In this document: piece by piece, positions 1-24,059 of the stretch
Layout of the letters: every line of letters begins with the position of its first letter
Position numbering within the stretch: position 1 is the first letter of the stretch
Virus record (IMG/VR): IMGVR_UViG_3300025022_000018
Location: 1-24,059 of that record
Source of the DNA: a virus
Taxonomy: Duplodnaviria; Caudoviricetes
Reading direction: 5' to 3' (one strand)
DNA: 24,059 nt
Translations under genes and position numbers: made by a program
The notes under the pieces: generated by a model
The model's input: the letters and a program-made list of their open reading frames with translations, nothing else
Told to the model about the DNA's origin: nothing
Databases searched by the model: none

Positions 1-43
1 CTGCTAAATCTCTTTCCTTCTCTTTTTTCCCTTCTATCTTCAT
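1..43 (-). CDS. 5' start of a gene running off the window (MKIEGKKEKERDLA...)
   Basis: ATG at 43-41, open to base 1. Removing the IS at 44-1261 gives an ATGA overlap with the methyltransferase stop. Confidence 0.6.
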   Translation of the reverse strand, partial: MKIEGKKEKERDLA

Positions 44-115
44 ATCCAACAAGCCAAGGAAACCGCTTCGTCTTTAGCGGAGCGGAGGAATTGGCTTCCC
101 CCTTTTGTAATTATA

Positions 116-124
116 TGATATAAT
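116..124 (+). promoter_or_regulatory. Extended -10 (TG-A-TATAAT) for a probably leaderless tnpB mRNA
   Basis: TGATATAAT ends 8 nt before the ATG at 133; no Shine-Dalgarno sequence. Confidence 0.55.
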
Positions 125-132
125 AATTCTAT

Positions 133-1245
133 ATGCAACTGTCTATTAAGATTAAACTTGTTCCTAACCAAGAACAAAAAGACATTCTTTTGAAAACCAT
201 TGAAGCTTATAACGAAGCTTGTAATTTTGTTTCCCAAATAGCTTTTGAAAACAAAACTGCTTCTGTGGTAAAAATCCACCGCATTTGCTACTACGAAATC
301 CGCAAAAGATTTAATCTTTCCTCTCAAATGGCTGTTCGTGTAGTTGGCAAAGTTGCCGACGCTTACAAGATTGCCAGAAGTAAAAAACTTAATCTTAAAC
401 AACCCCATCAATTTAACAAGTGGGGAGCTGTTATTTACGACCAACGTATTTTCTCTTGGAAAGGACTTGAAAAAGTATCTATTCTAACGCTTCAGGGCAG
501 ACAAATTATCCCCATTGTCTTGGGAGAGTACCAGAAAACCAAACTTATTTATCCCCGTAGAGGACAGGTTGATTTGCTGTATAAAGATGAAAACTTTTAC
601 TTGATACCTGTTGTGAATGTCCCTGAACCGCCTGAAAAGATTAACAAAGGTTTTCTTGATGTAGATTTGGGCGTGAAAAATTTGGGCGTTGATAGTATGG
701 GTGAAGTTTACTCTGGAAAGGAGGTGGATAAAAAAAGAGTAAAGATTGATAAACTGAAATCTGCTTTGCAAAGGAAAAATACCAAGTCGGCGAAAAGACA
801 TTTGAAAAAACTGTTTGGCAAAGAAAGTAGATTTAGAACTTGGGTAAACCACAACATTAGCAAGAAGATTGTTAAAAAGGCTAAAAGACACTCTCTCGGA
901 ATTGTCATTGAAGATTTGACACATATCCGAGAGAGACAACGGCTTCGGAAAAGTCAACGCAGACAACATTCTTCTTGGGCATTTGACCAGTTGAGAAGGT
1001 TTTTGGAATATAAAAGTAAACTTGCGGGAATTATTCTGAAAGTTGTTGACCCGCATTATACTTCTCAACGATGTTCTGAATGTGGTTTTGTAAGTAAACA
1101 TAATCGCAAAAATCAATCTAATTTTGTTTGCAAATCGTGCGGCTTTTCTGCTAATGCCGACCACAACGGAGCTATAAATTTAGCTCAACTTGCTGTTGTA
1201 AACCAGCAAATCGTAGGTTCGACTTACAAGCCACTAGGTCTTTAG
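133..1245 (+). CDS. tnpB: RNA-guided endonuclease TnpB
   Basis: N-terminal IKLVPNQEQ, RuvC-I VDLG, RuvC-II IVIEDL, YTSQRCSECG...CKSCG zinc finger, RuvC-III NADHNGAINL. The D/E/D triad is intact. Confidence 0.97.
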   Translation: MQLSIKIKLVPNQEQKDILLKTIEAYNEACNFVSQIAFENKTASVVKIHRICYYEIRKRFNLSSQMAVRVVGKVADAYKIARSKKLNLKQPHQFNKWGAVIYDQRIFSWKGLEKVSILTLQGRQIIPIVLGEYQKTKLIYPRRGQVDLLYKDENFYLIPVVNVPEPPEKINKGFLDVDLGVKNLGVDSMGEVYSGKEVDKKRVKIDKLKSALQRKNTKSAKRHLKKLFGKESRFRTWVNHNISKKIVKKAKRHSLGIVIEDLTHIRERQRLRKSQRRQHSSWAFDQLRRFLEYKSKLAGIILKVVDPHYTSQRCSECGFVSKHNRKNQSNFVCKSCGFSANADHNGAINLAQLAVVNQQIVGSTYKPLGL

Positions 1246-1281
1246 CCTAGTGGTAGTTTACTTTCTTGGCGTCATCCTGAC
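1192..1281 (+). ncRNA. TnpB omegaRNA (reRNA) core plus about 20-nt flanking guide
   Basis: Stem GCTG/CAGC whose loop GTAAAC (1198-1203) is complementary to terminal GTTTAC (1256-1261), forming a pseudoknot. Further stems at 1213-1227 and 1231-1253. Guide TTTCTTGGCGTCATCCTGAC starts at 1262. The 5' limit is uncertain. Confidence 0.7.
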
Positions 1282-1686
1282 CTCCAGCCTATTTTCTTCT
1301 TCCTGTATTCCAACTATATTCCACGGCTTAAAATCGTAAAGAGTATACGATTTTTCGTATTCGCTGAAATACTTAAATGTTTCAGCGACAAAAAACCTAA
1401 CGTGTGTCGGGTCTTTGACGCTGTCGGGGTGGGGAAACTTGGGGACTTCAAGGTAAAATACACCTTCTCTTTTTAATACCCGCCAGCTTTCATTTAAACA
1501 ATTTCTCAAGTCATGTAAGTGCTCTAAAACATCGATTGCCTCAATGTAATCAATAGAATTGTCTTCATGGGGAAAGCTATCTTTTTCCAAATCCAGTTTT
1601 TTAACAAAGTCAAACTGGGGTGAAATATCGTAATTTACCCAACCAGCTTTTGGCTTAAAACCGCAACCCAAAACTATTCCAACCAT
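1258..1686 (-). CDS. Class I SAM-dependent methyltransferase (Methyltransf_11-like)
   Basis: LGCG motif I, VNYDI, DVLEHL, RVLKREG, DPTH. Confidence 0.9.
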   Translation of the reverse strand: MVGIVLGCGFKPKAGWVNYDISPQFDFVKKLDLEKDSFPHEDNSIDYIEAIDVLEHLHDLRNCLNESWRVLKREGVFYLEVPKFPHPDSVKDPTHVRFFVAETFKYFSEYEKSYTLYDFKPWNIVGIQEEENRLEVRMTPRK

Positions 1687-3971
1687 TCAGTCCACCTTCC
1701 CGCAACACTTCGCCAGTCCTCTTTTCTGGCTTTTTCCTTAAACTCTTGTCTGTATTTTTCTACTTCTTTAGTCTTCAACAATCTAACAATCTCTCTGGCT
1801 ATATCTTCGTGGGTCTTTTGCAGGTTAGGATCGCCGTCAACTCTAATTACATAGTCTTTTTCTTTGAGAGCAGAGTAATTTGAAGTTACGGGCACGCAAC
1901 CAACAGCGGCGCTTTCCCTTATTGAAATACAGTCAATTTCTTCAAAGTTCGTAGCGTAGTAATGGATTGAGGATTTACTTTTTATCTCTAAAAGTTTTTC
2001 GTGTCCGATCCTGCCGTGTTCTTGCACCCCGTCTTGACTCATCAAATCAACTATTTTCTTTTTCCACATCATCCTTTCGGGATTGTTTCTGTAGATAGCG
2101 TCAAATATATTCCAACCATAGTAAATATGAAGTTCGGCCTCTGGAATTTCCTTTTTAATTATTGGCCAACCCCAAGTGAGCATTTCAAACAAACCCCGAT
2201 CGTAAGAACTTGAATAAATTAAAGAATATGGATTGCGTTTTACCTTGTTATAACGACATAACTCTTTGTCAAACCCGTTAGGGATAATTACTATCTTTTC
2301 ATCCGGCACATAAGGAAGAAAGTCTCGATGAAACTTTGACTTAACGAAAATTTTGTCAACGTTAGCTATTCTCTCTTGCGTGAACTCAAGAGGATTGGGA
2401 ACGTCGTGCAAATCTAAATATATCTTCTTGGCTTTAAACTTAAAATCCAACTCCCACGGAGCTCGCCAGATAATTAAAGTATCAAAAGTATCGTATTTAT
2501 TAAATCGGTAGTAGTTTTTATACTCAACACCGTCATATATACCCTCTTTTGCCCCGCAGTTACCGTAAACGGTTACTTTGTAGCCTAATTTGACCCATTC
2601 TTTAGATAACTGCACAATTGCCGTCTCTGAACCCCCTAACCCCGTTTTAAGACTCTCTGGCGTCCATTCCTCAATAGATTTCCCTCCTAGATAGACAATT
2701 GACTTCTCTGACCATTGTACGGGCTTGAGATATTTTTGTTTTAACTGCTCAACCACGGCATTGTCTTCAATCGTTGAGGGCAAAGCGTGAAGTAAAAGCC
2801 CTATTTTTTCCGTCTCTTTCTGTTTGTCTAACTCTTTAGCAATAAAATCAATCCCTTTTGTAACTTCAATCAGCTCGTCAAGTCTTTCCAGCCCTTCTAA
2901 TTTCTTTTTGTAGTCCTCATCATTAGGAAATATTTCCAAAATTGCCCTGCAGGTGTCTTTGGCTTCTTTTAGTTTCCTTTTACCCATTGCGATCAAGTAA
3001 ATTGTTTCGTAATACCGCATCTTGTCATCAATGGGAATTAAAACTATTGAAGTGTCTGGCTGGGGAGTAGCAATAAAAAGTCTAGCGTAGTGAGTCGCCT
3101 CATCAAATCTGCCCTGTAAAGCATACATATAACCTAAATTGATATACCAAGTCGGAAACTCTGGTCTTTCAGAGATGGCTTGAAGAAAACTTGCCTTAGC
3201 ATTGTCAAAATCCCTTTTAAAAAGGTAAATAAGTCCTACATAATTGGCCGCCATCGCCCGTTCTTCATCCCAACCTGAACTTTGCAAGTAGTCATTGAAT
3301 AACTTCACGGCTCTGTCTAGTTCTTTGACATCAAACAAGTTTCTGGCCAAATAATAAAGCGTTCTGGGATCATGCTTGTCTCCTTCTTCTTTGTAGGTTG
3401 CTTCTAAAATCTCAAGGTTTCTGGTTAAGTTGGTATCACCGGCATTGGGTAGTGGATAATGATTGACCTTAACATCCTTAAAATAGGCGTTATTAACTTC
3501 TCTTTGGGGAATTAAAGTCTCGTGCAGGTTGCCTTTCCAACGGTAATAGCCCTTTTTGATTATTCTTTCTCTGGGATGAACAATCTCTATCTCTTTAGTT
3601 TTTTCGTTTATTTGATAGTTGTAGTCAAAGTAAATGGCGGTTATCTCTTGTTTTTCCATTAACTCAACCATTGAGGGTAAAAGTTGAGCATTCTGCCAAA
3701 CATCGTCAGCGTCCGTCCAGATAAAGTGGGTGTATTCTTCCGGTATCTGATCCAAAGCAAAGTTTCTGGCTCTTTCAAAAGACTTGTCCCATTGATAAAA
3801 AGATACCTTACCCCCAAAAACCTCAATCATCTTCTTGATCTTGTCATGGGACTTGTTGGTAATGGTTATAAAAATACCATCTACATATTTAGCAATGGAG
3901 GATAAACAACGATAAAGGATTTTCTCTTCCGTATCGTCTTTTACAATCATAGATAATGCTAATTTAGTCAT
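1674..3971 (-). CDS. Glycosyltransferase fusion: GT2 (GT-A) + TPR repeats + GT-B (GT4-like)
   Basis: MIVKD, ARN and DADD (DxD) in the N-terminus; TPR-like helices; GLGGSE, IPNG, SSYDRGL and EIDCIS..E in the C-terminus. Start moved to MTKLAL (3971), which gives an ATGA overlap with the upstream gene. Confidence 0.9.
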   Translation of the reverse strand: MTKLALSMIVKDDTEEKILYRCLSSIAKYVDGIFITITNKSHDKIKKMIEVFGGKVSFYQWDKSFERARNFALDQIPEEYTHFIWTDADDVWQNAQLLPSMVELMEKQEITAIYFDYNYQINEKTKEIEIVHPRERIIKKGYYRWKGNLHETLIPQREVNNAYFKDVKVNHYPLPNAGDTNLTRNLEILEATYKEEGDKHDPRTLYYLARNLFDVKELDRAVKLFNDYLQSSGWDEERAMAANYVGLIYLFKRDFDNAKASFLQAISERPEFPTWYINLGYMYALQGRFDEATHYARLFIATPQPDTSIVLIPIDDKMRYYETIYLIAMGKRKLKEAKDTCRAILEIFPNDEDYKKKLEGLERLDELIEVTKGIDFIAKELDKQKETEKIGLLLHALPSTIEDNAVVEQLKQKYLKPVQWSEKSIVYLGGKSIEEWTPESLKTGLGGSETAIVQLSKEWVKLGYKVTVYGNCGAKEGIYDGVEYKNYYRFNKYDTFDTLIIWRAPWELDFKFKAKKIYLDLHDVPNPLEFTQERIANVDKIFVKSKFHRDFLPYVPDEKIVIIPNGFDKELCRYNKVKRNPYSLIYSSSYDRGLFEMLTWGWPIIKKEIPEAELHIYYGWNIFDAIYRNNPERMMWKKKIVDLMSQDGVQEHGRIGHEKLLEIKSKSSIHYYATNFEEIDCISIRESAAVGCVPVTSNYSALKEKDYVIRVDGDPNLQKTHEDIAREIVRLLKTKEVEKYRQEFKEKARKEDWRSVAGRWTEWLE

Positions 3972-4327
3972 AATTTGGATGCATAAGAAAAAGTAGGATA
4001 GCGTTTGGCAAACAACCGCCAAAACTTCACCTCACCGATATTTTTAATCTCATCTTTGTAAAACCAATCAATGGTGTCTTTAAGATCAATAGGCATAGAC
4101 AATAACTTTCTCATGTTTTTGTCTTTGGTTGAAGCAAACTGATTGTAGGGATCGCGATCTATTTTTAAGTATTCGGGGTGCTTTGTAAGATAAATAGAGA
4201 CAAGAAAATCAATCATTTCCCACATTGGTCTTGATCTGACTTTGGCAAGAAAATTATCCACTAAGTCAACCGCCCACCTTGGACGAGATAAACCTGATTT
4301 GTCTAAAATTGTATTATCCATAAACAA
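3968..4327 (-). CDS. Hypothetical phage protein downstream of the capsid gene
   Basis: 119-aa ORF in the operon, with its stop coupled to the glycosyltransferase start. Confidence 0.75.
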   Translation of the reverse strand: MFMDNTILDKSGLSRPRWAVDLVDNFLAKVRSRPMWEMIDFLVSIYLTKHPEYLKIDRDPYNQFASTKDKNMRKLLSMPIDLKDTIDWFYKDEIKNIGEVKFWRLFAKRYPTFSYASKL

Positions 4328-4329
4328 AT

Positions 4330-4357
4330 TGTGCCGAGAGGGGAAGCTCTCGGCACA
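4330..4357 (-). terminator. Hairpin after the major capsid gene
   Basis: Perfect 11-bp stem TGTGCCGAGAG/CTCTCGGCACA with a 6-nt loop, followed by ATTTGTTT on the minus strand. Confidence 0.7.
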
Positions 4358-4395
4358 TGCTACTTATTTGCTTCCCCAAAACTAACCCTTACCCA

Positions 4396-5304
4396 TTAAA
4401 GGTTAAATCCAGTTTCGTAGACCATAGCTCTCGCCGTATCTACTTGAACCGTCAATTCGCCAACGATGTGACCTTTTCTATTATCACCTGATATACCGTT
4501 CGGTACATGTTGAGGGGTATCAAGATATGCTTTTTTAAGCAAATCTTTGCGTACACACAAAACACTATTGTCTGGCATATCCTTATGAGCTCTGACTTCA
4601 ACCAGCGTGCCATAGTCTGTCTCAATGACATCCAGGGCCTGAACTAGTCTCTTGTCGTTCGCAGAAATGGTCTTCGGTGTCGAAGTTGTGAAGAACCTGC
4701 CAAAGTCTTGCTTTCTTGATCCCGTTGTCAGGAGTAAGTCCACAAGCTGTTCGTCGGTCTTGTTCCAAGATGCCTGCATCATATATCTAAATCTTTCTTC
4801 AGACAGGGATGTGCCAGACGCACGAGCAGTATAAAGACCGTCACTCATAACCGTGGCGATAATACCGTTCATTTCTCTTGCAACGCCCGATGAACCAGAG
4901 GCTTTCGTGCCTCTCAAAATAGCGTATTCTTCCTTATTCTTATATCTCCTCATACCATAGCCCATTTCACGAGCATAAGCGTCTTTAGGAGAAACTTTAT
5001 TGACTTTAATGTCCGTACGAGAAACAGCAAACACCTCTTTTATGATTTGACAGATGTTGTTTTTCTTAATCGGAACAGCAAGATCGCTAAAGGTATTTTC
5101 GTCTCCTTCAACACTTGTGCTATTTGAAGTTGGCCGTGCTTGATAATACTCCGTCCACTCATGGAGAGTTTGAGATGCCTCAACCGATCCCATAATAGTA
5201 GACAAGTAGTTTTTTTCTGGAGAAATATCCACAATACGATCCAAAAGGTCTTCCCTTCTGGCCGTATCCACATAAGTTTGATGAACACCCGTTAATTGTG
5301 CCAT
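4396..5304 (-). CDS. Major capsid protein (SU10 MCP / DUF5309-like)
   Basis: REDLLD..DISP...HEW, N.CQI...VS.T, RE M.G, GD..KG.IVGELT. Strong RBS AGGAGGTGG; lies after the scaffold gene. Confidence 0.85.
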   Translation of the reverse strand: MAQLTGVHQTYVDTARREDLLDRIVDISPEKNYLSTIMGSVEASQTLHEWTEYYQARPTSNSTSVEGDENTFSDLAVPIKKNNICQIIKEVFAVSRTDIKVNKVSPKDAYAREMGYGMRRYKNKEEYAILRGTKASGSSGVAREMNGIIATVMSDGLYTARASGTSLSEERFRYMMQASWNKTDEQLVDLLLTTGSRKQDFGRFFTTSTPKTISANDKRLVQALDVIETDYGTLVEVRAHKDMPDNSVLCVRKDLLKKAYLDTPQHVPNGISGDNRKGHIVGELTVQVDTARAMVYETGFNL

Positions 5305-5336
5305 AATTTAATCCACCTCCTTCTGACAGAATATCC

Positions 5337-6152
5337 TTAAAAGGGGGCTTCGTCGGGAATTGATTGTATGTAAGGTTCAGATAACTTATTAAGCTCGGTA
5401 AGAGCGTTTGTGTCTCCTCTTCTTACTCTGTCTCTCAATCCCTCGATCCGTTGTTCATCGGTATTACCCGTCAAATCAACTTTTGTCCCCTGACTCTCAA
5501 GGCTGGCTGCTTCCTTTTGTTCCATAGTAGCTTGAGACTCTGAAAGCGCCTGCTCTCTTGCTTGGCCTCGGATTTCCTCATAGTGTTTCTGAACTTGCTC
5601 AGCTAAATCAACCAACCTCTTCGGTTGCCTGCCCTGCTGGACGGCTCTTAATCGTTCTGTCAAGAATTCCTTCTGGACATCTTCAATAAAAGCCTTGTTT
5701 TTGTTGGGCGACTTTGGACTTAATTCTGGGTATTTTTGCCAAGCCTCAAAGTCTTCCATTTGCGCTTGAGCTTGCATGGCCGCTTGTCTTGCGGACACTG
5801 CTTCTTGTCGAGCTGTCTGCGCCTCATTCAAAAACGCTTGGGTTCCAGGATCGCTTTCGTCAAACGTCACTCCCGGGGTAGAAGCGGGTACATAACCCGT
5901 TGGTGTTTCGGAAGTACCTCTTGCCAAATTAACAAGATCGAAATCTTGTTCTTGCTGACCGAGCTTACTTTCCAATTCATCGATCTTCTTCCTCATGGAA
6001 TAAAACGCTTGTCTCTGCTTTTCCGTTCCCTCCGGAAAGTCCGATTGTGAAAGAGTCTCCTCTTTTTGAGGGGTTTTTTCTATCGAGGCGGGTGTTTCCT
6101 CTGAAGGAGTTATCTCGTCTCCTTCTACTCCTTTTATATTTTCATCAGTCAT
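5337..6152 (-). CDS. Probable capsid scaffolding protein
   Basis: Acidic N-terminus and coiled-coil Q/E/A-rich body; directly upstream of the capsid gene; RBS GGAGGAGGTG. Confidence 0.7.
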   Translation of the reverse strand: MTDENIKGVEGDEITPSEETPASIEKTPQKEETLSQSDFPEGTEKQRQAFYSMRKKIDELESKLGQQEQDFDLVNLARGTSETPTGYVPASTPGVTFDESDPGTQAFLNEAQTARQEAVSARQAAMQAQAQMEDFEAWQKYPELSPKSPNKNKAFIEDVQKEFLTERLRAVQQGRQPKRLVDLAEQVQKHYEEIRGQAREQALSESQATMEQKEAASLESQGTKVDLTGNTDEQRIEGLRDRVRRGDTNALTELNKLSEPYIQSIPDEAPF

Positions 6153-6204
6153 AGATTTGGTTATTCACCTCCTCCTACCATAACGTTGGCGTACGAATGG
6201 CACT

Positions 6205-6257
6205 AAAAAAAGCCACTTACAAATCCACGAGTTCCCTCATGAATTTATAAATGGCTT
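6205..6257 (-). terminator. Long hairpin + U-tract in the leader of the scaffold/capsid genes
   Basis: 22-bp stem with four G.U pairs on the minus strand and a GGAA tetraloop, running into a T7 tract. Confidence 0.8.
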
Positions 6258-6290
6258 CTAGGTTCTCTAAAAACTCATTTACCTTTTAAG

Positions 6291-6319
6291 AGTATATCAT
6301 ACAACCAACTTTCCATCAA
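6291..6319 (-). promoter_or_regulatory. Sigma70-like promoter TTGATG-17-TATACT (TGn extended)
   Basis: Hexamers at 6319-6314 and 6296-6291. Confidence 0.5.
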
Positions 6320-6506
6320 GAACGTGTCCGAACAATCCTAACCCACATTTCTGACACTCTACCTGTGTTCCTGTAACCTGAATCCAACTATGATTACAGC
6401 CAACACTATTGTGAATTTCCCGTCCTTGTCCGAGATACCAAGTTTCTACTTCCTTCACCTTCTCGCCAACTTTAACTTTTTCAAATTTTATATCTGGTTC
6501 TGCCAT
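6297..6506 (-). CDS. Small zinc-ribbon-like protein
   Basis: CNH...CQKCG motif; TAATG coupling to the upstream ORF. Confidence 0.7.
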   Translation of the reverse strand: MAEPDIKFEKVKVGEKVKEVETWYLGQGREIHNSVGCNHSWIQVTGTQVECQKCGLGLFGHVLDGKLVV

Positions 6507-6814
6507 TATGCCTCATCAATGGGAAGATCTACTTTTGCTCCCTCTAAAACTTGTCCCATTTTCTTTAAAAACTCATCCTTACCTGATAAATTTTGTAAAG
6601 TATTGATAATCATTGAAAAAGCGTCTGACAAAGCAAAAGCGTATCTATACTTATCTTCCCAATCGGGCCCAACTGGTTTAGGAAGTTCTTTGGTTACCGT
6701 TTGATTGATTAAAGGCAAAGCGTATTTCTTCCAAGCCTCTGAATTAACAAAGTCCTTAATTTGTTGACAATACTCTAACTCAACGTCTTTTTCGGTGTCT
6801 TTAGTTTTAGCCAA
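6506..6814 (-). CDS. Hypothetical protein following the portal gene
   Basis: 102-aa ORF overlapping the portal end, with RBS GGAGG. Confidence 0.75.
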   Translation of the reverse strand: MAKTKDTEKDVELEYCQQIKDFVNSEAWKKYALPLINQTVTKELPKPVGPDWEDKYRYAFALSDAFSMIINTLQNLSGKDEFLKKMGQVLEGAKVDLPIDEA

Positions 6815-8825
6815 TCGGCCCTCCTTGCCCCATTAACTGCTGTGGGGTCACTTGACCGCCTTGCATTGGCGGTTGTTGCATTCCCTGCGGTGGCATACTC
6901 TCTGGCGGCATTCCCGGCATTTGGGGCATTCCCATTCCTTGCGGTTGCGGCTCTATCTTCTCAAAAAAGCTCTCTACTCCGTGAATTTGCATCTTTTCAC
7001 CAAGTGTTTCGTATAATTCCTTAAATTTAACCCTGTAATCACTCAAAAGCCCTTTTTCCTGCAAGATCGATAACTGTTGAGCAAACTGATTTATGTTAAC
7101 GACTTCTTTTTCAGTATTCGGAGAACCGATTGTGTTTAAATCAGTCAAGAATTTGTATTGTCCGGTCAAATCTTTGCCTTCAACTGACAAAAACCCGCTT
7201 TTACCGTCTGGCTCAAGCTGAAGTTTGGGTAAAACTTCGCTTCCCGTCTTCGTTGGGAAAATAGGAACGGCAAATTGCTCAAGTAATCCTTCCGCCCTTA
7301 AGGTTTCGTAGGCGGTCTCAAAATCAATCCCCAGATTTTCTTCCATGAAATTATTGATAAAAAGAAAACCGTCTTCCGTAAGAGTATAATCGTGCAATCC
7401 TTCGTTGGTAAAATATTCAATCGCTTCTTTCCCCGCTATCTTAATAACTTTTTTATCAGTCAGGAATTGCTGATCCATGCTCCACCAAAGCGTATACATT
7501 TTAGTAATTGCCGCCGATAAAAAGAGTTTGTTTAAATTATCCCTTGCAGATCGCAGTTGAGCGGTGTCTTTTATTTCCGTAGCAGTTTTGTCAGAATTAA
7601 GAGCCGCTTGGTTTGACACGTCAGCCCCCGCCTCGCCAATTCCTTCCGCAAAAGAAGATTTTAATAATCTATATGCCTCGACAAAGTTTCTGGTAAAAGT
7701 AATCGTTCCCTCGAGCCTAACCACGTCGGTTGCGGGATTATTCATTAACCAAGCCGCCCTAGGTTTAAATTCAATCGTTTTCCAGTCAACATTGGTTGGA
7801 TGACCTTTTATAATTGGATAAAGCTCGGTTGAAACCGACTCAATAAACCCTGACACAAGGGCATTAGTGGCCTTTTGTTCGCTTCTAACCGGCTCAAGCT
7901 CACTAACACCACAAATATCATCATCTATTGGAATATAAACTAAACGAATAATCGGAATAAGGCCGTGTTTATAGGGATTATCAATAACTCTTAAAATAAG
8001 TCCGGGTGCATCTTGTTCATTCCCGACATCAGGACACCAAGTAATCCATTTATCTTTCCGGTATTCAGTTAAAATCCTAAAACCGCTTCGCTTGTTTGTT
8101 AGACTGCGGATAGTTGTATTCGTTGAGGGGTTTTGCAAGGTTACCTGATTATTCTTAATCGCCTTTAATTTTGCTACCGCTTCGGTAAGATAGGCCGGCT
8201 TACCATTTTTTAATTGGCTTATGTCGTTTATTCTCTCTAAATCTTCAACCTTGGCGGTTCTTTCAACAATTACCCAATCGCTGTCGGAAATTGAAGACAC
8301 GCCATCAGGAAACATAATCTTCCTGTTGTCTATCGGTTCAAAGGTCGAACCGTCAAAAACAACTTTACCTTTGCTATTTGTCTCTTTTCGCCAAGGAACC
8401 AAACCAAAAGAAGCCCCGTATTTTCTAGTATTTTGATCCATCCTAAACCATTTGGAAACCAAAGACTCTTCAAAGAAGTAATCGTGATCGTCGTATTGAG
8501 AAGACAAAAGCTCTGTACCAATTCTCGCAGCAAGTTCATTGCCGTATTGAGTCGCCACCAATCTGCCCTTAACCTTACCGGTTAACTGTCTTGTACCTTT
8601 GGAAAAAATTGACTGGAAGGAAAGGGGAATAAAAATTCTTGAATTAAAGGGCCATTTGTCTTTCTGGATATAGGAACGATATAAATTATCATACTCATTA
8701 AAACCCTGTTCTTTATGAGAAATCCGTGTTTGAAGAGTAGTAAAGCCCTCATTATAGTGTTGAATAACACTTGACAGAAGGCTGGAAAGTTCCGATTGTG
8801 CCGATTGTTTATCTTTTTTAACCAT
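6807..8825 (-). CDS. Portal protein (P22/SU10-like)
   Basis: Size and position after terL; NPYKHG.IP, G.SE.E, TATE motifs; M/P/Q/G-rich tail. Start taken as MVKKD. Confidence 0.85.
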   Translation of the reverse strand: MVKKDKQSAQSELSSLLSSVIQHYNEGFTTLQTRISHKEQGFNEYDNLYRSYIQKDKWPFNSRIFIPLSFQSIFSKGTRQLTGKVKGRLVATQYGNELAARIGTELLSSQYDDHDYFFEESLVSKWFRMDQNTRKYGASFGLVPWRKETNSKGKVVFDGSTFEPIDNRKIMFPDGVSSISDSDWVIVERTAKVEDLERINDISQLKNGKPAYLTEAVAKLKAIKNNQVTLQNPSTNTTIRSLTNKRSGFRILTEYRKDKWITWCPDVGNEQDAPGLILRVIDNPYKHGLIPIIRLVYIPIDDDICGVSELEPVRSEQKATNALVSGFIESVSTELYPIIKGHPTNVDWKTIEFKPRAAWLMNNPATDVVRLEGTITFTRNFVEAYRLLKSSFAEGIGEAGADVSNQAALNSDKTATEIKDTAQLRSARDNLNKLFLSAAITKMYTLWWSMDQQFLTDKKVIKIAGKEAIEYFTNEGLHDYTLTEDGFLFINNFMEENLGIDFETAYETLRAEGLLEQFAVPIFPTKTGSEVLPKLQLEPDGKSGFLSVEGKDLTGQYKFLTDLNTIGSPNTEKEVVNINQFAQQLSILQEKGLLSDYRVKFKELYETLGEKMQIHGVESFFEKIEPQPQGMGMPQMPGMPPESMPPQGMQQPPMQGGQVTPQQLMGQGGPIG

Positions 8826-8857
8826 AAAAAAACCGCAAAAATTAAACATTTTGCAGT
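8826..8857 (-). terminator. Terminator-like hairpin immediately before the portal ATG
   Basis: ACTGCAAAA-8 nt-TTTTGCGGT followed by a T run, then ATG. Confidence 0.6.
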
Positions 8858-8880
8858 CAAAGTTCTTTTAACCAATTTTA

Positions 8881-8908
8881 ATTATACACCAATGTTATTT
8901 TTTTGCAA
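8881..8908 (-). promoter_or_regulatory. Sigma70-like promoter TTGCAA-16-TATAAT upstream of the portal gene
   Basis: Hexamers at 8908-8903 and 8886-8881. Confidence 0.55.
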
Positions 8909-9215
8909 GAGTCTCCGTGTTCTTAATTGTCCGTATTAAACCCTCTACCTTGGTTATTCTTCCCTCAAAGATTGTTGTAGTTATATTACCAAATCCATGA
9001 TTTTTTACCAACCTTAAATTATAGAGATAATCAAGTATATCATCAAGAGAAATATCCAACTTAACCAAAAACTCCCGAAAACTGGCAAGTTCAGGAAACA
9101 ACATTTTTAACCACTTAACCGCCAATTCCTCATTCTTTTCGTTTTGAGTCCAATAGTCGGCTAGGTCTTTATAGTCCGAGATCTGGATCTTTGATTTCTC
9201 TATTTTTTTGGACAT
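8895..9215 (-). CDS. Hypothetical protein with a DUF2292/YezD-like C-terminus
   Basis: GFGNITTTIFEGRITKVE resembles the FGSVEIxxHDGxIxQIE pattern. Start uncertain (9215 or 9239). Confidence 0.6.
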   Translation of the reverse strand: MSKKIEKSKIQISDYKDLADYWTQNEKNEELAVKWLKMLFPELASFREFLVKLDISLDDILDYLYNLRLVKNHGFGNITTTIFEGRITKVEGLIRTIKNTETLAKK

Positions 9216-10500
9216 AGGCAGAGTAATTACCTTGATCATCTGACTTCTTGTAGCTCACCGCAAAGTACCTCATTGCCGCCATCAAATCGTAGTGTCCGCC
9301 TGTCGGATCACCTGTATCGTCAAGAATCGGAACAATATCTCCCGTTATTGTTTCCTTCCAACCGAGTTTTTCTATTTGGCTAACGAACTTATCTGTCTTG
9401 CCATTATTAAGAACAAACAGCCTTGGTGCATTTTCTATCACCCTACCCCCGGGAAGATAAAGAGTGTGTCCGGGCAAAGGCTTTAGTCTTTCGTTTACCT
9501 TGCCTATACAAAAATCCACCCAACCTTTGTATCCCTGTCCTACTGTTTTGTCTGCATTTTGTATATGAATATTGTGCATTTCAAATTCCTTTACCCATTG
9601 CTTACCAGTAGGATCACCCCAACACGGTATGAATCCTAAACCATAATCCTGTGCTTGTATCGCCTCGGAATGCGACTTAACATCAGACGTATTATTCAAA
9701 TAGCAATTATCAACAAACCAATTATCCTCATCATCAATCACCACCCGAACAGATGCAGTAAAATCTACCGAACCATAATCAAACCCCCTGCCCCTTTGCC
9801 AATTTGCAGGAATATCAAATGGTTCAATAAAGTGTATGTCCCTATTCCACTCCTTATGAGCAATCCCGGTGTGTTTTCGGAAATCCGCCAGAAACTCTTG
9901 AGCAAATGTATCTTCAGTAAGTTCTTTTCTTTGTGCATCTATTTCTTCCTTGGCAATATAAGGGTTATCGTAACTGCTAAAACGCCAAGACTTATAATCA
10001 CTATCTGGGTTTTGACCGGATGTGTATAGTTCATAAAAATGGTTGAAACCTTTTGGTGTTGAAATGAAAAGAGCTGGGGCTTGATAATCTGTAAGCGTAG
10101 GCCGAAGAACCTCACTCCAGAGCCAATCCCAATTCCTAATACTGGCAATCTCATCAATGACCAATCCCCTGAGCTTGACGCCACGTAAAGCATCGGGATT
10201 TTCAGCCCCTTTAAGTTCAATAATACTGCCGTTTTTAAGTATGATTGATAAGTCAACTTCATTTTTCTTTAATATCCATTCTCTCGGTATTTCTTTCTGA
10301 ATCTCTAACCAATGAATCATCTTTGATTGTTTGTAGTTCGGTGAAACTATCCAATATGTCCCTATCTTTTCCAATGTCCATTTCAGGATGATCATACGAG
10401 ACAGAACTGACTTGCCCGAACGGCGTCCAGCACATACTATCCGAAACCTGTGAGAGTCGTTTGCTACAGTTAACTGCCAATCCGACATTATAACTTTCAT
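9169..10500 (-). CDS. terL: Terminase large subunit
   Basis: Walker A AGRRSGKS, LRG, Walker B LVIDE, STPKG, nuclease GFDYG and HYD..AA.RY. Confidence 0.95.
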   Translation of the reverse strand: MKVIMSDWQLTVANDSHRFRIVCAGRRSGKSVLSRMIILKWTLEKIGTYWIVSPNYKQSKMIHWLEIQKEIPREWILKKNEVDLSIILKNGSIIELKGAENPDALRGVKLRGLVIDEIASIRNWDWLWSEVLRPTLTDYQAPALFISTPKGFNHFYELYTSGQNPDSDYKSWRFSSYDNPYIAKEEIDAQRKELTEDTFAQEFLADFRKHTGIAHKEWNRDIHFIEPFDIPANWQRGRGFDYGSVDFTASVRVVIDDEDNWFVDNCYLNNTSDVKSHSEAIQAQDYGLGFIPCWGDPTGKQWVKEFEMHNIHIQNADKTVGQGYKGWVDFCIGKVNERLKPLPGHTLYLPGGRVIENAPRLFVLNNGKTDKFVSQIEKLGWKETITGDIVPILDDTGDPTGGHYDLMAAMRYFAVSYKKSDDQGNYSAYVQKNREIKDPDLGL

Positions 10501-10877
10501 TTTTCATTCTTAGTAAACTCTAAAACCATATTCTCCGTATTAAAAGTGTTCATTGTTTCCGGTGATAATTTCTTTTTAACCTTGTACGCCAATTCAACCG
10601 CTTTTAATTGTGTTGGTATGTCCGGAACCTCTCGGCCTGATTCGGTTAATGATCCACAAGTCTTTGTCGCATCTAATGCCCTTTCGTGAACTGACAATAA
10701 TTTTTCATCTGGCAAGTGTTTGTCCATAAGCTTGTGCCAACCATTCGATCTAGTTAAATTTCCTGGATCAACGATCGTATTAGGAGAATACCTAACTTCT
10801 TTCATCGCCCTACTTACGGGCCAACTAGGATTTTCTAGGATTTTCTTGACTGCTAGTTTTTGTTTGATGGTTGCCAT
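10497..10877 (-). CDS. terS: Probable terminase small subunit
   Basis: N-terminal HTH (KQKLAV...AMKEV.YS), PD..TQLKAVELAYK; ATGA-coupled to terL. Confidence 0.7.
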   Translation of the reverse strand: MATIKQKLAVKKILENPSWPVSRAMKEVRYSPNTIVDPGNLTRSNGWHKLMDKHLPDEKLLSVHERALDATKTCGSLTESGREVPDIPTQLKAVELAYKVKKKLSPETMNTFNTENMVLEFTKNEK

Positions 10878-10890
10878 CTTATTTCCTCAA

Positions 10891-10936
10891 TGGACGGAGG
10901 AGGTTTGACCCTCCCCCGCCCTGCCGAGCCCGGCCA
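10891..10936 (-). other. GC-rich, tRNA-minihelix-like hairpin upstream of terS
   Basis: GGGCGGGGGAGG-GTCAAA-CCTCCTCCGTCC-A: 12-bp stem with two G.U pairs, preceded by a small GCCG/CGGC stem. Confidence 0.55.
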
Positions 10937-11025
10937 TGTTTGGTGAAATTAAATTTCCTTAATCTCAAACATTCCGTGACTCCCGCCGCTTGAACTCCCT
11001 GGTCTCCAATTTCATTCTTTCCTCC

Positions 11026-11216
11026 TTATTTTTTTAAGTTAGTAAAAATAAACTCTTTCGTATTGCCAGAACCGCCCGTAAGAAAGGGATTATAAATTTC
11101 CTTCCTACATAAATCACAATAAATAGTATCCTCAAACTCGGTAGTCCAGCCCACAATATGCTCAAAAGGAAATTTGTGATTATAGCATTTAATTCTCATA
11201 AATTGTTTATCTTTCA
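11026..11216 (-). CDS. Small Cys/His hypothetical protein
   Basis: MKDKQF start after AGGAAGGA; CYNH...CDLC motif. Confidence 0.55.
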
Positions 11217-11461
11217 TTCTTTCCTTCCTCGCAGTCAACGTATTCCTACCTTTTCTTCTTCTCATTAAAGCCATATGCACAATTACCACTTGTGTCTATT
11301 TTAAATGGTTCTTCATTACCATTTTACTAAAAGTATTTTTATCTATTTCAGCGTAAAACATGGCTTCTTCTATGCTTTCGATAATATCAAGTTGTACCTA
11401 CTTAACAACTCTATGTAAAACCGAATAAAATCAACCCAATACAATTAATTAAATCAATTAC

Positions 11462-11587
11462 TTAATTCTTTTCCTCCAATTTTTCTAACTCCTTATTTAA
11501 ATCTTTAATAAATTTTTGCCACTCGGATATTTCATCTTCAGCGTATTTAATAAGTTTAATAAGTGATAACTTTTTTTTGTTACTCAC
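11462..11587 (-). CDS. 41-aa hypothetical protein (not in the ORF track)
   Basis: GTGA overlap, RBS GGAGGAG; MSNKKKLSLIKLIKYAEDEISEWQKF... Confidence 0.6.
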   Translation of the reverse strand: MSNKKKLSLIKLIKYAEDEISEWQKFIKDLNKELEKLEEKN

Positions 11588-11817
11588 TTAATCTCCTCCT
11601 CCATCTTTGATATTTTGGTAACAACATTGTGTTCCTCTTCTAACGCCATAATATATCTAATTAAATAATTTATCTTTAAATTTAATTGAAGTGTTTTCCA
11701 ATCAACACCAACCTTTTTAAGAGAATCAATTTCAGACAATGTTTGAGTTTCCCCTAATTGCATTTGACGGATTTCTTTGGCTAATTCAACTAATTTATTT
11801 TTATAATTCTTATTCAT
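11584..11817 (-). CDS. Hypothetical protein
   Basis: 77-aa ORF with RBS AAGGA, coupled to the next gene. Confidence 0.65.
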   Translation of the reverse strand: MNKNYKNKLVELAKEIRQMQLGETQTLSEIDSLKKVGVDWKTLQLNLKINYLIRYIMALEEEHNVVTKISKMEEEIK

Positions 11818-11823
11818 TGTGTT

Positions 11824-11937
11824 TTAATCCTTATTTACTTTCGGCACTTGATATTTTGCCCACACCCGATACCCTATTCTTCGGTTAATAAAACAAACAA
11901 GTTTGTGAATAAGGCAGCGGAAAAAGTAATTGATCAT
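11824..11937 (-). CDS. 37-aa hypothetical protein
   Basis: MINYFFRCLIH start is ATGA-coupled to the upstream ORF. Confidence 0.45.
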   Translation of the reverse strand: MINYFFRCLIHKLVCFINRRIGYRVWAKYQVPKVNKD

Positions 11938-12101
11938 TTTATTTTTAAGTTTGTGCGTATTTTCTTGCAACCAAAGCAAACTTGAGTCAACGCATCGTGA
12001 AATGTAGAAAAACATACTTGTTGACTATGCTTTCCTTCACAATTCTTAATTTCCCTATGTACATCTTCAATCGTTGGTAACCACTGATATTCAAAGTTCA
12101 C
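11934..12101 (-). CDS. 55-aa Cys/His protein (not in the ORF track)
   Basis: GTGA overlap and RBS GGAGG; C.GKH...C...H...CFGC. Confidence 0.6.
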   Translation of the reverse strand: MNFEYQWLPTIEDVHREIKNCEGKHSQQVCFSTFHDALTQVCFGCKKIRTNLKIK

Positions 12102-12874
12102 TTTATTTCCTCCAAATCTTTAACTAATTTCATAAAATACTTCTGGATCTTTTTGATTAATAGTTTTCGAGCAGCATCGGCAGCAGCATCAGCAGCATGA
12201 GCAGCATAAGCAGTATGAACAGCAGCATCGGCAGCAGCATAAACAATATAAGCAGCAGCATAAGCAGCAGCACGAGCAGCAGCATAAGCAGCAGCATCGA
12301 CAGCATGAGCAGCATAAGCAGCATGAGCAGCAGCATCGGCAGTATAAGCAGCAGCATAAGCAGCATAAGCAGCAGCATCGGCAGCATGAGCAGCATAAGC
12401 AGCAGCATAAGCAGCAGCATAAGCAGCAGCATCGGTAGCAGCATGAGCAGCAGCATAAGCAGCATCTCTATTCTTCTTCGTATCCTTTAACAAAACCATT
12501 TTTACCGCTTCGATTGCCTCTCTCGGTCTCATGTCACTTGGATACTTTTTCTCAAAAATAGGTAAAACTAATTCGGCAGAATAAATAGCTAATTTTAGAC
12601 TATCCTTCTTTGTCCACTTCCAAGCCTTAATTACTCTCTGTTCTTCCCAGCATTCTTTGTTGTCTTCTTCCAAGTGTTTTCCTTTACATTCTACTTCGGT
12701 TAATATTTCACCTTGCACATACAAAAAAGCATCGTAAGCATCTTTACAAGCATGAAGTCCCCAATTACACATTTCTAATTCACCTTCCATTTTTACCCAC
12801 TTACCGATAGACCATTTCTGGCTTCCGTGTTCCGACTTCATTCCTTTGTGTAAAAATTTGTATCTGGTTGTCAT
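12098..12874 (-). CDS. Phage protein: YK...GLHAC N-terminal domain (DUF7666-like), Imm5-like RPREAIEA segment, Ala-rich repeat
   Basis: Motifs in the translation; coupled overlaps at both ends. Confidence 0.75.
   Translation of the reverse strand: MTTRYKFLHKGMKSEHGSQKWSIGKWVKMEGELEMCNWGLHACKDAYDAFLYVQGEILTEVECKGKHLEEDNKECWEEQRVIKAWKWTKKDSLKLAIYSAELVLPIFEKKYPSDMRPREAIEAVKMVLLKDTKKNRDAAYAAAHAATDAAAYAAAYAAAYAAHAADAAAYAAYAAAYTADAAAHAAYAAHAVDAAAYAAARAAAYAAAYIVYAAADAAVHTAYAAHAADAAADAARKLLIKKIQKYFMKLVKDLEEIK
12170..12465. repeat. Degenerate (GCA)n coding repeat with 9/12-bp units
   Basis: Units GCAGCATAA, GCAGCATGA and GCAGCATCG encode AAY, AAH and AD on the minus strand. Confidence 0.95.
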
Positions 12875-12978
12875 ATCTTTAAAATTATCCCTGTAATTAT
12901 CCCTAAAAAAATACTTGTTATGAAAGCCCCAATCAGGACTTCAATTTTTGCTTAGTTAGCTAAAAGATAGTTTTTCAT
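12871..12978 (-). pseudogene. Small membrane peptide gene with an internal TAA
   Basis: MKNYLLAN*AKIEVLIGAFITSIFLGIITGIILKI; ATGA overlaps at both ends; stop at 12954-12952. Confidence 0.5.
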
Positions 12979-13565
12979 AAGTCAAACTCCACTGCTTGTA
13001 TTTCCTTCATGAACGCCCTTATGGTCCGGCAATATGTACTTGCTTCCGGCGCATTATATGAAATACAGAATTGTCCAATTTCTTTACTTTCCCTAAAGTC
13101 TTTATAGCGATCCATTGTTCCAAGTTTGTTAGCAACTACCTTGATAGCTTCCACTTTGTCTTTAAAAACAATTTTTCCGCTACCCCAACCCAGAAAGTTC
13201 GACGTTTCTTTAATATAGTTCTTTCCGCAACTGGACTCGGCACAAGAAATTGCGACCATCAGATAGGGTGGAAGCCCATTACTCACTGCTTCATCATAGA
13301 AAACCTGTCCTAAGCCATACAGTGGGCTGTTGTGTGTCTCAAAGAAGCGGTCGATGACTGCTGATGTAGTAGCCCGTCTTTCGGATTTAGTAACTGGTCT
13401 AATATTCTCCGGCATAATATAAGGATTGCGCATTAATGAATTCTCATAACCAGCTGCTTCAATTTCATGGACAAAGAAAGCAGTACCGGCAATAAGCAAA
13501 AGAATAATTATCAAAGTAATTCTGTTGTGGATAGAAAGACCCTTATTTTGTTTCATTTGATCCAA
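12975..13565 (-). CDS. Membrane-anchored glucosaminidase/lysozyme-like hydrolase
   Basis: N-terminal TM segment; NSPL...AISCAESSCG...NFLGWG, with a catalytic Glu in AES. Confidence 0.75.
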   Translation of the reverse strand: MDQMKQNKGLSIHNRITLIIILLLIAGTAFFVHEIEAAGYENSLMRNPYIMPENIRPVTKSERRATTSAVIDRFFETHNSPLYGLGQVFYDEAVSNGLPPYLMVAISCAESSCGKNYIKETSNFLGWGSGKIVFKDKVEAIKVVANKLGTMDRYKDFRESKEIGQFCISYNAPEASTYCRTIRAFMKEIQAVEFDL

Positions 13566-13577
13566 GTTTAAATTTTT

Positions 13578-13730
13578 TTATTTTCTTTGTCCTTCCGGAT
13601 TCTTCATATAAAAATCCAAAGCTTTTCGAATTATCTCTGACCGAGTAGTCCGATTAACATAAGCAAACACTCTAAGTTTTTCGATTAACTCTGCGTCAAG
13701 AGTAAATGTTTTTCTAATAAATTTAATCAT
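13578..13730 (-). CDS. Ribbon-helix-helix (CopG-like) regulator, 50 aa (not in the ORF track)
   Basis: RKTFTLDAELIEKL....RTTRSEIIRKAL. Confidence 0.85.
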   Translation of the reverse strand: MIKFIRKTFTLDAELIEKLRVFAYVNRTTRSEIIRKALDFYMKNPEGQRK

Positions 13731-13735
13731 AATTC

Positions 13736-13770
13736 AACCTATCACACTTAAATAAGTATTGTCAATACCC
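13736..13770 (-). promoter_or_regulatory. Promoter with the palindromic operator GTATTG-T-CAATAC over its TTGACA -35
   Basis: Palindrome at 13756-13768; TG-A-TAGGTT -10 lies 5 nt before the RHH ATG. Confidence 0.6.
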
Positions 13771-13773
13771 CAA

Positions 13774-14109
13774 TTATAGATCCAACTGTTCCGCTGAACG
13801 AAACGCCCGGGCACAATTGAGTTCTGCTACTCTCTTCTTATCATTCTCGGTTAAGTTTTCCTTAAACTCTCCAAACGCTTTTTCTTCTTCATCGCCATAC
13901 TCTTCCAACAAGAATTCTTTTCCCCAAATAAGAAGAGCTTCACTAAACGTTTTATCAACGCCGAGCGTTTCTAATTGTCTAATCAAGAAATCACTATTTT
14001 CAAAGATTTTTATTTTTTGGTCATTATTAGCAATAGAATAAATATCGTGAATCTTTTTAATTTTTCTTAATAAAATAGTGATGTTTTCTTTTGTCATTTT
14101 TTTATTCAA
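13774..14109 (-). CDS. Hypothetical protein
   Basis: 111-aa ORF with AAGGA upstream. Confidence 0.65.
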   Translation of the reverse strand: MNKKMTKENITILLRKIKKIHDIYSIANNDQKIKIFENSDFLIRQLETLGVDKTFSEALLIWGKEFLLEEYGDEEEKAFGEFKENLTENDKKRVAELNCARAFRSAEQLDL

Positions 14110-14127
14110 AATTGTCCTTGCTCTTAG

Positions 14128-14302
14128 AACCCATATCGTATATCACACTATATATAGTGATGATATACGATATGGGTTATGCCTAGAGCCTTTTTAGTGC
14201 TTGATATGGGTTTGATATGAATAGTCGTTTTTGAGGCTAAATGATTCATATCAACCCTGATATGGGTTTGATATGAGTCTTGATATGGGTTGTTGTGGAT
14301 AA
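14128..14302. repeat. Probable replication origin: 51-bp palindrome, GATATG iterons, DnaA box
   Basis: Palindrome at 14128-14178; TGATATGGGTTTGATATGA at 14202 and 14258; TGATATGGGTT at 14281; inverted TCATATCAA at 14246; TGTGGATAA at 14294-14302. Confidence 0.75.
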
Positions 14303-14314
14303 CTTTTATTTTTG

Positions 14315-15889
14315 TCATTCTTTTCCCTTCCAAAAATAGTTACTTTTTCGACCATTTTTTACTATTTCTAAAATATCATCATCAACCATTTCTTTTAATG
14401 CTTTACCAAGACTAGAAGAAGAAATTCCATTGTTTCCACAAGAAGCAGCCAACTCCTCTCTGGCAAGGGTTACCTCGCCGGAAAAAGCATCCTCAATCAC
14501 CTCTTTCGCTATTGTTATCTTGTCGGCCTCCTCCATAACCTCACCGCCATACTTAATTTCAGTAACGATTGTTTTATCCACATTGACCGGATCAGGAATA
14601 GAAACCAACTCAACCTTGAACTTATTTAACTTTTCTGCGTCTCCGGCTTTTGTTTGTTCCCAAACAAATTCATTTTTTGATTTAAGGACATTCTTTATAT
14701 AAAAAGCGGAATAAACTTGAGCCATAATATTAGTTGATCCTCGAGAAAGCTGGGCAGAAGTTCTGGGCGTACCTGCGGTCGGCTTGCTGGCGTGATGAAG
14801 AACTAAGATAGAACAACCTGGAAAAAGTTGTCGAAAACCATCAAAGAAGGCTTGAGTATCAGCGGCGGCGTTTTCGTTGCCAACCATAACATCGGTAAAA
14901 GCGTCTACTATAATTAAATTTATTTCCTCCTTTTTGACCTTGCGGGACGCTGCTTGAGCGAAGGCGGAAAATCCGGATTCTTCCTTCTCGTCGTTGATTT
15001 CAAAGAGATAAGGATACTTAAGCCACCAAATGTTTTCTCCGGTCATTTTTAAACCATTCAAGCGCGTCTGCGTTCTACGTTTAGTGTTTTCTTTGTCAAT
15101 GAATAACACTTTGGCGGTTTTCTTTACTTCAAACTGGTCAAGCCATTTCTTGCCCGTTGTAACCGCTTCCGCGAGGGAAAGAGTATAAAATGATTTACCC
15201 GTGGCTTCTGCACCTACAATAAAACAGAAACCTTCAACGGGCAGGATCCGATCAACGAGCCATTCTTCGGGAGGAAGTTCTTTTTGGAGAAGTTCTGCTC
15301 CTGTTTCAAAGGCGAAATCTTTCGATTCGTTGATTTCTTGCCATTCTTCCAGCGATACGCGAGGAAGGGTTTCAAAGTCGACTTTGGTGTGCCCAGCGGT
15401 AAAATAATCAGAAAGATCTTTATACTCGGGAGGAAAAATTATAATAGAAGGAATCGCGCTTGCGGCAAGGAGGTTTGTATAAACTTTTTCTATAGAAGTT
15501 TTACCAGCTTCATCGTTATCGAGAGCAAGATAAACTTTTTTGTCCTTTAACGGAGACGCCAGTTTATCAGAAAATGTTTTAACGCCAGAGGTTCCAGTGA
15601 CAGCAGGGATGCCTTCTTGCCATAGACGCATACAGTCCGGTTCTCCTTCACAAAAAACAACCCTGTCACATTTCTTTATTTTATAGGAGGCAAAAAGGAC
15701 GGGGTAAGAACCCTTGTCTGAGGTGAACTTCGTATCTCCAACTAGATGGCGGTAACGCAAAAAAAGGAGTTTTCCTTCTTCATCGTAAATAGGAATAGTT
15801 ATTTTTTCATCATTCCAGACGACGCCAAAGACTTTTTTAAGATAGTCTGGATTTAAACTATGTTTTTCAAAATATTCGATTGCGTTCAT
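14315..15889 (-). CDS. Primase-helicase (Toprim + RecA-like AAA_25 + C-terminal wHTH)
   Basis: CEGEPD, DNDEAG, Walker A GAEATGKS, Walker B IIVD, VLHH. Confidence 0.92.
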   Translation of the reverse strand: MNAIEYFEKHSLNPDYLKKVFGVVWNDEKITIPIYDEEGKLLFLRYRHLVGDTKFTSDKGSYPVLFASYKIKKCDRVVFCEGEPDCMRLWQEGIPAVTGTSGVKTFSDKLASPLKDKKVYLALDNDEAGKTSIEKVYTNLLAASAIPSIIIFPPEYKDLSDYFTAGHTKVDFETLPRVSLEEWQEINESKDFAFETGAELLQKELPPEEWLVDRILPVEGFCFIVGAEATGKSFYTLSLAEAVTTGKKWLDQFEVKKTAKVLFIDKENTKRRTQTRLNGLKMTGENIWWLKYPYLFEINDEKEESGFSAFAQAASRKVKKEEINLIIVDAFTDVMVGNENAAADTQAFFDGFRQLFPGCSILVLHHASKPTAGTPRTSAQLSRGSTNIMAQVYSAFYIKNVLKSKNEFVWEQTKAGDAEKLNKFKVELVSIPDPVNVDKTIVTEIKYGGEVMEEADKITIAKEVIEDAFSGEVTLAREELAASCGNNGISSSSLGKALKEMVDDDILEIVKNGRKSNYFWKGKE

Positions 15890-16233
15890 ATATAAGAGTA
15901 GAGATCATTATTACGACAATACTCAATTGCTGATTTAAAATCATAACCTAATAATTTCATTGCCAAATTAAGCCCGTCTCCGTATGCTCCGCAGGAAAAG
16001 CAATAATAAGTATTAGTATCGGGATATAGGGCAAAACTGGGTTTGGTGTCTGAATGAAATGGACAAAGGGTAACAATCGCTCGGCCGGAAGGTCTCATTT
16101 TTGGATGATCAGGAGAACAGGACTCGAAGACTCGAACAATGTCCGGCTTGAAGGGTTTATTTTTTTCCCAAGATGGAGAAATCTTTATTCTTAATTTAGA
16201 TTTAGTGAAGGGATTTAACATTGGTATAGCCAT
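15886..16233 (-). CDS. Stand-alone CHC2 primase zinc-finger protein
   Basis: CPFHSDTKPSF...CFSCG..GD; ATGA-coupled to the primase-helicase. Confidence 0.9.
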   Translation of the reverse strand: MAIPMLNPFTKSKLRIKISPSWEKNKPFKPDIVRVFESCSPDHPKMRPSGRAIVTLCPFHSDTKPSFALYPDTNTYYCFSCGAYGDGLNLAMKLLGYDFKSAIEYCRNNDLYSYI

Positions 16234-16307
16234 TATTATTCTTTTTGTTAAATATTGTCAAGTAGCAAAAACTGGGTATTGACAACGTAAAATAGAAAGA
16301 ATATTAT
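16234..16307. promoter_or_regulatory. Divergent promoter region with back-to-back TTGACA
   Basis: Plus strand TTGACA(16279)-17-TATTAT(16302); minus strand TTGACA at 16261-16256. Confidence 0.65.
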
Positions 16308-16527
16308 GATTGTAATGATAGACCCAAATGACAACTTATTGACCTTAGATCAAGTGGCGGAGATTCTTCAAGTTTCCCGTCCAACTGTTTACGAATTTAT
16401 AAAAGACGAGACCAATTCCCTTCCTATTGTATATCTTTCGGATAGAACACCCCGGATAAGACTAAGCAAACTAAACGAATGGATTGAAATTCAAACTAAT
16501 AGTAATGAATCGAAGGGAGGTGAATAA
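16306..16527 (+). CDS. Excisionase-like HTH DNA-binding protein (HTH_17)
   Basis: LLTLDQVAEILQVSRPTVY...RI..SKL.EWI. The true start may be 16315 (leaderless). Confidence 0.88.
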   Translation: MIVMIDPNDNLLTLDQVAEILQVSRPTVYEFIKDETNSLPIVYLSDRTPRIRLSKLNEWIEIQTNSNESKGGE

Positions 16528-16529
16528 AT

Positions 16530-17156
16530 ATGTTGCAAGGCCAAAAAGTTGAAATTAAAGTTGGAGGTAATTTTGATCCCGTCCCGATGGATCGTTATAC
16601 GGTCCAGATAGCGGATGTTAACCTCGTTAAGCAGTTCAATCAGTTTGTTGGCAAAGAGGTAGATGTCCTCAATTACAAGTTTGTAATATTGGACGATAAA
16701 CCCATGCCAACAAAAGAAGGGCAGGAAGCCGCGACTACGAGAAGTCGTCTTTTGTGGAGACGCTGCAGTCTCGCTCTTAATCAGAAAAGCTGGTTGGGAA
16801 AATTGGCAAAAGCCGTCATCGGACGAGATATGACCAAGGAGGAACAAGAAAACTTTGATCCTGAGTCTCCAGTGGGCGCACAAGTAGACGTTATGGTCGA
16901 ACAGACAGAGAGTAAGGATGGGAATCAAATCTTTAATAATATTGTAGCTTTTAACAAAACGGTTAAAAAACTAGAGGGGTTTGTTGACCTTCCCCAGGGA
17001 GAACAAAAAGTGGTCGAAAAGACAACCGTCCCAGTGAACGCACCAACGGAAACGGAAGATCCAGACGCCTTCATAAAGGGTTTGGAAGAGGACAGAGCAA
17101 AAGCAAAGAAATTAGAAGCGGATCAGGTAAGGGAAAATCAAGAACCGGCAAACTAA
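16530..17156 (+). CDS. Probable phage ssDNA-binding protein (DUF669-like OB fold)
   Basis: F.PVP...Y.V.I.DV N-terminus, NNI motif, acidic tail; RBS GGAGGTG; next to an exonuclease gene. Confidence 0.65.
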   Translation: MLQGQKVEIKVGGNFDPVPMDRYTVQIADVNLVKQFNQFVGKEVDVLNYKFVILDDKPMPTKEGQEAATTRSRLLWRRCSLALNQKSWLGKLAKAVIGRDMTKEEQENFDPESPVGAQVDVMVEQTESKDGNQIFNNIVAFNKTVKKLEGFVDLPQGEQKVVEKTTVPVNAPTETEDPDAFIKGLEEDRAKAKKLEADQVRENQEPAN

Positions 17157-17209
17157 TTATTTTTTGCTAACTGGGGGTTGGGCAGGAATCCCCCAGTAAG
17201 GAGAAAATA

Positions 17210-17407
17210 ATGATACCAAATTTTGATCCGGAAACATATTACGACAAAAAAGAAGTACCCGAGTTTGAGAACAAGCCTCGTAAGTTTAATTGGCTGTACT
17301 TTGAATACTGGGCAACCAAGAAAACGAACGAGTTGGGGCAACCCAAGGATTGGGTAGAGTTTACGTTGGACGTGATACAGAAGAAGGTAGAAAATGAAAA
17401 ATACTGA
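17210..17407 (+). CDS. Hypothetical protein
   Basis: RBS AAGGAG, preceded by the hairpin ACTGGGGG/CCCCCAGT (17170-17198). Confidence 0.65.
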   Translation: MIPNFDPETYYDKKEVPEFENKPRKFNWLYFEYWATKKTNELGQPKDWVEFTLDVIQKKVENEKY

Positions 17408-17528
17408 AAAAAGATTTTATGCTTTGTGGACGAGAGAAGAAATGATTGAAGAATTATGTCGCTTTAATATCCTTTTAAAAAATATGGATTTAACGATTGA
17501 GAAAGTAATAAAGAAAATAAAAAAATGA
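17394..17528 (+). CDS. 44-aa hypothetical protein (not in the ORF track)
   Basis: MKNTEKRFYALWTREEM...; ATGA-coupled to the exonuclease. Confidence 0.55.
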   Translation: MKNTEKRFYALWTREEMIEELCRFNILLKNMDLTIEKVIKKIKK

Positions 17529-18283
17529 AAATACGCAACAAACTATATAACGGAGAAACAGAAGTAATGTTCGAGTCTTTCCGGCATCAATATTTTGATA
17601 AAAACGGAGAGATTCCTTCGGTTACGACTATTCTTTCCATAATTGGGAAACCTGCCCTTATTTCGTGGGCGGCTAATACTGCGATTGACTACGTTAGTCA
17701 ACAGATCGAGCCGGGGAAGTCGTACGATGAGTTAGAATTGCAGGCTGTCTGGGAAGGTGGTAAACGAGCGCATTATCAGAAAAAGACAGACGCGGGGACA
17801 GTGGGTATGTTTTTACATAAATTTATAGAGCAATATATCAAGGGTGAAAATCCAGCCGCGCCGGTGAACGAAGGGTTAAGAGATTCTGTTGGTCTATTTT
17901 TGGCTTGGGTAGAAAAACATCAAGTTAAATTTCTTCTGTCAGAACAGATGGTCATGTCCCGCAAATACCATTTTGTCGGGACGCTGGATTTTGTCTGTAC
18001 CATAGACGGCAAAATGTATCTGGGAGATTTGAAAACTTCGAGCGGGATATATCCGGAGATGTTTTTACAGACTGCCGCCTATCGCCTTGCCCGAACGGAA
18101 GAGTATCCGGAAGAAGATTATGCCGGACAACTAATTATTCGTATTGGGAAAGAGGGAGACTTTGAAGTGGCTATCGTCCGCGATGACGTTGCTTATAGAT
18201 CAATGCTTGTTGGCTTTATCGCCGCTCTTAAACTTTACGAAACCATGAAGAGCCTCAAAAAATATACTCCGAAAAAAGAGTGA
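17525..18283 (+). CDS. PD-(D/E)XK exonuclease (Cas4/RecB-like phage nuclease)
   Basis: PSVTTIL, G..LH, E, GTLD, DLKT, Q.AAY. Confidence 0.9.
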   Translation: MKIRNKLYNGETEVMFESFRHQYFDKNGEIPSVTTILSIIGKPALISWAANTAIDYVSQQIEPGKSYDELELQAVWEGGKRAHYQKKTDAGTVGMFLHKFIEQYIKGENPAAPVNEGLRDSVGLFLAWVEKHQVKFLLSEQMVMSRKYHFVGTLDFVCTIDGKMYLGDLKTSSGIYPEMFLQTAAYRLARTEEYPEEDYAGQLIIRIGKEGDFEVAIVRDDVAYRSMLVGFIAALKLYETMKSLKKYTPKKE

Positions 18284-18362
18284 ACTACCATTATGCTAAA
18301 GACAAAATGGCTTCTCGTTTCATAGACTTGACTAATGTCAACGCCTCACCGAGTTTTTGTTT
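18280..18362 (-). ncRNA. 3' part of a split TnpB-type omegaRNA scaffold
   Basis: CTCGGTGAGGC-GTTGACATTAGTCAA-GTCTATGAAACGAGAAG, then the right-end hairpin and GTTCAC. Confidence 0.65.
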
Positions 18363-18367
18363 CCGTT

Positions 18368-19006
18368 TTATATTATTTCCCAACCTTTATGAATATTTCT
18401 TTCACCTCTGCATAATAAGGCAATACATTTACTATCAAGATTAAATTCTTTTCTCAATTCATATTTAGTGCAAATTTTAGTCCCAAATTCTTTATGTTTA
18501 AATTGATAAATATCAGTATCGTATTGTGGATTATTTTCTCCATTCATTTTACCAATCATTGATTTTCTTATTTTATTTTTTGTTTTTTCTGAATGTGTTT
18601 GTCCAAATCTTGGTGATAGTTTACCAGTATTTCCATAATTAGGATGATTTTTTCCTGATATTTTTTCGGAAAATTCAGGTCTCTTTTTACCAAACAAAGG
18701 ATGGTTTTCACCAGAACCTACCCCATTTCCACCAATAGACCTATTATAACCAAGGTTAGGGTCTATTGAATTATATTTTGCTATTAATTCAATTTCTTGT
18801 TTATTCAACTCTTGCCAATTATTACATTCAGCTATTTGTTCAAAGACAAAGTTTTTAAACCCATATTTTTGTATTGCTAAATGAAATGTCATAGCAGACG
18901 TTTTTGAACGCCTTTTATGTTCAGACATCCTCTGTTTTAAAGATGTTGTTGTTTTACCAATGTAAATCTTACCATTAATCTTATTTGTCGCTTTGTATAT
19001 TATCAT
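18368..19006 (-). CDS. GIY-YIG homing-type endonuclease with NUMOD3-like repeats
   Basis: IIYKATN.INGKIYIG, R..EH, E, GYN...GG; NHP.FGK and HSEKTK.KI repeats; terminal H.GW. Start taken as MIIYK (19006). Visibly lower GC than its flanks. Confidence 0.93.
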   Translation of the reverse strand: MIIYKATNKINGKIYIGKTTTSLKQRMSEHKRRSKTSAMTFHLAIQKYGFKNFVFEQIAECNNWQELNKQEIELIAKYNSIDPNLGYNRSIGGNGVGSGENHPLFGKKRPEFSEKISGKNHPNYGNTGKLSPRFGQTHSEKTKNKIRKSMIGKMNGENNPQYDTDIYQFKHKEFGTKICTKYELRKEFNLDSKCIALLCRGERNIHKGWEII

Positions 19007-19011
19007 ATCCC

Positions 19012-19045
19012 TGTTTAATGTCCGATTGCGTCCCAAAACCAGACA
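19012..19045 (-). ncRNA. 5' stem-loop of the split omegaRNA scaffold
   Basis: TGTCTGGTT-TTGGGACGC-AATCGGACA-TTAAACA. The loop GGAC can pair with the terminal GTTC. A TG-T-TATAAC -10 lies at 19059-19051. Confidence 0.6.
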
Positions 19046-19123
19046 ATTTAGTTATAACATACAGGGCTAATTCATCTCAACTGCTAAAGACAGTTGAGTT
19101 TTCTTAGCCAACCTTTATAAAAA

Positions 19124-19156
19124 GAGCGCACTCTTCAAAAATCAAAGAATGCGCTC
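19124..19156. terminator. Hairpin between convergent operons
   Basis: GAGCGCA...TGCGCTC with an inner CTCTT/AAGAA pairing; T-tract on the minus strand. Confidence 0.6.
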
Positions 19157-19162
19157 ATATTA

Positions 19163-19951
19163 CTAATACCACTTAATTTCTTCCGGCTGGAATCTGACAA
19201 TAGAATCGCGATTGATCCTAGCAGTAACCAACCAGCAAGAACATGATGGCATAAGCCCCGCCGCTTTCAACCAAAGGGTTTGCTTCTCAAAGCACCCAAC
19301 CTGTAGAGCAAAGACATTTCGGTAGTCCATGTAATATGAGACGTGGAAATGTCCGCTTGCGAGGATACTTGGTTTGCTTCCGCCTTCCATAGAGGCAATC
19401 CGACGTTGTAGTTTGTATGAAAGGGCGTAGCTGCCTCCGCCAAGTGGATGAACAAGCATTAAGGTTATGCCTTGGGCAATTTCGACGGTTGCTTCAATCT
19501 GATCGAGATACACCAAATCCTGTCGCTTAGCTGCGATGTAAAGACCGATGTCTGCTCCGTTTTGCTTCAGGTAACTAAGGCAATGGTTTCCAGTGATGAA
19601 GTAAGTGGTAATGCCTGGAATCAGGGGATACTTCTCACAAAAGTAATCGCCTTGATTGACCATGCCCCACACCTTCAGCTCGTTTTCTTGCCCAGAATAC
19701 ACTTTTGAGCCTGCAACCAAGTCTCCACAATGATACACGACGCTGATTCCTTCTCTGGCAAAGATCTTGTAAGCCTCTACCACCTCTTCGACCCGCTCCT
19801 TCGTGCTTCCCATGTGGGTATCACTTACCAATCCGAATCTCAACTCATTGCCTTTAAAAAGCGACTTGTGATCAAAGACTTGGCTTGTTGAATACCCCGT
19901 TGACTTGGGTTGCTTGGAGATGTGCAGTTCTCCGTTCGGTAAGTAAATCAT
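19163..19951 (-). CDS. Calcineurin-like metallophosphoesterase
   Basis: SDTH, HCGD, GNH, HP and GHFH motifs. Confidence 0.92.
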   Translation of the reverse strand: MIYLPNGELHISKQPKSTGYSTSQVFDHKSLFKGNELRFGLVSDTHMGSTKERVEEVVEAYKIFAREGISVVYHCGDLVAGSKVYSGQENELKVWGMVNQGDYFCEKYPLIPGITTYFITGNHCLSYLKQNGADIGLYIAAKRQDLVYLDQIEATVEIAQGITLMLVHPLGGGSYALSYKLQRRIASMEGGSKPSILASGHFHVSYYMDYRNVFALQVGCFEKQTLWLKAAGLMPSCSCWLVTARINRDSIVRFQPEEIKWY

Positions 19952-20244
19952 TCTACATTCTCCCTTGACCTGAATCCTAACTCGCCCTTGTTGTATGATT
20001 CATAGCAAAAGCTGTCGTCCTCCAAGAAGTAGCGAACTCCCATTCCCTCGACCTCCGCAATCCAAGCGCCCCGTTCGATCTTGTTACACTCGTCAATCTT
20101 GACTTGGAGTTTACGGCACTTGATTTGAAGGGCAAGAATTTGGTTGGAGTAGTCGCCAATCTGCTCGTTGGAAGTGTTCTTTTGTATCTCAAGGTGCAGT
20201 ATCCAGCTACCCCGTGTCATGTATGTTTTTACCTTGTCACTCAT
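19948..20244 (-). CDS. Hypothetical protein
   Basis: ATGA overlaps at both ends; RBS AGGAG. Confidence 0.7.
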   Translation of the reverse strand: MSDKVKTYMTRGSWILHLEIQKNTSNEQIGDYSNQILALQIKCRKLQVKIDECNKIERGAWIAEVEGMGVRYFLEDDSFCYESYNKGELGFRSRENVE

Positions 20245-20411
20245 CTCCTTCTCCTTATGTATTCTTTTAAATCCCAGAAGCGGGTGGTTATGTAGGATTT
20301 ACAGTTCCCTGGAACCTTCTTGAGTTTGCACCTTGTCATTGGAAAACTGACACCAGGTAACAAGGTGAACTTCTCCTTCTTGCCGTGCCGACATTTGTCA
20401 CAGTTAATCAT
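20241..20411 (-). CDS. 56-aa four-Cys protein (not in the ORF track)
   Basis: MINCDKCRH...C...C; ATGA overlaps at both ends. Confidence 0.7.
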   Translation of the reverse strand: MINCDKCRHGKKEKFTLLPGVSFPMTRCKLKKVPGNCKSYITTRFWDLKEYIRRRR

Positions 20412-20599
20412 TTCAGTCCCTCCCCTTTATAAACTATCCTCTTGCTTACATTGACAAAACGACTCCACGATTCGAATAGTTTTTGTTTTTCTTTCAGGCA
20501 AGAAGGACAGCCGCACTTGGATAACCTTGTCATCTCTTTACAAGCTGAATCAGCCGCACCGTACATCGCTCTCATGGAAACACGAATAATCCAGTCCAT
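20408..20599 (-). CDS. Hypothetical Cys-containing protein
   Basis: RBS AAGGAGG; CGCPSC motif. Confidence 0.7.
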   Translation of the reverse strand: MDWIIRVSMRAMYGAADSACKEMTRLSKCGCPSCLKEKQKLFESWSRFVNVSKRIVYKGEGLK

Positions 20600-20807
20600 A
20601 TATTCCTCCTTTGGCCTAAGCCATTATTTTAAAGAGCAATTTATATATTTGGTATTCATTTTGTTACGCTAATTAGACACGTATGATATACTATAAGTAG
20701 AAAAAGACGAGGACACCACTTTCCTGATCCAAAAGAAGTTATTGATTTATTCAAACTAAGCCCCGTCTTTTTTGTTTACATTTTCCTAGCTAATGTAAAT
20801 TAAGTTG

Positions 20808-20993
20808 TTACTTTGTTTCTTTTCCCTTTTTCAATTCATTAAGAAAGTAAAGTAGAATATTTATTACTGGTGAATATTGTAAAAATTCTGGTTTACCCGA
20901 AGCCCATGTCAAAATTGCCCCAAGACCCGCTGAGACAAATACCCACAATGCCACTCCCCAAGTTTCTTTTGATACTGTTTTTAATTTATCCAT
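20808..20993 (-). CDS. Two-TM holin-like protein
   Basis: Two hydrophobic segments, basic C-terminus, RBS AAGGAGG; lies in the lysis cassette. Confidence 0.7.
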   Translation of the reverse strand: MDKLKTVSKETWGVALWVFVSAGLGAILTWASGKPEFLQYSPVINILLYFLNELKKGKETK

Positions 20994-21126
20994 TATCTTT
21001 CGCCTCCTTTTTATAAGTCAATTCAATTCGTTTCGCCCCAACGAACCATTTAGCAAAACCAATAAGCCAATTTCCAATAGCGATCTTTAGTCCGTAATCT
21101 TTTGTCTAATTTAAAAATTCTGTCAT
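20986..21126 (-). pseudogene. Small gene with an internal TAG
   Basis: MTEFLN*TKDYGLKIAIGNWLIGFAKWFVG...; ATGA-coupled; stop at 21108-21106. Confidence 0.45.
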
Positions 21127-21458
21127 TTTTCCACCTTCTTTCTAAACATTCCCTTTATGTAATCAACCAATCCGTTCTTAGTTATAATCATTGTTTTCTT
21201 GGTTTTTATTTCTTTAGATAAATTTTTCATATCTTTAGTTACTGGTTTCAAACTATCTTCTACCTCTCGACCAACATCGCTTTTTATGGCGGTCATTTCT
21301 TTTCTAAGTTGCTTCACCTCTTCAGTCAAAGTCGCCATTTGAACCCTAAAGTCCGCTAATTCATGGCGGTCTCTCGTAAGATCACCGTCAAGTCGGGCTA
21401 TATCAGAACTAATATTTCTTATTTCTTCAACAATCACTTTGTATTGATTGGTTTCCAT
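21123..21458 (-). CDS. Coiled-coil protein in the lysis cassette
   Basis: Heptad-like sequence; start taken as METNQY, just after the amidase stop. Confidence 0.65.
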   Translation of the reverse strand: METNQYKVIVEEIRNISSDIARLDGDLTRDRHELADFRVQMATLTEEVKQLRKEMTAIKSDVGREVEDSLKPVTKDMKNLSKEIKTKKTMIITKNGLVDYIKGMFRKKVEK

Positions 21459-21466
21459 ATTTGCTA

Positions 21467-22204
21467 CTATGCCAGTAGCTTTTTGAGATTGTTTATCTTT
21501 GTCCACCAAAAACCTTTTCCGAAAACTATTCCCCTGACTGTCTGCAATGTTTTTTCTGCTTGGCAGGGTTCGCTTGACACGACAGGTGGGGTTATAACTG
21601 GCGGGGTGGGTGTTTCTACTGGTGGTGTTACAACGGGTGGTTCTGGTGGCTTAGGTAGGTCGTAGGTTACGCCAAATGCTTGACAGATACCTCTGGTTAA
21701 AGCTTCCACTACTCGTGGTCGGTCAAAGTGTAATATTTGCCAATCATCCGGGACGTGCATTCCAACCCCGCACTCAATCAGTACACAAGGAGTCTTGGAT
21801 GAAAGTGTCTTCCAAACATAATAATACCTAGTGTTAGAATTTGATCTTTCGGGATGGTTAACTATTCCAGTAACCTTCCCATATTTATCGGAAAGAACTT
21901 TTGTTATTCTCTGGCTCTCTTTAGTTGCTCCGTCGGTAGAAGGTTCGGGATAGTCAACAAAATATCCACCTTTTCCATAGATGTCTGCATCGTAGTGAAT
22001 TGCCAAAAACATATCCCAATCTTTAGAAGTAATTGATTGATCTTTGTCAGCGTTAGCGTCTGTTTGTTGAACCAAGAAGCCTCGCTTGCGAAGTTCGCTC
22101 GATACAGTATTCGCAATGTCTAAATTAAAAGACATTTCGTTCGGGGCACCCGTTGCCCCCGTTGTAGTATTAACATGACCGGCCTGAATTACAATTTGTT
22201 TCAT
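21467..22204 (-). CDS. Endolysin, N-acetylmuramoyl-L-alanine amidase (Amidase_3)
   Basis: Zinc and catalytic residues AGH, NE, AIHYD, LIECG; Pro-rich linker. Confidence 0.92.
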   Translation of the reverse strand: MKQIVIQAGHVNTTTGATGAPNEMSFNLDIANTVSSELRKRGFLVQQTDANADKDQSITSKDWDMFLAIHYDADIYGKGGYFVDYPEPSTDGATKESQRITKVLSDKYGKVTGIVNHPERSNSNTRYYYVWKTLSSKTPCVLIECGVGMHVPDDWQILHFDRPRVVEALTRGICQAFGVTYDLPKPPEPPVVTPPVETPTPPVITPPVVSSEPCQAEKTLQTVRGIVFGKGFWWTKINNLKKLLA

Positions 22205-22444
22205 CTATTTTTTGTTCTTTTTGATAATGATGCAAAGTTCTTTAAGAGTAACCGCCATTTTGTTGTAAATCTGGTTATTCTTTTCAATGACTCTCGTAGA
22301 ATGGTCAAGGTGGTTATTTATGGTTGTATTAAATTCTTCGTAAATTTTGTTGTTGGTTTTGTCTTTTTGCATTAAATACCAAATAAAGACAACTACCGTT
22401 GCCAGTGTACCTCCTAATTGTGCTAATCCTTCTAAACTTTCCAT
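22205..22444 (-). CDS. Holin-like protein (single N-terminal TM, BhlA-like layout)
   Basis: TM segment LGGTLATVVVFIWYL followed by a coiled coil; abuts the endolysin gene. Confidence 0.65.
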   Translation of the reverse strand: MESLEGLAQLGGTLATVVVFIWYLMQKDKTNNKIYEEFNTTINNHLDHSTRVIEKNNQIYNKMAVTLKELCIIIKKNKK

Positions 22445-22503
22445 ATTATAAAAACTTAATCAGTAAACTTGTTATGCTAATAATTATGCCCAAAGGTATA
22501 GGT

Positions 22504-23559
22504 TTAGTAAGCATAATCACAGGTTATTGAAAAAGCGACACTATTTGCGATTGCCGTAGTTCCGTCATACTTATAAAAATATCCATTTCCATCAGTATAT
22601 GCCCATCCAGCTAAGGTAAAGTTCCCCGAACTACGAACTCCGTTTATTACCACAGAAGTATCGGATGGGACAACTGGAAAACTTAATTGTGTTCTACCAG
22701 ACCCGCCCGATGTGGCATCATAAGTAGCATTTACTGCCACATGGCAATAACCACCTGTTATATAAAATCTCGCAAAAGCAAGGGTTGGGTTATTGGTAAA
22801 CGCTCCCCCCTCTGATGTCCAAGTAGGTGTCCATGTAAAATAAGCAGGAAATCCATTCGGGTTTTCTATGTGAGAGTAATAGTTAGCTGAAATTGCTGCA
22901 TTCGTAACCACCACCGCCCCATTACCAACAACAGTAAGAACCGTATCGGTCACTCCAATAACATAGAAATACTTGACTGTTGTTTGTGTAAGTTTTAACT
23001 TGTCGCCCTTGGCATATTTAGCAGTTGCACCCGTTGGAACTGTAATAGTGGTGGCCGAGGCATAAGCCCAAGTTTCATTGGCCGAAATCCAACCATCAAC
23101 TATTCCCTGTAAAATTGGTGAAGTTAATGTTTTGTTGGTTAGGGTTTGGGCAGTTACTAAATCAACCACCTTAGTGGTATCGTGTACCCCAGTTGAAGAA
23201 TGCTCGGCTAAAATCGCAGTTCGTGGATAATAAGAAGAATGCACCCAAACCTCAAAAGTATCTCCTTTTGCGTGGGCTTGAGCGCCGGCGTAAGAACCTG
23301 CGATCCCTCTATCGCCGGTGTCGGTTAAAATAATAATATTTGTTCCCAACCCCGTCCAGTGGACAAACTCAATCGTGGTTGCGTCCGGTGTTCCGTCTAT
23401 TTTCTTTTTAAAGATAACCCCAACACCCTCTGTACCTAATCCTGTGATGCTATCTAAGTTAACAGATATAGCACTAACGGAAATATCCGTTGAAAGCGTT
23501 GTTGAAAAATTATCCGGAACCGCTGATAAAATTGGTGTGATTGTTGAAATGCTAATCAA
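22504..23559 (-). CDS. Tail fibre / receptor-binding-like virion protein
   Basis: T/G/A/S-rich beta sequence, QTLTNKTLTSP, WTPTWT C-terminal module; precedes the lysis genes. Confidence 0.7.
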   Translation of the reverse strand: MISISTITPILSAVPDNFSTTLSTDISVSAISVNLDSITGLGTEGVGVIFKKKIDGTPDATTIEFVHWTGLGTNIIILTDTGDRGIAGSYAGAQAHAKGDTFEVWVHSSYYPRTAILAEHSSTGVHDTTKVVDLVTAQTLTNKTLTSPILQGIVDGWISANETWAYASATTITVPTGATAKYAKGDKLKLTQTTVKYFYVIGVTDTVLTVVGNGAVVVTNAAISANYYSHIENPNGFPAYFTWTPTWTSEGGAFTNNPTLAFARFYITGGYCHVAVNATYDATSGGSGRTQLSFPVVPSDTSVVINGVRSSGNFTLAGWAYTDGNGYFYKYDGTTAIANSVAFSITCDYAY

Positions 23560-23641
23560 CCCCCTTTCTGTAAAGATAAGGAAAACTAATAATTTTCTTA
23601 TCTAATAAAATTTGACAATTAAAATTTCTCATATTTTCCAC

Positions 23642-23673
23642 AAAAAAAGGACACCTAAAAATTAAGGTGTCCT
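23642..23673 (-). terminator. Intrinsic terminator upstream of the fibre gene
   Basis: AGGACACCT/AGGTGTCCT stem running into a T7 tract on the minus strand. Confidence 0.8.
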
Positions 23674-23695
23674 CACAAAGTTCTTTTGTCGAGAA

Positions 23696-24059
23696 CTATT
23701 TATACTGTTCTATCCTAACTCCCTGTATTTTAGCACTTTGTGTTTTAGATTTCAAGTTCGACAATTTATATTTAGTCAAATCTCCTCCCAGTTTGATCTT
23801 TTTAGCCTGAATTGTTTTAATATTGCTTAATTTAAATAATGTTGCCTTCTTTCCCCTTCCCGATACTTTAATTTTAGGTGTTCCGTTGATGATTTTCAAA
23901 TTCTTTAATTGTGTTTCTTCATCTTTACTGATTAATTGGTCATTATATAGCTGTGTTACTACTGCATCGGCCAAAACCATGCTTCCGTTTACTTCTTTTC
24001 TTTGTGAAGCAAGATAATTAAGCATTTGTCCACGATCTGACGTTCCCGCCATAATTCGA
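23696..24059 (-). CDS. 3' end of a gene entering from outside the window
   Basis: The frame is open to the window edge; basic C-terminus. Confidence 0.6.
   Translation of the reverse strand, partial: RIMAGTSDRGQMLNYLASQRKEVNGSMVLADAVVTQLYNDQLISKDEETQLKNLKIINGTPKIKVSGRGKKATLFKLSNIKTIQAKKIKLGGDLTKYKLSNLKSKTQSAKIQGVRIEQYK

Follow-up and report, generated by a model that had tools for sequence, protein, structure and literature searches.

Background

TnpB transposons, from which Cas12 descends, are currently regarded as homing systems guided by RNA. The IS200/IS605 elements (for instance IS608 and ISDra2), together with the short non-autonomous PATEs, have subterminal hairpins on one strand and lack inverted terminal repeats. 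IS200/IS605 elements insert 3' of a short target without duplicating it, and a four-nucleotide guide 5' of each hairpin foot matches the cleavage site. According to the available part of the description of IS608 (PMC3201880), the left cleavage site is located 18-19 nt 5' of the left hairpin and the right one 10 nt from the hairpin foot. The group encodes the Y1 transposase TnpA as well as TnpB.

The free-standing GIY-YIG genes of phages are the second described system to be compared, and the T4 Seg proteins, which are homing endonucleases, belong to them. Such genes encode a GIY-YIG domain, a NUMOD3 linker and a small C-terminal domain, they are not surrounded by an intron or intein, and they are present in some alleles and absent from others at a precise site. 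Finally, in IStrons a group I intron is fused with an IS605/IS607 element. As far as the available portion of the preprint goes (bioRxiv 10.1101/2023.11.20.567912), a second selfish element is found beside TnpB and extends into the guide-RNA region, close to the right end; such sharing of a transposon creates a potential conflict between the two elements.

Presentation of the hypothesis

The locus considered here belongs to a groundwater phage, and the window, i.e. the whole stretch of DNA that was analysed, is 24,059 nt long. On its minus strand, a unit of 837 bp (18280-19116) is built like an IS200/IS605 element. The unit has neither tnpA nor tnpB, and its only gene encodes an intact GIY-YIG/NUMOD3 endonuclease. 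A GIY-YIG endonuclease is not listed as IS200/IS605 cargo in the literature that we searched, and that search did not return a published description of the arrangement. This agrees with a preliminary description, made from the sequence alone, in which no described class of this kind was known to its author.

In our opinion (with a probability of roughly 0.65), the unit is a tnpA-less and tnpB-less IS200/IS605-type shell, in which the remnant of the tnpB tail and guide-RNA region holds a free-standing GIY-YIG cassette of 654 bp that likely homes into transposon tails and would be moved by a Y1 TnpA acting in trans. The endonuclease would likely cut cassette-free copies of IS605 transposon tails, and repair of the cut tail would likely copy the cassette into it. 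Movement of the unit as a whole, in the form of single-stranded DNA, would depend on the TnpA supplied in trans. Unlike other free-standing GIY-YIG genes of phages, this one lands in the tnpB-tail/guide-RNA region of a transposon and not in a housekeeping gene; therefore it can also travel by transposition.

Anatomy of the unit

Table 1. Features of the unit and of its sister element (positions in the window)
Feature	Position	Strand	Basis or remark
Left-flank target TTTTTAT (element strand)	19117..19123	-	Holds the original TAA stop of the exonuclease gene; from sequence
Left end (LE)	19065..19116	-	Outer stem 19104-19109 with 19065-19070
LE guide AAAA	19099-19102	-	Sequence
LE inner stems, with loop TCTTTAG	19091-19098 and 19076-19083; loop 19084-19090	-	Sequence
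Spacer between left end and tnpB-tail remnant	19044..19063	-	Sequence only
tnpB 3' tail remnant, 32 nt, corresponding to helix 1 in the conserved omega-RNA (guide-RNA) region	19012..19043	-	Pairwise alignment to cassette-free L322 tail
GIY-YIG cassette, 654 bp, missing from cassette-free shell copies	18358..19011	-	Contig joint 18357 to 19012
GIY-YIG/NUMOD3 homing-endonuclease ORF, intact, 212 aa counted from ATG	18368..19006	-	Pfam, PHROG, structure model
Guide-RNA helix 2 remnant, pairing kept by compensatory changes	18315..18357	-	Alignment, folding
Right end (RE)	18280..18314	-	Guide GAAG 18311-18314; hairpin 18288-18310; loop 18296-18302
RE terminal TAGTTCAC	18280-18287	-	TCAC, the predicted cleavage site
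Sister element with common end design, tnpB ORF 133-1245	44..1261	+	Insertion follows TTCAT, at a methyltransferase stop codon

Alignment of the ends bears out the earlier proposal that the window contains two elements of one end design. The left ends read GCYAAG-RAAA-8 bp stem-TCTTTAG-stem-AKGAATTRGC and the right ends AAGCCA..TCTTTAG..TGGTAGTTYAC. The right-end pattern of 23 letters occurs exactly twice in the record (1239-1261, plus strand, and 18280-18302, minus strand), while its reversed control does not occur. TCTTTAG itself is found 15 times in the record against 5.4 expected, and the four copies that form hairpin loops are precisely those of the four element ends. As single-stranded DNA both left ends fold into an identical two-tier hairpin, with z of -4.1 for the GIY-YIG unit (none of 200 shuffles as good) and -2.65 for the sister (4 of 200); for the two right ends z is -1.98 and -2.83. 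Seven of eight positions pair in the right-end stem of the unit, the exception being a T.T mismatch. Its left end is also 88% identical over 50 nt to that of a tnpB element found elsewhere (L130). Thus both ends of the unit carry subterminal imperfect palindromes on one strand, and terminal inverted repeats are lacking. This is the anatomy of an IS200/IS605 element, as expected of the Y1-transposase-mobilisable unit that had been proposed, and this copy may be moved by such an enzyme. No tnpA was found in the record, which is 46% complete.

The unit is inserted 3' of a TTTAT site on the stop codon of an exonuclease gene. TTTTTAT is present at the left flank and is not repeated at the right one, so the target is not duplicated. 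Excision of 18280-19116 turns ..AAA AAA GAG TGA into ..AAA AAA GAA TAA; hence the exonuclease keeps its last residue and a stop, as previously claimed, and the TGA stop it uses at present (18281-18283) comes from the complement of the right terminus. An empty site for the whole element was not found, the matches to the exonuclease being the same phage only (IMG/VR) or relatives of at most 33% identity (INPHARED).

TTTAT immediately precedes the left end in 11 of 11 related left ends and also in L130 and L144. According to the guide rule, the target should be T, the complement of guide base 1, A and the complement of guide base 4. Guide pairing, which the preliminary description had invoked, is seen at the left: 18 of the 23 distinct left ends of the unit's family, in four guide classes, carry the predicted target 15-20 nt away from the stem foot, on its 5' side, and these matches include GAAA/TCAT (3), AAAT/TTAA (4) and AAAG/TTAC (1). 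At the right ends the pairs are GAAG/TCAC (38) and AAAG/TTAC (4), a weak association (Fisher p 0.017, with relatedness ignored). The layout of guide and target in the family matches that of IS608, and the position of the left cleavage site is likewise as in IS608, at least as given in the available part of PMC3201880; the right site differs, being 8 nt from the hairpin foot in the unit.

The sister element is a TnpB/omega RNA element: RuvC and zinc-finger domains are encoded by its tnpB gene, and its guide-RNA region is contiguous. The unit is not, as its tnpB is reduced to the tail remnant. This remnant stands upstream of the GIY-YIG gene and guide-RNA sequence stands downstream, so that the cassette parts helix 1 (defined from 15 tails that show compensatory changes) from helix 2 and the guide RNA is split. 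Only 5 nt separate the junction from the ATG, and the duplication found in relatives is lacking. The spacer bears a loose likeness to the sequence that precedes the tail in short elements of the L322 type, and it may contain a promoter for the endonuclease gene.

The endonuclease

The only sizeable ORF inside the unit is the GIY-YIG gene, and in this respect the cargo is as originally described. Its product matches Pfam GIY-YIG (2.4e-10) and NUMOD3, and over residues 2-211 it matches PHROG 314 'homing endonuclease' (5e-31). In a structure model of modest confidence (mean pLDDT 61.8, linker 80-161 unmodelled), the predicted N-terminal domain is best matched by the catalytic domain of I-TevI (1mk0, E 6e-4), while the C-terminal domain matches I-HmuI at a probability of only 0.60. 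A PDB search by sequence returned no match. The Tyr, Arg, His, Glu and Asn residues conserved in GIY-YIG catalytic domains are all present: Y4, Y15, R26, H30, E71 and N88 are invariant across eight homologues, and by analogy we take them to be catalytic. The protein is under purifying selection, dN/dS being 0.14-0.35 between the window protein and seven homologues, and 0.12-0.36 in 26 of 28 pairs (0.62-0.63 in the other two). Together with the I-TevI-like fold of the model, this makes the protein look functional.

Rfam searches at E up to 1 (window, L004, L168, L130 and L143) gave no relevant family, only one chance match to a microRNA. There is no intron or intein around the gene, as is usual for free-standing GIY-YIG genes of phages, and no group I intron ribozyme in the element. 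The GIY-bearing elements resemble IStrons in that another selfish component shares the transposon with TnpB and reaches into its guide-RNA region; they differ from IStrons in that this component is a homing gene encoding a protein.

One may ask if the hairpin ends themselves are the substrate of the enzyme, which would then be a single-strand nuclease or transposase-like, by analogy with the Ssn family of GIY-YIG single-strand nucleases, whose genes are flanked by repeats in a layout called 'identical to' insertion sequences in the available part of PMC11893778. We consider this very improbable, because the protein has the modular build of a homing endonuclease with a full-length PHROG 314 match, because Y1 TnpA serves the same end design in relatives, and because the hairpins that accompany related genes are of two types.

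Relatives of the endonuclease

Whether homologues carry IS605 ends at other loci had been suggested as a check, and all eight close homologues (56-67% identity; L004, L163, L164, L165, L167, L168, L169 and L170) are housed in IS605 elements. They occupy a single position in the element, with the 3' end of tnpB on one side and the guide-RNA/right-end region on the other, and their eight flanks differ from each other and from that of the window. In each of them the gene is followed by a conserved tail, a right end terminating in TAGTTCAC (in L164, exceptionally, in TAATTCAC) and then unrelated flank. The 3' end of tnpB lies directly upstream of the gene in six of the eight. The most complete one, L004, is arranged LE-tnpA-tnpB-GIY-RE, with a Y1 transposase (identified by Pfam in the ORF upstream of tnpB), an intact TnpB and the endonuclease in one element. 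L168 has a full tnpB, in L169 tnpB is reduced to a 108-aa fragment, and L164 (LE-tnpA remnant-GIY-RE) has none.

The preliminary description went further and proposed that the element had swapped its homing nuclease. On such a reading the GIY-YIG enzyme has taken over the role of TnpB and cuts the vacated donor site, and in this way the transposon is copied back. It is true that both enzymes are homing nucleases in a broad sense and that the window element and L164 have the endonuclease gene without tnpB. In our opinion such a takeover is nevertheless quite improbable. In most relatives the gene stands beside tnpB sequence instead of replacing it, with tnpB complete in L004 and L168, and a single fixed spot within the transposon across nine genomic flanks fits a target inside the transposon and not in the flanks. 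TnpB re-cuts the empty donor site after each departure of the transposon, wherever that site may be, and this a fixed-site homing endonuclease is unable to do; a protein of fixed specificity cannot track the transposon to new sites.

Among more distant homologues IS605 context was found at 0 of 223 loci (TnpB/TnpA tblastn at 1e-4 with 7 queries, and the right-end motif). No close homologue was present in genome contigs, where the best full-length match is 36% identical. When the right-end pattern was used as the query in IMG/VR, 81 stretches were recovered, which correspond to 67 distinct contexts. Of the 33 ORFs of at least 100 aa that adjoin the pattern, 30 were tested; TnpB accounts for 18 of them and GIY-YIG for none. 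The same set includes seven short shells of 138-414 bp, and three loci (L127, L135 and L147) that encode a relative of the Y1 TnpA confirmed by Pfam.

Alleles without the cassette

At 11 loci the tnpB tail is uninterrupted. In the tnpB 3' end, L169 and cassette-free L346 share 98.4% identity over 310 nt, and the nearest relative of the tnpB end of L165 is cassette-free L345. A cassette-free form of the window's own shell also exists: two metagenome contigs of run X4 join 18357 to 19012, which gives the same shell minus the cassette, and loose ends matching this joint occur in runs X1, X2 and X3. These contigs are short, with a 5-letter ambiguity at the joint and 23 letters on its shorter side, and the metagenomes are of one habitat and year, with X1 probably representing the source sample. 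Thus alleles with and without the gene exist at one precise site, in the shell as well as in L169 and L004 compared with L346 and L348.

Since tnpB adjoins the gene in relatives, cassette-free backbones exist and the window's shell occurs without the cassette, the GIY-YIG gene is probably a secondary invader of the tnpB-tail/guide-RNA region of the transposon. The IS605 anatomy and the GIY-YIG cargo remain from the original interpretation, and the recurrence that was to be checked is found; the nuclease swap is not supported. The homing gene is likely a parasite invading jumping genes, that is, a selfish gene in a selfish gene in a virus.

Such a pattern might also arise if the gene were a passive passenger, captured once by illegitimate recombination, carried since then only as IS605 cargo and lost in some lineages, with no homing into transposons. 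Spread as cargo is indeed seen in L167 and L168, which are 98.8% identical over 938 nt and yet have different flanks, and loss is easy to envisage: in L004 the cassette is bordered on both sides by a duplicated 45-nt target, and this repeat could precisely delete it. Accordingly, the fact that some IS backbones have the cassette and others lack it could reflect repeated loss across the repeat instead of repeated gain. We still find a passive passenger unlikely. Cassettes reside in at least three end/backbone types (the window's shell with its TCTTTAG loops, elements of the L004/L168 type, and L165), their junctions agree within about 5 nt, and purifying selection acts on the protein. Moreover, backbones that are 91-98% identical occur both with and without the cassette, and the cassettes in similar backbones are apart at dS of about 1.2.

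In the downstream duplicate of L004, helix 1 is kept by compensatory changes, and the recoded duplicate in relatives appears to separate the two functions. A more elaborate, tentative version of homing into transposon tails is put forward here as somewhat less probable than not. A GIY-YIG lineage might have become specialists for IS605 guide-RNA genes, landing at the boundary of tnpB and omega RNA and bringing a recoded, structure-preserving helix 1, so that TnpB, guide RNA and endonuclease would all remain functional and the filled allele would be immune to re-cutting. As it would also ride on TnpA transposition, phage, transposon and homing gene would form a three-layer system, and in the window copy the homing gene would have outlived the RNA-guided nuclease, with the bare hairpin shell as its vehicle.

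Implications of the hypothesis

TnpB transposons are here seen to harbour a classical protein-guided homing endonuclease at a fixed site beside the guide RNA. Two kinds of homing nuclease thus meet in one element, where nature offers an example of their conflict or cooperation. Single-strand transposition would be a new route for the spread of homing genes. The conserved guide-RNA DNA offers a testable target for the enzyme. For annotation, the hypothesis accounts for phage IS605 shells in which a 'stray' homing endonuclease is the only gene.

Additional observations

Contigs with other flanks retain the letters of the left-flank target and diverge at 19122/19123, and on the right side divergence is at 18279/18280. 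The ends of the unit are found beside other flanks in these contigs; the GIY-bearing form was assembled at one site only. The exact GIY-bearing shell was found in assembled contigs of this phage only, and an exact 21-letter piece of the window's tail likewise finds the same phage only. In the X2 and X3 contigs the GIY body is covered and the phage flanks are not, which could mean that the GIY shell is present elsewhere, though absent cover proves nothing. In run X1 the word depth of short contigs consisting of ends only is 94-377, compared with 12-15 for contigs of the flank or the GIY body, a contrast that, while it is not a copy number, fits a repeat family.

The GIY-YIG gene and its close relatives

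The sole gene of the GIY element, the tnpB-less IS200/IS605-type unit at 18280-19116 of the window, encodes a 212-aa GIY-YIG/NUMOD3 protein, which aligns from end to end with a phage homing-endonuclease family and whose N-terminal domain, in a model of modest quality, is best matched by the I-TevI catalytic domain. Eight close relatives outside the window phage (L004, L163, L164, L165, L167, L168, L169 and L170; 56-67% identity, full length) came to light when IMG/VR, metagenome contigs and a set with one genome for each species were scanned. The preliminary description took the endonuclease to have been swapped in for TnpB and proposed a search of homologues for the same ends as a check; right ends do recur at other loci, in all eight. 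At each of them the conserved tail and right end follow within about 120 nt downstream and then give way to unrelated flanks, the right end terminating TAGTTCAC, or TAATTCAC in L164. The 3' end of tnpB lies directly upstream of the GIY-YIG gene in six of the eight, L163 being uninformative in this respect because its contig begins too near the gene. L004 is a complete IS605 element (left end, Y1 tnpA, tnpB with all three Pfam domains, GIY-YIG gene, right end), and L164 (left end, tnpA remnant, GIY-YIG gene, right end) is a second tnpB-less form. The composite has moved recently, since L167 and L168 share 98.8% identity over 938 nt and their flanks differ. Of 223 loci whose proteins are more remotely related (at most 54% identity, in most cases across just the catalytic domain), none shows TnpB, TnpA or the right-end motif. 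The protein is under purifying selection, a count that excludes L169 because its GIY-YIG gene is frameshifted.

IS200/IS605 ends, their short non-autonomous derivatives and free-standing GIY-YIG homing genes are all known. What these sequences combine, as we read them, is a lineage of homing endonucleases that is restricted to a single IS605 site and sometimes provides the sole gene of the shell. We found no published description of it in the literature covered, which left most subscription journals and ISfinder outside.

Two further observations concern individual copies. The C-terminal half of the L170 protein is nearly identical to that of L167/L168 and its catalytic N-terminal domain is far more diverged, which suggests domain exchange between cassettes. 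The L168 element has tnpB and the GIY-YIG gene, with neither tnpA nor a left-end hairpin, and its homology to L004 begins internally, directly after TTTAT in the flank (L168, 1215-1230); it would be either a truncated copy or one that uses a second left end, located internally.

The insertion point

The conserved tail motif, used as a query, picked out 35 loci of the L004-type IS family: eleven have an uninterrupted tnpB, with a product 73-84% identical to L004 TnpB, and others are short shells. Compared with cassette-free alleles, the GIY-YIG cassette sits at the tnpB 3' end, and its junctions in L004, L165, L167-L170 and the window fall within about 5 nt of each other. In L004 a 45-nt target stretch stands on either side of the cassette; the copy on the upstream side makes up the end of a slightly shortened tnpB, and the downstream copy has diverged in sequence. 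The tail folds into three helices with compensatory changes at 14 of 37 pairs; changes of this kind keep helix 1 in the diverged downstream copies. From its position we infer that the tail corresponds to the guide (omega) RNA region.

The cassette is patchily distributed among near-identical backbones: cassette-free L346 is 98.4% identical to L169 over 310 nt and 91.5% identical to L168 over 1229 nt. Unlike these backbones, the L004 and L168 cassettes are separated by a dS of about 1.2.

In the short shell L319/L330 the left-end region is joined directly to the last GIY-YIG codons and a recoded helix-1 copy. This shell derives by deletion from a cassette-bearing element, with tnpB and the endonuclease both lost.

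The window copy and its cassette-free shell

Coordinates of features in the window
Feature	Position	Location	Remark
tnpB-tail remnant (helix 1)	19012-19043	upstream of ATG	best alignment: L322-type cassette-free tail
Helix 2	18315-18357	downstream of GIY-YIG gene	kept, with compensatory changes
Stop-codon insertion, tnpB element	38-43 with 1258-1263	methyltransferase gene	
Stop-codon insertion, GIY element	18278-18283 with 19117-19120	exonuclease gene	
Right-end pattern, tnpB element	1239-1261 (+)		
Right-end pattern, GIY element	18280-18302 (-)		

The left end of the GIY element is closest to that of another tnpB element, L130 (88% over 50 nt). In public groundwater metagenome data, two contigs of run X4 join 18357 to 19012, so that exactly the 654-bp cassette is skipped; these contigs are short, with 23 letters on the shorter side of the joint. 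Loose ends matching this joint occur in runs X1, X2 and X3, and other contigs place identical element ends beside other flanks, diverging at 18279/18280 and 19122/19123. The runs represent one habitat and one year; the source sample is probably X1.

Proposed mechanism

In our opinion, the GIY-YIG gene would be a free-standing homing endonuclease gene whose product would target a conserved stretch of IS605 elements, where the tnpB tail meets the guide-RNA region. Cassette-free copies would likely be cut and the cassette copied in at repair; after invasion, it would ride along whenever Y1 TnpA moves the element. The window shell has neither tnpA nor tnpB, thus any movement would need TnpA in trans. 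It may have lost tnpB after invasion, or a short shell may have been invaded directly, which is possible because the cassette-free shell is present in the read data.

Element ends and silent insertion

The window record (24,059 bases, viral, judged 46% complete) includes genes for a large terminase, a portal-like protein, a primase-helicase, an exonuclease and a phosphoesterase. End alignments bear out the earlier claim that the GIY and tnpB elements share one end design. The 23-letter right-end pattern occurs once in each and nowhere else in the whole record (reversed control, 0), and of 15 TCTTTAG words in the window four form hairpin loops, all at element ends. Folded as ssDNA, both left ends adopt one two-tier hairpin shape, with an outer stem of 6-7 bp, internal loops of 5 nt, one of which holds the 4-nt guide, and an inner stem capped by a CTTTA loop.

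This layout matches that given for IS608 in PMC3201880. In IS608 the left cleavage site is 19 nt away from the hairpin foot on its 5' side, the right site follows its hairpin by a few nt on the 3' side, and the 4 nt that precede each hairpin foot serve as guides. In the window the left-site distance is 18 nt for the GIY element and 19 nt for the tnpB element; at the right, the site ends 8 nt past the hairpin.

Deletion of the GIY element does restore, as had been stated, an exonuclease with unchanged last residue and TAA stop. Both elements are inserted exactly on the stop codon of the flanking gene. In each case the right-end terminus, TTAC or TCAC, provides through its complement a new in-frame stop, hence the protein ends are unchanged (..PRK*, ..KKE*). 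The target TTYAT together with this terminus makes insertion at TAA/TGA stops silent.

The wider family

In IMG/VR the right-end pattern was found in 81 stretches, which reduce to 67 distinct contexts, and 33 of these have a same-strand ORF of at least 100 aa ending near the right end. Thirty were scanned (two near-duplicates and the window's own phage were left out): 18 encode TnpB and the rest are flanking phage genes, with GIY-YIG in 0 of the 30 right-end-adjacent ORFs. Short shells that have both ends and measure 138-414 bp make up seven loci, and three loci with the pattern encode a protein related, at 45-46% identity, to a Y1 transposase confirmed by Pfam. The guide rule cited in the preliminary description holds: in 18 of 23 distinct left ends the predicted target is found 15-20 nt from the stem foot, on its 5' side; fitting pairs include GAAA/TCAT (three), AAAT/TTAA (four) and AAAG/TTAC (one). 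The association of guide and site is weaker at right ends than at left ends.

Matches to the right-end pattern also include single-hairpin units (L082, L131, L085, L145/L156), in which the 5' half of a left end, guide included, runs through the TCTTTAG loop into the 3' half of a right end. Such units resemble either minimal derivatives with one hairpin or recombinants between left and right ends.

Other nuclease genes

At L169 (1280-2107) and L325 (1308-2174), also at L333, an ORF of 275-288 aa replaces the N-terminal part of tnpB and precedes a C-terminal tnpB fragment. It starts M.KNTNKWIGRRFGRLTVV, has weak Pfam matches to Phage_endo_I and DUF1064, and is possibly another type of homing endonuclease that lands in tnpB; in L169 it occurs together with the frameshifted GIY-YIG gene. 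L324 (2825-3529, minus strand) encodes a GIY-YIG protein of another kind, whose C-terminus is I-HmuI NUMOD-like; its gene lies immediately upstream of where the zinc-finger part begins in a tnpB remnant from the L004-type IS family. At L318 a cytosine-methyltransferase-like ORF (621-2366, 581 aa) overlaps a GIY-YIG ORF in another frame (880-1551, 223 aa), and this may be a homing gene within a methyltransferase gene.

Follow-up and report, generated by a model that had tools for sequence, protein, structure and literature searches.

Homing endonuclease genes spare the genes of their hosts by residing in introns, inteins or intergenic sites. In phages, free-standing GIY-YIG homing endonuclease genes, such as those for the T4 Seg proteins and I-TevI-type enzymes, are known to spread by intronless homing. 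TnpB-encoding transposons carry a guide RNA gene instead. In ISDra2, the scaffold of the guide RNA (reRNA) is described as arising from tnpB's 3′ end and the right end (RE) of the element, its guide is the DNA flanking the RE, and the transposon-adjacent motif (TAM) is the TnpA target at the left end (LE), TTGAT (Karvelis et al. 2021, PMC8612924). PATEs are described as non-autonomous IS200/IS605 mini-elements with an omegaRNA and no protein gene (Meers et al. 2023, PMC10055086), and IStrons as combining a group I intron with TnpB and omegaRNA in one element (bioRxiv 10.1101/2023.11.20.567912). Full-text searching of the literature turned up no description of an omegaRNA that harbours a GIY-YIG gene.

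The window, i.e. the whole stretch of 24,059 nucleotides of phage DNA that was analyzed, contains such a gene. On the minus strand, the 837 bp at 19116-18280 are, judged from their sequence, an IS200/IS605-family mini-element lacking tnpA and tnpB, carried by a groundwater phage (Table 1). This unit is larger than the region described in an earlier note on the same DNA, and has a hairpin at each of its two ends (LE and RE) and TTTAT as its target. The outer stem of the LE encloses an inner hairpin (19098-19076), which has the loop TCTTTAG in common with the RE hairpin (18310-18288). The same plan was found in the LEs of L087, L114, L117, L119, L121 and L123. TTTAT or TTAT precedes the LEs of full-length relatives and is found also at the loose ends of other copies in groundwater contigs. 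Homology to the 3′ ends of tnpB genes begins near 19050-19061. The last base of the element is C 18280, and GGTAGTTCAC is the terminus of 17 of 22 uninterrupted relatives, with close variants in the remaining five. Hairpins of one type thus lie subterminally in the LE and the RE, 3′ of a short conserved motif, as in PATE-like elements, which as described hold no protein-coding gene; here, an intact 212-aa GIY-YIG ORF lies inside. Among autonomous relatives, L087 encodes a Y1-type TnpA (116.8 bits against NF033573), and the TnpB of L004 scored 440.6 bits against NF038281 (cut-off 425).

Table 1 Features of the mini-element, listed in 5′ to 3′ order of the minus strand.
Feature	Position	Strand	Description
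TTTAT, target / transposon-adjacent motif	19117..19121	-	Immediately 5′ of LE; from sequence
Left end (LE)	19062..19116	-	Outer stem GGCTA (19109-19105) / TAGCC (19069-19065)
Junction of LE and tnpB 3′-end remnant	19050..19061	-	Contains TG-n-TATAAC, putative promoter
OmegaRNA stem-loop A	19019..19046	-	R1 match and minimum-energy fold; loop GGAC 19033-19030 is the pseudoknot 5′ strand
A-rich linker, 5′ part (TTAAACA)	19012..19018	-	5-nt repeat, first copy: AAACA 19016-19012
Insert, 654 bp	18358..19011	-	5 nt, GIY-YIG ORF, 5 nt and second AAACA (18362-18358)
GIY-YIG / NUMOD3 homing-endonuclease ORF, 212 aa	18368..19006	-	Stop codon TAA 18370-18368
Linker 3′ part, then stems B and C	18314..18357	-	R1 match 18386-18280
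Stem B around stem C	B, 18353-18350 / 18317-18314; C, 18346-18337 / 18332-18324	-	
Right end (RE)	18280..18310	-	Hairpin 18310-18288, loop TCTTTAG, then TAGTTCAC
RE flank, would-be omegaRNA guide	18260..18279	-	Final codons of the exonuclease-like gene, reverse-complemented

The stop codon of an exonuclease-like gene (17525-18283) falls within the RE. Beyond GTTCAC, the flank reads as this gene's end in reverse complement, and TTTAT stands at 19121-19117. If TTTAT were joined to the RE flank, the gene would regain an end reading ...KKE-TAA. TTTAT and the RE flank together would form the empty site, a geometry that fits TAM-dependent cleavage. A blastn search of phage records with 17400-20000 gave no match, and a repeat search of the window gave no second copy of the element flanks. 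The exonuclease-like gene as a query retrieved a single other record, with the same protein (100% identical), and no empty phage site was found through this query or in the sequencing runs examined.

As the earlier note had proposed, the GIY-YIG ORF is bordered on its two sides by consecutive parts of one TnpB-type omegaRNA. A covariance model (R1) was built from 22 uninterrupted scaffolds located behind tnpB genes 68-88% identical to that of L004, and was searched with filters off. Left out of the alignment (A1) were L083 (contig ends), L092, L110 and L115 (ends unmatched by the search pattern), the exact duplicates L090, L094, L101, L108 and L113, the partial tnpB loci L103, L105 and L112, and L117-L161, whose tnpB genes are 50-61% identical and have a different 5′ scaffold. 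In the 24-kb window, R1 matched 18386-18280 (66.4 bits, E 3.6e-13) and 19047-19012 (32.1 bits, E 1.6e-5), and its next best match had an E of 0.39. Scoring of the rejoined halves gave 78.1 bits (E 8.3e-25) over profile positions 1-120 of an HMM of the same 22 sequences, inside the range of the members themselves (65-123 bits). Scored apart, the halves gave 36.5 and 23.1 bits, and none of 20 shuffles of the rejoined sequence was reported. Behind related tnpB genes, the two flanks directly adjoin. In Rfam, nothing in the whole window reached the gathering score, and 18150-19200 gave chance-level matches only at E up to 10. The window also encodes a TnpB of its own (133-1245). It was rejected as the cognate partner, being 26% identical to the cognate family, and R1 matched its RE hairpin only (E 1.7).

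The minimum-energy fold of the rejoined sequence contains stems A, B and C of the family and the right-end hairpin. In the window, all family pairs but one are kept in stem A, and, by eye, 13 of 14 are kept in stems B and C, three of them with pair types absent from the 22 relatives. Across the 22 scaffolds, 97.2% of the cells are paired and 11 pairs changed on both sides. None of 500 shuffles reached the paired-cell share, the count of both-side changes or the covariation score, although in further pair types the family was no different from shuffled sequences. Slid controls paired at 44% or less. The proposed pseudoknot between GGAC and GTTC was supported in the family, columns 15-18 pairing with 115-118 in all 22 sequences. 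One of its pairs varies (U-G in 10, C-G in 9, U-A in 3) with no mismatch, and the letters of the window, GGAC in the loop of stem A and GTTC at 18285-18282 in the RE (the 3′ strand), are compatible with it. The description of the scaffold as otherwise intact holds for the rejoined sequence only: as it stands, stem A is cut off by 654 bp, no tnpB adjoins the scaffold, and it does not run continuously from the end of a tnpB of its own. The -10 promoter (TATAAC) suggested in the note was absent from the sites listed by a sigma-70 scan. A TAnnTTTG motif, which we take to be of the Bacteroidota type, stands before the ORF in L004, L162, L164 and L169, while the window has no exact copy.

The 654-bp piece is flanked by TGTTT on the plus strand (18358-18362 and 19012-19016), and its G+C content is 24-33%, against 40-48% in the flanking genes; both the direct repeat and the low G+C content had been described correctly. 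It is located in the single-stranded A-rich linker between stems A and B, and is missing from the 22 uninterrupted relatives. The encoded protein matched PF01541 (E 3.2e-10) and PF07460 (E 2.8e-7), both over the cut-offs, PHROG 314 ‘homing endonuclease’ (E 5.4e-31) and TIGR01453 (67 bits, cut-off 56). A group I intron-encoded endonuclease, as the name of the last family implies, was considered and rejected: no Rfam family reached the gathering score in the window, and the flanks are omegaRNA. The conserved residues Y4, Y15, G17, R26, H30, E71 and N88 are all present and, G17 aside, presumably have the catalytic roles of their counterparts in I-TevI. The protein brings NUMOD3 for DNA binding, has no further domain, and is built as free-standing homing endonucleases ordinarily are. 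A sequence search of the PDB gave nothing at E 0.01. No close relative was found in the genome contigs searched, the best matches being 36% over the full length and 53% over a part.

GIY-YIG endonucleases at least 48% identical were found at ten distinct loci (the window, L004, L162-L164, L166-L169 and L316), and at all ten an omegaRNA abuts the 3′ end of the ORF. Among the loci of more distant relatives, none of 274 (77 + 71 + 75 + 51) showed an omegaRNA match with E < 0.01. As far as the sequences tell, this is a clade of endonucleases tied to one site in TnpB omegaRNA elements. Between groups, the endonucleases are 59-69% identical, and the omegaRNA cores are 94-97% identical to those of uninterrupted neighbours; the flanks evidently match the local lineage. 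Where a tnpB gene is present upstream (L004 and L167), it is whole except for the tail removed by the insert. The ORF of L168 is frameshifted, which indicates that copies decay. A tail encoded by a second hairpin (stem A′, below) and the omegaRNA was found in 15 of the 31 related proteins placed in a tree (P0012 and P0023 were left out), and two further proteins run directly into the linker. The proteins of the window, L316 and P0018 have no TnpB-derived tail. P0014, which bears A′, fell outside the branch of the window with weak support.

In eight of the ten loci, the ORF is followed by this second, recoded copy of the first hairpin, so that the downstream omegaRNA is complete there and forms a continuous scaffold 3′ of the ORF. 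Stem A′ pairs in all eight, having G-C, U-A and G-C where the native stem has U-A, G-C or A-U, and C-G. In the eight downstream omegaRNAs, 95.5% of the cells are paired and five pairs changed on both sides, values reached by at most one of 500 shuffles. The arrangement proposed in the note, an ORF looped out of its omegaRNA, is not that of these eight loci. The window has no copy of A′, and its own omegaRNA is, on this comparison, truly split.

Copies of the site with no insert were found in groundwater data. Contigs from four groundwater runs have 12-23 letters of 18335-18357 immediately before 19012, joining 18357, TGTTT and 19017 with no insert, and one run has a contig with 19017-19029 straight after 18362. 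These uninterrupted-junction contigs are short (55-58 nt plus loose ends; no long reads). In the four runs, depth at the element ends is about 20-40 times that of the phage. In run X1, for example, the word depth was 15.2 for the ORF contig, 12.4-12.5 for the phage flanks, and 94 and 377 for the shared omegaRNA pieces. Alleles with and without the insert thus evidently coexist at the same site. The two halves in the window are identical to abundant uninterrupted copies, and are therefore uninformative on selection after the split. The earlier note had offered three readings of the locus. A nuclease parasitizing omegaRNA mini-elements fits the multicopy ends and the uninterrupted junctions best, and an RNA-associated GIY-YIG system found no support.

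In the tnpB tree, the insert-bearing gene of L167 is sister to the insert-free gene of L099 (support 96/100), and that of L004 belongs to another clade. Forcing the two insert-bearing genes together cost 144.9 log-likelihood units (p-AU 7.5e-25), in a test that involves only two full-length insert-bearing tnpB genes and a group named after the identity ranks had been seen; L168 was unusable. The insert-bearing tnpB genes are, by this test, of more than one clade. The tnpB of L004 is a mosaic, the 3′ 500 nt beside the cassette coming from another clade, and L083 looks mosaic too. Recombination among these IS copies is evidently common.

We consider the gene to be, with somewhat more confidence than doubt, a homing-endonuclease gene that parasitizes the omegaRNA genes of TnpB elements. 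Its relatives were found at the same spot of such elements only, which makes a selfish nuclease likely, one that would spread by invading the guide-RNA gene of another selfish element. The endonuclease would cut endonuclease-free copies of the same guide-RNA gene, located on element copies in host or phage genomes, and its gene would be copied in during repair. The DNA across stem A, the linker and stem B may serve as the recognition site, which the insert would split. In most relatives, the cassette may supply a promoter-like spacer in addition to the recoded stem A′, so that the host element would retain a functional guide RNA, in much the way that an intron or intein leaves its host gene functional. 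The cassette of the window has neither spacer nor A′. It is therefore no simple copy of the common cassette, and the omegaRNA of the window has probably lost its function, barring a fold around the ORF.

Several observations weigh against homing. One old insertion, followed by IS recombination and precise loss through the repeated linker, could give the same pattern. The AU test compared two genes, the direction of change depends on the weakly supported placement of P0014, and the insert-free junctions come from short contigs. A decayed copy exists in L168, and the small share of insert-bearing copies is unlike a successful drive.

The most serious alternative, which we regard as rather unlikely, is that the GIY-YIG gene is cargo. 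It would have been captured once between tnpB and the omegaRNA, perhaps through microhomology between the codons of ...KGWKMI in the ORF and those of ...QGLKIL in tnpB, and would since have ridden on IS605 elements by TnpA transposition and recombination between IS copies, the nuclease acting elsewhere or never. Indeed, the last six codons of the ORF align with the tnpB sequence just upstream of stem A, the ORF continues in the frame of the TnpB tail, the IS copies recombine, and the elements have multicopy, working-looking ends and TnpA-encoding relatives. However, cargo requires repeated precise losses or transfers, the insert-bearing tnpB genes being nested among insert-free ones. It also leaves unexplained the occupation of one site by ten of ten clade members against none of 274 relatives, and the clean addition of 654 bp to a sequence that exists uninterrupted.

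Compatible with homing, and improbable in our estimate, is a split guide that still works. A transcript of about 770 nt would be both endonuclease mRNA and omegaRNA: with the ORF between them, stem A and the 3′ core would come together in one fold, GGAC would form the pseudoknot with GTTC, and a TnpB made elsewhere would cut the empty site of the phage (TTTAT and flank), so that the element stays in place. The insert lies in an unpaired linker, stem A, stem B, stem C and the RE hairpin all appear when the natural transcript is folded in full at minimum energy, the pseudoknot letters are compatible, and omegaRNA mini-elements that use TnpB in trans have been described (PMC10055086). On the other side, the restoration of a contiguous scaffold by A′ in eight of ten relatives suggests that the split is a handicap, the window holds no cognate tnpB, and the whole-transcript fold has no long-range pairs. 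A two-in-one RNA, i.e. an endonuclease mRNA whose ends form a working omegaRNA for a TnpB elsewhere, is a doubtful reading; if true, the linker of the omegaRNA would be a natural cargo-tolerant site.

We find it hardly credible that the GIY-YIG protein is itself RNA-guided or RNA-associated through the omegaRNA, perhaps by means of the TnpB-derived tail: the ORF occupies the place of tnpB relative to the omegaRNA and is fused in frame to the tail in 15 of the 31 protein clusters of the tree, but the TnpB frame stays open through the scaffold, so any ORF in this frame would run on into the tail, and the tail is absent in the window, L316 and P0018, the protein has a DNA-binding motif of its own (NUMOD3) and no extra domain, and the upstream tnpB genes of L004 and L167 are whole but for the tail severed by the insert.

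On the homing reading, a guide-RNA gene is apparently the home of this clade, most of whose copies bring along a spare hairpin, recoded, that would keep the RNA whole. The spare hairpin would be a third way for such a gene to stay harmless, in a case of one selfish nuclease parasitizing another. The natural duplication of stem A places the 5′ edge of a working scaffold at about 120 nt, and the linker between stems A and B is the place of a natural 654-nt insertion. Both the edge and the linker site are testable, and may be useful for trimming TnpB guide RNAs or loading them. The target of the enzyme would be a conserved, multicopy IS605 sequence.

Compared with the TnpB omegaRNA described for ISDra2 (PMC8612924), the locus has the same plan, with a scaffold from the tnpB 3′ end and the RE, a guide from the RE flank, a motif at the LE (here TTTAT) and a conserved structure with a pseudoknot. 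Unlike the ISDra2 omegaRNA as described there, its scaffold is split by a 654-bp protein gene with no tnpB attached, and it belongs to a different TnpB lineage with no matching Rfam model. The element resembles PATEs (PMC10055086) in its LE and RE hairpins, in the lack of tnpA and tnpB, in an omegaRNA that would need TnpB in trans and in its many copies; it differs from PATEs, as they are described, by the intact homing-endonuclease ORF inside the omegaRNA. As in the published account of IStrons (bioRxiv 10.1101/2023.11.20.567912), a second selfish function is nested in the omegaRNA stretch and two uses of one sequence are in conflict; unlike in IStrons, there is no intron RNA here, and the nested part is a protein-only endonuclease gene. 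The gene shares with free-standing phage GIY-YIG genes the combination of GIY-YIG and NUMOD3, the lack of a surrounding intron or intein, and the coexistence of alleles with and without it. It differs from them in having invaded a transposon's guide-RNA gene instead of a gene of the phage, and in that most copies carry a recoded substitute for the RNA hairpin that they displace.

The endonuclease ORF matches PHROG "homing endonuclease" families and TIGR01453, and its G+C content is 24-33% versus 40-48% in its surroundings. The TGTTT repeats that the earlier note placed on either side were found at 18358-18362 and 19012-19016, with an intervening piece of 654 bp. The 24,059-bp viral contig, with a completeness of about 46%, also encodes a SU10-type capsid protein, a terminase, a primase-helicase and an amidase. 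At 19124-19156, a hairpin of 15 pairs leads into a T run, and its T-rich tail contains the TTTAT target. This hairpin is likely a two-way terminator, serving the metallophosphoesterase gene and also, at the empty site, the exonuclease-like gene. Elsewhere in the contig, about 20 overlapping repeat copies with a 9- or 12-nt period (12158-12503) lie within a DUF7666 ORF (12874-12098) and would code for a short peptide repeat.

Features around the endonuclease ORF and in the second IS605-type element (LE and RE, left and right element ends)
Feature	Position	Strand	Remark
Exonuclease-like gene	17525-18283	plus	PHROG 298; converges on the region
Metallophosphoesterase gene	19951-19163	minus	converges on the region from the other side
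GIY-YIG + NUMOD3 ORF, 212 codons	19006-18368	minus	between the two converging genes
TTTAT target	19121-19117	minus	precedes LE
LE hairpin, TCTTTAG loop, inside outer stem	19098-19076	minus	plan as in LEs of full-length relatives
RE hairpin, TCTTTAG loop as in LE	18310-18288	minus	element end at 18280
370-aa TnpB, second element	133-1245	plus	NF040570, 186 bits
LE hairpin, second element	~61-85	plus	TCTTTAG loop
RE hairpin + GGTAGTTTAC, second element	1228-1261	plus	TCTTTAG loop

The ORF splits an omegaRNA of an IS200/IS605 family. Its closest relative in IMG/VR (67% identity) is found at locus L004, directly 3′ of a 411-aa TnpB, where a divergent IS200-type TnpA gene is also present. This TnpB as query returned 80 loci, and the 5′ and 3′ flanks of the window ORF match adjoining sequence at the end of those tnpB genes that are 68-88% identical. 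The 22 distinct uninterrupted scaffolds that were aligned share a fold of stem A, an A-rich linker, stem B around stem C and a variable RE hairpin. They end in GGTAGTTCAC (17 of 22) or close variants, and the tnpB reading frame passes through the scaffold to stop at the TAG of GGTAGTTCAC. Paired cells amounted to 97.2%, including a pseudoknot between the stem A loop and the terminal GTTC, and both partners had changed in 11 pairs. The observed paired-cell share, number of such two-sided changes and covariation score were never reached in 500 shuffles; further pair types were no different in number from the shuffles, and slid controls reached at most 44% paired. A covariance model of these scaffolds (R1) matched 18386-18280 (E = 3.6e-13) and 19047-19012 (E = 1.6e-5), with no further match below E 0.39 anywhere in the window; Rfam held no corresponding family. 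Joined by script, the two flank slices had the score of a full-length member and a member-like fold, which bears out the earlier claim that the ORF interrupts a TnpB-type omegaRNA.

The surrounding mini-element has no tnpA, and all that is left of tnpB is a 3′-terminal remnant of about 35 nt, stem A. The LEs of full-length relatives likewise stand 3′ of TTTAT or TTAT. The exonuclease-like gene takes its stop codon from the last bases of the mini-element, and the element boundaries make sense because TTTAT joined to the RE flank would restore the ...KKE-TAA end of that gene. A second IS605-type element without tnpA occupies 50-1261 (plus strand), and its RE provides the stop codon of a methyltransferase-like ORF (1686-1258, minus strand). 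Since the TCTTTAG loop is common to both of its hairpins and to the mini-element, one TnpA might move both elements.

Contigs from four groundwater runs were aligned to window positions 17300-20100. In one run, X1, word depth was 12.4-12.5 for the phage flanks and 15.2 for the ORF contig, versus 94 and 377 for pieces of the omegaRNA 3′ half identical to the window; the other three runs showed the same contrast. All four runs had contigs in which 12-23 letters of 18335-18357 immediately precede 19012, and one had a contig with 19017-19029 immediately behind 18362. These junctions represent the uninterrupted form with a single TGTTT, and further loose contig ends point to more copies at other sites, likewise behind TTTAT. 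The ORF-free form of the mini-element is thus abundant. The insert-bearing share, roughly a few percent of copies, can be estimated only roughly because junction contigs were short and depths were summed over contigs.

The endonuclease clade is tied to this one site. The omegaRNA abuts the ORF in all ten distinct loci with endonucleases at least 48% identical, and no omegaRNA match at E < 0.01 was obtained at any of the 274 loci whose endonucleases are more distant. No close endonuclease relative emerged when prokaryote genomes, one for each species, were scanned. In the protein collection, the tail corresponds to stem A′ (a second, recoded stem A) plus omegaRNA in the TnpB frame in 15 of the 31 related proteins of the endonuclease tree, a set that excludes P0012 and P0023, and two further proteins read directly into the linker. 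On another viral contig (L316, 1373-1487), a 48%-identical endonuclease also reads directly into the linker and stems B and C; upstream of it are neither tnpB nor stem A, and a 7-bp stem lies within its last codons at the position expected for stem A.

In the tnpB tree, L167 is sister to an insert-free element and L004 belongs to a different supported clade. Uniting these two full-length insert-bearing tnpB genes in one clade was rejected (AU test; the group was named after identity ranks had been seen). Flanks track the local IS lineage, endonucleases differ by 31-41% between groups, and the clade affinity of the L004 tnpB shifts ~500 nt upstream of the cassette (the ORF and its accompanying pieces). 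The structure and the family links are established here, and we lean towards homing of the endonuclease gene into the omegaRNA gene as the reading, with a cargo history as a less likely alternative. The L004 tnpB (224-1459) is mosaic: over the first ~600 nt its identity is 83-92% to the L083-L085, L095 clade, and over the last ~500 nt 92-97% to the L093, L096, L111 clade; the L083 tnpB has a similar patch. The L168 endonuclease ORF (2460-3082) carries a frameshift in a run of A close to its start, reflecting either decay of this copy or an error in assembly.

Most relatives handle the split otherwise than the window does. Eight (L004, L162-L164, L166-L169) carry A′ and then a complete 120-nt scaffold 3′ of the ORF (112-128 bits). 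A′ is paired in all eight, with G-C, U-A and G-C versus native U-A, G-C or A-U, and C-G. The six with a visible tnpB end (L004, L164, L166-L169) retain native stem A, followed by a ~50-nt spacer and ATG; in L162 stem A is reduced to a remnant, and L163 shows no tnpB end within 314 upstream bases. In the same eight loci (e.g. L167, 3090-3245), the last six endonuclease codons, KGWKMI, align with the tnpB QGLKIL codons just 5′ of stem A, and beyond them the ORF continues in the TnpB tail frame. This may be the microhomology at the point where the gene first joined the scaffold. The window has neither spacer nor A′, and L316 likewise lacks A′. A working split guide, which is compatible with homing, seems rather unlikely, and an RNA-guided GIY-YIG nuclease is highly improbable. 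We found no published description of such an endonuclease-in-omegaRNA arrangement in the literature.
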